In this document: positions 1 to 64,000 of the stretch, piece after piece
How positions within the stretch are numbered: the stretch's first letter is position 1
How the letters are laid out: the number at the start of each line of letters is the position of its first letter
DNA from: Candidatus Sulfomarinibacteraceae bacterium
Lineage (GTDB): Bacteria > Acidobacteriota > Thermoanaerobaculia > Thermoanaerobaculales > Sulfomarinibacteraceae
DNA length: 64,000 nucleotides
Direction: 5' to 3'
Assembly (NCBI GenBank): GCA_963796455.1
Contig: CAWCLO010000001.1
Location: 832,001 to 896,000, forward strand
Notes under the pieces: model-generated
What the model saw: the letters and a program-made list of their open reading frames with translations, nothing else
Database searches by the model: none
Told to the model about the DNA's origin: nothing
Made by a program: the position numbers and the translations under genes

Positions 1-917
1 GCCGTGTGAGAGTCATCGCCGGTCTCGATCAGCATCCCGTGATTCTCGACTCGGAAGCATGGCCCGGCGAGAAAGATGCCGGGAGGCTTCTTGCCTCTCT
101 CCGCTCCCAGATGAATTGCACACCCGATGACGGTCTTGTTGTGGTCTGGGGCCCCGAAAGGGACACCCTGACCGCCGCCGATGAAATCCGTCTCCGCTAT
201 GTCGATGCCGTTGCAGGCGTACCGCTCGAGACCCGGCAGCCCTTTGTGGACGGCAGCACCGATTTCGAGCGAATCCTCCCCGGTCCGGATCGCATGTACC
301 CCGATACCGACAGCCCGCCGTTGCGGCTCACTCGCGAGAGAGTCGGAAGACTTTCCGAAACACTTCCGGAAGCACCGTGGTCACGGGAGGCGCGCTACGC
401 GGCGGCCGGTGTTCCGCGTCATCTCATCCACTACCTGATTCGCCGGGGCGGAGCTCGAATCGTCGACCTGGTCGTCAACGAATCCGACGCCGATCTCCGA
501 CGTGCCTGCTTTTTCTTTGGCGAGCGGATCAAAGGCCTGCGCCGCAGGGGGCTCCCGGTTGACGAGGTACCCGACCGGGCGTGGTGCGAGTTCTTCACAC
601 TGGTGACCCGGCAACCGGTGATCTGGGAGGCGTGGCGCGATCTCGTCGAATGGGTCCTGATCCACCCTGACCAAAGCCTCATCGAAGACGCCGCGACCGC
701 CGGTTTCGGGGCCCCCGACGGGGACTGGCGTGAAACGGTCATCGGTCTGACCGAAGGACGGAGCCCGGACCACGACGACGGCAGCCTCGATCAGCGTCAC
801 CGATTTCTGATGGGTCTGGTCATGGACGAGCTTCGCGGTCGTGTGAAGGCAACCGAGATCGCACCGATTCTCCGTGAGTTCGAGCCCGAGAACGAAATGA
901 GTGGGAGGAGACCATGA
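1..917 (+). CDS. gatE: Glu-tRNA(Gln) amidotransferase subunit E, C-terminal part (5' truncated by window edge)
   Basis: ETRQPFVDGSTDFERILPGPDRMYPDTDSPP matches the GatE ETR..DG.T.F.R.LPG..RMYP.TD.PP motif; tail LMGLVMDELRGR resembles the GatE/YqeY-like end; ATGA overlap with gatD. Confidence 0.85.
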   Translation, partial: RVRVIAGLDQHPVILDSEAWPGEKDAGRLLASLRSQMNCTPDDGLVVVWGPERDTLTAADEIRLRYVDAVAGVPLETRQPFVDGSTDFERILPGPDRMYPDTDSPPLRLTRERVGRLSETLPEAPWSREARYAAAGVPRHLIHYLIRRGGARIVDLVVNESDADLRRACFFFGERIKGLRRRGLPVDEVPDRAWCEFFTLVTRQPVIWEAWRDLVEWVLIHPDQSLIEDAATAGFGAPDGDWRETVIGLTEGRSPDHDDGSLDQRHRFLMGLVMDELRGRVKATEIAPILREFEPENEMSGRRP

Positions 918-2311
918 GCGAAACAGAACGAGATCCACTCAAAGGGTATCGGGGACGGGCCAGAGAACTGCTCGGCCGCCTCGGGGTCGAGGTCTGGTCT
1001 GACGTCCGCCTCGAGAATTCCGCCGGCAGCGTTTTCGAGGGCGTTATCCTCCCCAGGTCGGGGAATTTCGACGATCTCCACATCGTGCTCAAACTCAAGA
1101 CCGGCTACAACGTCGGCGTCCACGTCGACCGGGTCAGGTCGATCCAATCGCTCGGATACAAGGAAGCAATCTACAAGATCCCCGAACAGGAATTCCCCAG
1201 CCGCCCCGATCTTCCAAAGGTCACACTCCTCGGCACCGGCGGGACGATCGCGTCGAGGCTGGACTACCGAACCGGTGCGGTGATTCCGGCCTTCACCCCG
1301 GGCGAGCTTTACGGCGCCGTTCCCGAGCTTGCCGACATCTGCAACCTGACCACAAAAAAGATCTTTGGCGTCTTTTCCGAGAACATGGGGTGGTCGGAAT
1401 ATGTTGCCCTCGCCGAAAACATCGGCAGCGAGGTCGAAGCCGGAGCGGATGGCATCGTCATAGGTCACGGCACCGACACAATGGGTCACACGGCTGCAGT
1501 CCTGAGCTTCATGGTTCAACAGTCCCCGGTGCCGATCGTTCTGGTCGGAAGCCAACGATCCTCGGATCGACCTTCTTCGGATGCCGCACTCAATCTCATC
1601 CACGCAGTACGGTTTGCCGCCCTGGGCGACATTGCCGAAGTCCAGATCTGCATGTTCGGTCCGACCTCGGATCGCTACGGACTACTCCATCGCGGCACCC
1701 GATGCCGCAAAATGCATTCCTCCTATCGCAGCACCTTCCGAACCATCGGCGACATCCCCTTGTGCCGGGTCAGCAGCGACGATTTCACGATGCTGACTGA
1801 TGATTATCTTCGCCGGGACCCGACTCGGAAGATCCAAATCGACACCGCCTACGACGACCGGGTGACGATTCTCTACTACTACCCCGGCATGAAACCCGAT
1901 CTTGTCGATGCACTGGTCGAGAAGGGGTACCGGGGAATCGTCATCGCCGGCACCGGCCTCGGGCACGTCAACGGGCCGCTTTACCCCGCTCTCGAACGAG
2001 CCGTTGCGGCAGGAGTCCACATTGTCATGACGGTCCAGACCCTGTGGGGTTTCGCGCAGATGTACGTCTATGAGACCGGACGCGACCTGCTCGATATCGG
2101 CGTTGTTCCGCTCGAGAACATGCTGCCGGAAACAGCTCTCATGAAGCTCGGCTGGGTATTGGGACACACCGACGACCACGACCGGGTCCTCGAGATGATG
2201 CGCGAAGCCATCAGCCACGAGATCACCGAGCGGGAGCCCCACAACGGATACCTGATTCTCCAGGGCGGCCTTCCAGAGACCGAGGAGTTCACCTCGTCTC
2301 ACTGGAAATGA
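914..2311 (+). CDS. gatD: Glu-tRNA(Gln) amidotransferase subunit D (asparaginase-like)
   Basis: GatD-type N-terminal domain (VLKLKTGYNVGV), TGGTIASRLDYRTGAV, HGTDTM, SQRSSDRPSSD, RKMHSSYRSTF. Confidence 0.92.
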   Translation: MSETERDPLKGYRGRARELLGRLGVEVWSDVRLENSAGSVFEGVILPRSGNFDDLHIVLKLKTGYNVGVHVDRVRSIQSLGYKEAIYKIPEQEFPSRPDLPKVTLLGTGGTIASRLDYRTGAVIPAFTPGELYGAVPELADICNLTTKKIFGVFSENMGWSEYVALAENIGSEVEAGADGIVIGHGTDTMGHTAAVLSFMVQQSPVPIVLVGSQRSSDRPSSDAALNLIHAVRFAALGDIAEVQICMFGPTSDRYGLLHRGTRCRKMHSSYRSTFRTIGDIPLCRVSSDDFTMLTDDYLRRDPTRKIQIDTAYDDRVTILYYYPGMKPDLVDALVEKGYRGIVIAGTGLGHVNGPLYPALERAVAAGVHIVMTVQTLWGFAQMYVYETGRDLLDIGVVPLENMLPETALMKLGWVLGHTDDHDRVLEMMREAISHEITEREPHNGYLILQGGLPETEEFTSSHWK

Positions 2312-2321
2312 TCTTGACCAA

Positions 2322-3803
2322 TCAGTGCCGGAGGCGGACGTTCTGCGGGCTGGCTATAGAACAATTCGACCGCTCGAGGACATACTCTTCCCGAGCCAGA
2401 GCGAGATTCGAGGGCTCATAGAGCGGAAGATACACCCGTTCCTCATCAAGCTCCCGCAGAGCCTGCTGGAGTAGATCGAGCCGCAGCGCGTAGTGTGATT
2501 CGTGGGCGGCAGCTTCAATCAGCCCGTCCAATTTCGAATTCGAAAGCACCGCACCGTTAAACGCGCCCAATCCGCGTTCGGAATCGCGGCTGTGGACGAT
2601 GGTGTCGAGAAATGGTGAGGCATCGGCGACGCGAAAGGTCCACGAGAAGATCGAGAGTTGATTCGCAGATTCTCCGAGGCGGCGGTAAAAATCATCATAG
2701 GCAAGGGTTCGAGTCTCGATCGTGAATCCAAGATCTTCCAGTACATCGGCGAGAACCAGTGCCACATCCGAATATGCGGCATGGAACACGATCTCGAGCA
2801 CCGTGCCCGCCGGCAGTTGAGCCTCTTGAAGCAGCGCCCGCGCCTCTTCGATGTCGGAGCCCCGGTGCCTTAGTTCGGGACTGAATCCGAAAATTTCCGG
2901 TGGGATCACCGACCAGGCGGCCCGCGCCGTACCTTCGGGAAAAACTTCGGCCACAAGCGACGAACGGTCGATTGCGAGATCGATGGCGCGGCGAACTCTT
3001 TGATTGGCAAGTGGTCCGCTGGAGACATTCAGCGCGAGGAAGGTGGTCGTGACAGCCGGACTGGCAACGAGTTGCCACCCTTCCTTGAGCGGGTGTTCTC
3101 TGACGTGACCCACCGTCACCGAGGTGGCGACGTCGATACCATCTTCTTGCAGAAGGCGGACCAACTCTTCTGAGCTCGTTGCGAACTGCAGACTGACCTC
3201 CTCGAAATCCGGTCGTGTGTTCCAATAGCGCGCCCAACTGCGGAGGGTGATCGGTCCGCTGAGCGACCCAATCTCCCACCGATAGGGCCCGGTACCAACT
3301 GGTCGTCCGGGATCAAAATCCCGGGGAACGATCGCCACCGCTTCGAGCTGAGTCAACAACAGTGGCGAAGGACGAATGGTGGCGATTTCAATCATTCCAT
3401 CGTCGAACTCATCCACCCGCACATGCTCGATGTCGGCCAATTGGTGGCCAACGAACTGACTCTGGCAAGCCCGTTTGATGGACGCGACCACGTCCTCCGC
3501 CATCAGCTCCCGACCATCGTGAAAGAAAACCCCGCTCCGAATGTGAAGCCTCCAGGTGAGGTGGTCGGGATTGTCCCAACGGTCGGCCAGCCACGGCCGG
3601 ATCGGACGCCCGGGATCAAAGCGCACCAGCCCTTCATAAACGGACGAAAGAACTGCTCGGGAGACGCTGTCGGAGTGGGCATGGGGATCCATCGTCACGA
3701 TCTCATAAGGAAACGCCATTCGAAGCCGTGTCGGGCTTTCGGTCTCTTGTGGACAACCGTAGGCGGCCACAAGAGCCATGGTAAGAAGGATCCGCATTCT
3801 CAT
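2322..3803 (-). CDS. ABC transporter substrate-binding lipoprotein, family 5 (peptide/nickel type)
   Basis: Lipobox-like AAYGC; TMDPH, VYEGLV, GVFFHDG, PVGTGPY, VRRAIDLAIDR. Confidence 0.85.
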   Translation of the reverse strand: MRMRILLTMALVAAYGCPQETESPTRLRMAFPYEIVTMDPHAHSDSVSRAVLSSVYEGLVRFDPGRPIRPWLADRWDNPDHLTWRLHIRSGVFFHDGRELMAEDVVASIKRACQSQFVGHQLADIEHVRVDEFDDGMIEIATIRPSPLLLTQLEAVAIVPRDFDPGRPVGTGPYRWEIGSLSGPITLRSWARYWNTRPDFEEVSLQFATSSEELVRLLQEDGIDVATSVTVGHVREHPLKEGWQLVASPAVTTTFLALNVSSGPLANQRVRRAIDLAIDRSSLVAEVFPEGTARAAWSVIPPEIFGFSPELRHRGSDIEEARALLQEAQLPAGTVLEIVFHAAYSDVALVLADVLEDLGFTIETRTLAYDDFYRRLGESANQLSIFSWTFRVADASPFLDTIVHSRDSERGLGAFNGAVLSNSKLDGLIEAAAHESHYALRLDLLQQALRELDEERVYLPLYEPSNLALAREEYVLERSNCSIASPQNVRLRH

Positions 3804-3896
3804 GTGACCGGCATTTTAACCCGGTCTTCTCATCGATGTCAGTGATTCTGATCTCGATCGCATTGAAGCGTCCGATGGACCCGCCGCGGCTCGATC

Positions 3897-4679
3897 TCAG
3901 AGTTGAGAAATCTCGTCACGTACCGGATTCGTCAACGAGCCAAGACCGTCGATTTCGACGGTGACCTCGTTGCCCGGCAACAAGGGACCAACCCCCGACG
4001 GGGTTCCAGTCATGACCACGTCTCCGGGCTCGAGAGTCATCACTTGGGTGATGTAACTGATGATAAACGAGGGGCTGAAGACCATCTGATCGGTACAGCC
4101 GTTCTGCCGAAGGCGGCCATCGACCAGGCAGCGCACACCCAGCGAAGCAACCTCTTCCTCGCCGAGACCACAGGTGATCCACGGACCGAGGGGACAGAAT
4201 GTGTCAAAGCCCTTGCCGCGGGTGAATTGGTGGTCGCTTCGCTGCAGGTCACGAGCCGAGACGTCGTTGCCGCAGGTGACCCCGAGGACATTTTCCCAGG
4301 CCCCGGCCTCGCTCACATTGTGGCATCTGCGGCCGATCACCAGCGCCAATTCCGCCTCGTGATCCACGTGCTCGGAAAGCCGCGGCAGCACGATCGTTGC
4401 ACCCGGCGCTAGGAGCGAAGATGGTGGTTTGAAAAAGAGCAGAGGCTCGCTCGGAACCTCCTCCCCTCTTTCGGCAGCGTGGGCGACATAGTTGCGACCC
4501 ACGCAGATGATCTTGCTGGGTCGAATCGGTACATCGAGTACAAGTTCGTCGAGTCTGCCAAGAGACTCGCCGCAATCATGTGGCGATGAAAACGGCCCAT
4601 CTCGCAACAAGAGCACTTCACCGTCAAGGATCGATCCCCATTTCGGTCCCTCACCGGTCACAACGCGCACGATTCGCAT
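3897..4679 (-). CDS. Fumarylacetoacetate hydrolase family protein
   Basis: KIICVGRNY, DHEAELALVIG, NDVSARD, KGFDTFCPLGP, GDVVMTGTPSGVG. Confidence 0.92.
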   Translation of the reverse strand: MRIVRVVTGEGPKWGSILDGEVLLLRDGPFSSPHDCGESLGRLDELVLDVPIRPSKIICVGRNYVAHAAERGEEVPSEPLLFFKPPSSLLAPGATIVLPRLSEHVDHEAELALVIGRRCHNVSEAGAWENVLGVTCGNDVSARDLQRSDHQFTRGKGFDTFCPLGPWITCGLGEEEVASLGVRCLVDGRLRQNGCTDQMVFSPSFIISYITQVMTLEPGDVVMTGTPSGVGPLLPGNEVTVEIDGLGSLTNPVRDEISQL

Positions 4680-4778
4680 CGAGATATTCCTCCTCAGGTG
4701 ATTCTGCTACGAATTCAGATTTTGAGGGTGGACACGGCCTTGCTGGATAGGACAACGCAGCCTGATTCTCGATTCGCT

Positions 4779-7700
4779 TTATCCGAAGACCTGGTTTGCT
4801 TTTCCGATCCTCAACATCTCCTTCGTTCTCTCCGCAACGTCAACGACCTCCGGATCACTGTCCTCGAGCGCATCATTCAGGACATCTCGGGCAGGCCCCT
4901 TGTTTTCGAAGAGTATCAGCGCGCGAACCGCATTGCGCCGTACTCTCGGATCGATGTTACGGCTGAATTGCTCAATAAGTTCGAAGGCCTCGCCCTCGGC
5001 GATTTTGCCGCTGCTGATCAATTCGATCAGCACAGAGCTGGCTGCCTCCACATTCCTCCCCTCGCCGCTCTCGAGAGCGGCGATCAGAAGATCCTTGCCG
5101 GTCTTTTCCACACCATAAAAAAGCGCAAGGGCAGTGATGTGACGCACCGTTTCCGAATTGTCGTTGAGCGCATCCGCAAAACGAGGATCGGTGTCCGCGC
5201 CGATTCGAACCAGGATCCCCAGAAGATCCTCGAGGCGTTTGCTGTGGAGCCCCTGCTTCGCCCGCTGCAGAATCCGATCATTGAGAGCGACGGTGCCGAA
5301 GGTCCCAACACAATTCACCGCGTTCGCGTAGCGCGAACTGAAGCCCTCACTGGCCGCCTTGCCCGGCTCGTACTCGGGCGGCGCAATGCGCTCGGTGTCC
5401 ACCGCTAGATCGACGAAGTCCGGGAAATGACCCTCGCCGCATTCGGCCAGACCGACCGACGGTCTGTTCTGGTAGGCGTGGGCGGTGCCCCGGGTGAGCA
5501 TCATCCCCCTGCCCTGGACCTTGATCGCCAGTTCTTTCTGGTGTCTGTTGAATTCGGGACCACCACCCGGTGAGCGGAGACTCATCATCGCGAGGAGGAT
5601 CACGATGACGGCTGCAGCCGCCCCAGCCGCTTTCAACCCGATATTTCGGGTCGCGCTCTCGATGATCTGTTTGGCCGGCGCCACCCTCTCTTCGCGCTGC
5701 CTTTTCTCCGCCAACTGTTGGGTTCGTTCGCGCTCCTCGGTGCGGCTCTCGGCTCGGAATCGAACCAGCTTCTCGAGTTCCCGTTCGACCCGATCCGGAG
5801 CGAGCCAGCCATAACCTCGCCTCTCGAGATCGGTCAACAGTGCCTTGAGCTGATCTTCGGTCCATTTCGGAACCGGGGCGTTCGTGTTTTCACCTTCGCG
5901 TTGGCGAATAAAGACTTTCAGAAAGGGCAGAACTCGGTCGTCCCACGATCCGCGTTCGGGCAACTCCGGCTCCCAATCCAGGAACCACAGCCGCAGGCTC
6001 GAGTCGCTGCCGGCGGACAAGGCACCACCGCCGTCTCGGGCGATCGAAATATCCGCAATCGGACCTGCATGGCCTTCAACCACCCACACCGCGGAACCGG
6101 TCCTGGCATCCCACAGACGGATCGTGGAGTCCTTTCCCGCGGACAAGAGGAAGCGCGCGTCGGGACTGAAGGCAATCGCAAGCACGGGGCCATCATGCCC
6201 CGTCAGAACCCTCCAACACCGACCACCCTCGAGATCCCACAGGCGAACTGTTCCATCCTCTCCAGAGGATGCCGTGAGGCGACAATCCGGACTGACGGCC
6301 ACCGCATGGACCGAACCTTCGTGGCCCTCCATTCGGCGGAGCTCGGCACGCCTGCGAAGACTCCATACGGTCACCAGGCTGTTCCATCCACCACGAACGA
6401 GGTATTGCCCGTCCGCACTCGCCGCGATCGCAGACACTCCCTCCTGGCTGCTGCCCAAAAGCTCGGGCAGCAAAGAATCATCGAGTGGCCAAAGGCGCAC
6501 GGTTCCATCGTCGCCGGCCGAGATCACCGCACGTCCGTCCGGCGTGAAAACGACCGCCTGTACCGTTCCTTCGTGGCCATCAAAGCTATGGGTCTTCTTG
6601 CCGTCGGACAACTGGCCTACTCGAACCGTGTGATCGCGGCCCGCCGAGGCAAAATGCTGTCCGTCCGCACTGACTGCGACAGAAGTGACGCCCTGTTTGT
6701 GGGCATCCACGACGATCCTCTCGGCCCCGGACACGGCGTCAAAGATCCGGATGGTGCCATCACCACAACCGGCGACGCAGCCGGCGCCATCGACCGTCAA
6801 CGCACAGGCGGTCATGGGAACTTGACCGCTGCCAAAACGACGAAGCTCGACCACCGATCGCGGCGCCTCTTTCGGAAAGAAAGCCAGCACCCTGTTCCAC
6901 AGCTTGAGAGCCTCCTCGTGAAGCTCGTAGCCTCGCACTTCACGCGCCCTACGCAACGGCACGATCGCACTTTCGGCACGGCCGTTTTCGATCAGACCGC
7001 GGGCTTCTTCGAGGAAAGCCTGAAATTCCGTTTCGCGACCTGCGAGCTCTCCCGACGCGGCGGTGTCCGCAAGCACCAGCGGCAATCTGGAGGCACGTGG
7101 CTCTGGCATAGCGATCCGGCAAACTGATGATCCAAAGGCGGCCAGCAGCTCGTTCCCATCAGCGTCGGCAACTAGATCCTGAATCGGATTTGCAAGCCGG
7201 ATGACTCTCTGGGCCTCACCGCTTTCAAAGTCCCAGATTCGAATCGTGCCATCTTCGCCACCGGATGCGATCGATGAACCGATCATCGTCACGGCGGTCA
7301 CTGCTCCGCGCAGACCCCGCAGATAGCGGATATTCTCACCGGTCTTCAGGTCCCAGATCCCGACAGCTCCATCCTGGCCGCCGGAGACCGCCCAGTCACC
7401 AGTGGGATGCAATGCCAGGGCGCGTACCGGTCCTCGATGACCCTCGAGAACATGGACGCACCGACCCTGATCGAGGTTCCACACTCTGATTGAGCCGTCA
7501 GCACTGGCGGTACAGATCGATGCTTCGTTCGGATGAAAGGCAATGGCGCTGACGAATGCCTCGTGTCCTTCCAGCGTGCGTTCACACTCACCGCTCTCCA
7601 GATTCCACAGCCGGAGGCAACGGTCGGAGCCTCCACTCGCGATGACTTTGCCATCGGGTGAGGCTTCGACGCAGGTCGCGACTCCAGGGTGGGTCCTGAG

Positions 7701-9989
7701 GTTTCTCAGACGTTGCCCGTTGCCGAGATCAAAAAGCGTCAACGGGCCGTCTTCGATACAGGCGATCAAGGTGTCGTCCACCACGGTCATCGACCGACCC
7801 GGACGGGCCGACCCGCCGAGCTTGATTCGGTGGACCGCTTCATCGCTGGAGCGGTCCCAGACCACGGCATTCGAGTCGGCGCTTCGAACGACCGTCCAGC
7901 CTCCAGCCAGAGTCCGGATGGCCTGCACCGGAGCGGAGTGATTCATGACCTGTTCGATCCGGTGGCCCGGGAGATGGGCGGCCGCCGCGTCGTTCAAATC
8001 ATCGGGAAGATCCCGATCGATCGACTGCGCCGCCTCGAAGGCCTTTGATGCCACCTCTTCATCGCCGAGCCGCGAACAGCACTCGGCAAAACCAAGCAGA
8101 GCGGGCAGGTCCGACGGGCTTTCAACAACGACTGTCCGGATCAGTTCGCGGGCCTGGCTCAACTCTTTGCGCGAGCTGGTCGTTCGAGCAGAAGCGAGGA
8201 GGGCGAAACCCTTTTCCCTCCGTCCTGCAAGGGATTTGACCTCGGCCCGGCTCAGAGAGTCGACTGCGGCAAGCGCTCCCGACGGATCATCCAACAGCAA
8301 CCGGAGCCGAGCACGAAGGAGACCGGCCCGGGTCGCTCCGCCGGATGCTCGTTCTGCCTCGGACAGGCGCCGCTCGAGCTCGGCATCGGTGAGACCTTCC
8401 CGGCGCCATTCGAGGAGCCCGCTGTTAAAGGTGGCCTCGATGTGCCTGGGGTCGATTTCGAGCGCCTCGTGGAAACTCGCTTCAGCTCTTTCGGCGAGAC
8501 CCAGGGTGACGTATGAAGCGCCCCGGTTGTTGAGCGAATCGGCAAGGAGCTGCGTCCGCTTCGGCTCCGGTCGGGGATAGGGACGATCGGTCGCCTGTTC
8601 GTAGATCTCCACCAACCATCCCCGCAACAGGGCGAAGGAATGGGGTCTCCGACCGACATCTTTTGCGATACACGAACGAAGGAGCGCGGCCAACCGGGGC
8701 TCCAGGGAATCGTTGAAGGTTCGCGGATCAGGTGGATCTTCTCGCAGGTGCATCCTCATCCAGCCGCTGAGATGGGCCTCTCGGGTCCGCGAGACCGAAC
8801 TCGAACCCATCACGAAGGGCCGCCGACCGCAGAAGATCTCGTACAGCATGCAGCCATACGCATAGATATCAGTGGCGGTCGTGCCGCGCAGAGCCTGACG
8901 CCACAACTCGGGTGCCATATACGGAGGCGTGCCCACGAGACCACCCTCGATGGTCACGGTCTGCCAAGAACCGCTGACCACGCTGTCGCCGCTTCGACCT
9001 CCAAGAACGGGAGGAGACTTCATCTGCGACCGGAGACCACCCTCGCCCTCGTTTTCGATCCCCTCTGCGCGCACCAGACCAAAGTCGGTGACCCGCGCGA
9101 TTCCTTCCCTCGTGACCAGAACATTTGCCGGTTTGATGTCTCGGTGGACCAGACCCTGGTGTTCATTTCCGTCAGAATCGGTCCACGGAAAACTGTGGGT
9201 GTAGTCGAGACCGCTCGCAATCTGGATCGCAATATCAAGACGTTTCGGAAGATCGATTTCGGTTTCCCGTTTCAACCACTCGTTGAGGTCACCACCGTCG
9301 ACGTATTCGATAAACAACCTCGGCATACCGCCGATGTTCTGCAGGTAATAGGCGCAACATATGTTCGGATGGACACCGAGAGCGATCCACGATTCCGCCT
9401 CGCGTTGGAATCGTGCGCTGCCGTCGGCGGAAGCGAGGACCGAAGGAAGTGGGGTCTTGACCGCAACCATCCGTCTGAGCTCGCGGTCAAAGGCAATGGC
9501 CACCACCGCCATCCCACCACGTGCCAGGGCGCGAACCTCGTATCGCCCGTCGACAACGGTCCCTTCCTGCCAGCCCCGCCGCGCTTCGGGAATTCCCATC
9601 GTCCCGTAGCTGGCAGCCGATCCTTCAGCGGACTCGACGCGTTGGGTCACGCCCGACACGGCGGCTCGCGCGATTTCCGTGGCTACCGGTGAGGGGGACA
9701 ATTCGTGGGAGACCGTGTGGGCTTTGTCGAGTTCATCCAGGGTCCGCTGACGCCAGCCCTGAGCGGTCGTCGAAGAAGGATCCAATTTGAGGCAGGTGTC
9801 GAAGGCGCTGACCGCTTCGTCATATCGACCGAGATGAAAGAGGCAATAGCCCTGATTGAGCCATGAACGGCTGTGTTCCGGGAAGCGGTCACACCAGATC
9901 TCCAGCTTGGCCAGTGCTTCTTGCCAGCGCTCCGCGGAGAGCGCGGCGACGATCCCGCGCTTCAGCTCGTCGTTCCCGTGTTCATTCAC
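4779..9989 (-). CDS. Ser/Thr protein kinase with TPRs, two WD40 blocks, one TM helix and C-terminal HEAT-like repeats (1736 aa)
   Basis: Hanks motifs VAVK, HRDIKPAN, DFG, GTPPYMAPE; many GH...WD/WN repeats; hydrophobic AAAAVIVILLAMM; DPRVRRNAVRAL and DSDPEVV HEAT-like repeats. Confidence 0.88.
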   Translation of the reverse strand: MNEHGNDELKRGIVAALSAERWQEALAKLEIWCDRFPEHSRSWLNQGYCLFHLGRYDEAVSAFDTCLKLDPSSTTAQGWRQRTLDELDKAHTVSHELSPSPVATEIARAAVSGVTQRVESAEGSAASYGTMGIPEARRGWQEGTVVDGRYEVRALARGGMAVVAIAFDRELRRMVAVKTPLPSVLASADGSARFQREAESWIALGVHPNICCAYYLQNIGGMPRLFIEYVDGGDLNEWLKRETEIDLPKRLDIAIQIASGLDYTHSFPWTDSDGNEHQGLVHRDIKPANVLVTREGIARVTDFGLVRAEGIENEGEGGLRSQMKSPPVLGGRSGDSVVSGSWQTVTIEGGLVGTPPYMAPELWRQALRGTTATDIYAYGCMLYEIFCGRRPFVMGSSSVSRTREAHLSGWMRMHLREDPPDPRTFNDSLEPRLAALLRSCIAKDVGRRPHSFALLRGWLVEIYEQATDRPYPRPEPKRTQLLADSLNNRGASYVTLGLAERAEASFHEALEIDPRHIEATFNSGLLEWRREGLTDAELERRLSEAERASGGATRAGLLRARLRLLLDDPSGALAAVDSLSRAEVKSLAGRREKGFALLASARTTSSRKELSQARELIRTVVVESPSDLPALLGFAECCSRLGDEEVASKAFEAAQSIDRDLPDDLNDAAAAHLPGHRIEQVMNHSAPVQAIRTLAGGWTVVRSADSNAVVWDRSSDEAVHRIKLGGSARPGRSMTVVDDTLIACIEDGPLTLFDLGNGQRLRNLRTHPGVATCVEASPDGKVIASGGSDRCLRLWNLESGECERTLEGHEAFVSAIAFHPNEASICTASADGSIRVWNLDQGRCVHVLEGHRGPVRALALHPTGDWAVSGGQDGAVGIWDLKTGENIRYLRGLRGAVTAVTMIGSSIASGGEDGTIRIWDFESGEAQRVIRLANPIQDLVADADGNELLAAFGSSVCRIAMPEPRASRLPLVLADTAASGELAGRETEFQAFLEEARGLIENGRAESAIVPLRRAREVRGYELHEEALKLWNRVLAFFPKEAPRSVVELRRFGSGQVPMTACALTVDGAGCVAGCGDGTIRIFDAVSGAERIVVDAHKQGVTSVAVSADGQHFASAGRDHTVRVGQLSDGKKTHSFDGHEGTVQAVVFTPDGRAVISAGDDGTVRLWPLDDSLLPELLGSSQEGVSAIAASADGQYLVRGGWNSLVTVWSLRRRAELRRMEGHEGSVHAVAVSPDCRLTASSGEDGTVRLWDLEGGRCWRVLTGHDGPVLAIAFSPDARFLLSAGKDSTIRLWDARTGSAVWVVEGHAGPIADISIARDGGGALSAGSDSSLRLWFLDWEPELPERGSWDDRVLPFLKVFIRQREGENTNAPVPKWTEDQLKALLTDLERRGYGWLAPDRVERELEKLVRFRAESRTEERERTQQLAEKRQREERVAPAKQIIESATRNIGLKAAGAAAAVIVILLAMMSLRSPGGGPEFNRHQKELAIKVQGRGMMLTRGTAHAYQNRPSVGLAECGEGHFPDFVDLAVDTERIAPPEYEPGKAASEGFSSRYANAVNCVGTFGTVALNDRILQRAKQGLHSKRLEDLLGILVRIGADTDPRFADALNDNSETVRHITALALFYGVEKTGKDLLIAALESGEGRNVEAASSVLIELISSGKIAEGEAFELIEQFSRNIDPRVRRNAVRALILFENKGPARDVLNDALEDSDPEVVDVAERTKEMLRIGKANQVFG

Positions 9990-10152
9990 CCTTCAAGGAT
10001 AACCCGACAATTGCGGGTGTGACTCCATCGGACCGGGTATCTGTACCGGTCCGGATCCGGTCGCGGCAGATCCGGGACCGAGTCGGTCGACCGGGCATCA
10101 CGCCGAACAGCTGGTATTCTCCGTTCAGAATCTCGTCGGAGGGCCTGGAGAC

Positions 10153-12363
10153 ATGCGTTTCACGAGCAAACCACGATCAGTCGAGATCGACGGCACAGCG
10201 ATCCGATTCGCGCGCACCGAGGAGGGGGTCCTCCGCCTGTGGGCCGACAACGATGTCGGTCTTGCGACAGGTCTCGGTTTTGCCCATGCCCACGACCGGC
10301 TGGTTCAGATGGCCCTGGTCCGTCTCGTCGCACAGGGACGACTGAGCGAGTGTCTGAAGAGCAGCGACGAAACAGTGGCGATCGACACCTTCATGCGCGA
10401 GTTGGGTCTCGCCAACACCGCCGAGGCCGAGGCGCAAAGGATGGGGCCGCTCGGAAAAGAAATCGCCGATGCCTATGCCCTCGGAGTGAATCGTTACCTC
10501 GACGATCACAGGCGGCCACTCGAAATGGTAATGGCCGGCTACCGGCCCGAGCCGTGGGAAGCGCGCGACAGTCTTGCAACCATCAAATTGATGTCCTATG
10601 TCGGCCTCGCCCAGTCACAGCAGGATATGGAGAAGTTCGTCATCGAGTCCCTGCGGGGCGGCGTCGACATCACGCTGCTTCAGAAACTGTTGTCACCCCA
10701 TCTCGATGGGATCGATGCCGGTATCGTGGACCTGCTTCAGCAGTTGCGCCATGTCAGCTCCCTGGTCCCGGATGCCGTGCGATGGTTCCGAAGTCTCCCG
10801 ACGCTCATGGCGAGCAACAACTGGGTGGTCTCGGGTGAACGCACCGCCAGCGGAGCGCCCATCGCCTGCTGTGATCCCCACCTCGAATGCAACCGCCTAC
10901 CCGCGATCTGGTACGAAGCCGTCATGCACACCAGCGACGACTACCGAATCGGCATCACGATGCCGGGCCTGCCCGGTCTGGTCATGGGCCGAACCAGGCA
11001 ACTCAGTTTTGGTTTCACGTACGGGTTCATGGATCTCATCGACTATTTCGTTGAAGATTGCCGCGACGGCGCCTCTCGTCGCGGCCACGATTTCCGTCCT
11101 TTCGATGTTCGACAAGAAACGATCCTTCGCAAGGACGAAGATCCGATCGTCCTGACGATCAGGGAATCCGACCTCGGGGTCCTCGAGGCCGATCCCCACA
11201 CTGCGGAACTCGAAGACGGCTATTACCTCACCCGAGCCTGGTCTTCCCACCGCGACGGTAGTGCCGCATCTCTGGAAGCTCTGGCCGCCCTGCCTCACGC
11301 CGAGGACGTTCAGCGGGCCCAGGAAGTGGTTCGCGAAGTCGCGATCTCTGCCAACTGGCTACTCGCCGATCGAAGCGGCAACATCGGATACCAACAATCG
11401 GGGCTTCTCCCGAATCGTTGCCATTCCGGTCTCTTCCCGATTCCGGCGTGGGACGCCGCAAATCGCTGGCGCGGCACCGTGGCAGCCGATCGCCTGAACT
11501 CGAAGATCAATCCGCCCGAGGGCTATCTCTTCACCGCCAACAACGATCTGAATCCCGATCACGGGCCGCTGACCATCAACCTTTGCATGGGGCCTTATCG
11601 CGCCGACCGAATCCGCGACATGCTCGAGGCAAGCGATGTGTGCACCGTCGACAGGATGCAAGCCATGCAGGGAGATCTCTACTCGCTCCAGGCCGAACGT
11701 TTCATGGAGATGTTCCGGCCCTACCTGCCCGAGACCTTTGCCGGCCGCGTGCTCGCCCGCTGGGATTGCCGATACGACATCGGGTCCCGCGCTGCAACTC
11801 TCTTTGAAAAGATCTATGAAAGCTTGTTGACCGAGGTTTTCGCAAAGGTATTCGGTGACGAGGTGTGGCAGAGGCTGATGTCATCGACCGCCCTCGTTGC
11901 CGACTATTACGACCTCTTCGACACCGTCCTTTTCGGTAACGACGAGTCGTGGTTTCCAATGGAGAGCAAGGACGAAGTTCTACGGAGGGTAGTTACTGAA
12001 GTCTTGACCGAGGTCGACCCCGTTGCCATCCTGCCGTGGGGCGTGCGCCAACAGGTCATCATGGAAAACGTCTTTTTCAAAGGTCGGCTGCCGATGTTTC
12101 TCGGTTTCGATCACGGACCGATCCAACTACCCGGCAACCGAGCCACCATCACCCAGGGCGGCGTTTTCGAGTCCCATGACCGACTGACCACCTTTACTCC
12201 GTCGTGGCGCTTTGTCACCGATCTCGGTGGGGACCGGGCATGGACTGCCCTCGCCGGAGGCCCGTCCGGACGGCGCTTCTCGAAGTGGTACACCACCGAT
12301 GTGGAACGCTGGTTGAGGTGTGAGTACAAGGTGCTCAAGGCGGAACCGGAATCGAAAGCGTGA
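10153..12363 (+). CDS. Penicillin acylase family (Ntn-hydrolase) protein
   Basis: GLGFAHAHDRLVQM, beta-chain start SNNWVVSG, DPHL, TANN. Confidence 0.9.
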   Translation: MRFTSKPRSVEIDGTAIRFARTEEGVLRLWADNDVGLATGLGFAHAHDRLVQMALVRLVAQGRLSECLKSSDETVAIDTFMRELGLANTAEAEAQRMGPLGKEIADAYALGVNRYLDDHRRPLEMVMAGYRPEPWEARDSLATIKLMSYVGLAQSQQDMEKFVIESLRGGVDITLLQKLLSPHLDGIDAGIVDLLQQLRHVSSLVPDAVRWFRSLPTLMASNNWVVSGERTASGAPIACCDPHLECNRLPAIWYEAVMHTSDDYRIGITMPGLPGLVMGRTRQLSFGFTYGFMDLIDYFVEDCRDGASRRGHDFRPFDVRQETILRKDEDPIVLTIRESDLGVLEADPHTAELEDGYYLTRAWSSHRDGSAASLEALAALPHAEDVQRAQEVVREVAISANWLLADRSGNIGYQQSGLLPNRCHSGLFPIPAWDAANRWRGTVAADRLNSKINPPEGYLFTANNDLNPDHGPLTINLCMGPYRADRIRDMLEASDVCTVDRMQAMQGDLYSLQAERFMEMFRPYLPETFAGRVLARWDCRYDIGSRAATLFEKIYESLLTEVFAKVFGDEVWQRLMSSTALVADYYDLFDTVLFGNDESWFPMESKDEVLRRVVTEVLTEVDPVAILPWGVRQQVIMENVFFKGRLPMFLGFDHGPIQLPGNRATITQGGVFESHDRLTTFTPSWRFVTDLGGDRAWTALAGGPSGRRFSKWYTTDVERWLRCEYKVLKAEPESKA

Positions 12364-12838
12364 TCCATCCCCGACATGGCGGAGGGGCAGAGGGGCAAGG
12401 GGGCGGAGGGACAGAGGACCCGCTCGGCATCCTCGCTATCGCTATCGAACGGCTGCGGTGGAAACCATTCCAGAAAGGGAGAAAGGGAGAAGGGGGGAAA
12501 GGGACAACCACCCGGCCCTGATTTCATGCGTGCGCGAATGTCGCCTCCCGATGTCATCCTGAGCGGAGCCCCGCCTTGTCACGGCGTAGCCTGAAAGGCG
12601 AAGCCGGAAGGGGCGTAGTCGAAGGATCTATGAGATGAAACGAATTGACTTCGGTCGTCCACCGGCTACTCGTGCCTTTGAACAACCCCGGGATGGCCCC
12701 ACCGTCACGGCACCTGATCGCTGCCGCTGATCGCTGTCCCCCGTCGCTGCTCCCTGCCCCTGTCGCTGTCGCTGGACACTGTCGCTGCCGCTGACGCTGT
12801 ATTACGGACTCGGACACGGGGCAGCCGCGAACCGGAAA
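12363..12838 (+). repeat. Composite intergenic repeat copy A: purine-rich octamer tracts, nested REP-like palindrome and right half of the four-helix-bundle element
   Basis: Reverse complement of 21684-22077; ~80-nt core 12535-12615 is identical; ends with the CCGCGAACCGGA motif shared with ~33600 and ~42185. Confidence 0.85.
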
Positions 12839-12878
12839 TTCTAAGAACCAGTCCCAAAAACTCCTGTTGTTGAATCGG

Positions 12879-15800
12879 CTAATTCACCAACTCGGCGGAA
12901 TTTCCGTTTGGCGGTTGTGTCGGAGGCGGGCTGGTTTTTGCGGTGCCATTGCGGGTTGCGGTGTCGAATTCGTATTCGCACCAACCACGACCGAGCAGTT
13001 TCTTCAATCCGTCGCGAGCCGCCGTTCCCGGGTCGACGGTCAAGGCAGGAGGCGGAACCAGCCGCGCCCGGAAGCGACCGCGGCGAATCAGCTCGAAGCG
13101 CACCGGCAGTTCGCCGGGATGCTCCAGCAGGTACTCACGGATCTCACCCACACGAGCCTCATCGATTTCATCCAGATCGAGCGCAACTCTCAGCGCGGCG
13201 GCTCGCCGTGAATCGATGCCCTCCAGGTTCACGACTTCCTCCGCCATCAGCTCCACATGGTCTCCGTCGCCCTTGAGCGAAGCCACCACCATGACCGGCG
13301 CGCCATCATCGAGCAGGCGCTCATAGGTTTCAAAAACATCGGGGAAGGCCACTACCCGCACCGTGTCAGCCGGGTCTTCCAACTGAAACACCGCCATCCG
13401 GCGACCCTGATTCCGACCCTCCTTGCGGATCGGCACGACTTTGAGCGCCGTCACGAGACCGCCGATAGTCACCCGTTCGGCACCGGCTGCGAAGCGATCG
13501 CCGAGTTCCTCCATCGTGCAGTCTGCATATCGCCCGAGTTGATCCGCGTAGGCCGCCAAAGGATGTCCGGTGAGGTAAAAACCGAGCACATCACGCTCCC
13601 ACGAAAGGCGCTCGGATTGTTCCGCGGCCCCGGCTCCGCGCAGTTCTTCTTCCAGGCTCTCCGAAGGCATGTCGTCAAAAAGAAACCCCTGGCCCAGCTC
13701 TCGCTGTTCGCGCTCACGGGAGGTCATGTCGAGCATTTGACTGAGATGGTCGAGAATACCCTTGCGGCTGATGCCGAATTGGTCGAAGGTACCTGCCTTC
13801 GTGAGGCCCTCGAGCGCCTTTTGATTCATCGAACGAGGCGGCACCGAACGCAGGCAATGGGCCAGGGAATCGAATCTCCCCTCCTGTTCGCGCGCCCCGA
13901 GCAACGGCTCGACCGCCGCCAGACCGACGCCCTTGATCGCCGCCAGGCCAAATCGAATCCCCGTCCCCTCGACGGCAAAGAACGGCATCGAGGCATTGAT
14001 GTCCGGCGGCAGGATCTCGATCCCCATCTGCCGTGACCGCACCAGGTATTGACGGAGCTTGTCCGTATTTGCAACCTCCGATGTGAGCATCGCGGCCATG
14101 AAGTGCGCCGGATAATGAGTCTTCAAATAGGCCGTCAGATATGCAACATGGGCGTAGGCCACGGAATGCGATTTATTGAAGCCATATTTCGCAAAAGGAA
14201 CAATCTGTTCCCACAGCTTGCGCGCCTTGTCCTTCGGGTGTCCGTTGGCCACCGCGCCATTGATGAAATTTTCACCTTCGCGATCAATGATCTCCTGTTT
14301 CTTTTTACCCATCGCCTTACGGAGGGTGTCTGCCTTGGCAAGAGAGAAACCGGCGATCTCCACCGCGATCCGCATCACCTGTTCCTGGTAAACGATGATT
14401 CCGTGGGTCTCACCCAGAATGTCCTCGAGTTCGGGGAAAATATAGTTGAAGGTCTTGCGTCCTTGTTTGCGATCCGCATAGTCGTCGATGAATTGCATCG
14501 GTCCGGGCCGGTACAAGGCATTGAGGGCCGCAATATCCAGAAACACCCGCGGCTGTACCTTGCGCAGAACATCCTTCATTCCGGAGGACTCGAACTGGAA
14601 AATCCCATCGGTGTTGCCATCCGAGAAGAGCTCATAGACACCGGGATCATCAAAGGGAATCTCCGTCAGGTCGAGATCCGGGTTCTCCGTGCTCCGGATC
14701 GATTTGACCGCGTCATCGATGACGGTCAGGGTTCTCAGACCGAGAAAATCCATTTTGAGGAGGCCGAGGGTCTCCACGTCGTCCTTGTCGAACTGCGTCG
14801 TCACCTCGCCGTGGGACGAACGAACCAGCGGCATCAGTTCAACGAGCGGCTTCGGGGCAATCACAACCCCCGCCGCGTGCACGCCACAGTGCCGCGCCAA
14901 TCCCTCGAGACGGCCGGCCGTTTCGATCAACAGGGCCACGTCCTCGTCGGTTTTGACCAGTTCGTTCAGTTCCTGAGAGTCTTCCAGGGCTCGCGCGATG
15001 GTGATTCCGAGCTCGTCAGGAATGAGTTTTGCGATCCGATCCACATCACCGAAGGGCATCCCCATGACGCGCCCCACATCGCGAACCGCAGATTTCGCTT
15101 TGAGGATATTGAAGGTCGCGATCTGTGAAACCGAGTCCTCGCCATAGAGAACCCGCACATATTCGATGACTTCATCACGCCGCCGTTGACAGAAATCAAT
15201 ATCGATATCCGGCATTGAAATCCGCTCGGGGTTAAGAAATCTCTCGAAGAGGAGATCGAATTCCAAAGGGTCAATATCTGTAATTCCGAGAGAGTAGGAC
15301 ACGAGAGACCCGGCGGCGGAACCGCGACCGGGACCAACCGGTATACCCTCATCTCTTGCGTGTCGGATGAAATCCCAAACAATCAAGAAATAACCTGGGA
15401 ATCCCATCTTCCGAATAATGTCGAGTTCCACTTCGAGTCGCTGTTCATACTCATCAATCGAATGTCTTCGTTCCACGGCCGTAGACAATCGATTCTTGAG
15501 CCCATTCTGCGATTGTTCAGCGAGAAACGCCTCTAAATTCGAACCATCTGGAACCGCAAATTGTGGAAGATGGAGAGTGTCCGTATCGAATCGAACATGA
15601 CACCGGGCGGCGATCTCTGCCGTTCGCTCGCAGGCGCCGGGAAAGTCGGCAAAGAGCTCGTACATCTCCTCCGGAGACTTGACATAAAACTCAGCATTGT
15701 AGGGAGAACTCTGTTGCAGTTCCTCGAGATCCCGGTTGAGTCCGATGCCAAGCAACACGCGGTGGGCAAAAAGATCTTCCTTCTTGTGGAAGTGACAGTC

Positions 15801-16439
15801 ATTGGTCGCCACCAACGGAATTCCGCTTTGATCCGAGAGCTCTTTCATGCCTTCGCGCACGAATTCTTCATCGGCGAGGCCGTGATTCTGGATCTCGAGA
15901 AAAAAGTTTCCGTCGCCCAGGATTTCGCGATAGGTCTCAGCGGCATTTCTTGCCCCGTCAGCATCGCGGCTCAACAGAAGGCGCGAGACTTCACCTGACA
16001 GACAGGCTGACAAACCGATGAGACCCTCGGCGTTTTCTGCAAGGATGGCTTTTGATATCCGCGGCTTGTGGTAAAAACCCTCGAGATAACCTTCGCTCAC
16101 AAGACGCACAAGGTTGCGGTATCCACGGTCGTTCTCCGCCAGCAGAACCAGATGATCGTAGGGCCTGCGCCGCCCAGGCACCGGAGACTTTTCACGGTGA
16201 TCCTCCGGCGCGACATAAACCTCGCATCCGATCACCGGACGGACACCCGCTTTGATGGCCGCACGGTGAAACTGAAAGGCGCCAAAAAGATTGCCGTGAT
16301 CGGTGACCGCAACGGCCGGCATTCCGAGCTGAGCAACCTGCTCCGCGAGGTCTGGAATTCGGATCGCAGCATCAAGCAGGGAGTAGTGGCTGTGCAGATG
16401 CAAATGGACAAAAGGAGGCGGATCAGGACGTCGGGTCAT
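12879..16439 (-). CDS. dnaE: DNA polymerase III subunit alpha
   Basis: HLHLHSHYSLLD PHP domain, GPGRGSAAGS, MPDIDIDF, KMDFLGL, YGFNKSH; no intein. Confidence 0.97.
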   Translation of the reverse strand: MTRRPDPPPFVHLHLHSHYSLLDAAIRIPDLAEQVAQLGMPAVAVTDHGNLFGAFQFHRAAIKAGVRPVIGCEVYVAPEDHREKSPVPGRRRPYDHLVLLAENDRGYRNLVRLVSEGYLEGFYHKPRISKAILAENAEGLIGLSACLSGEVSRLLLSRDADGARNAAETYREILGDGNFFLEIQNHGLADEEFVREGMKELSDQSGIPLVATNDCHFHKKEDLFAHRVLLGIGLNRDLEELQQSSPYNAEFYVKSPEEMYELFADFPGACERTAEIAARCHVRFDTDTLHLPQFAVPDGSNLEAFLAEQSQNGLKNRLSTAVERRHSIDEYEQRLEVELDIIRKMGFPGYFLIVWDFIRHARDEGIPVGPGRGSAAGSLVSYSLGITDIDPLEFDLLFERFLNPERISMPDIDIDFCQRRRDEVIEYVRVLYGEDSVSQIATFNILKAKSAVRDVGRVMGMPFGDVDRIAKLIPDELGITIARALEDSQELNELVKTDEDVALLIETAGRLEGLARHCGVHAAGVVIAPKPLVELMPLVRSSHGEVTTQFDKDDVETLGLLKMDFLGLRTLTVIDDAVKSIRSTENPDLDLTEIPFDDPGVYELFSDGNTDGIFQFESSGMKDVLRKVQPRVFLDIAALNALYRPGPMQFIDDYADRKQGRKTFNYIFPELEDILGETHGIIVYQEQVMRIAVEIAGFSLAKADTLRKAMGKKKQEIIDREGENFINGAVANGHPKDKARKLWEQIVPFAKYGFNKSHSVAYAHVAYLTAYLKTHYPAHFMAAMLTSEVANTDKLRQYLVRSRQMGIEILPPDINASMPFFAVEGTGIRFGLAAIKGVGLAAVEPLLGAREQEGRFDSLAHCLRSVPPRSMNQKALEGLTKAGTFDQFGISRKGILDHLSQMLDMTSREREQRELGQGFLFDDMPSESLEEELRGAGAAEQSERLSWERDVLGFYLTGHPLAAYADQLGRYADCTMEELGDRFAAGAERVTIGGLVTALKVVPIRKEGRNQGRRMAVFQLEDPADTVRVVAFPDVFETYERLLDDGAPVMVVASLKGDGDHVELMAEEVVNLEGIDSRRAAALRVALDLDEIDEARVGEIREYLLEHPGELPVRFELIRRGRFRARLVPPPALTVDPGTAARDGLKKLLGRGWCEYEFDTATRNGTAKTSPPPTQPPNGNSAELVN

Positions 16440-16706
16440 GCCGCCATCATACCCTTATCACCACCGGGTTCCAGATGCGATCTTCGCCTGCTCGCGGCCT
16501 CAATCGACGGGCTGCTCGCGGGCGCCGATTTTTGTTGCATCTGTGGTTCAAAACTCTGCGAATGATCTCGGAACATCCGGTTGTGCAAATACTTCCACAG
16601 AAAAACTCTGAGCCATTTCTGTCAAAAACTTTGATTCATCCCAACCAAATTACCAATAGATGAACTCAAGTTTCGAATATTCCAAAACCAAAACAAAGCA
16701 AAATTC

Positions 16707-16735
16707 TTGACAAAAATCACACAATAACGCAACCT
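16707..16735 (+). promoter_or_regulatory. Putative sigma70 promoter for the TPR gene
   Basis: TTGACA at 16707-16712 with A-tracts upstream; weak -10 (CAACCT) 17 nt downstream. Confidence 0.35.
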
Positions 16736-16748
16736 GAGAAAGATAGAA

Positions 16749-17084
16749 ATGAAGTCACTTGGTCTATTTCGTCGCGAATCTACTTTTCTTCCGCGGGATG
16801 AAGAATCTCAAATTCGTGTCTACAGATCGCACGCCGCACGCGCAATTTCTGAGGAAAGATGGGAAGTTGCAGAGATCTTTCTTGATCGCATTCTCAATGT
16901 AGATCCAAGGCATACTGAGGCGTGGCTGATGAAGGGACATCTCAGGCAACATTGTCGAGAAGATGAGCGAACTGCTGTCGACTGTTACCGAAAAGTGATC
17001 AACCTTTGTGGCCCGGAAGCCACTCACCCCCACGCAAAAAGAGCACGAACTTCACTGAGTCGTCTATTGTCCATTTGGGGCTGA
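16749..17084 (+). CDS. Small TPR-repeat protein
   Basis: LNVDPRHTEAWLMKG...AVDCYRKVI TPR pattern; more AT-rich than its neighbours. Confidence 0.7.
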   Translation: MKSLGLFRRESTFLPRDEESQIRVYRSHAARAISEERWEVAEIFLDRILNVDPRHTEAWLMKGHLRQHCREDERTAVDCYRKVINLCGPEATHPHAKRARTSLSRLLSIWG

Positions 17085-17202
17085 AAAATCGATCCTTGGC
17101 CTGTGCTCCCCTTCCAGGCCCTCCAAACCAGCCTGACACGAGATCCCGCAGAGACGGGCGGAGCCCGGGCGGAACTCGTCATCGCCGTGTTATCCTGCGC
17201 CG

Positions 17203-18210
17203 ATGAAAGCGACGGTGAGCTCCCTACGCCAAGCTCGTCAGATCCGGCAGGTCTTCGGCCCTGTTCTCGAGCGTCTCCAAGACGTCGAACTGTTCTTCCA
17301 ACGCGAATTCGATCGAGCCGAACCGATGGTACGGGACGTCGCCACATATGTTTTGGGAAGCGGGGGCAAACGTCTCCGGCCGGCCCTGGTCCTCCTGGTC
17401 AGCCGAATGCTTGGATACAACGGCGAACGCGACGTCCGTTACGGCGCCGTCCTCGAGATGATTCACACCGCGACCTTGATTCACGACGACATCATCGATG
17501 AGAGTGATTTGCGCCGCGGTCGACCAACCGCCAACAGCTCCTGGGGCAACCAGTCCACCGTTTTGGTCGGCGACTGGCTTTACACGAGAACGATGGATCT
17601 GTGCCTCGAACTGGGAGATGTGGACGTGATGCGCGTGTTGACCTCCGCCACTCTTCGTATGACCGAGGGCGAAATCCTCGCGGACCAGAGTCGGGGCCGA
17701 CTCGATATCGACGAACCGACCTATATGGACATCACGCAACGAAAAACGGCGGAGTTGTTTGCGGCGGCTTGCGCCATCCCGGCCCTTTTTCAGCCTTCGA
17801 CCCTGCACCTGACCGAGCCACTGCAGGAATTCGGCCGCAACCTCGGCATCTCGTTCCAACTCGTGGATGACCTCCTGGATTTCACCGCAGCCAGAGCAGA
17901 TCTCGGTAAACCGGTCATGGCGGATCTTCGAGAGGGTCGCGCGACCCTGCCAATCATTCTCCTTCTGCCTCGGCTCGACAGCGAGAGACGGCGGTGTCTC
18001 GAGCAGGTGGTCGCGAGCGGCCGTTTTGACGCGATCTCTGAGACCGAGGTCCTGGAGATGGTTCGCACCTCTGGAGCCCTCGATGAGGTCCGGACTCGTG
18101 CCCACGCCTATGCAGACAGAGCCGTCCAACAGGCGTTGAGGTTTCCCGACGGCGTCGAGAAGGACGCCCTTGTTCGGGCCAGCCAGATGCTGATCGACCG
18201 CGGCGTCTGA
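17203..18210 (+). CDS. Polyprenyl diphosphate synthase (IspB/HepT-like)
   Basis: GGKRLRP, FARM HDDIID..RRG, SARM QLVDDLLD. Confidence 0.93.
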   Translation: MKATVSSLRQARQIRQVFGPVLERLQDVELFFQREFDRAEPMVRDVATYVLGSGGKRLRPALVLLVSRMLGYNGERDVRYGAVLEMIHTATLIHDDIIDESDLRRGRPTANSSWGNQSTVLVGDWLYTRTMDLCLELGDVDVMRVLTSATLRMTEGEILADQSRGRLDIDEPTYMDITQRKTAELFAAACAIPALFQPSTLHLTEPLQEFGRNLGISFQLVDDLLDFTAARADLGKPVMADLREGRATLPIILLLPRLDSERRRCLEQVVASGRFDAISETEVLEMVRTSGALDEVRTRAHAYADRAVQQALRFPDGVEKDALVRASQMLIDRGV

Positions 18211-18437
18211 ACTCCCAGCCCAAGCCCCGGATGCGCTCGTCGCTAGCGGGATACCGAGTCCAGGGCATCAACGTCGAGAGCGATTTCCTGCCTCCACATT
18301 CGTTGTGAAAAACGAACGGTCTCGTCTGGTTTTTGCGGATCTCCGAAATCGGAAATAAACCGACGAAACTTGTATCTGAGTTTGCGCCGGGCTAGCATGA
18401 TCAAAGCAAAATGGCAGCGGACGACACGGAGGGGCAA

Positions 18438-18842
18438 ATGGCGGAGCCAATACGACACGAAGTGGTGCTCCGCTATCGCGATGGTCATCTCACCAGATGC
18501 TGTCTCACTCGCGAGTTCACCCCGCTCGATTTTGCGGTCGAGGCCGAAACGGCGGATGGTGATCCTATTCAGGTCAACATTTCCGATCTCAAAGCTGTCT
18601 TCTTCCTCAAGGAACCCGGACGCCGCGAAGCCGACCTTCAATTCGCCAACAAAACCACCGAATTGCCGCCCGGTGCGCCGGCCCGCGTCGAATTTTTCGA
18701 CGGCGAAATCGTCCACGGCCATGTCCAGGAGTACAAGATGGAAGACAGCGGTTTCTTCCTTTTCCCAACCTCCCCTGAGAGCAACAACGAGATGGTCTTC
18801 GTGGTTGCCCGAGCGATGAACACCCTCAGCCTCGAAGGCTGA
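18438..18842 (+). CDS. Conserved hypothetical protein (DUF6982-like)
   Basis: LKAVFFLK, VEFFDGE, GFFLFP..PESNN..VFV; GGAGG SD before ATG 18438; family name is from recall, not a search. Confidence 0.6.
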   Translation: MAEPIRHEVVLRYRDGHLTRCCLTREFTPLDFAVEAETADGDPIQVNISDLKAVFFLKEPGRREADLQFANKTTELPPGAPARVEFFDGEIVHGHVQEYKMEDSGFFLFPTSPESNNEMVFVVARAMNTLSLEG

Positions 18843-18851
18843 GTCGCCACC

Positions 18852-19487
18852 ATGAATCTGTCCTCGAAAATAGCCGTTGCTGGGATTCTGGTTGTATCGA
18901 CCGTCTTCGGCGTGGCCGCGCAAGAATCCGCGATGGAGTCGCTCACTCTACTCGGCACCGCCCTGCAAAGCTCGAGGGCCTGGCAGGCCGACTACAGCCA
19001 GGAGTACATCGCCGCCGGCATGGATTTTGGTGAAGAGGAGAGTGGCAGGGTGACCGCTGCCTGGCCGGATCGCGCCCTCTTTCGAACCGGCCAACCGGTG
19101 CGCCAATTGATGGGGCTCAACGGTCGCCTGGTGCGCCTGGTCGATCTCGAGGTCCGGAGCTGTGATCAACACCATTTGAGTGACGACGAGTGGGCGCGGA
19201 TTCCTCTTGCGGCAATACTCGACCCCGGTGTCGCGATCGAGCACTTTTCGGTCTTGGAACACGGCGAGCATGGTTTTGCGCTCGTTCCCCGCGAACAGGG
19301 TGGTGTCCAGAGAGTCGAAGTGACCCTCGGATCCAATGACCTGCCGATCGAGGTGGTGGTCATCGATCCACAGGGCGCGATCAACCGCCTTCGGTTTGCC
19401 ACATGGCAGCCGGCAGATCCTCCGACCGACGACCAGTGGCTTCCCGAAGCACCCAAGGACGTCGAGTGCGTGACCGATAACGAGTAG
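18852..19487 (+). CDS. LolA-like outer-membrane lipoprotein carrier family protein
   Basis: Signal peptide; ADYSQE...EESGRV...PDR and VIDPQGAINRLRF LolA-like pattern. Confidence 0.6.
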   Translation: MNLSSKIAVAGILVVSTVFGVAAQESAMESLTLLGTALQSSRAWQADYSQEYIAAGMDFGEEESGRVTAAWPDRALFRTGQPVRQLMGLNGRLVRLVDLEVRSCDQHHLSDDEWARIPLAAILDPGVAIEHFSVLEHGEHGFALVPREQGGVQRVEVTLGSNDLPIEVVVIDPQGAINRLRFATWQPADPPTDDQWLPEAPKDVECVTDNE

Positions 19488-19496
19488 GTAAGAAAG

Positions 19497-19533
19497 AGAT
19501 TTGGAATTTCGGATTTCGAATTTCGAATTTTCT
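19497..19533. repeat. Degenerate heptamer tandem tract (TTTCGAA)n
   Basis: gatttggaatttcggatttcgaatttcgaattt, directly after the stop codon at 19487. Confidence 0.7.
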
Positions 19534-19766
19534 GGCCGCCAACTCGACACCACACTTCAAAAACAGCGCCGAGAGACGCAGATCGATGACAGGACATGAT
19601 CAGGGTTGCGGTATGCCTATTTACGCCTGCCTCGACCACGATCAGAACAGAAGAAGCTGACGGACGGCGCGACTATCGACAGGAATCCCGATAGCTATTG
19701 CGATGCTCTTGTCTGCGTTTATCTGCGTGATCTGCGGTTTCTCAGGCCGCGACTTGCCGGGATGAC

Positions 19767-21305
19767 TCAGTGCCTGAAATGCCTGCGGCGGGTCAGGACC
19801 ATGGCGACGCCGAGTCGGTTGCACGCCTCGATGACCTCACCATCACGAATCGAACCACCCGGTTGAATCACAGCGGTCACACCGGCTTCGTTGAGCGCCT
19901 CGACACCATCGGGAAAGGGGAAAAAGGCGTCCGAAGCAGCCACGCTCCCTGCAAGGTCGTGGCCCATTTCTGCCGCCTTCGCAACCGCGATCTTGGCCGC
20001 ATCGACACGGCTCATCTGACCTGCGCCGATCCCGAGAATCCGGTCCTTGGCACCGACAACGATGGCGTTCGAGCCCACGTGTTTGACCACCCGCCAGGCC
20101 AACTCGAGTGCGGCGATCTCATCGCCCGATGGCTTGCGATCGGTGAGATGCTCGCGTTTTTCGCCTTCCCAGAGCGAATCAGCAGCTTGCACGAGATAAC
20201 CCCCGTCGATGTCGCGTGCCACCAGGGAGCCCATCGACGGTGCTTCGGCTTCGAGAACCCGCAGATTCTTCTTTTTCGAGAAAATCCGCTTCGCAGCCTC
20301 GTCAAAACCGGGAGCGATCACCACTTCTGCAAACTGTTCCACCACGGCCTCGGCAAAGGGGCCGTTGACCTCACGATTGGCGGCAATGACGCCGCCAAAG
20401 GCGGAGACCGGATCGGTGGCCCTGGCCTTCCCGAAGGCCTCGGCCATGTCGTCGGAGAGACCGACGCCGCACGGATTCGCGTGCTTGATCACGACCACCC
20501 CGCCGGCCGGCAGATCCCAGACCAGCCGCCAGGCACCGGTCGCGTCGCCCAGGTTGTTGTACGAGAGCGCCTTTCCCTGGATCTGTCGAGCACCCGCCAG
20601 GCCCTCGGCGGGTTGACGCCGCGCCAAGACGCCCCACTGGTGTGGATTTTCGCCGTAGCGCAGCTCCACTTCTTCGCACTGCAGCAGGTCACCCGCGACG
20701 ACCGCGGCTGCTGCCGGCCGCTCTTCGCCCATCAGACGCGGAAGCTGGGCCGCAATCGAGGCGTCGTAGGCTGCGGTATGGCGGAAAGCCTTGACCGCGA
20801 GCTCGCGTCGCCGGTCCTCGTCGAGCAATCCCTTTGCCAGTCCGGCGAGGATTTCGGGATAGTCCGCCGGCTCGACCACCACCACGACCCGCGCGTGGTT
20901 CTTTGCGGCTGCACGGATCAGGCTTGGTCCGCCGATATCGATCTGTTCCACCGCCTCGTCGAGTTCCACGCCGACCCGCTCCGCGGTCTCGCGGAAGGGA
21001 TAGAGATTGACCACGACAAGGTCCACCGACGGTATCTCGAGATCTGCGAGTTGTGCCGAATGTTCGGCGGTCGGCGCGGCCAGAATACCGGCAAAAATTT
21101 TCGGGTGGAGGGTCTTGACCCGGCCGCCGAGAATTTCCGGAAACCCGGTGTACTCGGCTGCCTCCAGCACCTCGCAACCGGCATCCTTCAATGCGCGGGC
21201 GGTGCCACCGGTGGAGATGAGTTTCCACCCGAGATCCTGCAGGCCCCGACCGAACTCGTCGAGCCCCGTTTTATCCGAAACCGAGATCAGCGCGACTCCC
21301 GCCAT
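19767..21305 (-). CDS. purH: Bifunctional AICAR transformylase/IMP cyclohydrolase
   Basis: [54 protein letters not shown]; start reset to ATG 21305 (SD AAGGAGG). Confidence 0.97.
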
Positions 21306-21550
21306 ATCCACCCTCCTTCGGAGAGTGGGATTGTACTCCGTCCCCCTGGTTCGTGTCGGAGTCGTGATCATCGCAATCGAAATCACTCTCGACGGTGAGA
21401 TCGTTCCACCGCATGGCAGAGGGGCAGAGGGGCGGAGGAGAAAGGGCGAAAGGGAGAAAGGGAGGCCGTCCAGGATCATCCAAAAAAAATGAGAAACCGC
21501 AGATCACGCAGATGAACGCAGATCACCCTCACTTTCAGGATCGATGGCAG

Positions 21551-21640
21551 CAACTGACAAAAGGTGAAAAATATATGTCAAAGTCATTATTTTTAATTAT
21601 TTAAATTTGACAGTGATAACTCTCGATCGGCAACTGTCAA
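21551..21640. promoter_or_regulatory. AT-rich patch with four alternating TGACA/TGTCA sites in the purH/peptide-ABC divergent region
   Basis: TGACA 21555, TGTCA 21576, TTGACAGT 21607, ACTGTCAA 21633; near-direct repeat caactgacaa/caactgtcaa. Confidence 0.35.
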
Positions 21641-21683
21641 CTTCCAAGGCGCTTCGGAACCAATAGCCGGCGGAAGCCCGTAT

Positions 21684-22077
21684 TGCAGCGGCAGCGACAG
21701 TGTCCAGGAGACAGCGTCAGCGTCAGCGATCAGGTGCCGCGACGGCGTGGCCACCTCCGGGTCGTTCAAAGGCACGAGTAGCCGGTGGACGACCGATGTC
21801 GATTCGTTTCGTCTCATAGATCCTTCGACTGCGCCCCTTCCGGCTTCGCCTTTCAGGCTACGCCGTGACAAGGCGGGGCTCCGCTCAGGATGACATCGGG
21901 AGGCGACATTCGCCCGCGAATGAAATCAGGACCGCGTGATTGTCCCTCTCCCGCCCTCTTCCTTTCTCCCCTTCCCACCTTCAGGAAGGGTATCAATGGC
22001 AGCCGTTCGATAGCGATAGCGAGGGAGCCGCGCGGGTCCTCTGCCCCTCTGCCCCTCCGCCATGTCGGGGATGGATC
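21684..22077 (-). repeat. Composite intergenic repeat copy B (inverted copy of 12363-~12795)
   Basis: Sequence match to copy A; followed by a pyrimidine octamer tract (~22080-22150). Confidence 0.85.
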
Positions 22078-22165
22078 TCTCTGCCCCCCTTCTCCCTTTC
22101 TCCCCTTCTCCCTTTCTCCCTTTCGCCCTTTCGCCCTTTCTCCTCTCCCCTGCTACGATACCGCC

Positions 22166-23758
22166 ATGAAAATTTCCAAATGGACCGCGGTCATCGGGTT
22201 GTTGTTCAGCGCTGCCTGCGCGCCAGACGGAGCGGACCCGACCGCGCGCCCGGACACCCTGGTGATCGGTATCCAGGCCGATGTGCAAAGCTGGAATCCA
22301 TACCTTGCGGAAGACGCGAATAACGAGGAGATTCTGAGTCTGATCTATCCGTCGCTGGTCATCGAACAGGTTGACTATCAACAGCATCCCCCGACCTTTT
22401 CGCCATCCCTCGCCGAAAGCTGGGAGTGGTCGGACGACGGACTGAGCCTGACCTTCCACATCCGCGAGGACGCCGAATGGAGCGATGGCGTGCCCGTGAC
22501 GACCGCCGATCTCCTCTTCAGCTGGCAGGTCCAGACATCGGAGGAACTTGGGTGGATCTGGGGGGGCATCGCGGACTCGATCACGGCGGTCGAGGCACTC
22601 GATTCCCATACGATTCGTTATGATTTCAGCCGCCGATATCCTTACCAGCTCATGGATCTCAACGATGGTCCAATCGTTCCGGCCCACGCCTGGAAAGACA
22701 TCCCTCTCTCCGATTGGCCCAACACCGATTGGCGCGAGCTCTCCATTTCAGCGGGTCCCTATATGCTGGCCGACGTGACCCCTCAACAGCAGTTTGTCCT
22801 CGAAAAAAACCCCAGCTACTTCGTACCGGATCAACCACGCATCGACCGCCTGGTATTCAGAATCGTGCCTTCCAAGACCAGTCTCTACACCCAGCTTCTT
22901 TCGGGTGACATCGATCTCGTCAACAGCATCCCGCCCACCGAGGCCGCACGGGTCGCCGCCAATCCCGATCTGAAACTCACGATCTTTGCCGACCGTTCCT
23001 ACACCCACGTGATCTGGAATCTCCAACGCCCGGTATTTGCCGATCCACGGGTCAGACGGGCCCTGGCCATGGCCATCGACCGTGAGACCCTGATCGACGT
23101 CGTCTACGACGGATACGCGACACCCTCGGTAGGCCCGGTGCTGTCCAAAATGTGGGCCTTTCATCACGATCTCGAAAAGATCCCTTACGATCCGGACGGC
23201 GCTCTGAAGTTACTGGCTGAAGCCGGTTGGACAGAATCAACCGACGGCGCTCGTTTGGAAAGCAACGGCGAGCCCCTCACCTTCGAGATCCTGGCGCCCT
23301 CGGAAAGCGAGGTCCGTCAGGACGTGGCGCTGATGATCGAACGCGACCTCGGCCGAATCGGGATCAAAGTGACCCCGAGATTCGTCGAGTGGGGCGCGGT
23401 GCAGGCAGCGCTGGACGGCGGCCAATTCGATGCATTCATCAATCGCTGGCTCGAACCGACCCAGGTCGATCTCGAGGAGATCTGGCACAGCGTGCCGCCC
23501 GATGTTCCGACTTTCAACTATGGCCACTACGCCAACCCGGAAGTTGATCGACTGCTCGAAGAGGCCGCCGCGGCGCCCGACTTCGAGACTCAGAAGCCGC
23601 TCCTCGACCGCATTCAGGAGCTGATCGTGGCCGACCAGCCCTACGCCTTCCTGGTCGAGAACACCCGACTCACCGCACTCAACTCCCGAGTCAAGAACGC
23701 CGACATCAATGATGCGACCCTCTTTTTCAATATCGGAGAGTGGGAGATCACTCCCTGA
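22166..23758 (+). CDS. Peptide ABC transporter substrate-binding lipoprotein
   Basis: MKISKW...FSAAC lipobox; SLAESWEWS, WSDGVPVT, DPRVRRALAMAIDR; the upstream ORF extension is repeat-derived. Confidence 0.9.
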   Translation: MKISKWTAVIGLLFSAACAPDGADPTARPDTLVIGIQADVQSWNPYLAEDANNEEILSLIYPSLVIEQVDYQQHPPTFSPSLAESWEWSDDGLSLTFHIREDAEWSDGVPVTTADLLFSWQVQTSEELGWIWGGIADSITAVEALDSHTIRYDFSRRYPYQLMDLNDGPIVPAHAWKDIPLSDWPNTDWRELSISAGPYMLADVTPQQQFVLEKNPSYFVPDQPRIDRLVFRIVPSKTSLYTQLLSGDIDLVNSIPPTEAARVAANPDLKLTIFADRSYTHVIWNLQRPVFADPRVRRALAMAIDRETLIDVVYDGYATPSVGPVLSKMWAFHHDLEKIPYDPDGALKLLAEAGWTESTDGARLESNGEPLTFEILAPSESEVRQDVALMIERDLGRIGIKVTPRFVEWGAVQAALDGGQFDAFINRWLEPTQVDLEEIWHSVPPDVPTFNYGHYANPEVDRLLEEAAAAPDFETQKPLLDRIQELIVADQPYAFLVENTRLTALNSRVKNADINDATLFFNIGEWEITP

Positions 23759-23785
23759 TCAGGTTGTTGGCGGAGACATCCCCTG

Positions 23786-23886
23786 GAGGTTTGAGTTCTA
23801 AGGTTTGAGTTTTGAGTTGATCTCCCTGAACCCCAAGGATGATTTCGGGGCAGTAACTCATAACTCCAAACTCAAAACTCAACACT
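23786..23886. repeat. Inverted pair of heptamer tracts (GAGTTTT-like / AAAACTC-like)
   Basis: gaggtttgagttctaaggtttgagttttgagttg ... taactcataactccaaactcaaaactcaac. Confidence 0.75.
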
Positions 23887-23950
23887 GTCCGCTTCTTCTC
23901 CCGCCACCCTATAATCTTCCTGTGACCTCAATCCTGCTCCGGACTTCACA

Positions 23951-24919
23951 GTGAGGCGCCTGGTTTTCCGCCGGCTCCTCACCCTCGTGCCGCTCGTCTG
24001 GCTCGTGCTCACGGCGACCTTCATCGTCGTCCATGCAGCACCCGGCTCCTATACGGACGCCATCGACAACCCCCGCCTCACGCCTGAAGATCGACAGGCC
24101 ATCCGCGTTCAATACGGCCTCGACAAACCGCTCCTGTCGCAATACACGAGCTGGATCGGCGCGGCCCTGACCGGCGACCTCGGCACCTCATTCATGTACA
24201 AGGAGCCCGTTTCCCGGGTCATCGCCAGGGCCTTGCCGCCGACGCTTTTGCTGACCGGCACCTCGCTGGTGATGATGCTGGTTCTCGGTCTGACCATTGC
24301 ACTGGCGGCGGTCCGGCGGCCCCATGGCTGGGCCGATCACCTCACTTCCGTTCTCAGCCTCGGCATCTATGGGATGCCTTCGTTCTGGCTGGCCGGATTG
24401 CTCATCCTCGTCTTCAGTCTATGGCTCGGATGGTTCCCTGCATCGCACATGCGATCAGTCGGTGCCGCCGATATGGATGGATTCTCCCGCGCCCTCGATC
24501 TCATCCGCCACCTGGTGTTGCCCGCGACCTGCCTCGGTCTGGTTGGCGCAGCCGGGACCGCACGCTACCTTCGCGCGTCGCTGCTCGACGTGCGCTCGGC
24601 CCGCTTCATGATGGCGGCCCGGGCGCGGGGTATTCCAAAACGTCGCCTCCTTCTGATCCATGCCCTCCGTCCGGCGCTCTTGCCGGTGGTCACCCTCTTT
24701 GGTCTGGCCCTGCCCGTTCTGGTATCGGGCTCGGTTGTCATCGAGACCATATTTTCGTGGCCTGGGATGGGTCAGGTCCTCTTCAATGCCGCCCGCGCAC
24801 GGGACATTCCGTTGATTCTCGGCGCGACCCTCCTCGGGACGGGGGCGGTAATTCTGGGAAATCTGGTGGCCGATCTTCTGTACGCCGTCGTCGATCCGCG
24901 GGCGCGAGGAGCATCCTGA
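23951..24919 (+). CDS. Peptide ABC transporter permease (DppB/OppB-like)
   Basis: YGLDKPL..QY, GDLGTS, ARARG EAA loop, IETIFSWPGMG. Confidence 0.93.
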   Translation: MRRLVFRRLLTLVPLVWLVLTATFIVVHAAPGSYTDAIDNPRLTPEDRQAIRVQYGLDKPLLSQYTSWIGAALTGDLGTSFMYKEPVSRVIARALPPTLLLTGTSLVMMLVLGLTIALAAVRRPHGWADHLTSVLSLGIYGMPSFWLAGLLILVFSLWLGWFPASHMRSVGAADMDGFSRALDLIRHLVLPATCLGLVGAAGTARYLRASLLDVRSARFMMAARARGIPKRRLLLIHALRPALLPVVTLFGLALPVLVSGSVVIETIFSWPGMGQVLFNAARARDIPLILGATLLGTGAVILGNLVADLLYAVVDPRARGAS

Positions 24920-25860
24920 TGGTCTCCCGCCGTCTTGTGCTTGGCGCCGCCGGGGCCGCGATCATCGTTCTGATGTGCACCATTGGCCCTGCTCTCTTGC
25001 CCTCCACCGGCGACGGCGACCCGATCCACGCGGCCCTGCTCCCACCCGGCACGAGGGTGACGGTCCTCGACCTCGTCGACGGCCGCACACTGATGACACC
25101 TGAGCTCACCAAACTCCAGGATGGACTGAGGCTCGTTGGAGCACATCGTTCCACTGATCTGAACGACGAAGAGATCGTCGCTGTTCGCAACACGACCTTG
25201 TGGTTGGGAAGTGATCGCTTTGGTCGAGATCTTCTCCCGCGACTGCTCCGCGGAGGGCGTATCTCCATCGTCATCGCCGCCTTCGGGGTTTTGATTTCCC
25301 TTGTCGTCGGTCTCGTCGTCGGTTTCAGCGCTGCAACCGGCGGGCGGACGACGGACAGCATCCTGATGCGTCTGGTCGATGCCCTCCTCGCCTTTCCGAT
25401 GCTCTTGCTCCTGATCCTCCTTTCAGCACTTTTCCGGCCGGGGCCTGTTTTTTTGATCGCCGTCCTCGGTCTGACGTCGTGGATGGGTCTTGCGCGTCTG
25501 GTCCGGGGACAGGTGTTGACATTGCGCACACGAACGTTCATCCAGGCCGCTCGTGTCGCGGGCACCCGCGAGCACCGGATCTGGTTCATCCACTACCTGC
25601 CCAATATCAAGGCGCCTCTGGCCCAGGACACCGCGCTCCAGATGGGCAACCTGGTTCTCGCCGAAGCGACCCTTTCCTTCCTCGGTCTCGGGATCCCGGC
25701 CAACCTGCCGAGTTGGGGAGCAATGGTGGCAGATGGCCAAAGGGTGATGCTCGACGGCTGGTGGTTGTCCCTCTTTCCCGGTCTCGCCATCACGACCCTC
25801 GTCATCTGCCTCGCTCTGATCGGCGACGGTATTCAGGAGACCGGCCCGGCCAGCGCCTAG
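24919..25860 (+). CDS. Peptide ABC transporter permease (DppC/OppC-like)
   Basis: LGSDRFGRD, ARLVRGQVL, EATLSFLGLG, PSWG; TGATG overlap with the previous gene. Confidence 0.92.
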   Translation: MVSRRLVLGAAGAAIIVLMCTIGPALLPSTGDGDPIHAALLPPGTRVTVLDLVDGRTLMTPELTKLQDGLRLVGAHRSTDLNDEEIVAVRNTTLWLGSDRFGRDLLPRLLRGGRISIVIAAFGVLISLVVGLVVGFSAATGGRTTDSILMRLVDALLAFPMLLLLILLSALFRPGPVFLIAVLGLTSWMGLARLVRGQVLTLRTRTFIQAARVAGTREHRIWFIHYLPNIKAPLAQDTALQMGNLVLAEATLSFLGLGIPANLPSWGAMVADGQRVMLDGWWLSLFPGLAITTLVICLALIGDGIQETGPASA

Positions 25861-25898
25861 CCTTCATTCCGGCGGGCCCGCTCTGCTAACCTGCGACC

Positions 25899-27191
25899 AT
25901 GAACAGCAAACGCTCCGTTTCATTGATGGCCTTCGTGCTGATCATCACCGCCGTATGCGCTGTCGCCGAGGAGAATCTCATGCAGGATATCGAAAGCGCG
26001 GCGACCGAGCTCGAAGAAAAATTGATCGAGGCCCGGCGCTGGTTTCACCAACACCCGGAGCTTTCCAATCGGGAGACCGGAACCGCAGCGGAGATTGCCC
26101 GACGACTCCAGGAAATGGGTTACGAGGTTCAGACCGGAGTCGCTCACAACGGCGTTGTGGCGGTCCTCGAGGGTGCCCTTCCGGGGCCCGTGGTGGCATG
26201 GCGGTCGGACATCGATGCGCTGCCTATCGAAGAACAGGTCGATGTCGCCTACCGCTCCACCAATCCCGGGGTCATGCATGCCTGTGGTCATGACATCCAC
26301 ACCACCGTGGGACTCGGTGCGGCCGAGGTTCTGATGCGACTGAAAGACCGCCTCCACGGCACCGTCAAGTTCATTTTTCAACCCGCAGAGGAAGGTCCTC
26401 CGGCCGGCGAGGACGGCGGCGCACCCATGATGATCGCAGAAGGCGTGCTCGAAGAACCAACGGCGTCGGCGATTTTCGGCCTCCACGTCATGCCTTTCGC
26501 AGAGGCGGGTGAAGTCGGGCTTCGGCCAGGTGGCATCATGGCCGCAGCCGACACCTTCAGGCTCACGATCAGCGGCAGAATGACCCATGGATCAGCGCCC
26601 CACGATGGAATCGACGCCATCTTCGTGGCCTCACAGATCGTCACCGCCCTGCAGGCCATCCCGTCGCGTGAAGTCGACGCACGAAAGTCTCTGGTGATCT
26701 CGGTGGGAACCTTCAACGCCGGCGATCGCTGGAACATCATCGCCGACGAGGCTCTCCTCACCGGGACGGTTCGATCGCTCGACATGGAGACATGGTCCGA
26801 TTTGCCGGAACGTTTCGAGCGGATTGTCGCCGGGATCTGTGAAGCCAACCGTGCGAGCTATGAACTCGACTACCAACGCATCGCTCCGGTCGTCGACAAC
26901 GACCCCCGGCTCGCTGCTTTCGCCACCCGATCTTTCGCCCGCAGCCTTGGCGCCGACAAGGTGCTCGAGGTCGAAGCGATCACGGCATCGGAAGACTTCG
27001 CATTTTTCCAACGTGAAGTCCCCGGGGTCTACTTCTTCCTGGGCGTGGCCAATACCGCGGAGGGCTGGACCGACTATGTCCACACACCGACATTCCGCCC
27101 CGATGAGCGCTCCATCGTCACCGGAGTGACGGCGGTGGCGACGCTGCTGGCGGACTTCACGGCAGACAACCCTCTCGAGACGACGGATTGA
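25899..27191 (+). CDS. M20D family amidohydrolase with signal peptide
   Basis: HQHPELS, RSDIDALP, MHACGHD, FQPAEE, SEDF. Confidence 0.92.
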   Translation: MNSKRSVSLMAFVLIITAVCAVAEENLMQDIESAATELEEKLIEARRWFHQHPELSNRETGTAAEIARRLQEMGYEVQTGVAHNGVVAVLEGALPGPVVAWRSDIDALPIEEQVDVAYRSTNPGVMHACGHDIHTTVGLGAAEVLMRLKDRLHGTVKFIFQPAEEGPPAGEDGGAPMMIAEGVLEEPTASAIFGLHVMPFAEAGEVGLRPGGIMAAADTFRLTISGRMTHGSAPHDGIDAIFVASQIVTALQAIPSREVDARKSLVISVGTFNAGDRWNIIADEALLTGTVRSLDMETWSDLPERFERIVAGICEANRASYELDYQRIAPVVDNDPRLAAFATRSFARSLGADKVLEVEAITASEDFAFFQREVPGVYFFLGVANTAEGWTDYVHTPTFRPDERSIVTGVTAVATLLADFTADNPLETTD

Positions 27192-28564
27192 AGAACCGTA
27201 CGGCGATCGTCGGCGGCGGCATTACCGGTCTCGCCGCGGCGGCCTGGCTCCGGCACGACCACGGAATCAAGGATTGCATCGTGCTCGAGTCAAGCGCCAG
27301 GGCCGGGGGGAAGATCCGGTCGGAGGTCGAAGACGGCTATACCGTCGAGTGGGGGCCCCAGGGGTTTCTCGACAACGCGCCGGACACTCTCGAACTCGCT
27401 CGCCTTCTCGGCTTGGAGGACTCCCTCGTGCAGGCCCGAGAGAGCTCGGCCGACCGCTTTATCCTTCGCAACGGCCGTCTGCGGCGCGTCGTGCCGTCTC
27501 CGATCGGATTCATGCTGTCGTCGATCCTGCCGCTTTCGGGCCGCCTGAGGCTCCTCGGCGAACCCTTTGCCCGGAAGCGCCCGAACCACGACGAAACCAT
27601 CTTCGATTTTGCGTCCCGACGGATCGGCCGGCAGGCGGCTGAGGTTCTCGTGGACGCCATGGTCACCGGTGTATTCGCCGGAGACTCAAGGAAGCTGTCC
27701 CTCGCCGCCACCTTTCCCAGGATGGCCGCGATGGAGACCGAACACGGTTCGCTGACCGGGGCCCTGATATCAAAGATGCGGCAGGCCAAACGCTCCGGGA
27801 AAACCTCGGGAGGGCCATCCGGTCCCGGCGGCACCTTGACCTCGTTCGATGGGGGCATGGAACGCCTCCCCCTCCGCCTGGCCGAGAGCCTCGGTCATCG
27901 CCTCCATCTCGAGCAACCGGTCCACGCCCTCGTTCCGTCGGGCGCGGGATATTGCCTGACCACCGGAGATGACGAGATCGAGGCCGACACCGTGCTCCTG
28001 GCCCTACCTGCGGAGCACAGCGCCGCTTTGATCACCGAGGCGGCCCCGGCCGCCGTTGCACCGCTGTTGGAGATTCCGACCGCCCCGATCGCGGTGGTGA
28101 TGCTCGCCTATACCGATGCCGATGCATTTGGCCGAAAGATCGGCGGTTTCGGTTTTCTGGTGCCGCGGGGCGAAGAGCAGATTCTGGGGACTCTCTATTG
28201 CCACGATATTTTTCCCGGCCAGGCGCCGGACGGCTCTTTGTTCCTGCGGGTCATGATCGGGGGATCGCGCTCCCCCGATCAAGCGGCCCTTGATGACGAC
28301 GCGACCGTGGTCCTGGTCCGGTCGGCCCTCGGTCGCGTCTTCGGCAAGGACCCACAACCGGATCGGGTGTGGATCGCGCGCTGGGAACGGGGCATTTCGC
28401 AGTACACCGTCGGCCACCTCGAACGAGTCGAAGCGGCCGAAAACGCCGTCCGCGCGGTCGGACTCGACCTGGCAGGGTCGCCCTATCGGGGCGTGTCGGT
28501 GAATGATTGCATCAAGCAGGCGAGAGCCGCGGCGGCGCGAATCGCCGAACGGCTCCGCCGCTGA
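27188..28564 (+). CDS. hemY: Protoporphyrinogen/coproporphyrinogen oxidase (HemY type)
   Basis: IVGGGITGL FAD motif, EWGPQGF, GFGFLVPR, QYTVGH, GVSVNDCI. Confidence 0.9.
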   Translation: MKNRTAIVGGGITGLAAAAWLRHDHGIKDCIVLESSARAGGKIRSEVEDGYTVEWGPQGFLDNAPDTLELARLLGLEDSLVQARESSADRFILRNGRLRRVVPSPIGFMLSSILPLSGRLRLLGEPFARKRPNHDETIFDFASRRIGRQAAEVLVDAMVTGVFAGDSRKLSLAATFPRMAAMETEHGSLTGALISKMRQAKRSGKTSGGPSGPGGTLTSFDGGMERLPLRLAESLGHRLHLEQPVHALVPSGAGYCLTTGDDEIEADTVLLALPAEHSAALITEAAPAAVAPLLEIPTAPIAVVMLAYTDADAFGRKIGGFGFLVPRGEEQILGTLYCHDIFPGQAPDGSLFLRVMIGGSRSPDQAALDDDATVVLVRSALGRVFGKDPQPDRVWIARWERGISQYTVGHLERVEAAENAVRAVGLDLAGSPYRGVSVNDCIKQARAAAARIAERLRR

Positions 28565-28662
28565 GTTTTGAGGTTTGAGTTATGAGGTTTGAGTTTCGGC
28601 ATCTCCAAAGAGTCGGGGTATCCGGGAGCCAACTCATAACTCATAACTCAAAACTCAAAACT
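28562..28662. repeat. Inverted pair of heptamer tracts between convergent genes
   Basis: tgagttttgaggtttgagttatgaggtttgagtt ... aactcataactcataactcaaaactcaaaact. Confidence 0.8.
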
Positions 28663-28665
28663 TTT

Positions 28666-29550
28666 TCAGCGTGCGCCGCCGATGACCAGGGCAGAGACGA
28701 TGATCCAGACCACGACACAAAAAAGCAGCGGCCGGTCGGTGATCAGGACCTTGGTCGGGCTGCCGCCCAGCTCGTGCCGGTGGAGCAGATAGAGATAGCG
28801 GAAAAGACCATAGAGAACGATCGGCACCGTGACCAACAGACCCTCTGAGCCCACCTTGGCCACCGTTTCCGGAGCCATCGTGTAAAGGGCATAGGTGACC
28901 AGGGTCGCGCCGAGCACGACCGTGATCGCGTGATCCACCATCGGCATCGTGTAGTGCCCGAGCACCACCCGGTGGGTCCCTGCCGACTCGCCGAGCGTGA
29001 CCAGCTCGGCCCGCCGTTTTCCAAGCGCCAGATAGAGGGCGAGCAGATAGGCGACCAGGAGGATCCACCGCGAGATCGGCAGATCGATGGCGATGATTCC
29101 GCCAAGAACACGGAGCACAAATCCTGCAGCCACGATCAGGACATCGAGAAAGACCGCTCTCTTGAGCACCAGCGAATACAAAACCACCAAAACCACGTAG
29201 CAGGCGACCACCGCCGGAAACCAACCGCCGATGACGGCAGCCAGCGTCATGGAGAAGATGAACAGCGCGATCGAGGTCACGATCGCGAGAGTCGGTGAGA
29301 TCTCTCCCGCGGCAATCGGCCGTTTGCATTTTTCCGGGTGCGACCGGTCCGCCTCCCGGTCGAGCAGATCATTGATCAGGTAGGTCGCTGAGGAGGCGGC
29401 ACAAAAGGCGACCGTGGCAATCAGACCGCGGGTCCAGGCCTCGGGGTCCGTGATCCGTCCCGAAAAGACGATCGGAGCCAGCACAAAACCGTTTTTGAGC
29501 CACTGCACCGGTCGCAGGCTGCGAATCAGGGCTTTCAACGTGGATGTCAC
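28666..29550 (-). CDS. UbiA-family prenyltransferase (decaprenyl-phosphate phosphoribosyltransferase-like)
   Basis: LRPVQWLKN, YLINDLLDREADRSHPEKCKRPIAAG, KRRAEL. Confidence 0.88.
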   Translation of the reverse strand: MTSTLKALIRSLRPVQWLKNGFVLAPIVFSGRITDPEAWTRGLIATVAFCAASSATYLINDLLDREADRSHPEKCKRPIAAGEISPTLAIVTSIALFIFSMTLAAVIGGWFPAVVACYVVLVVLYSLVLKRAVFLDVLIVAAGFVLRVLGGIIAIDLPISRWILLVAYLLALYLALGKRRAELVTLGESAGTHRVVLGHYTMPMVDHAITVVLGATLVTYALYTMAPETVAKVGSEGLLVTVPIVLYGLFRYLYLLHRHELGGSPTKVLITDRPLLFCVVVWIIVSALVIGGAR

Positions 29551-29564
29551 CGGATCATTCTACC

Positions 29565-29847
29565 CGTTCCTGTTCCCGTGCTCGTTCCCGATCCCGGATA
29601 ACAGCGGCAGCGACAGAAATCAGAGAACAGGGACAGTGTTCAGTGTTCAGCGGCAGGGGCCAGCGATCAGTAGTCAGTGGACAGTGATCAGCGGCAGCGG
29701 TCAGGAGTCCAGGCGAGGACGTGGTCGCCCCCGGGTCGTTCAACAAAAGGAGTAGCCGGCGGTTAGCCGCAGATGACTGAAACCCGATGCCGACAACTGT
29801 TCGCTGACACTGACTTCTGATCGCTGGCGCTGTCCCTGATCGCTGCT
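29565..29847 (-). mobile_element. Empty (gene-less) copy of the four-helix-bundle element, reverse orientation
   Basis: 29680-29760 matches the reverse complement of ~33405-33480; 29801-29846 matches the reverse complement of the left arm at ~33087-33130. Confidence 0.6.
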
Positions 29848-29858
29848 AACATGACCAC

Positions 29859-31016
29859 ATGCAGCCATTGACGAGCGTTTTGCGGTGGGCAGTTCTGGTG
29901 GTCATATGCCTCCCCCTCTTCGCCTGTTTCGAGGACCCGATTCAAGAGCATGTCCACCTCAGTCTTCGCGGAACGGGGCCGGTGATCGTAACCGTGGTTC
30001 AGACGGTCGCCCCATCGGAGCGAGCACAGTCCAACGACGCGCTTGCAGATCGTCTCCAAGAATCACGGGACACGGTTGGAAGCGGTCTCGACCCGTGGAG
30101 CCGGCGTCTCGCGCTCGAACAGCCCCTGGCTGAACGTCAAACATCCGAGACGGTCGACGGAGAGCTGCGGCGGGTCCTGCACAGCGCGGTGCTCGAAACA
30201 TTTGACGAGGTCCTTCGCCTGCTCGAGGCCGATGGGCTCACCGGAAGCCTCGTCGTCGCAGACAGGATCGCCGATCTCCAGCTCTACCCGACCGGAGGTT
30301 CGCGGGCCACGGCGATGCAACAGCAGGAGGCCGACAGGCGGCTGCGAGAGTGGGCGGCCCAGATCGCGTATTACCTGGCGGCGATTTCCGATCTGTATTC
30401 GTACCTCGACAGCCGCCCCGACCGAGCCGCCGCGTGCTTCGCCCACCTCTTCGACATGCACGACGGTACCGAAGCAGCAGAACCCCTCACCAGCGAAGAA
30501 GAAGACCTCGCCGGTCGAGCGAAGGAAGAGATGGAGCTGGTGGCGGATGCTCTCCTGGTGCCGAACGACGTGGCCTTTTCCCTCAATGAACTGACCCGCC
30601 TCGTTTTCGATCCGTTTCCTGCTCGTCTGACCATCGCGGTGGACGGTCTGGTCCAGGAGAACATTGGTTTTGTTGATGGCGGAGGTTTCTTCGAACGTCC
30701 GTCGGTGGATGCGTGGAGTGCGCTCACTTCTCTCGAAGGTCGCTGGGTGTCGCCCGATCCGGTGACTGCAGCCGTTTCTCCCGCCCCTGACGACCGACAA
30801 CCACAACCGGATCCATCAGCTTTTGCAGCGCTGAACCGGAGCTGGTCTGAAGCGCCGACTGCCGCAGAAGTCGAGCAGGCGCTGCTCGATCTCCTGACTC
30901 CGGAGGAAATGCTCGCCCTGCGCTGGCGGGCAACTTCCGCTGCGGATGTGTCCGACGCATCGGGTACACCCTGGATGGCAATCATGGCCGCCGCCGAGGC
31001 GGCTCTTCCCGACTGA
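29859..31016 (+). CDS. Hypothetical lipoprotein
   Basis: 385-aa ORF with LFAC lipobox; no family recognised. Confidence 0.7.
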   Translation: MQPLTSVLRWAVLVVICLPLFACFEDPIQEHVHLSLRGTGPVIVTVVQTVAPSERAQSNDALADRLQESRDTVGSGLDPWSRRLALEQPLAERQTSETVDGELRRVLHSAVLETFDEVLRLLEADGLTGSLVVADRIADLQLYPTGGSRATAMQQQEADRRLREWAAQIAYYLAAISDLYSYLDSRPDRAAACFAHLFDMHDGTEAAEPLTSEEEDLAGRAKEEMELVADALLVPNDVAFSLNELTRLVFDPFPARLTIAVDGLVQENIGFVDGGGFFERPSVDAWSALTSLEGRWVSPDPVTAAVSPAPDDRQPQPDPSAFAALNRSWSEAPTAAEVEQALLDLLTPEEMLALRWRATSAADVSDASGTPWMAIMAAAEAALPD

Positions 31017-31074
31017 CCGGGAGTCTTTGCTAAAGTTCTCTACAGCGAGATCCGGTTTCAAAGGGAGAAGATCA

Positions 31075-33030
31075 ATGGCCGACCCCAGCGCCACTATTCC
31101 GCCCAAAGAACACATCGCCGCAAAGGCGCACATCGCCTCGATCGAGGAGTACGAGCGTCTCTATCGGATGTCCCTGGATGAACCCGAGGCGTTCTGGAGC
31201 CAGCAGGCCGAGCGGCTGACATGGTTCCACCGCTGGAACGCGGTCTTCGATCACGATTACGAAAACGTCGATTTCGGTTGGTATCTGGGTGGCCGGCTCA
31301 ACGCCTGCTTCAACTGCGTCGACCGCCATCTCCACGAACGCGGCGACCAGGACGCGATCATCTGGGTCAAGGACGAGCCCGGCGAATACGAACACATCAC
31401 CTACCGGCAGCTCAAACACGAGGTGAGCCGGGTCGCCAATGTTCTCCGCTTTCACGGTGTGCGGCGCGGTGACCGCGTTTGTCTCTACATGCCGATGATT
31501 CCGGAACTCGCCTACACCATGCTCGCCTGCGCCCGCATCGGCGCCGTCCACTCCATCGTCTTCGGAGGTTTCAGCGCCGAGTCGATCCGCGATCGCATCA
31601 AAGACGCCGGGGCGAAGATGATTGTGACGGCCAACTACGGACTGCGCGGCGGCCGGACCCTTCGTCTCAAGGAGACGGTGGATCGGGCGGTTGAGGGTCT
31701 CGATATGGTCAAGACCGTTCTGGTTGCCCGCCGCGTTGAAACCGATGTCGAGATGAAACCCGGCCGCGACTTCTGGCTCGATGAGGAGTGCCGCCGCCAA
31801 CGCTCGACCTGCACCTACGAGTGGATGGGTTCCGAGGACCCCCTTTTCATTCTCTATACATCCGGTTCGACGGGCAAACCGAAGGGCGTTCTCCATACCA
31901 CCGGCGGTTATATGGTCTATGCAGCGATGACCCACGAACTGGTCTTTGACTACCAACCCGGTGAGATCTACTTCTGCGCGGCCGACATCGGGTGGATCAC
32001 CGGCCACAGCTACATCATCTATGGTCCCCTCGCGAACGGCGCCACAACGGTGATGTTCGAATCGGTTCCCACCTACCCCGATCCCGGACGCTACTGGCAG
32101 GTGGTCGATGATCTCGGAGTCAATATCTTCTATACCGCCCCCACCGCCCTCCGCGCCATCATCTGTTCGGGCAATGAGTACGTGACCAGGTACTCACGCG
32201 AGAGTCTTCGCATCCTCGGAACCGTCGGCGAGCCCATCAACCCCGACACCTGGACCTGGTATCACGACGTGGTCGGGAACGGCCGTTGTGCGGTGGTCGA
32301 CACCTGGTGGCAGACCGAAACCGGCGGCATCCTCATCACACCCCTACCCGGCGTGACGCCGCTCAAACCGGGCTCGGCAACCCTTCCGTTTTTTGGCATC
32401 AAACCAGCACTTGTTGACGACGAAGGCCGGCTCCTGGTCGAGACCGAGAGCAGCGGCAACCTCTGCCTCGAGCGCACCTGGCCAGGGCAGGCGAGGACGG
32501 TGTGGGGCGACCACGAACGTTTTCACGAAACCTATTTCACCCAATTTCCCGGACTCTATTTCACCGGCGACGGGTGCCGCCGCGATGCCGACGGTTACTA
32601 CTGGATCACCGGCCGGGTCGATGACGTCATCAACGTTGCAGGCCATCGTCTCGGAACTGCCGAAATCGAAAGCGCACTGGTCGAACACGAGGCCGCTGCC
32701 GAGGCCGCAGTTGTCGGTTATCCCCACCCCATCAAGGGCCAGGGGATTTTTGCTTTCGTGTTCCTCAATGACGATCTGCGGGGCAGCGACCCGCACGAGT
32801 TGACCGGAGCGCTCAAGGAGCAGGTCCGGCACGTCATCGGCCCCATCGCAACACCCGACGAGATCCTGATGGTCGACGCGCTGCCAAAAACCCGTTCGGG
32901 CAAAATCATGCGCCGTATTCTGCGTTGTATCGCGGCCGGTGAATATAACGACATGGGAAATGTCACGACCCTGGCCGATCCGTCGGTTGTCGAGACGCTG
33001 ATCAAGGCGCACAAGGGGATGAAGGGATAG
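31075..33030 (+). CDS. acs: Acetate--CoA ligase
   Basis: YTSGSTGKPKG, DTWWQTETGG, GHRLGTAEIES, PKTRSGKIMRR. Confidence 0.96.
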   Translation: MADPSATIPPKEHIAAKAHIASIEEYERLYRMSLDEPEAFWSQQAERLTWFHRWNAVFDHDYENVDFGWYLGGRLNACFNCVDRHLHERGDQDAIIWVKDEPGEYEHITYRQLKHEVSRVANVLRFHGVRRGDRVCLYMPMIPELAYTMLACARIGAVHSIVFGGFSAESIRDRIKDAGAKMIVTANYGLRGGRTLRLKETVDRAVEGLDMVKTVLVARRVETDVEMKPGRDFWLDEECRRQRSTCTYEWMGSEDPLFILYTSGSTGKPKGVLHTTGGYMVYAAMTHELVFDYQPGEIYFCAADIGWITGHSYIIYGPLANGATTVMFESVPTYPDPGRYWQVVDDLGVNIFYTAPTALRAIICSGNEYVTRYSRESLRILGTVGEPINPDTWTWYHDVVGNGRCAVVDTWWQTETGGILITPLPGVTPLKPGSATLPFFGIKPALVDDEGRLLVETESSGNLCLERTWPGQARTVWGDHERFHETYFTQFPGLYFTGDGCRRDADGYYWITGRVDDVINVAGHRLGTAEIESALVEHEAAAEAAVVGYPHPIKGQGIFAFVFLNDDLRGSDPHELTGALKEQVRHVIGPIATPDEILMVDALPKTRSGKIMRRILRCIAAGEYNDMGNVTTLADPSVVETLIKAHKGMKG

Positions 33031-33079
33031 CCCTTCATCCTCGATGCTGGATGCTGGATCACTCGTGCCCAGGTGCGAG

Positions 33080-33630
33080 TTTCGGACAGCGATCAGGGAC
33101 AGCGACGGTGAACGGCAGACAGCGTCAGCAAACAGGAGTCAGCGGCAGCGACCAGCGGCCGGGGCAGCGACAGCGCCAGCCAACACCAATCAATCCGTCG
33201 GGTCCAACAACCGCCAGGTCTTCGCACGGACTTGATCGCGATTCCTGCTGCTTCGAGGGCTTTCGAGTGGGCGACGAGGTTGGTGTTCGTGGCGGCGTTG
33301 GACATGGTCACCTCCGGGTCGTTCATGCCCTTACCCGCAAGCCGGTGTGGTGGCCGATTTCAAGGATGCCCTGCACCCTGCCTGTCCTTGACATCGGCCG
33401 CCCACCGGCTACCCCTTCCTCTGAACGACCCGGAGGTGGCCACTTCGTCGCCTGTACTCCTGACCGCCGCCGCTGATCACTGATCGCTGTTCCCTGTCGC
33501 TGGACGCGGTCGCTGTCCCTGTTCGCTGTTGCCTGTCGCTGCTAACTGTCGCTGCCGCTGCAATTCGGGCACAGACACGGACACGGGCACGGGCAACCGC
33601 GAACCGGATATGCCAACAACCAACCCGTAA
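33080..33630. mobile_element. Internally deleted copy of the four-helix-bundle element
   Basis: Left arm, gene 5' part, leader hairpin, right arm and CCGCGAACCGGATATGCCAA end all match 41394-42200. Confidence 0.75.
33190..33305 (-). pseudogene. Four-helix-bundle protein remnant with N- and C-termini joined out of frame
   Basis: MSNAATNTNLVAHSKALEAAGIAIK joined at CGATCAAG to DQVRAKTWRLLDPTD*; the intact copy ends DQVRAMTWRLLNPKF*. Confidence 0.85.
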
Positions 33631-33755
33631 ACCACTTGTTGTCAGGTGGGTAACTTCACGTGACGATCTGTTTTGGACAGCGGTGATCCAGTATCCAGTA
33701 TCCAGTATCGCCCGTCCGCGCTACGATGAGACAACAGCAATGAATCGGAGGCACG

Positions 33756-35760
33756 GTGGCTGCCGACAAACGAACGACCCCTGTATTTGACGTCGATTTC
33801 CCGAGTTCCGATATCTTCGCGCGACCCGCCACCAGCCAGTGGCAGTCGGCAGCGCAGCAATCTCTCGGATCGCGGCCTATGGATTCATTGATTTCCAAGA
33901 CCTACGAGGGTCTCGATATCAAACCTCTCTATACCGCTGTTGACCGCCCGCCCGATCTTCCAGGCACCGAGGCAATCGGCGGCCGGCGATGGGAAACCTG
34001 CTGTGCGATCGATCTTCGCGAGGCCGAACAGGCGGTCGTCGAGTCGGCCCGAAGCCTCGCCCAGGGCGCGGATTCGTTGTGGCTCAAGATCGACCGCCGC
34101 AGCAGCAACTGGGATCGCATCACCCTTGGTGTGATGACCCGCTTGCTCGAAGTGGCGGATGGTGCGCCGATCTATCTCGACGGTCGCGGGGTCGCACCCG
34201 CCCTGGCCGCCCTCACCGCAGGAGCTGCGCAGCGGCTCGGGGTCGAAGGAGCCCGGATTCGAGGCGGCGTGGACTTTGACCCCCTCGGTACGCTGGCGGC
34301 CGACGGGACGCTGGCCTGGAGTCTCGAGGCGAGCTTCGATCTGATGGTCGAGTTGGCGAGGTGGGCCGACGAACAGGCGCCGAATATGCGAAGTATCGCG
34401 GTCTCGACGGTGCCTTACGTCAACGCGGGCGCAACAGCGGTGGATGAGCTGACCTATACAATCGCTACCGGCGTCGAGTACCTGCGCCAACTGGAACGTG
34501 GCGGGCTGCCGCTCGAGAGTTGTTCCCGTCAGATCCGATTCGTGACGGCCGTGGGACGCGATTTTTTTATGGAGATCGCCAAGTTGCGGTCCATGCGCAT
34601 CCTGTGGAGGAGGGTCATCGAGGCCTGCGGAATCGACGGCATTCCTTCGGACCCACCGATTCACGCCCTCACCTCACCGCGCTGTCTGACCGGGCGCGAT
34701 CCCTGGGTCAACCTGCTTCGCGGCACCAATGAATCTTTTGCCGCCATCGTGGGCGGCGCCGATATCGTCACTGTCCTCCCCTTTGACTCTGCCGTCGGGA
34801 GATCGGACGAGTCCGCCAACCGCATCGCTCTCAATACCAGCCATATCCTCAAAGAAGAGTGTCACCTCGATCGCGTGGCCGATCCGGCCTCGGGCAGTTA
34901 TTTTGTCGATTCCCTCACTCGGGATCTCGCCACAGCTTCGTGGCAGAAGTTTCAAGCCATCGAATCCGCGGGGGGCATGAGTAGCTACCTACGATCCGGC
35001 GCGGTGGCTCGCGAGCTCGCAGAAACCCTGGCCCGAAGACGGCAGGCGATCTCGACCGTTCGCGAACCGATTACCGGCGTCAGCACCTACGCAAACCTCG
35101 AAGAGAAGAGCCTTCCTCGCAAAAAGGAAAAGACTGCGGCCCGGCCGATGCCCGACGACGAGGCAACCGGTGTCTATCGCGCCGTGGCAGCAGAGGATGC
35201 CACCTTTGCAGCAGCCATCGGCGCCGCCGCCGGAGGCCTCGCTCTCCCGGAATTAATTGAAATTCTTCCCGGTCACATGCAACCGGAACGTCTCTCCCCT
35301 CTGGTCACGGAACGCGACTCGCGTCCCTTTGAAATACTGCGCGATCTGGCGGAACAACATCTACAGCGCGTCGGTACGAGACCGCGGGTTTTTGTCGCGG
35401 CTTTCGGCCCCTCGAGAGAGCACCGCGCGGCGGCCAACCTGGTTCAGAATCTCCTGGCCGCGGGTGGCATCGCGACCGCATTTGCCGAGGCCATCGATGA
35501 TTCGGCCACCGCGGTGGCGGCCTACTCGGCCAGCGGCAGCAGTTCCGCGATCATCTGCGTTGCACCCGAACGGGCCGGGGAGTATGTCCCCGAGTTGGCG
35601 AGGGCTCTCAAAGACCGCGGCGCGCGCCGGGTCTTGTTGGCGGCACCACCGGGTGCTCGGGACCCGGAATGGCAGAGTGCCGGGGTTGACGGTCTGATCT
35701 ACAAGGGTTGTGACGCGGTCAAGCTACTGGGCGAGCTGCTCGAAATCGAGGGGGTGCAAC

Positions 35761-35768
<8 letters not shown>
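33756..35768 (+). CDS. mutA: Methylmalonyl-CoA mutase small (non-catalytic) subunit
   Basis: [49 protein letters not shown]; lacks DxHxxG. Confidence 0.88.
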
Positions 35769-37923
<2,155 letters not shown>

Positions 37924-37948
37924 CCTGGCTTGAACTCAGTCGGATCGT

Positions 37949-39233
37949 TCACTCTTCCTTTGGAAGCTCGGCTTCGTCACTCCAGTCGAACCACTCGATG
38001 TCGGTCACACCGGTGGATTCCGAGGTCAACAGCATGACGGCGCGGTAACCATCGGTGAACCAGGGGTCGCCGGTGAGATTCTGGCGCGGATCTTCTTTTG
38101 TGGCGGGTCCCACCCCACCCGTTCGTGCGAAGGCCTTCAGCGCCTGCGCGGCAATGAAGTCCTGGACAATCGACGACCGGGTCTCGTCCACGTTGGGGTC
38201 GATCCGGTGGGTGGTGAGCGTCTTGCTTTTCGACGTGAACCGACTCCCGATGTCGCGGCTGATCTGGCCGATGAAGACCGGCTTTCCGTTGGCGGTAATC
38301 GGCGCCAGCCACAACCGCAGGTGGTTGCGATAATGGATGTTGGAGCGCACTTTCTGGAGAGCCACATCCTGAGCCCTGCCATAGACATAGAGATTACTGA
38401 TGGGTGCGTAGCGGTAGGCGCCGCCAAAGATGCCGAAGACCCCGGTCTTCAACGCCGATCCCGTGCTCATGGCCGCCGTGGGATCCCACCCGGTTCGCAG
38501 AAAGGCCGGCCACACCGCGTCCGGGTCACCGATGATCACCAGATTGAGGGGATCGCCGGTCTTGGTTCCATCGCGGTTTTTGACCGTCTCGGGCTGCTCC
38601 TCGATCCACTTCTTGAAGTCTGATGCGTCCGTATAATCGATGATCTCCTGGTCCCCGTAAGATTTCGTGATAGATGTCGCCTTCGCCGAACTTGTGGTAG
38701 TCGGCGCGGAATCCAGGAATCTCGGTAACGAACTCCACATGAACCTGTTTCTCCTTGGAGAAAACTTCCACCAGAACCCATTTGACGCCTTTGCTTCGAT
38801 TGGTATAGACAAAGCCGTTCTTCGTCTCGCCGGGCGGAATCAAGAAGGACATATTGTTTTCGTAGTAGTAGTACTTTTTGGCGATGTTCGCCTTTTTGTT
38901 CCACGTCCAGCTGGTTTTCTGGGCCACCTCGAGGGGTGCGAAATAGTCGGGGTCCACGCTGCGCGGCATGAAGAGCATTTCCTCTTTGGTGTCATTCGTG
39001 ATTTCGATCCACACCGGCTGGATCTTCTTTTTGTAGAGCTTGCAGTCGAAGGCGGCCTTCGCCTCCTCAGCCGTAAGCACCACCACTGAAGCCGTCACGC
39101 CATCCTTGGTCTGGGTCGTCGCCCGCTCTTTGAAGCCCACGGCGTCGAAATCCATAGGGCTGAAGGTCTTGCAACCCGAGCCCAGAACAACGGCGAGCAA
39201 ACACATAAATACGAGTGATCGGTCGCTCTTCAT
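37949..39233 (-). CDS. LssY C-terminal-domain-like lipoprotein; one frameshift near 38660
   Basis: LGSGC lipobox in ORF 38526-39233; GDPLNLV, RNHLRLW, GQISRDIG, THRIDPNVD, NLTGDPWFTDG in ORF 37949-38812. Confidence 0.7.
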
Positions 39234-39283
39234 GATTGTCCTCCACTGTGCATCGGCTCAAAAATACCACGGCGGCGGGGGGT

Positions 39284-40234
39284 TCAATCGTCGAGCTCCT
39301 CGCACGAAGCGTTCCCCACCGACGCTGCCACCCAACGAGGTTCGCGAGTGAAAACCACATCCATTGAAAGATTGCCGAAGTCCTTTGCCAAGGCCTCTTC
39401 GATGGCCACCCGGCATGCATCGAGATCTCCGAGATCAGGGTCGATCTCACGACCGCAGATCACGTAGAGCTGAACATAGGTGAAGCGACCGATCTGTTGC
39501 ATGCGAATTCTTGTGTCAATCGCAGCCTCGTCGCCGAGCACCGTGTGAACTGCCGCAATCGCCTGCTCCTGCAGGCGGCGATCCGGTGCCTTGCCGAGCA
39601 TTTGATTCCAGTTGTCGCGGATGATCCCGAACGGGATCGGCAGGCTGAGAATCACCAGAACGATCACAACCACCGGGTCCGCATAGGGCAGTAAGTGGGC
39701 GTAGACTGAACCCGCAAGCAGGAAGGTGATGACGAAGGCCACCGCAACCGCCACCGACATCAGACCGTCGATCAGCCAGTTCTTCGAGTCCACCGCCAGG
39801 ATGGGTGACCCTGTCTTTTTTGCCAGGTTTCGTTGCGACAGGGCGATCGAAAAACAGCCCACGGCCGCTACCACCGCATAGATCGAAGCCCACCCGGCTT
39901 GAACTTCGCGCCCTCCGGCAAGCAGAACCTGGATGGCGGAGACCAGGGCAAAAAGGGTGACAAAGACCATCAGAAGGCCCTTGGTCAGATTGAGCATCGG
40001 CTCGTAGGCCGCATAGCCGAAGTGGTAGTTGTCGTCGTCCGGGCGCCGAACGAGAGTAGCCACCCGGAGCGACACCAACCCGATGGCAAAGCCGATCAAC
40101 GAAAAGAGCCCATCGAGGAGCACGGCGTCCGACTGCGTCAGGATCGCGAACCCGATACCCAAAGCCGCCATGAAAAGGGCGCCGAGAATTGACAGCCAGA
40201 GACCCTTTTTCTCCAGAATTTCATTCTTCGTCAT
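39284..40234 (-). CDS. Cation diffusion facilitator family transporter
   Basis: SDAVLLDGLFS, RPDDDNYHFGY, six hydrophobic segments, ADP motif. Confidence 0.87.
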   Translation of the reverse strand: MTKNEILEKKGLWLSILGALFMAALGIGFAILTQSDAVLLDGLFSLIGFAIGLVSLRVATLVRRPDDDNYHFGYAAYEPMLNLTKGLLMVFVTLFALVSAIQVLLAGGREVQAGWASIYAVVAAVGCFSIALSQRNLAKKTGSPILAVDSKNWLIDGLMSVAVAVAFVITFLLAGSVYAHLLPYADPVVVIVLVILSLPIPFGIIRDNWNQMLGKAPDRRLQEQAIAAVHTVLGDEAAIDTRIRMQQIGRFTYVQLYVICGREIDPDLGDLDACRVAIEEALAKDFGNLSMDVVFTREPRWVAASVGNASCEELDD

Positions 40235-40334
40235 GGCATCAGCATACCCGAGCGGTCGATCAGTATTGCCTCCCGCAGGTCATCCCACGTATGATTGTTG
40301 CAACAGAAGATCAATTGAGGATTCAAATATCTCC

Positions 40335-41342
40335 ATGCAACCGCGCAATCTGGCAATAAGCGACGCTCTTCGTGGCATACGGGACCGAGACCGTGCCGTT
40401 CTCGGAAAGGCCATCACCCTCGTCGAGTCGAATCTCGAGGCCGATCGATCGATCGCCCGGCAGCTGCTCACCCGCCTGCTCCCCCTCACCGGCGGTTCCT
40501 ATCGCATCGGCATCTCGGGTGTGCCCGGAGTCGGCAAAAGCAGTTTCATCGAGTCATTTGGGCTCCAGCTCATCGAGGCCGGTCACCGGGTGGCGGTGCT
40601 CGCTGTCGATCCCTCTTCATCGCTGTCCGGGGGATCGATCCTCGGTGACAAGACCCGCATGGAACGACTGGCGGCCCACGACGAGGTGTTTATCCGGCCC
40701 TCACCCACCGGTGGAACCCTCGGTGGTGTCGCCCGCAAGACCCGGGAGTCCATTCTGGTGTGTGAGGCGGCGGGCTACGACGTGGTGTTGGTGGAGACCG
40801 TCGGTGTCGGCCAGTCCGAGACCGCTGTCGCCGACATGGTCGATTTTTTTCTCGTTCTCAAACTCACCGGCGCCGGAGACGAGCTCCAGGGCATCAAACG
40901 CGGCATCCTCGAACTTGCCGATCTCATCTCCATCAACAAGGCGGACGGCGACAACCTGGAGGCTGCGGAAAATGCTCGCACCGAGTTCGAGCGAGCGCTC
41001 GATTTGCTGAGGTCAGAAGCCGAGAACGGATGGAAACCGAGGGTCGTGACCTCGAGCGGCCATACCGGCGACGGTCTCGACGAGATCTGGTCGATCATTC
41101 AGGAGCATCACACTCTTCTCAGCGAAAACGGTGAACTCAAAAATCTACGTCGCAGCCAGCTCATCGGTTGGATGTGGTCAATGGTCGACGAAGGTGTGCG
41201 GGTCGCGACTCGCGAACATCCGCGGGTCGCCGACAAGATTCAGGAACTCGAAAGCGAAATTCTCGCCGGCAAGATAGTTCCCACTGAAGCGGCAGAGAAG
41301 ATACTGGACGCACTCAACCTCGCACGGGGAGTGAAGGACTAG
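40335..41342 (+). CDS. meaB: Methylmalonyl-CoA mutase-associated GTPase
   Basis: GVPGVGKS, VDPSS..SGGSILGDKTRM, ETVGVGQSE, NKAD. Confidence 0.95.
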   Translation: MQPRNLAISDALRGIRDRDRAVLGKAITLVESNLEADRSIARQLLTRLLPLTGGSYRIGISGVPGVGKSSFIESFGLQLIEAGHRVAVLAVDPSSSLSGGSILGDKTRMERLAAHDEVFIRPSPTGGTLGGVARKTRESILVCEAAGYDVVLVETVGVGQSETAVADMVDFFLVLKLTGAGDELQGIKRGILELADLISINKADGDNLEAAENARTEFERALDLLRSEAENGWKPRVVTSSGHTGDGLDEIWSIIQEHHTLLSENGELKNLRRSQLIGWMWSMVDEGVRVATREHPRVADKIQELESEILAGKIVPTEAAEKILDALNLARGVKD

Positions 41343-41497
41343 GGATTCAAGCGGGTCAAGAATCCAGCATCACGCTTGTGCAAGACAGGTTCCCGGACGG
41401 CGCTCAGGGACAGCGACGGGGAACAGCAGACAGCGTCAGCGAACAGTATTCAGGAACAGCGTTCAGCGTTCAGTCTGACTTGTATGGAGAACCGAAA

Positions 41498-41851
41498 TCA
41501 GAACTTTGGGTTGAGCAAACGCCATGTCATGGCACGGACCTGGTCAAAGGCATTCATCGCTTCGCAAGCTTGATTCCGGCTGATCGCCCCGGCGTGGGCG
41601 AGGAGCTGCAAGTGGCTGTCAACCTCTTTCGCCGAAGCGTAGGCGATCCTCCAGTGGTTCGAACGGTCTCTTCCGATTCGGCCGTGCCCTTCTGCCAGGT
41701 TCGCAGGGACTGACCTTGCCGACCGGATCACTTGATCGGCTATGGATTTCAGCGGCGCTGGAACCCTCATCACGAGCTTGATCGCGATCCCTGCTGCTTC
41801 GAGGGCTTTCGAGTGGGCAACGAGGTTGGTGTTCGTGGCGGCGTTGGACAT
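41498..41851 (-). CDS. Four-helix-bundle protein (23S rRNA IVS-protein/Avd-like family)
   Basis: DQVIRSARSVPANLAEGHGR and IAYASAKEV family pattern; GGAGGTG SD before ATG 41851. Confidence 0.9.
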   Translation of the reverse strand: MSNAATNTNLVAHSKALEAAGIAIKLVMRVPAPLKSIADQVIRSARSVPANLAEGHGRIGRDRSNHWRIAYASAKEVDSHLQLLAHAGAISRNQACEAMNAFDQVRAMTWRLLNPKF

Positions 41852-41852
41852 A

Positions 41853-41987
41853 GTCACCTCCGGGTCGTTCATGCCCATTCCCACATGCCGGTGTGGTGGC
41901 CGATGTCAAGGATGCCCTGCACCCTGCCTGTCCTTGACATCGGCCGCCCACCGGCTACCCCTTCCTCTGAACGACCCGGAGGTGGCC
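41853..41987. promoter_or_regulatory. Long double-stem hairpin covering the SD of the four-helix-bundle gene
   Basis: Perfect 17-bp stem 41855-41871/41968-41984 and 15-bp stem 41898-41912/41931-41945; second copy at 33306-33441. Confidence 0.75.
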
Positions 41988-42207
41988 ACGCCGTCGCTCG
42001 CCTGATCGCTGCTCACGACCGCTGAATACTGAATACTAATCGCTGACCGCTGTTCCCTGTCGCTGCTCACTGTCACTGCCGCTGGACACTGATCGCTGCC
42101 CCTGAATACTGCCGCTGACCTCTGTCGCTGGCGCTGGACACTGTCGCTGCCGCTGCATTGCGGGCACGGGCGCGGGGGGACCCGCGAACCGGATATGCCA
42201 AACCCAA

Positions 42208-42237
42208 CCCCTGAACCCTGAACCCTGAACCCTGAAC
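42208..42237. repeat. Heptamer tandem repeat (CCCTGAA)x4
   Basis: ccctgaaccctgaaccctgaaccctgaac, between the element end and the porin stop codon. Confidence 0.85.
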
Positions 42238-42240
42238 GCG

Positions 42241-43803
42241 TTACCAGGGTTGATATTGGACCCGCAGGAGGAAGATGTCGGCCGAACCCCGATCCTTGGG
42301 GGCGGCATGGACATAGTTGAGTTCGACACGGGTTGTGGGGTTGAGGTACCAGTTGAGTCCGGCACTGATGTCGGTGAGTTGGCCGCCCTCGATCAGACCA
42401 TCGTTGAGATCGATGTTCGATATCCGACCGACAAGCTCCCACGATCCCCCGTTCTTCTTTTTGAAAGGATTTCCACCCCGGTACTTGTTGGTGTGCATAG
42501 CCCGGTCCCAGGTTGCGCTGTTTTTGCGGTAGGGTCTGCTCTCTCCGCTAAGAATCCAACCGACCTGAACATAGGATCCCCTGAAGGTGGGATCGCCGAC
42601 GACCTGGGCCGAAACCTGGCTTTCGATGTGCTCCGCCGCAATCCACAGCGGCCCCTGGATCGTAACGAACTCCACCGCCCACAGCAGCAGGTGACTGGCG
42701 TCGATTTTGCCGGTGTCTACGAGGTATCCGACAAACCGGGCCTCCGGCCGCGATCGATAGTGCGCACCCCCACTGGCTGGAGACCGCGAACTGAGCGAGG
42801 CGCCAACGTGGATGATCTTGCGTCCATTATCCCGGTACACCGGGTTGTAGGTCACTCGTCCAGTGATCGAAAGGGCCGACGCACTGGCGTTGGAGTCATT
42901 GCTTTGGCCGAAGGAAAAGAGCCCGGCCGCCCAGGTAAAACGTCCTTTGGCACCGGCGTCGTGCACCATCACGCCGGCGTTCGTCCCGGGCGAGATCGTC
43001 TGCACCGGCAGGGACCGTTCCAACAAGGGGGTGTGGTACGAACTCGCCTGTCGTTCGAAACCGAAAGGCTCCTTCATGAACCCGGCTCGGAGCTTGCCGA
43101 GGTACTTTCCCCAGACCTCGAGACCACCTTCGGAGCCCTCGATCCAGGCATCGGTAAAGCCCCAATCGGGGCCAAACTCAAAGGCGAGATTGGTGTTGAA
43201 ATTCTTAATGCGCCCGGCGGCAAAAAGTGAAAACCGGCGAATATCGAGGGTGGAATTGATGGGTGAGTAATACTCCTCGAAACGATCGTCGCTGGTGCCG
43301 GCCGTGCCGTCGATCTGGATCCTGCCACCGATCCTGAACTTGACCTGCCCGTCGAACAGACTGTAGCGGGCAATGCCCCGAACCCCGTTCATAAACCTAC
43401 CCCACTTGCTTTTCATCGGTTCGGGTTCGATTTCGTCGAGATCGAAGGGCGCATAGTCGGTGAATGCCACATCCCCGGGGTTGGTCACCTGTTCGCTTTT
43501 TGGAGTCGTTTCGTCATCCCCCCCGGACTTCGAGACCGGGGGTGCCGTCGGCGCCGGATCGGTGGCATCGACTCCCTCAGGTTCCTCCGTCGGCGTCGGC
43601 TCAACCACTTCAGCTGGAGTCGGCGCCGCCTCCGCTTCTGATGCAGGAACTTCGGTGGGTGCGGGCGAGGTTTCAGGGGTGGGTGTCGCCACAGGCGTAG
43701 GCCACGCCGGGGGGCTCTGCGCCTCGGCCACGGTACAAACCACGGCCGCAATACACAGCAGCATCATCAGAAAACCCGGAGGACAACCGGTTCGACATCT
43801 CAC
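42241..43803 (-). CDS. OprO/OprP-type phosphate-selective porin with Pro/Thr/Glu-rich N-terminal extension
   Basis: GGRIQID, DIRR, KEPFGFE, YRSRPE, GLNWYLN, C-terminal RVQY. Confidence 0.82.
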   Translation of the reverse strand: MRCRTGCPPGFLMMLLCIAAVVCTVAEAQSPPAWPTPVATPTPETSPAPTEVPASEAEAAPTPAEVVEPTPTEEPEGVDATDPAPTAPPVSKSGGDDETTPKSEQVTNPGDVAFTDYAPFDLDEIEPEPMKSKWGRFMNGVRGIARYSLFDGQVKFRIGGRIQIDGTAGTSDDRFEEYYSPINSTLDIRRFSLFAAGRIKNFNTNLAFEFGPDWGFTDAWIEGSEGGLEVWGKYLGKLRAGFMKEPFGFERQASSYHTPLLERSLPVQTISPGTNAGVMVHDAGAKGRFTWAAGLFSFGQSNDSNASASALSITGRVTYNPVYRDNGRKIIHVGASLSSRSPASGGAHYRSRPEARFVGYLVDTGKIDASHLLLWAVEFVTIQGPLWIAAEHIESQVSAQVVGDPTFRGSYVQVGWILSGESRPYRKNSATWDRAMHTNKYRGGNPFKKKNGGSWELVGRISNIDLNDGLIEGGQLTDISAGLNWYLNPTTRVELNYVHAAPKDRGSADIFLLRVQYQPW

Positions 43804-43873
43804 CTGGTTATCCTATCGCAGTACTCCCGTTAAACGCTGTGCCCGGATCCTGAAATATGTCATATTGCTGCGC

Positions 43874-45227
43874 ATGAATCATTCTTTGTCAGGCCTGGTC
43901 GCCCTATCGATGGCATTTTCAATCGCGGCATGTGGCGGGAGTGGGACGGTGGATATGGAATCCTCGATGTCGACTGAAGACGAAGTGAGACAAGAACTCG
44001 CCCGGCTCGTGGCCGGTGGCGGGGATCCGACCCGTGAGCTCGCCGGGCTCGCGGTGGCGGTCCTGCGGGGTGGTGAGGTGGTTTTCGAGGACACCTACGG
44101 GCGCGCCAAAATCGACCCCGGGGGTGAACAGGATCGCGCACTCACACCCGATAACCTCATGCGGATTGCATCGATTTCCAAAACCCTCTCCGCCATCGTT
44201 GTCATGCAGTTGGTGGAGGAAGGCACACTCGACCTGGATCGTGACGTCTCGGAATACCTGGGGTGGGAGCTTCGCAATCCGAACTACCCCGATCGGGCCA
44301 TCACCCTGCGGTACCTGCTCGCCCACGTCTCCTCGATTCGCGACGCGGGAGAGTCCTACATCATCCGCTACCCACGAGCGCTGCAGGAGGCCTTCGACCC
44401 GGCCGATCCCGGATTTCGGAGAAAGATTTCAGACCGCCGACGAGGGCAGGGACCGGGGACCAGGGGTCTTCTTCGAGTACTGCAATTTGAACTACGGTGT
44501 GATCGGCACTGTACTCGAAAAGGTGACCGGGGTCCGGTTCGACGTCCTGATGGGCGAGCGCTTTTTCGACCCGCTGGGTCTGCCTGGTGGTTTCAACGTC
44601 GCCGACCTTTCCGAGGGCGATCAGCAGATGGTGGCGACCCTCTATCGCAAACGCGACCGGGAGGATGTCTGGCATCCCGATGGTGAATGGGTGGCCCAGG
44701 TGGACGATCTGAGCTCGGGTATCCCGACGGCGCTGCCGGATGACGCTGCATATGTCCCGGGAAACAACGGCGCACAATTCAGCCCGCAGGGCGGGGCCCG
44801 GTTGTCGCTGAAGGGCCTCGAGACCCTGGCGATGCTCTTCCTCGGCGACGGCAGCGTGGGAGAGATCCAAATGCTGTCTCCAGAGGGTATGGCGGAGCTG
44901 CGGCGCGAGGTCTGGCGGTACGATTCGGAGAAACAGAACCTTGACGACTCCGACGGCACTCTCAATGCCTGGGCGGCAGGAATTCGGATCATCACCAGTG
45001 AAACCACAGGAGACCGCCTTTTCGCCGGCGACGACCGCGAGTGGTACGGACATTTTGGCGAGGCCTACGGGCTCCTTGCCGGCGTCTGGGCCCACCCCGA
45101 ATCAGGCGACGCCGTGATCTATGCGATCACCGGGTCCGCCTTCAACCCCAGCGCCGATGAGGGCCCCACCAGCACCCTCGCGCCCGTCGAGGCCCAAATC
45201 CTCGCCCAACTCGGGAGCTTGCTGTAG
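43874..45227 (+). CDS. Serine hydrolase (beta-lactamase family) lipoprotein; one frameshift near 44410
   Basis: IAAC lipobox, RIASISK (SxxK), YCN, GHFGEAYG; split over ORFs 43460-44686 and 44016-45227. Confidence 0.8.
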
Positions 45228-45291
45228 CTCAAGCTAAGCGAAGGCTCCACCTCAATTCGCTTCCGAGCCCTAATGGGCGCTGGGGAAATTG

Positions 45292-45416
45292 GGGAAAGGG
45301 AGAAAGGGAGATCGCCCGTTCGCCCTGTCGATCGGCGTCGCGTCGAGAGCGAAAGCGATTTCTTTTCTGCGTTCATCTGCGTGATCTGCGGTTTCTCCGT
45401 CTCGCATCGCCACCGG
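45292..45416 (+). repeat. ~125-bp direct repeat family, copy 1
   Basis: aaagggagatcg.cc.ttcgccctg.cga...atctgcgtg.tctgcggttt..ccgtctcgc; also at 46936 and 47328; partial copies at ~19710 and ~21490 (inverted). Confidence 0.85.
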
Positions 45417-45459
45417 ACACCCTAACCCTTGCCCGCCGAATGGGTCGGAGACCGTCCAC

Positions 45460-46896
45460 TCAACTCACAATCAAATAGATGATCACCGCAACCGCTCCAC
45501 CGACGAGGGCGTAGGGAATCTGGGTTCGCACGTGGTCCATGTGATCCGATGCCGAGGCCATGGACGAAATGATGGTGGTGTCGGAGATCGGCGAGCAGTG
45601 GTCGCCGAAGACGCCGCCACCCAGCACCGCGGCAAGATAGAGCGGCAAGGGGCCACCCTGAGCCGCGGCCAGCGGCACCGCGATCGGCACCATGAGGGCG
45701 AAGGTCCCCCATGATGTGCCGGTGGCGAAGGCCATGAAGGAGGCGAGGACAAAAGACCCGGCAACGGCCACTTTGGCTCCGGTGGCGCCGCCGATGATCG
45801 CCGCCACATAGGCGCCCGTACCCAACTCCCGCACGACGCTCCCCAGAGCGAAGGCAAGCACCAAAAGGGTGACGACGGGGATCATGCCCCCCATCCCTTT
45901 GAAAATGTGATCGACGAATTGCCGTCCCGACATGCGGCAGGGCCCCAGGGCGATCACCGCCAGCACCGCCAGGCTCGCCAGGACCGCCCAGAGGACGGCG
46001 GTGGAACCGGAACTGGCCTGGATCATCTCCCAGAGGCCCGCGTCCGGGGAGCTTCCCCGCCTGCCGGTAACGAGAATGCCGGCCACGATGGCGCCGACCA
46101 TGGTCACCACCGGAAGAACCAGATAGAGGGCCCTCGGCCGGACACCCGGATCCGGTGTCGCCGCCAGCACCTCCTCGGCCACCATCGGTTGGGCGCCGTC
46201 CGCCAAGAGCTTTCCCTCTTCGAGCGCGCGGCGTTCGGCCGACCGCATGGGGCCGAAATCCCGACCGGCCAGAATCGTCACCAGCACCAGCACGATGGCC
46301 AGCATGGGGTAGAAATTCCAGCGAATACTGGCGAGAAGGACGGCAACCGGGTTGGCCACATCCTGCACGGCGAGAAGCCCGATCACCAACGCGCCCCAAC
46401 CATTGAATGGAACCAGTATGCATACGGGGGCGGAGGTGGAGTCACAGATATAGGCGAGCTTTTCCCGGCTCACACGGTAACGATCGGTGAGCGGCCGTCC
46501 CACGGTGCCCGCCACAAGGGCGGTGATTGAGCTCTCTACCGTGATCAGGACACCGAGCAGAAAGGGCACCATCTGTGCCTGCCGGCGGTTGGTGACCCAG
46601 CGGCGATCGGCAACCGCGGCAACAAAGCCCTCGACCCCTCCGGTGGCGCTGATCAGTGTCAGGACGGAGCCGACGAGAAGGCTGTAAAGCAGGATCCGAG
46701 TATTGCCCGCATCCTGAAACACACCCACAATGGAGTTGACTGTCGAACCGGTCGCGGTGACAGGGTTCCAGCCCGCAACAACCAGCCAGCCCATCCATAC
46801 GCCGAGAAGAAGAGCCGGGTAGATCTGCTTCTTCCACAAGGCCAGACCGAGCGCGGCCAGCGGAGGCAGCAGGGACCAGAAACCAAAGCTCTCCAT
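45460..46896 (-). CDS. Na+/H+ antiporter NhaC family protein
   Basis: SREKLAYICDSTSAP, FATGTSWGT, GDHCSPISDTT, HVRTQIPY. Confidence 0.92.
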   Translation of the reverse strand: MESFGFWSLLPPLAALGLALWKKQIYPALLLGVWMGWLVVAGWNPVTATGSTVNSIVGVFQDAGNTRILLYSLLVGSVLTLISATGGVEGFVAAVADRRWVTNRRQAQMVPFLLGVLITVESSITALVAGTVGRPLTDRYRVSREKLAYICDSTSAPVCILVPFNGWGALVIGLLAVQDVANPVAVLLASIRWNFYPMLAIVLVLVTILAGRDFGPMRSAERRALEEGKLLADGAQPMVAEEVLAATPDPGVRPRALYLVLPVVTMVGAIVAGILVTGRRGSSPDAGLWEMIQASSGSTAVLWAVLASLAVLAVIALGPCRMSGRQFVDHIFKGMGGMIPVVTLLVLAFALGSVVRELGTGAYVAAIIGGATGAKVAVAGSFVLASFMAFATGTSWGTFALMVPIAVPLAAAQGGPLPLYLAAVLGGGVFGDHCSPISDTTIISSMASASDHMDHVRTQIPYALVGGAVAVIIYLIVS

Positions 46897-46935
46897 GGTT
46901 CGCGAATATACACCAGGCTCTGCCCGACCCCCTGC

Positions 46936-47082
46936 CGATGTGACCGGAGGAGAGGGTGAAAGGGTGAAAGGGGGAAAGGGAGATCGTCCATTCGCCCTGC
47001 CGATGACGGTCGCATCAAGAGCGATTTGTTATCTGCGTCCATCTGCGTGGTCTGCGGTTTCGCCGTCTCGCCCCGCCACCGG
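46936..47082 (+). repeat. ~125-bp direct repeat family, copy 2
   Basis: Sequence match to copies 1 and 3. Confidence 0.85.
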
Positions 47083-47177
47083 AAATCCCACCCAGACCTC
47101 ACCTCCGCTCCCGAGCCCGATCCCGGCAGGGAGAACCACCCGGCGCCGATTCCTCCTGCATGGGAATGCCGCCTCCC

Positions 47178-47295
47178 GATGTCATCCTGAGCGGAGCCCC
47201 ACAGGGGCGTAGTCGAAGGATCTATGTGCTGGACCGGAACGCCCGTGAGCCGCAGATCCTTCGACTTCGGCTTCGCCTCCGCTCAGGATGACATC
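47178..47295. repeat. Inverted doublet of GTCATCCTGAGCG...GAAGGATCT REP-like units
   Basis: 47178-47223 pairs with the reverse-complement unit at 47254-47295. Confidence 0.8.
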
Positions 47296-47327
47296 TTGAA
47301 CGTCCGTTCCGTTCCCGATCTCGTTCC

Positions 47328-47455
47328 CGATGTACCGGAGGAAAGGGTGAAAGGGAGATCGTCCATTCGCCCTGTCGATGACGGTCGCATCGAGAGCGAT
47401 TTGTCATCTGCGTCCATCTGCGTGGTCTGCGGTTTCTCCGTCTCGCCTCGCCACC
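47328..47455 (+). repeat. ~125-bp direct repeat family, copy 3
   Basis: Near-identical to copy 2. Confidence 0.85.
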
Positions 47456-47483
47456 GAGAACCTGACCCGTCCCTGATGCACAG

Positions 47484-47529
47484 AAAAAAGCCCCGGAGGG
47501 GCGACAGATCAGAGTAAACCGCCGGGGCT
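47484..47529 (-). terminator. Putative intrinsic terminator after the sulfatase-like gene
   Basis: AGCCCCGG/CCGGGGCT stem followed by a T run on the minus strand; long loop. Confidence 0.5.
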
Positions 47530-47549
47530 CGAGACTCCGAACGAACTCC

Positions 47550-49596
47550 CTAGCGAACGGGGCCGTTCTGAAAGAGCGGTTCGTTCTCGATCATTCGACG
47601 CATCTCGGGATCGCCCGCTTCGTAGGCGAGTCGGACCCGCTCCCGCCAATCAGGTTCACCCAATACGACGCTGGCCTGGGCACGCTTTAAAACGGCCATG
47701 GCATAGCCGGGATGATCTCGAGGCACCTGATCCAGGGCCTGGGCCGCTTCGAAGGGGCGTCGGGACGCCAGATAACAGACGCCGAGCTCGAGATGGCGGT
47801 TGAAGGCCTCGCCCTGGAGTCTCCGCGCCTCCTCGAAAGCCCTGATCGCCGCCGGCGTATCGGTCATCGCCATCTCGATTTCTCCGAGCCTCACCCAGTC
47901 TGCTGCGGGTGCCTCCTTCAAGACGACGATCCGCTGGAGCAAGCGGGCGGCATCCTCATATCGGCCCTCACTTTCGCGAATTCGCGCCAGCGCTTCCAGG
48001 GCGGGCAGCTTGCGAGGCATGGCGACCAGGACCTGCTCGAAGAGAGGCGCCGACAGATCCCAGTGTCGAAATCGAAAATAGTGCATCGCCAGGTAGTGCT
48101 GCAGATCGATCGATCCGGGGTGGATCTCTTCCGCCCTCGCGAAGAGCCGCCCGGCCTGTTCCTCATCACCGAGGACCGAGTGCGCCACGGCGAGCCGCAC
48201 CGCCACCATCAGATTCATGGGGTCTTCTTCAAATACCTTTTCAAAGACCCTGATAGAGGCCTCGAACTCGTCCCGGGCAAAAAGGGCAGAACCCTCGTCG
48301 AGATCGCCGAAAAGGTGGGTCATGCTTCTGGGGCTCGGGGCATTCTCACGAACCGTGACCGGGCCATCCCATCCCACATAACCCAGGGCCGCCAGTTGCC
48401 GTCTGGTCTCCTCATCAAGGGTGTCGGAAGTGGCTTCCTCGGCACCGGCGGGCACCAATGCATAGTCACGAATCGCCTCGAAGATCTCCAGGTCGATTGC
48501 CACCGATTGACTCAGATCAACGGATTCCGAGGGATCAGTTCGCAGATCGTAGACTTCGGTCTCATCCGTCTGGATGACCTTGATCGAGTCCTTGACGGCC
48601 ATCACCTGGGGCTGCCACCCGTATTGAAGGAAGGGCTTCAATGCCTCCCCGATGACCACCTCCGGATCGGAGCTCAACAAATCGAAATCCGAATCGAGAC
48701 CGGCCCACCCGAGGATGGTGTCAAAGACCCGTCGGGTGCTGACCGCGGTCTCCACTTGCGCAATCGGGATCCCGGCTGCCCGCCACCACCAACGGCACCC
48801 GCATCACGCCGCTGTACAGCAGATTCCCGTGGAACAGCTCACCGTGATCCCCGAGCCCCTCGCCGTGATCGCCGACAACCACGATCTTCGACTCTCCCCC
48901 ATCAAGACGCCTCTCAAAGGCCTCGATCAACCGCCCCAACTCGTGGTCCATATACGCGATCTCGCCAAGGTAGGGTGCGGACGCGTAGCGGGAAGCGAAT
49001 GGTTCCGGAGGCGCATAGGGATCGTGGGGATCGAAATAGTGGACCCAGACGAAAACCGGTCCGCGAAGCTTGGTCTCGAGATACGCGAGCGCCTGATCAG
49101 TGGTCGGTCCGGCAGCCCGTTCGGCGTTGCCCTTACCCATATCATCGTCATAGTGATCGAATCCCCGCGCCAGCCCGAAACGCCGTTTGAGCGGGTATCC
49201 CGAGATGAACGCTGCGGTCGAATAGCCCTCCTGCCGGAGGCGCTCCGCAAGGAGACTTCGCTCCTCATCAAGAAAACGTGAATTTTCCCGAATGCCATGT
49301 TCCGAGGGGTAGAGCCCGGTCATTATCGAGGTATGAGACGGCAGGGTCATGGGTACGGTGGTAAAGGCCTGCTTGAAGCGCACTCCCCTGGCGGCCAGAG
49401 CATCGAGCGCCGGTGTCTCCACGGCATCGGACTCGAAACCGATACTGTCGGCCCGGGTGGTATCCAGGGTGACCAGAAGAATGGACGGCGCGGACGGATC
49501 GACCTTTACCGGAGCCTGCGGTTGCTCCGGCGAGCACGAAACACATCCCAGTGCGAGCACGACGACGATCGGAACCCGGGCGTTTTGACTGAACAT
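47550..49596 (-). CDS. Sulfatase-like hydrolase with C-terminal TPRs; frameshift near 48760-48790
   Basis: LVTLDTTRAD, TLPSHTSIMTG, HYFDPH, GDHGE, HG, QLAALGY, then TPRs; split over two ORFs. Confidence 0.8.
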
Positions 49597-49715
49597 GAGG
49601 AGATCCTATCGCAAGGGCCTTCGCAACGGTAGACCCTGGAGTCGAAGATGTATGATGCTCGAAATCCGCGGACCTGTATGATGCTGGCCGCAAAACGCGC
49701 ACTACGAGGCGATGA

Positions 49716-50720
49716 ATGACCCAGCTCCGCCATCACACCGTCGATCTCCAACTCCGGCACACCTTTCGCCTGGCTCGGGGGGACAGCGACTCCCGCCGGG
49801 TTCTCATCGTGGAAATCGAGCACGATGGTCTCGTCGGTCGCGGAGAGGCCGCGCCCATCGCCCGCTACGGGCAGGATGCCGTGTCGGCCGCGCGGGCCGC
49901 CGAGGCGATGGTCGCTCGCCTGGACGACCTCCGATGCTTCGATTCGGCGGCAGCCCGCGTTGCGGTCGCTGGTGAGCCCGCGGCAGAGGCCGCCATCGAC
50001 ATGGCTCTGCGCGATCTGGCCGGCAAGAGATTGGGAGTGCCGGTCTACGAAATGATGGGAATCGACCCGGGCACCATGCCGGTGACCTCCTTCACCATCG
50101 GAATGGATACTCCCGAGGTGATCGAACAGAAGGTCCGCGAGGCCGAAGCCTACGAGGTTCTCAAGGTCAAGATGGGCTCCCCCGACGACCACCTCGTGCT
50201 CGAAACGGTTCGCGGTCTGACGGACCGCACGGTGAGGGTGGACGCCAACGAGGGTTGGTCGTTGGGCAATGCTCTCGCTCGCCTCGAATGGCTGAAGTCC
50301 CTCGGTGTGGAACTCGTGGAGCAGCCGCTTCCCGCCGACAAGCTCGATGAGATGCGTGAGTTGAAGAGACAGAGCCCGCTGCCGCTCATCGCCGACGAAA
50401 GCGTCGGGCGCGCCGAGGATATTCCGCAGCTGGCCGAGTCGTTCGACGGCATCAACATCAAGCTGATGAAATGCGGTGGCCTCGGCGAGGCCCTGCGCAT
50501 GATTCACGTCGCCCGCGCCCACGGATTGAAGATCATGCTGGGCTGCATGGTGGAGTCGTCCATGGCGATCACCGCCGCCGCGCATCTCGCCCCTCTCGTT
50601 GACTATGTCGACCTCGACGGAAATCTCCTGATCACTAATGATCCGTTCATCGGGGCCTCGGTTCGAGACGGCAAACTGGTCTTGCCATCCGAACCGGGTT
50701 TGGGTGTGCGGGACCGATAA
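49716..50720 (+). CDS. L-Ala-D/L-Glu dipeptide epimerase (enolase superfamily)
   Basis: KVK, VDANEGW, EQP, ADES, NIKLMKCGG, GCMVES, DLDG. Confidence 0.9.
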   Translation: MTQLRHHTVDLQLRHTFRLARGDSDSRRVLIVEIEHDGLVGRGEAAPIARYGQDAVSAARAAEAMVARLDDLRCFDSAAARVAVAGEPAAEAAIDMALRDLAGKRLGVPVYEMMGIDPGTMPVTSFTIGMDTPEVIEQKVREAEAYEVLKVKMGSPDDHLVLETVRGLTDRTVRVDANEGWSLGNALARLEWLKSLGVELVEQPLPADKLDEMRELKRQSPLPLIADESVGRAEDIPQLAESFDGINIKLMKCGGLGEALRMIHVARAHGLKIMLGCMVESSMAITAAAHLAPLVDYVDLDGNLLITNDPFIGASVRDGKLVLPSEPGLGVRDR

Positions 50721-50733
50721 CTGGATACAACAA

Positions 50734-51633
50734 ATGCCTTTTGTCATCGGAATCGACGCGGGCGGCACCAAGACAGTGGGGATCCTGGCCGACGAGACCG
50801 GAAAGGTGATTTCCAAAACCATTTCCGGCAGCGCCAACCTGGTGATGAAGGGAGAGCTCGCGGTCGAGAAGGTCCTTTTCGACGTGATCGAGTCGCTCGA
50901 AGCTCCCGAACCGCTGGCTGCTCTCTGTCTCGGCATCGCCGGTGTGGGGCAGCCCGGTGCCGATCAGTTGATCCGCGACGTGCTTCGCCGCCTCGGCCAG
51001 CGCCAGCCGGTCCGGGTGGTCAACGACGCCCTGGTGGCTCTCGTGGCCGGCGCACCGGCCGGCATCGGAATCGTGGTCGTGGCCGGTACCGGCTCCATCG
51101 CCTACGGTGTGGATCCCGAGGGTCACGAGGCCCGGTCCGGTGGTTGGGGCTACCTCCTCGGCGACGAGGGCTCGGCCTTCTGGCTCGGCCACTATGCGGT
51201 GAGGCACGCCATCCGTGCCGCCGACGGGCGGGGGGTCGCCACCACGCTCTACTCGCTGATCTGCGAAAAACTCGGAGTCTCGGACCCCACCGAGCTGGTG
51301 GAGTGGTTCTACGACCAGGAGCTCTCTCGCAACCGGGTCGCCGATCTGGCTCCCCTGGTCGAAACGGCCTGGGCAGACGGCGACGAGGCGGCGGAAACCC
51401 TCATGGATCAGGCAAGCAAGCACCTCGCCAAGGCCGCCAAAGCGGTGGCCGGACAACTCGTCTTTCCCGGTCGTTATCCCATCGTCCTCGCCGGTGGCGC
51501 CTTCAAGGCCTGCCCGAGCCTCGCCCCGCGTGTCGCCGGGCTGCTCGCTGAACTGCCCGAGGCGGAAGTTCGGCTGCTCGAGGTCGAACCGGCCATGGGC
51601 GCCGTCACGCTGGCCCTGGAGCTGTTGCAGTGA
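50734..51633 (+). CDS. BadF/BcrA-type amino-sugar kinase (GlcNAc/MurNAc kinase-like)
   Basis: GIDAGGTKT, VVNDA, AGTGS, GGWGYLLGDEGS. Confidence 0.85.
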   Translation: MPFVIGIDAGGTKTVGILADETGKVISKTISGSANLVMKGELAVEKVLFDVIESLEAPEPLAALCLGIAGVGQPGADQLIRDVLRRLGQRQPVRVVNDALVALVAGAPAGIGIVVVAGTGSIAYGVDPEGHEARSGGWGYLLGDEGSAFWLGHYAVRHAIRAADGRGVATTLYSLICEKLGVSDPTELVEWFYDQELSRNRVADLAPLVETAWADGDEAAETLMDQASKHLAKAAKAVAGQLVFPGRYPIVLAGGAFKACPSLAPRVAGLLAELPEAEVRLLEVEPAMGAVTLALELLQ

Positions 51634-52403
51634 ACTCCTCCGGCAACCGAGTACTGATCGTCAACGCGGACGATCTCGGACGGACCTCCGGCATCAACTC
51701 CGGCATCTTCGAGGCCCACAACGACGGCCTGGTCACCAGCGCGACCCTGATGGTCGCGTACGCCGCGGCCGAGGAAGCCGCCTCCCGGCTCGATGACTTT
51801 CCCGACCTGGGAGTCGGCCTCCACGTCGCCCTGACCGGAGGCCCCTCGATCCTGCCCGCGGAACGTCTGCCAAGCCTGACCGATGGTCTCGGGCGTCTTC
51901 CGGCAAAACCCGAGGGACTCGTGCAACCGGCTCTTGAGGAAGTGATGCTGGAGGCGAGGGCGCAATTCGATCGTTTTCTCGAACTCACCGGTCGCCTGCC
52001 GACCCACCTGGACAGCCACCACCATTCACACCGTCATCCAGTGGTCTGCGAAGCACTGATCGCCTTGGCCCGGGAACACGATCTCCCGATTCGCAATGCC
52101 TCCCCGGATGTCGGGGAACTGGTTCGCCGCCAGGGGGTCACCACCACCGACTCCTTCGTCGAAGACTTCTTCGGAGAAGACGCACAGCTCGGCAACCTGA
52201 TCGGGATTCTCGGCAACATACGACCCGGAGTCACCGAGATCATGTGCCACCCCGCTCGGGTTGACGACGAGCTGCGCTCGAGCAGCAGTTACGCCGACGA
52301 GAGGGACCGCGAGCTCGAGGTGCTGACCTCGGCGCCCGCCCTGCAGGCGGTGCAGGAGCTCGGTCTGCGCTCCGCCCACTTCGGAACGGCATGGAAATCC
52401 TGA
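51630..52403 (+). CDS. ChbG/HpnK/YdjC family carbohydrate deacetylase
   Basis: LIVNADDLG, GVGLH, THLDSHHH, EIMCHP. Confidence 0.9.
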   Translation: MNSSGNRVLIVNADDLGRTSGINSGIFEAHNDGLVTSATLMVAYAAAEEAASRLDDFPDLGVGLHVALTGGPSILPAERLPSLTDGLGRLPAKPEGLVQPALEEVMLEARAQFDRFLELTGRLPTHLDSHHHSHRHPVVCEALIALAREHDLPIRNASPDVGELVRRQGVTTTDSFVEDFFGEDAQLGNLIGILGNIRPGVTEIMCHPARVDDELRSSSSYADERDRELEVLTSAPALQAVQELGLRSAHFGTAWKS

Positions 52404-52439
52404 GACGTCCAGGCCCGGCAGCGTCGCGGGAGATAGCCG

Positions 52440-53895
52440 ATGAGCGTCGGCGCCATCGACCTCGGGATTCTCGCGATCTATCTCGCGGGTGTCGTTGCGC
52501 TCGGTCTGTGGATCGGCCGCAAGGCCGGCACCGTGTCCGACTACGTGGTTGGCGGACGCGACCGACCGTGGTGGTTGATCCTTTTCTCGATCGTCGCCAC
52601 CGAAACCAGCACCGTCACCTTTCTCAGCATCCCCGGTTTTGCCTACTCGAGGGACATGACCTGGCTGCAGATTCCGCTCGGTTTTCTGCTGGGGCGATTC
52701 GTGGTCGTCTTCCTGCTGCTGCCGCAGTACTTCACGGGGTCGTTCTTCACGGCCTACGACGTGCTCCACAAACGCTTCGGCGGCGCGACCCAGAGGGCGG
52801 CGTCGGCGATGTTCATCATCACCCGCAGCCTGGCCGACGGCCTGCGCCTCTTTCTCTCGGCGATCGTGCTCCAGGAGATGACCGGGATCCCCCTCCACTG
52901 GGCGGTGATCGTCATGGGCGTCGCCACGATCGTCTACACCTTCTTCGGCGGCATCCGGGCGGTCCTGGTGACCGACCTGGTGCAGTTCGTGATCTACATC
53001 GGCGGCGCCATCGCCGCCCTGGCCCTGATCGTTCACCGGCTCCCCGGCGGCTGGGACCAGCTGCTCGCCGTCGGTGAAGCGGCCGGCAAGCTGCGGGTCT
53101 TCGACCTGACGTTCGACTGGAGCCAGCCCTACTGCCTCTGGGCCGGTCTGATCGGCGGGCTCTTCATCACCCTCGGCTCGCACGGGGTCGACCAGATGAT
53201 GGTGCAGCGCTACCTCTGCGCCCGAAACCTCAAGGACGCCCAGCGAGCGCTGTGGGTGGGCGGCTTCGTGGTGGTGGCCCAGTTCGCGCTCTTCCTCCTG
53301 ATCGGTGTCGGGCTCTTCGCCTTCTACCAGACCTTCCCGCCGGACGCGGCTGTTCGAGCGCCGCGATCGCGTCTTCGCGCGGTTCATCCTCGACGAGATC
53401 CCGGTCGGGCGTGCTGGGCATTCTGTTGGGCGCGATTTTTGCCGCCGCCATGTCCACGCTCTCGAGCTCGCTCAACTCCTGCGCCACCGCCGCCGCCAAC
53501 GATTTCTTGTTCACCGGCAAGGCGAAGAAGGCGACGGCCGAAAAACAGCTCCGGGTGGTTCGCATCCTCACCGTGGTCTTCGGTTGCATCCAGATCGCCG
53601 TCGGCATCGCGGGCCAGTGGGTGAAGGCATCGGTCGTCAGCAGCGTGCTGGGGATCGCCGCTTTCACCACCGGGATCGTGCTCGGGGTGTTCTTCCTCGG
53701 GATCTTCGCGAAACGGGTCGGGCAGCGGGCGGCGTTGGCCGGGTTGGTGATCGGGCCTCGCTGCATGAGCACCATCTTCTTTCGCCACCGACCTCGCCTG
53801 GCCCTGGTTCGCCCTGGTCGGTTCGGCCTCACCTTTGCCGCCGGGCTCGGCGCGAGCTTCATCTGGCCGCGCACCGAGGCGAACCGGCCCGATAA
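52440..53895 (+). CDS. Sodium:solute symporter; frameshifts in the 3' part, end approximate
   Basis: SIVATETS, YTFFGGIRAV..TD, DQMMVQRYL, AAAMSTLSSSLNS (in a second frame). Confidence 0.82.
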
Positions 53896-53908
53896 GGGGG
53901 CCCCCGTC

Positions 53909-55288
53909 GTGAAATCGCAGATCTTTCCCGTTGCTTCTGCTGCTGCCCTCTCTGACGCCGCGGCCGCGCCGGCTGCCGAGACCGCGTACGAAACGTCGCC
54001 CCGGGCTGCGACACTCGTTCATGAAAGGGGCGAAGTCGCCACCGGGAAGATTTACCGCATCCTGCTCGGTGACCTTCGAAAGCCAGTCCGAAGCCGATGG
54101 CGTCCTTGACGGATCTCGGGAAAGGGCTTCGCGGCCGTGCTCCACGCCGACGGCACCAGCTACCGGGTCGTACAGTCCGAAGGGCTCCCGACCCGGGAGG
54201 AAGCGGAGGATCTGAGGGCGGCGGCTCTCCGAGCCGGCTATTCGGTACCGCGCTGAGATCGAAACGGTCGGGCAGGATCTCACCAACCCCAAGGGGCCTT
54301 GGAGAATCCACGTGCTCGAGGCGGATCCGCAAAAATCCGGGTCGAAGTCGTGCACGCCTATGACGCCGCCATCGGGCTCGAGACCACCGCCGATCTGGCT
54401 GCACGGCACGACGCACTGGCGGCCATCAACGGCGGGTACTTTCGGATGACGGGGCTGCTCGCCGGCGACAGCCAGGGCACTCTCGGATCGACGGCAAACT
54501 GCTCTCCGAACCCGACCGGGGACGCGCGACGGTCGGCTTCTTCTCTGCGGATGGCGCCACACGATCGGTTTTCGGCCGGCTCTCCTTTCGCGGCGAGGTC
54601 CGGTTCGGTGACGGGAAAGACTCTGCCACTCGACGGGATCAACCGGTCGCGAAAGCGTCCGAAATCGTTCTTTTCACACCGGAGTTCCACCGCACAACCC
54701 TGACCTCTCCAGGGGGAGTCGAGATGATCGTGGAGAATGGGCGAATCACCGAGGTCCGGGACGGGGGCGGAAGCTCGGTGATACCCCCCGACGGCATGGT
54801 GCTGTCCATCGGCAGCGACCGAATTGAGCAGATCCGGCCGCAGGTGCGGCCTGGCGCGTCGGTGGCGGTCGACACGAAGCTCATCTCGTTGCTGCCCGAC
54901 CCCGAGGGCGAGTGGGAACGGGCCGAGGGCATCGTCAGCGCCGGGCCCCTGCTGCTGTGGAACGGAAAGCGGATCGAAGAACCGGAAAAGGAGTCGATCT
55001 CCAAGGTCTTCTGCCTCGCCCGGCATCCCCGCACCGCCGCGAGGGGTGCCGAGCTGACGGAACTCTGCTCTTTGTCACGGTGGATGGACGCCAGCCGCGA
55101 GACGAGTATCGGCATGTCGATCCCGGAGCTGACCGATCTCATGCTCGAGCTCGGGTGCGTCTCGGCCATGAACCTCGACGGCGGCGGCTCGACGACCATG
55201 GTGGTCAACGGGCAGATCGTGAACACCCGTCGGGCGTCACCGGCGCCGAAGCAATGCGGACGCGATTCTGCTGTTCCCGGCGTTATAA
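53909..55288 (+). CDS. Phosphodiester glycosidase (NAGPA-like) family protein; multiple frameshifts
   Basis: AAINGGYF, AGPLLL, RHPRTA, VTVDGRQ, AMNLDGGGSTTM spread over several frames. Confidence 0.75.
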
Positions 55289-55350
55289 GGCGGGGCAGGC
55301 CACACCACCTACACGATTTTTTGTAGGGGAGGCGCCTGTGCCGCCCTACA
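55289..55350. repeat. GTAG-type REP-like inverted doublet between convergent genes; possible bidirectional terminator
   Basis: ggcgg...cctaca / tgtagg...ccgcc arms around a T-rich loop. Confidence 0.5.
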
Positions 55351-56387
55351 CCACCGCAGGCTCGAGCAGCTTGATCGTTCCTTCGTCGGCATCGATCTCG
55401 GCCTGGATGCCGAGCGGAACGGTGAAATTGTCCGCGATGTGGCCGATCATCGAGCCGTACCAGGCCGGGATGCCGAGCGGCCCGATATGGTCTTCCAGAA
55501 CCTCCAGGAGCGTCAAGGAACCGTACCTCTGCCGGGATCGCAGTTCGTGCAGCGACCGAAGACGAAGACCGGCCACATTTCCCAATACCCCGGCCAGTCC
55601 GAGCTGGGTGAGCATGCGGTCCACCCGGTAGATCTCCTCGCTCACGTCCTCGACAAAGAGGATCGGCCCTCGAAATCCGGCAGGTAGTCGGAACCCATCA
55701 TGGCGGTGAGCACCGTGAGATTGCCCCCCAACAAGCGGCCGCGCGCCTTCCCGCTGGTGATAGTGAGGACCCTGTTCTCCACCTGGACCAGGCGGTCGGC
55801 GGTACCCACCTTGTTCCGCATGGTGATGGCTTCCCCGTCGAAGAGCAACGCGCTTGGCATAGTCGGTGGTGAACTCATTCCAACTCGAGCCCCCGTCGGA
55901 CCGTGAAATGTCACCAGGCCGGTTTTCGCGTGGATCCCCAGCAACAATCCCGTGATATCACTCATACCCATGACGATCTTGGGGTTCTTCCGGATCAAAT
56001 CGTAGTCGAGATACGGCAGGAGCCGGTTGCAGCCCCAACCCCCCCCTGGCGCCAGAACGAGCTTCACCTCGGGATCCGCAAAGAAGGCGTTGATATCGGC
56101 GGCGCGGTCCTCATCCCGTCCGGCAAGATAGCCGTAACGATCCAACAGGTGATCACCGAAGCGGACCCGAAGCCCGAGGGCGGCCAGGTTCTCGCGGGCG
56201 ATCTCCGCCCGGTCGGGGAAAAAGGTGGCGCTGGCCGGGTTGATCAACCCGACGAGGTCGCCCTCCTTGAGACCTTCGGTTTGATCACCTTCTGTTCGCG
56301 GGTCGCCGAACCGGCGAGTGAAGGCAATGTTCCCGCCGCGATCGCGGCTCCTCCGAGCTGCAGCAAGTGGCGTCGGGTCCAGGTCAT
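55346..56387 (-). CDS. LD-carboxypeptidase (S66) with Tat signal; frameshifted
   Basis: MTWTRRHLL Tat motif; GYLAGRDEDRA, GMSDIT, FHGP, GGNL, IGH. Confidence 0.82.
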
Positions 56388-56418
56388 CGATGAGCCTCCT
56401 CGTATCGTGTTCAACCGG

Positions 56419-59400
56419 TCAGTACAACAGTATGGTGCTCGCGTCACGGCGCCACGCTTCGTGGGCTGCCGCGTCCGGCCGCGAGGATCTCCTCGACGGT
56501 CATGACCTTGCCGGAGATCGTCGAGCAGTCTGGGGGTGCCGACGAGCCGCGTCAACGCAGCCCCTTCATTCCTCCACTCGAATTCCTCGTGGCCCTGAAG
56601 AGCCACGAGCAACTCCACCCCGAGCCGGTAGCTGTGGGCCCTGCCGGATCGGTGACCCGAACCCGCATGCCGCGGCATTCTCGTCGAGGAACTTGGGGTT
56701 CGGTGCGGCCGGGGAGGTGACGGAGTGAATGTGACCGCTTCGAGTTCGAAGCCGGCCACCTCAACATCGAGGTCCTTCGGATCGAATCCAGGGGGCACCG
56801 AAATAGAGAAACGGGATCGTCAGTTCCGCGGCCCGCGGAGACCGTTGTGGCCTCCAACAGCGCGACCCCCGGATAGGCGATGGCGGCGTCTGGGCTGCGG
56901 AGATTTGGAGACGGCGGAACCCAGGTGCGGAGGGTGTCCTTCCAGGTCATGCTCCGTTCCCAGCCCTTCATCGATGACCACCTTCAGCGGCGCCGGTTTT
57001 TGCAGACCCTGATTGACGAACGGGCCATCTCGCCCAGGGTCAGTCCGTGCACCAGCGGCCCCGGGGCCAGGTTGACGAAGCTCGCCGGAACTACATCGCG
57101 AGGCGCGCTGACAGGGCCCTTCGATGCGATCTCCACCGAGAGGGTTTGGGCGATCGAGCACCACGAACTCCAAGCCTGCCTCGGCGGCCGCTTCGATCGC
57201 GAGAATCATGGTGCTCACGTAGGTGTAGAACCGCACTCCGGCACCCTGGAGATCGAAGACCAGGGCATCGAGACCCTCGAGGTCCTCCGGCGTAGGCTTT
57301 CGGTGGTCGCCATAGAGGCTGATCACCGGCAACCCGCTCTCCGGGTCCATGCCGCTGGCAACTTTTTCACCCGCCGCCGCCCGGCTTCGCAGACCGTGTT
57401 CCGGGGTCAGCAGACCGCACCACATCGAGGTCGGCTTCGCGCAGCGCATCGATGGCGTGGCGGCCGTCGGCCGCCACCGATGCGGCGTGGACGATCAGAC
57501 CGAGGCGTTTGCCACCAAGCCCGTGGTCCTCGCCGGCGGCCACGCGATCGAGACCCATCCGGACGACTCCATCATCGTACGAGGGCCGGACCACAGCATC
57601 CGCGACCGCCGGCCTGGCCTTGCGGATGAGCTGGTTCTCCCGCGTCGGGTGCACCCGGTTGGTCAGCAGAATGAGAAAGAGCTCACGATCCGGGTCGATC
57701 CAGATGGAGGTGCCGGTGAATCCGGTGTGGCCGAAGGAACGGGGCGAAAAGAACGAACCGGCCGAGACTTTTCTGCGGCGATTTGGTGTCCCAACCCAGG
57801 GCCCGCATCGAGTCGTCTTCGCCGGCCCGGCGGGTGAAGAGCTCCACCGTTTCTCTGGAGACGATGCGATGGTGTTCGAGCACGCCGCCGTTGACCAGCA
57901 TCTGGGCAAAAACGTGCAAGATCGCCGGCAGTTGAAAAGAGCCCGGCGTGGGGTGCGATCCCACCGAGGGCAAAGGCGTTCTCGTCGTGGACCTCACCGC
58001 GGACCAGCCGGCCCCGCCAGTCGTCGAACTCGGTGGGGGCGATTCGCGGCAGGAGATCCTCTGCCCGGGACGATAGTGCGTGTTGGTCATGGTCCAGGGG
58101 CTCGAAAACCCTCTGCGCACGAACTGTCCAGCGGCTGTCCGGCGACCCGGGAGAGGATTTCGCCGAGCAGGATGATGCCGAGGTCGCTGTACTTGTAGTC
58201 GGTCCCCGGCTCGTAGACCAGCTCCATGGCCTGGATGCGCTCGCAGGTACTCCTCAGGGCCCTCGGTGTCTTCATACAGCGGCGCCCACCAGTCGATACC
58301 GGAACGGTGGGTGAGCAGATGGCGGACCGTGATCCGATCCTTGCCCGGGCCCTGGAAGAGCGGCAGGAAGTCCTGCACCTTCTCGTCGAGATCGAGGCGC
58401 CCTTCGTCGACCAGGATCATCGCCATGGTGGTCGTGGCGACAACCTTGGTCAGACTGGCCAGGTCGTAGATCGTGTCTGCCTCGACCGCCGGCGCATCGT
58501 CGTCGTAGGAGAGCCGCCCGAAGGGTTGGAGGTGCACCAGATTTTCCACGGTGCCCGACGGCCACGACGCCGCCGGGGAAGGCGCCCTGCTCGACGAACT
58601 CGTCGAGCACGCGGTCCAACTGCCTCCATACCCTCCGGCACGAAAACCGGCATCCTCAGGTTCGGCGATCTGCAGGGTCATGGCGCGCCGCGGGATCTCG
58701 AGGCCACCGCCGACGACAGCGTATTCCTCCGAGAGAGTCACCGGCAGTTTGCCCACGACATCGATCTCGCCGAAGAGCGCTGCGGCCGCGGCGCTGCGGC
58801 TCGGACTCGAGGCCCCGAAGGCGCAGAGGTAGGCGGACACCTCGGGCAGGTCGCGGAAGCAGATAGGGATCGCCGAAAGAGGCCACGATAACCGGTACGT
58901 CGGTTTCCCCAAGCCGCTCCAGGAGCCGAACCAGGCTGTCGGAGATTCTCTCTCGATAGTAAGAGGTCGAGACCAGGACATGGGTGAAATCTCCGCGTCT
59001 TCGAGAATCTCGTCGCGCTGTCTCTTCTGGTCGACTTCGTCGTCCCAGGGAGATCGGTCTCGACCGTCGATCCGCCGGGTTCTGAATTCAGCCGCCGGAA
59101 AACCGATTCCATCCGGCATCGCGAGATGCAGAATCCGGACGGGTTCTTCGGCCGCAAGCGGCAGCACGCCGCCGTCGTTGCTGACAACGGTGATCGAGGC
59201 CTTCGCGATAGCCGACGCCCGGGCCACATCCTCCGGCCGGGCAACGGCCAGGGCCCCGGCCGCTGGGTCGACCAAACGGTTTTCGTGCAGCCCCAAGCCG
59301 GCTTTGGCCTCCAGGATCCGCCGTACCGAACGATCGATGCGCTGCCATCGAGAAGTGCCCTCCTCGACACCGCGGATGAGCGATTGCAGGGCCACCCTTT

Positions 59401-60432
59401 GGTCCGGAGGCATCAGAATCACATCAGCGCCCGCAAGAACGGCATCCACGGTGGCCTCTCCGATCCACGCGGATCCGACGCCCTCCATATCCATCGCGTC
59501 GGTCACGATCAGACCCTCAAAACCCATTTCGTCGCGGAGGATTTCAAAATTGAGGGATGGAGACAGGGTTGCGGGTCGGCCCGAGGGATCGAGGGCCGGC
59601 ACCGCCACGTGACCCACCATGATCGAGTCCACGCCCGCCGCGATGGCGTCTTCAGAACGGCGGCCACTCCACCGTCTCCAGGTGTTCGCGATCGACGTTG
59701 ATGACCGGAAGATCCAGGTGGCTGTCAACGGCAGTGTCGCCGTGCCCGGGAAAATGTTTGGCCGTTGTCAGCATGCCACCACTGTGGGCGCCATGGATGA
59801 ACGCCGCTCCCGAGACGGCCGACCAGCTCCGGATCTTCGCCGAATGACCGAATGTTGATCACCGGGTTGTCCGGGTTGTTGTTGACATCGACAACCGGAG
59901 CGAAGGCCCAGTGGATCCCGAGAGCCCGCCCCTCGCGCGCCGTCAGCTCGCCGAGGAATCGGGCCGCATCCTCGGAGCCCGTCGCACCAACCGCCATCGC
60001 CCAGGGGAAATCGACGGTTCCCCTGCGGATACGGAATGCCAGGCTGCGCTCCAGGTCCATGGCCACCAGCAACGGGATCCGGGCCTCGCTTTGGAGCCCG
60101 TTGAGCAGGCCGGTGATGGTCCCTTCCTCCGACCGCAGCAGGACCAGGCCCCCGACACCCTTGTCCCGAACTGCCTCGACCAGATCCCGAGCGCCTCCAG
60201 ACTGCGGGTTCCGAGGGTAGCCGGTGGCCGCAACCATGATCATCTGGGCCGCCTTCTCCTCCAGGCTCATCTGCTGCAACGTGGTGCTCACCCACTTTTT
60301 TTGCGACTTCGACAGCTCCGACCCGTGGGCAAGCTGCCATTGGCCCGAGGCGCAGGAGAGGATGGCCACAAGAACCGGCACCACGAACCGCCTCTCGAGA
60401 AAGGACCGGATTGAGTACGAATGACGGATCAT
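56419..60432 (-). CDS. Multidomain GH3 N-acetylglucosaminidase (NagZ) + serine hydrolase (AmiE-like) + DUF1343/NamZ protein; multiple frameshifts
   Basis: [68 protein letters not shown], ends ILLY*. Confidence 0.75.
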
Positions 60433-62090
60433 CGTGATTCACCCCTGACATCGACGCCGTTGATGAAGACTCCAACGAGGCGGGCGTTCTCGATCTCGAC
60501 TCGACCGTCGATCGCCGGAGAAAGGAGCAAAAAAGATGCTGGACTGGCGCGGCGCAACACCGGTCGGCCGGTTCCCGCACCGGAAACCCAGCAGAGCCGG
60601 TCAAGGATCATCGAGTCTTCGCCGGCCAATCCGTCCCTGGTGCCGGCCAGCGCCTCGACCACGTCCGGAAGGGAATCCGACCGCGGCGCGGAAGGAGGAC
60701 CGACCAACCGCAACCACGGCATCTCGCTCTCCTTCGATACGATTTCGACCCTGGCGCGGCCTGCAGCTGCGAAACCATCGGCCAGGGTCTGCGCGTCACC
60801 CGTCTTTCGCTGCGGAACCTTCCAGTAAACCGTACCGACGCCCAAGCGGGCGAGCTTCGAAAGCACTTCGGCGCTCAGCCATCGACGGGCCTTCCAACCC
60901 TCGACCCCGGCCGCAAAGGGAACCGTAACCACACTTCCACCGGCGTCCACGGTCCGGCCGGCTCCGAGCAATCGCGCATCGCCCACCTCGGCGATATAGC
61001 TTCGTGGGTCACGGCCGGTGCCGCATCCGGCAAGATCACGATCGTCCACATCGATGTTGAATGCCAGATCAGCACGATAGGACGGGGTGTTCCGCGGCTG
61101 TTGAATCGAGCCGCCGAGCACCACGACGTCGGCCCAGGCATCGCGACGATTGCGAAGGAGATTCTCATAAACCTCGGGGCCGTGGTCCTCGAGATCGTTT
61201 CGCACGAGTTCCTGCAGCACCGTCAGAATGGCGACGAAGTTGAGGCGGGTCAGATCCTGGAGATCCCTGCCAGGGGGGAGACCACCACTTTCGATGAGCA
61301 CCACCGGTGTGCCCCACGCGGTGATGTTGTCGCCGAAGGCGCGGGGATTCCAGTCCTCGTCGAAGCGAGCCACGCCGCCGGGCATGAAGGACGTCAGGGT
61401 CTCGACGATGGCCGAACAGGCACGCTTGGCGAGCAAGCGCCCGGGGGTGACAGTGCCTTCCGCATCACCCGACACGGCCAGCACCGAGTTGGTCGCCAGA
61501 ACACCGGTGTCCCCCACTGCCGTCCTCGGGTTCTGATCGTGCAGATTGAAACCGAGCATGGGCTCAAATTTGTCGCGGACCATTTTCAGGATGCGACCTT
61601 CCGGAGTCGAGAGATGAAGGGCATCCCGATTGATGTCGATGGCTTGCAGATTTCGGCGCTGATAGATCTCCGCCCCGTCAGGGTTGAGCATCGGGATCAT
61701 GACGAGGGTGAGGTCGTCGAGAATTGCAGCCGCCTGCGGTTCATCGGCACGGGAGAGCAGAAAATCGGCAATATCGAGCAGGGCGGGGGTGGCGGAGGGC
61801 TCGTCGCCGTGCATCTGCGACCAGAGCAGGACCGTCCGCGGTCCGTGACCGAAGGTGAACATGTGGATAGGACGACCCGCTATGGATTGTCCGATTTCTT
61901 CAAGTTTCATTTTTCCGAGATACCGGGCCGCGAGCCGCTGCAACTCGGCCGTCAACTCGGCGGGCCGCAGGCACGGTGCAGGGGTCTCCACAAAGCGCTC
62001 TTCGGGCCAAATCTGCCAGAGATGATCGGGCGTGATGAGGGGCTGGTTCGATTGCAGGGCGAGGGTGAGAAGCACGGTGAGAATGCGCAT
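60429..62090 (-). CDS. M14 family zinc carboxypeptidase/amidase, secreted
   Basis: MHGDEP (HxxE), NPDG, RRN..DINRD, NLHDQ; start is 62090 or 62099. Confidence 0.85.
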   Translation of the reverse strand: MRILTVLLTLALQSNQPLITPDHLWQIWPEERFVETPAPCLRPAELTAELQRLAARYLGKMKLEEIGQSIAGRPIHMFTFGHGPRTVLLWSQMHGDEPSATPALLDIADFLLSRADEPQAAAILDDLTLVMIPMLNPDGAEIYQRRNLQAIDINRDALHLSTPEGRILKMVRDKFEPMLGFNLHDQNPRTAVGDTGVLATNSVLAVSGDAEGTVTPGRLLAKRACSAIVETLTSFMPGGVARFDEDWNPRAFGDNITAWGTPVVLIESGGLPPGRDLQDLTRLNFVAILTVLQELVRNDLEDHGPEVYENLLRNRRDAWADVVVLGGSIQQPRNTPSYRADLAFNIDVDDRDLAGCGTGRDPRSYIAEVGDARLLGAGRTVDAGGSVVTVPFAAGVEGWKARRWLSAEVLSKLARLGVGTVYWKVPQRKTGDAQTLADGFAAAGRARVEIVSKESEMPWLRLVGPPSAPRSDSLPDVVEALAGTRDGLAGEDSMILDRLCWVSGAGTGRPVLRRASPASFLLLSPAIDGRVEIENARLVGVFINGVDVRGESR

Positions 62091-62123
62091 GAGAGTCATT
62101 GTAATCGGTCACGTCGTGAGGCA

Positions 62124-62207
62124 GAGTTTTGAGGTTTGAGGTTTGAGGTTTGAGTTGTCCTCCGCCCGCCCGGTCGGTTCGCGGATGTGTGCGGGAACTC
62201 ATAACTG
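62124..62207. repeat. Heptamer tract (GAGGTTT)n with a short complementary arm
   Basis: gagttttgaggtttgaggtttgaggtttgagtt ... aactcataact. Confidence 0.7.
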
Positions 62208-62264
62208 ATATCGCGTATACTCCCGTGCTTGAGGCCGTAATCAATCGGGGAAGGGACCCAAAAA

Positions 62265-63713
62265 ATGCGCTGGAAGCCCATTTTCGTCGTCGCTCTGCTA
62301 CTCGCGTTGAATCCGCTTTTTGCTGGAACCGATTTGACGCTGCAGGAAAATCCCGAAATCGCCGACGCCATCAACGTCTTTGATCGATGGGTCGAGCAGC
62401 ACATCAGCAACCGCAATGTGCCGGGACTCTCCATTGCGGTGGTCTACGACCAGGAGATCGTGTGGTCGAAGGGATACGGCTATCGCAATCTGGCGGAGAG
62501 GGACCCCGCGACACCATCCACCGTCTATCGGATCGGCTCGATCACCAAGCTCTTCACCTCCACCGCGATCATGCAACTTCGGGATGCGGGCAAGCTCCGG
62601 CTCGACGACCCGGTGTCGCTCCACCTGCCGTGGTTTGAGGTGCGCAACCCGTTTCCTGATGCGCCGGACATCACCATCCGCCAACTGCTCACACACACCT
62701 CCGGTCTGTCCCGGGAAGCCGACTTCCCCTACTGGACCGACCACGTTTTTCCGACCCGGAAAGAGCTGGCGGAATCGATTCCGGTGCAGGACGTCATCGA
62801 CCCTCCTGAGACCACCTACCACTACTCCAATCTCGGGATGTCTCTGCTCGGAGAGATCGTCACCGAGGTGTCCGGCCGACCTTGGACGGACTACGTTCAA
62901 GAAATGATTCTGAATCCTCTCGGAATGAAGAACTCGAGCACCGCTCCCGACCAGAATCTCCAGCGGCGCATGGCGGCGGCCTACATGCTGCAAGACGCCG
63001 ACGGCACCCGCAAGGTCATGGAGTACTACGACGCCGGCGCCATTGCTCCGGCAGGCGGCATCGTCTCCACGGTGGAGGACCTGGGACGTTTTGCTTCGCT
63101 GCAGTTTCGCGACGGTCCCTCGGGAGGCGAGCAAATCCTCAAAGGCAGCACCCTGCGTGAGATGCACCGGGTTCACTGGGTCTACGACAGTTTTTCCGGC
63201 GGCCGGGGTCTGGGTTTCGCCGTCACCCGCCGCGACGAAAAGACATTCGTGGGCCACGGCGGCTCCATTGGAGCGCACGTCACCAACCTCCTTACAGTGC
63301 CTGACGAGCAGATCGCCGTGATCGTCGCCATCAACGCCGACAACGGCAGCCCCTACACCGTCGCCCGGCAGGCCTACTCGATATTTTCGACGCCGATCCT
63401 GAATGCGACCAGAAAAACCGCGCCTCCGAAGCCGGAGGAGGACCCCGCATGGCAGCGCTACATAGGTCTCTATCAGGACCCGTGGGGGTGGGAGTACGAG
63501 GTCATGATCCTGGGCGGAGAGCTGGTCATCTACGGCTACGACTACCCGCCCTGGGACAACGCCTCCACCGGCTACAGTCGGCTCACACCGGTTGAAGGCA
63601 CGACCTTCCTTCGACCGAACAAGGAACTGGTGACCTTCGAGCTCGACGACAAGGGCGTCGTGGTTCGCATCAAGAGGAACAACAACTACCTCTTCCCGAA
63701 AGAGAACAACTGA
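62265..63713 (+). CDS. Serine hydrolase (beta-lactamase family), secreted
   Basis: Signal peptide; RIGSITK, LLTHTSG, YSN, GHGG. Confidence 0.9.
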   Translation: MRWKPIFVVALLLALNPLFAGTDLTLQENPEIADAINVFDRWVEQHISNRNVPGLSIAVVYDQEIVWSKGYGYRNLAERDPATPSTVYRIGSITKLFTSTAIMQLRDAGKLRLDDPVSLHLPWFEVRNPFPDAPDITIRQLLTHTSGLSREADFPYWTDHVFPTRKELAESIPVQDVIDPPETTYHYSNLGMSLLGEIVTEVSGRPWTDYVQEMILNPLGMKNSSTAPDQNLQRRMAAAYMLQDADGTRKVMEYYDAGAIAPAGGIVSTVEDLGRFASLQFRDGPSGGEQILKGSTLREMHRVHWVYDSFSGGRGLGFAVTRRDEKTFVGHGGSIGAHVTNLLTVPDEQIAVIVAINADNGSPYTVARQAYSIFSTPILNATRKTAPPKPEEDPAWQRYIGLYQDPWGWEYEVMILGGELVIYGYDYPPWDNASTGYSRLTPVEGTTFLRPNKELVTFELDDKGVVVRIKRNNNYLFPKENN

Positions 63714-63727
63714 GAACAAGGAACACG

Positions 63728-64000
63728 ATGAACCAACCTCTGGATGCCTTCACCTATCGCGCCGGCGTGCTCCACGCCGGCGACGTTCCCGTCAACGAGA
63801 TCGCCGACACGGTCGGTACCCCGACCTTTGTCTACTCCGCCGACGCGATCCGTTCGAACTACAACAGGATCGAACGGGCGTTTGCACCGGTCGGTGCCCA
63901 CCTCCACTACGCCGTCAAGGCCTCTTCCAATTTGCACATACTGCGGCTGCTCCACGAGCAGGGCGCCGGGATGGACGTGGTCTCGGGCGGCGAGTTGGAA
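63728..64000 (+). CDS. lysA: Diaminopimelate decarboxylase, N-terminal part (3' truncated)
   Basis: Own translation: MNQPLDAFTY...VGTPTFVYS...HYAVKASSN...GAGMDVVSGGELE. Confidence 0.9.
   Translation, partial: MNQPLDAFTYRAGVLHAGDVPVNEIADTVGTPTFVYSADAIRSNYNRIERAFAPVGAHLHYAVKASSNLHILRLLHEQGAGMDVVSGGELE

Follow-up and report, generated by a model that had tools for sequence, protein, structure and literature searches.

The repeat element that lies between meaB and a porin gene in this Candidatus Sulfomarinibacteraceae genome is best explained as a non-autonomous cassette with the ends of an IS4-family insertion sequence (IS), which forms 9-bp target duplications, would be moved in trans and carries an older foldback module as its passenger. 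We put the probability of this reading at roughly 70%. The window, the whole stretch of 64,000 nucleotides that was analysed (G000:C1:832001-896000), belongs to an assembly of 5.02 Mb in 10 contigs (G000, below called the host genome) that is 90.5% complete. The focal region, between meaB (stop 41342) and the porin gene (stop 42241), and the sibling copies in the window contain the following features:

41362-41370 (+): target-site 9-mer ATCCAGCAT, on one side only, its partner gone with the far end
41371-41388 (+): terminal inverted repeat of the IS4 left-end (IRL) type, differing from the family motif at 2 positions
41389-41470 (+): CAGCG/GACAG-rich arm 3' of the gene, made of shuffled short motifs, for which pairing with the opposite arm is predicted
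41498-41872 (-): PF05635/TIGR02436 four-helix-bundle gene, likely 124 aa (117 aa from the alternative start at 41851)
41853-41987 (-): leader hairpin of the PF05635 gene, with compensatory pairs in the alignment
41934-41961 (+): TTGACA-N16-TACCCC, spaced like a promoter on the strand antisense to the gene, -10 box without its last T
41993-42160 (+): CGCTG/CTGTC-rich arm 5' of the gene
42182-42208 (+): remnant of the IS4 right-end (IRR) subterminal region, its outer ~55 bp including the inverted repeat gone
42209-42238 (+): (CCCTGAA)n heptamer array in place of the missing end
33060-33685 (-): second copy, both ends present, ORF truncated after about codon 27 of 117
29583-29845 (+): gene-less, end-less derivative comprising the arms and the 5' half of the hairpin, in opposite orientation
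12645-12850 (-): half copy with IRR subterminal region, arm and 5' hairpin arm, fused to a large palindromic repeat at ~12540-12630
21684-21800 (+): half copy with the same junction type and the same palindromic repeat at ~21810-21897

The first-pass annotation of this DNA had described the focal copy as intact and as terminated by CCGCGAACCGGA. Neither point held: the copy starts at the inverted-repeat end at 41371 and has lost its other end beyond ~42208, where (CCCTGAA)n replaces it, and CCGCGAACCGGA lies internally, ~75 bp short of the true end. The IRL-type repeat at 41371-41388 is the same asymmetric end as in IS4 relatives, and the adjoining ATCCAGCAT agrees with the family's target consensus, AT(C/G)C(A/T)G(C/G)AT. 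The five pieces that had been grouped as related are similar to one another, and each aligns with a complete copy at another place in the genome (E 0 to 3e-17); all five are intergenic, as had been noted. The copy near 33 kb had rightly been called internally deleted, its ORF being truncated, but its limits needed revision: it runs from 33060 to 33685 and keeps both ends, a degraded IRL-type end at 33060 and an IRR-type end with 1 mismatch finishing at 33685, and the heptamer arrays on its flanks are inverted, not direct. The view of the short forms as states of decay stands only in part, because the junctions of some of them recur at many loci. Folding of the complementary arms around the cargo, also proposed earlier, is predicted for both strands (z of -5.6 and -7.3, 20 shuffles each). 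Four DNA sequencing runs contained no piece across the focal locus and none across an empty-site or circle joint, and are uninformative in this respect.

Both half copies adjoin a large palindromic repeat starting GTCATCCTGAGCGGAG, which has 219 motif matches genome-wide. The window also includes, at 914-2311, a gene whose product combines an N-terminal GatD domain with asparaginase domains, GatD being usually archaeal, and, at 4779-9989 (-), a gene for a 1736-aa protein kinase with WD40 repeats; repeated gene segments that resemble the latter, kinase-like by eye, are clustered at C1:1289000-1327000.

Further copies beyond the window, on which the idea of a mobile family depended, were found in number: BLASTN of the whole genome gave 235 clusters, and a census with seven probes gave 233 clusters and 224 oriented loci. 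Every part is present at 40 loci and both ORF halves at 69, while the gene has been lost at 155 of 224. Near-full ORFs recovered genome-wide number 59, 58 of them without an internal stop; five further ORFs, split by frameshifts, were excluded from the ORF statistics. The family makes up ~100 kb (2%) of the genome and is located in intergenic DNA; no locus fell within a gene under crude gene calls for the whole genome, and convergent gaps contain 82 of the 216 classified loci, compared with 17% of all gaps. Nearest-pair identity among copies has a median of 86% (51 copies) and reaches 98.4% at best, and most copies in the host genome are old. A second dispersed foldback family, at C1:2036-2810 and ~30 similar loci, is composed of nested inverted 8-9-mer arrays (CACCAAGAC and CGCAGATCA types) with a conserved middle, in which no gene was recognised.

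Boundaries are consistent across the family. Complete copies are ~820-890 bp long (about 855), read CAC…GTG and have 18-bp inverted ends that are asymmetric: the end on the 5' side of the gene is CACTGCTGTCCAAAACAG, and the one on the 3' side is CACTCTTGTCCAAGACAG. The end motifs have 262 matches genome-wide, whereas shuffled motifs yield 0, 4 and 3. Target duplications, which had been named as a check, were scored on a set of 255 end motifs that form 71 inward-facing pairs: the 9-bp duplication is exact in 21 and has at most 1 mismatch in 38, and it differs by at least 2 bases in 33. Heptamer arrays raise the number of chance matches, which was controlled by permutation; with permuted flanks, exact 9-bp duplications averaged 2.4 with a maximum of 7, and duplication lengths of 3-8 and 10-14 each gave at most one exact match among the 71 pairs. 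Nine of the 25 end pairs without an array flank have a 9-bp duplication within 1 mismatch. The target consensus is palindromic and is supplied by (GATGCTG)n arrays, and insertion prefers heptamer arrays as targets. Creation of the arrays by the insertions themselves was considered and rejected, with 59 of 166 arrays lying away from any copy and several duplicated sites having no array. Two ends of the same type occur in 10 of the 71 pairs, and four have inverted rather than direct flanks, which suggests occasional overwriting of one end by its partner.

Comparison with relatives showed the orthologous meaB-porin site to be empty, as a mobile origin would imply. The gene is present at none of 16 meaB loci, and at 5 of the 16 meaB and the porin gene adjoin directly with a short spacer. 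These empty spacers (L047, L051, L052, L054 and L056, 3' of meaB) each have a short array or palindrome of their own, which indicates that the gap attracts repeats. Among 47 gene-bearing loci of relatives, 18 are syntenic in the host genome; an ORF copy is present at none of these 18 and an ORF-less piece at four, and the latter fraction, set against ~6% of all gaps, means that sites are not independent. Insertion sites are lineage-specific. Protein matches were obtained in 31 of the 41 genomes searched, with 98 in the host genome, 54 in G006, 46 in G040 and 45 in G004. A tree of 62 rows, which includes 15 of the 59 host copies, places the copies of the host genome, G017, G014 and G040 in one group each; those of G006 and G004 do not form single groups.

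Judged by sequence, the element has its ends from a DDE insertion sequence of the IS4 family. The search for a mover took in 30 DDE_Tnp_1 loci fetched from the genomes of relatives. An intact 1411-bp IS in a congener (locus L018 of G017) has a right end identical to the gene-5' end of the element over 18 bp, and encodes an NF033592 IS4 transposase (251 bits, cut-off 115) with the Y(2)R(3)E(6)K motif. Its subterminal similarity to the element extends over ~90 bp and was equalled in 8 of 2000 shuffles; in a set of 81 IS4 loci, of which 69 share its right-end type, no other locus comes as close. Two other ISs (in G004 and G006) match one end of the element at 4 mismatches. Related IS4 ISs have the same left/right asymmetry, and 9-bp repeats are visible in several of them (exact at 8 of 49 loci, mostly metagenomic). 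The IS4Sa group is described as having CA------T ends, 8-10 bp repeats and lengths of 1150-1750 bp (PMC2266710). The element likewise has CA------T ends and direct repeats within that length range, and the IS4Sa subgroup is putatively assigned from ends, size and repeat length.

A cognate transposase of the L018 type was not found in the 90.5%-complete host assembly, where no end pair encloses a DDE/YREK transposase, and it is present in only 1 of 24 congeners; movement in trans and the nature of the mover are for this reason read from the ends. The element is likely moved in trans by an IS4Sa-type transposase. The single PF01609 gene of the host genome was rejected as a mover, having no matching ends, and neither an ISL3 transposase nor an ISL3-type end was found in that genome. 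The earlier description of a small mobile element with non-autonomous derivatives, mobilised in trans, is supported by the 224 loci, by ends with 9-bp duplications and by the empty orthologous sites. Short tandem arrays surround the intact IS4 and ISL3 elements seen in this lineage (L018:1016-2426; L193:948-2250; L214; L229; L230). The ISL3 array has a period of 8, equal to its duplication length, and the IS4 arrays have a period of 7 with a 9-bp duplication.

With terminal inverted repeats of a cognate IS, a 9-bp duplication and a passenger gene replacing the transposase, the element behaves, as far as its sequence tells, like a mobile insertion cassette except for a resident transposase. MIC231 has IS4-family ends that enclose a passenger gene and no transposase of its own, and the same arrangement is seen here. 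Differences from MIC231 and IS231 are that the ends fit IS4Sa, that ~65 copies bear the gene and that foldback cargo also occurs within ISL3 ends. Passenger-carrying IS231 elements have been reported in the IS4 family, and a 2008 survey of that family had seen no such modularity in IS4Sa (PMC2266710). Like IS4Sa ISs and their MITEs, the family has CA------T ends, 9-bp duplications and asymmetric left and right ends; unlike IS4Sa ISs, its full copies encode a selected non-transposase protein, antisense to the former transposase position. The ORF-less subfamilies have no coding capacity and are ordinary MITEs, whereas the full copies are not.

The ORF matches PF05635 at 58.3 bits (cut-off 33.8) and TIGR02436 at 59.8 (cut-off 24). 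Its predicted fold has four helices (pLDDT 93.9), with TM-scores of 0.82 to 2GSC and 2RLD and 0.79 to Avd, in agreement with the earlier view of a four-helix-bundle family sharing the Avd fold. PF05635 has been noted to resemble Avd (PMC10053308), and Avd is reported to bind a stem-loop of its own RNA (bioRxiv 2023.10.23.563531). No relative of the protein was found in viral contigs. The 117-aa minus-strand ORF of the first annotation is a real gene, but the start assigned to it is less likely than the in-frame ATG at 41872, from which 124 aa would be translated. This upstream ATG is present in 58 of 59 host copies and in all eight G040 copies checked, and the G040 copies have no second ATG.

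The outer stem of the leader hairpin pairs 41968-41987 with 41853-41871, the first codons of the gene, and the inner stem pairs 41930-41956 with 41887-41912; a purine-rich internal loop contains the likely ribosome-binding site. Across 14 sequences 47 pairs are kept, of which 17 are compensatory, and the 16 outer pairs are invariant. Rfam gave only sub-threshold matches for the hairpin. As a guide to which strand the functional hairpin is on, lone mismatches that read A-C on the gene strand and G-U on its complement stood at 9 versus 3 contexts in the host genome and 7 versus 4 in relatives, a signal too weak to choose between the strands. At 41934-41961 (+), a conserved TTGAC(A/T)-N16-18-TA geometry is antisense to the gene, and its putative transcript would be antisense to the hairpin arm covering the start codon; this promoter-like element was not called by a promoter scan, and the last T of the -10 box is present in 55 of 74 look-alikes in the host genome.

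Gene copies in the host genome are under purifying selection, with a pairwise dN/dS of 0.14. Omega is 0.11-0.17 for shared alleles and 0.58 for private alleles (p 1e-8). Values of dN/dS in five relatives are 0.08-0.30, from loci that are top-scoring matches and hence biased toward intact genes, and the shared-versus-private contrast is weak or absent in these small samples. Linkage (r2) in the host genome drops from 0.137 to ~0.025 within 80 nt (0 of 3000 permutations), and also decays in G040, G004 and G017 (0, 5 and 24 of 1000 permutations, respectively); its repetition in relatives makes an artefact of a single assembly unlikely. The gene copies recombine finely with one another.

The gene is not needed in cis for IS4-type hopping, because an ORF-less subfamily has target duplications equally often: 9-bp duplications within 1 mismatch were found for 14 of its 26 pairs and for 15 of 30 pairs of long copies. 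This subfamily has a RAYT-associated palindrome in place of the gene, with one shared junction, and 60 of the 82 matches to its motif are near census loci. At 17 loci in five congeners (G021, G008, G024, G012 and G020), the cargo between the same IS4 ends is 250-390 bp long and has no such gene; it is palindromic in the cases inspected. A pure passenger model alone, on the other hand, fails to explain selection on ~59 redundant genes.

According to the preferred reading, an IS4Sa-type transposase supplied in trans would move the cassette, and may have come from an IS like L018 that is now lost from the host genome or unassembled in it. The passenger would be an older foldback module of inverted short-repeat arms, leader hairpin and four-helix-bundle gene. 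In read-through RNA, we infer, the hairpin would bury the start codon and thereby sequester it from translation, and a likely Avd-like, oligomeric protein may bind the folded leader or the arms of its own element. Gene conversion would swap short tracts between copies; selection would remove faulty proteins, perhaps because they poison the oligomer, but tolerate deletions.

A possible but clearly less probable explanation, compatible with the preferred one and able to add to it, is that the core of arms, hairpin and gene is itself selfish. Its protein would bind folded RNA or a single strand and promote annealing or conversion into matching arrays, and IS ends would be occasional vehicles. This would accord with the varied settings of the core. 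It lies within IS4 ends in the host genome and G006, within ISL3-type ends, GGCTCATCCG, with 8-bp duplications in G017, G014 and G008 (G017 also has an intact ISL3 with GGCTCATCCG ends), and outside any IS4 or ISL3 end at all 15 loci in G004, where no outer 12-mer is common to more than 4 of the 15. Copies in G040 are flanked by direct repeats, the shared unit being upstream at 14 of 20 loci and downstream at 10 of 20. A single-clade origin of the ISL3-ended cores was rejected (p-AU 0.00017, 61 rows), 17 of 18 IS4-ended rows group together, and at locus L153 of G006 a different core lineage is inverted relative to an IS4 end. The core is accordingly multi-copy in two relatives (G004 and G040) without recognisable IS ends, and it appears from these comparisons to be older than its transposon ends. 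The stronger constraint on shared than on private alleles also fits a selfish core.

Several of these observations are, however, open to other accounts. Ends erode often, one or both being missing from 26 of 66 hairpin-plus-ORF copies in the host genome, so that end-less copies may be old transposon bursts, and on one side of 5 of the 20 G040 loci there is a third end-like motif. Weaker purging is seen for rare alleles in any case, and in relatives, where samples are small, the contrast is weak or absent. The tree test loses force through recombination, and the protein has no known catalytic motif. The third repeat end, GGTACCTGGTATAGC, has 48 matches in G040 and 32 in G036, including inward pairs.

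Inverted short-repeat flanks extend beyond this family. The four unrelated single-copy PF05635 genes of the host genome each lie between inverted short arrays, and among the top 30 PF05635 loci of the phylum, one of which was left out at a contig edge, the inverted short repeats of the flanks surpass every local control at 18 of 29, with at least 10 inverted 7-mers at 16 loci and at least 10 direct ones at 2. This distribution favours a selfish core, and it allows a broader and slightly more tentative proposal, that PF05635 genes between inverted arms are widespread enzyme-less selfish modules, in which an Avd-like protein would bind its own foldback and drive homology-based spread into arrays that match, boarding unrelated IS ends (IS4, ISL3) time and again and, once, rRNA genes as intervening sequences.

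It is unlikely that the gene is host-useful cargo selected for dosage and merely scattered by transposition. The purifying selection in every genome examined (dN/dS 0.08-0.30) and the conserved, compensated leader would suit such a role, but congeneric genomes differ widely in their number of matches (0 or 1 up to 98), the gene has been lost at 155 of the 224 host loci, and it is antisense to co-oriented neighbours in 21 cases versus 9.

A reverse transcriptase or a RAYT had earlier been suggested as a partner, and neither finds support as the mover. An Avd-assisted retroelement, whose folded RNA would be copied by a reverse transcriptase in trans, is brought to mind by the Avd-like fold and the strongly structured leader, but we regard it as largely refuted and very improbable: no RVT_1 was found in the host genome and none above cut-off in the high-copy genomes G004, G040, G019, G010 and G018, the 59 copies show no A-specific change (A 7.8%, C 8.3%, G 7.1%), and ends and duplications are of the DDE type. 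The four-helix fold predicted for the protein is like that of the Avd of diversity-generating retroelements (DGRs), from which the system differs in its 8-10% identity to Avd, with no RT, no template/variable repeat pair and no A-directed change.

Just as improbable is a REPIN-like origin with a RAYT/HUH transposase as the mover, even though the host genome has three RAYT-like genes (C1:740599, C4:209842 and C1:952604) and three other, longer Y1_Tnp genes (C4:1144044, C4:1147021 and C8:150867) and the palindrome of one RAYT takes the place of the ORF in a large subfamily; that palindrome is cargo within IS4 ends, the RAYT-like HUH genes lie amid their own, different palindromes, the flanks of the RAYT and Y1_Tnp genes do not match the ends of the element, which are not the REPs of a RAYT gene, and HUH insertion would not be expected to produce the 9-bp duplications seen with IS-type ends.

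The element is therefore not an autonomous IS, a DGR or a REPIN, nor is it an rRNA intervening sequence. It is like the 23S rRNA intervening sequences (S23p) in protein family, in complementary flanks predicted to form a stem around the gene and in a restricted translation start (PMC4990558); unlike them, it is intergenic, has IS ends and carries a gene under purifying selection rather than decaying. The 23S gene of the host genome, 3011 nt long, contains no such ORF. Elhai reportedly described, in 2008, small dispersed repeats in cyanobacterial heptamer arrays. Intergenic TAACTGA heptamer arrays occur in Beggiatoaceae, in an account with no mention of a helix-bundle gene (PMC4679880). These cyanobacterial and Beggiatoaceae systems comprise mobile DNA with intergenic arrays, as here, but carry no gene. 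No published description of a multi-copy PF05635 cassette was found in the literature, in which subscription journals were thinly covered.

To our knowledge, PF05635 is a common family whose function is not known. The origin of ORF-bearing rRNA intervening sequences, for which transposition remnants and an encoded mobility factor have been put forward as untested ideas (PMC4990558), is a long-standing question that the present family touches. The transposon layer of the element is ordinary; what deserves experiment is its core, which is under selection, recombines and swaps ends. Here a PF05635 gene is found on a defined mobile unit with a candidate transposase, dozens of selected copies, natural nulls and alternative ends, and such a system permits direct tests of the effect of the protein on mobility, on recombination and on its own translation.
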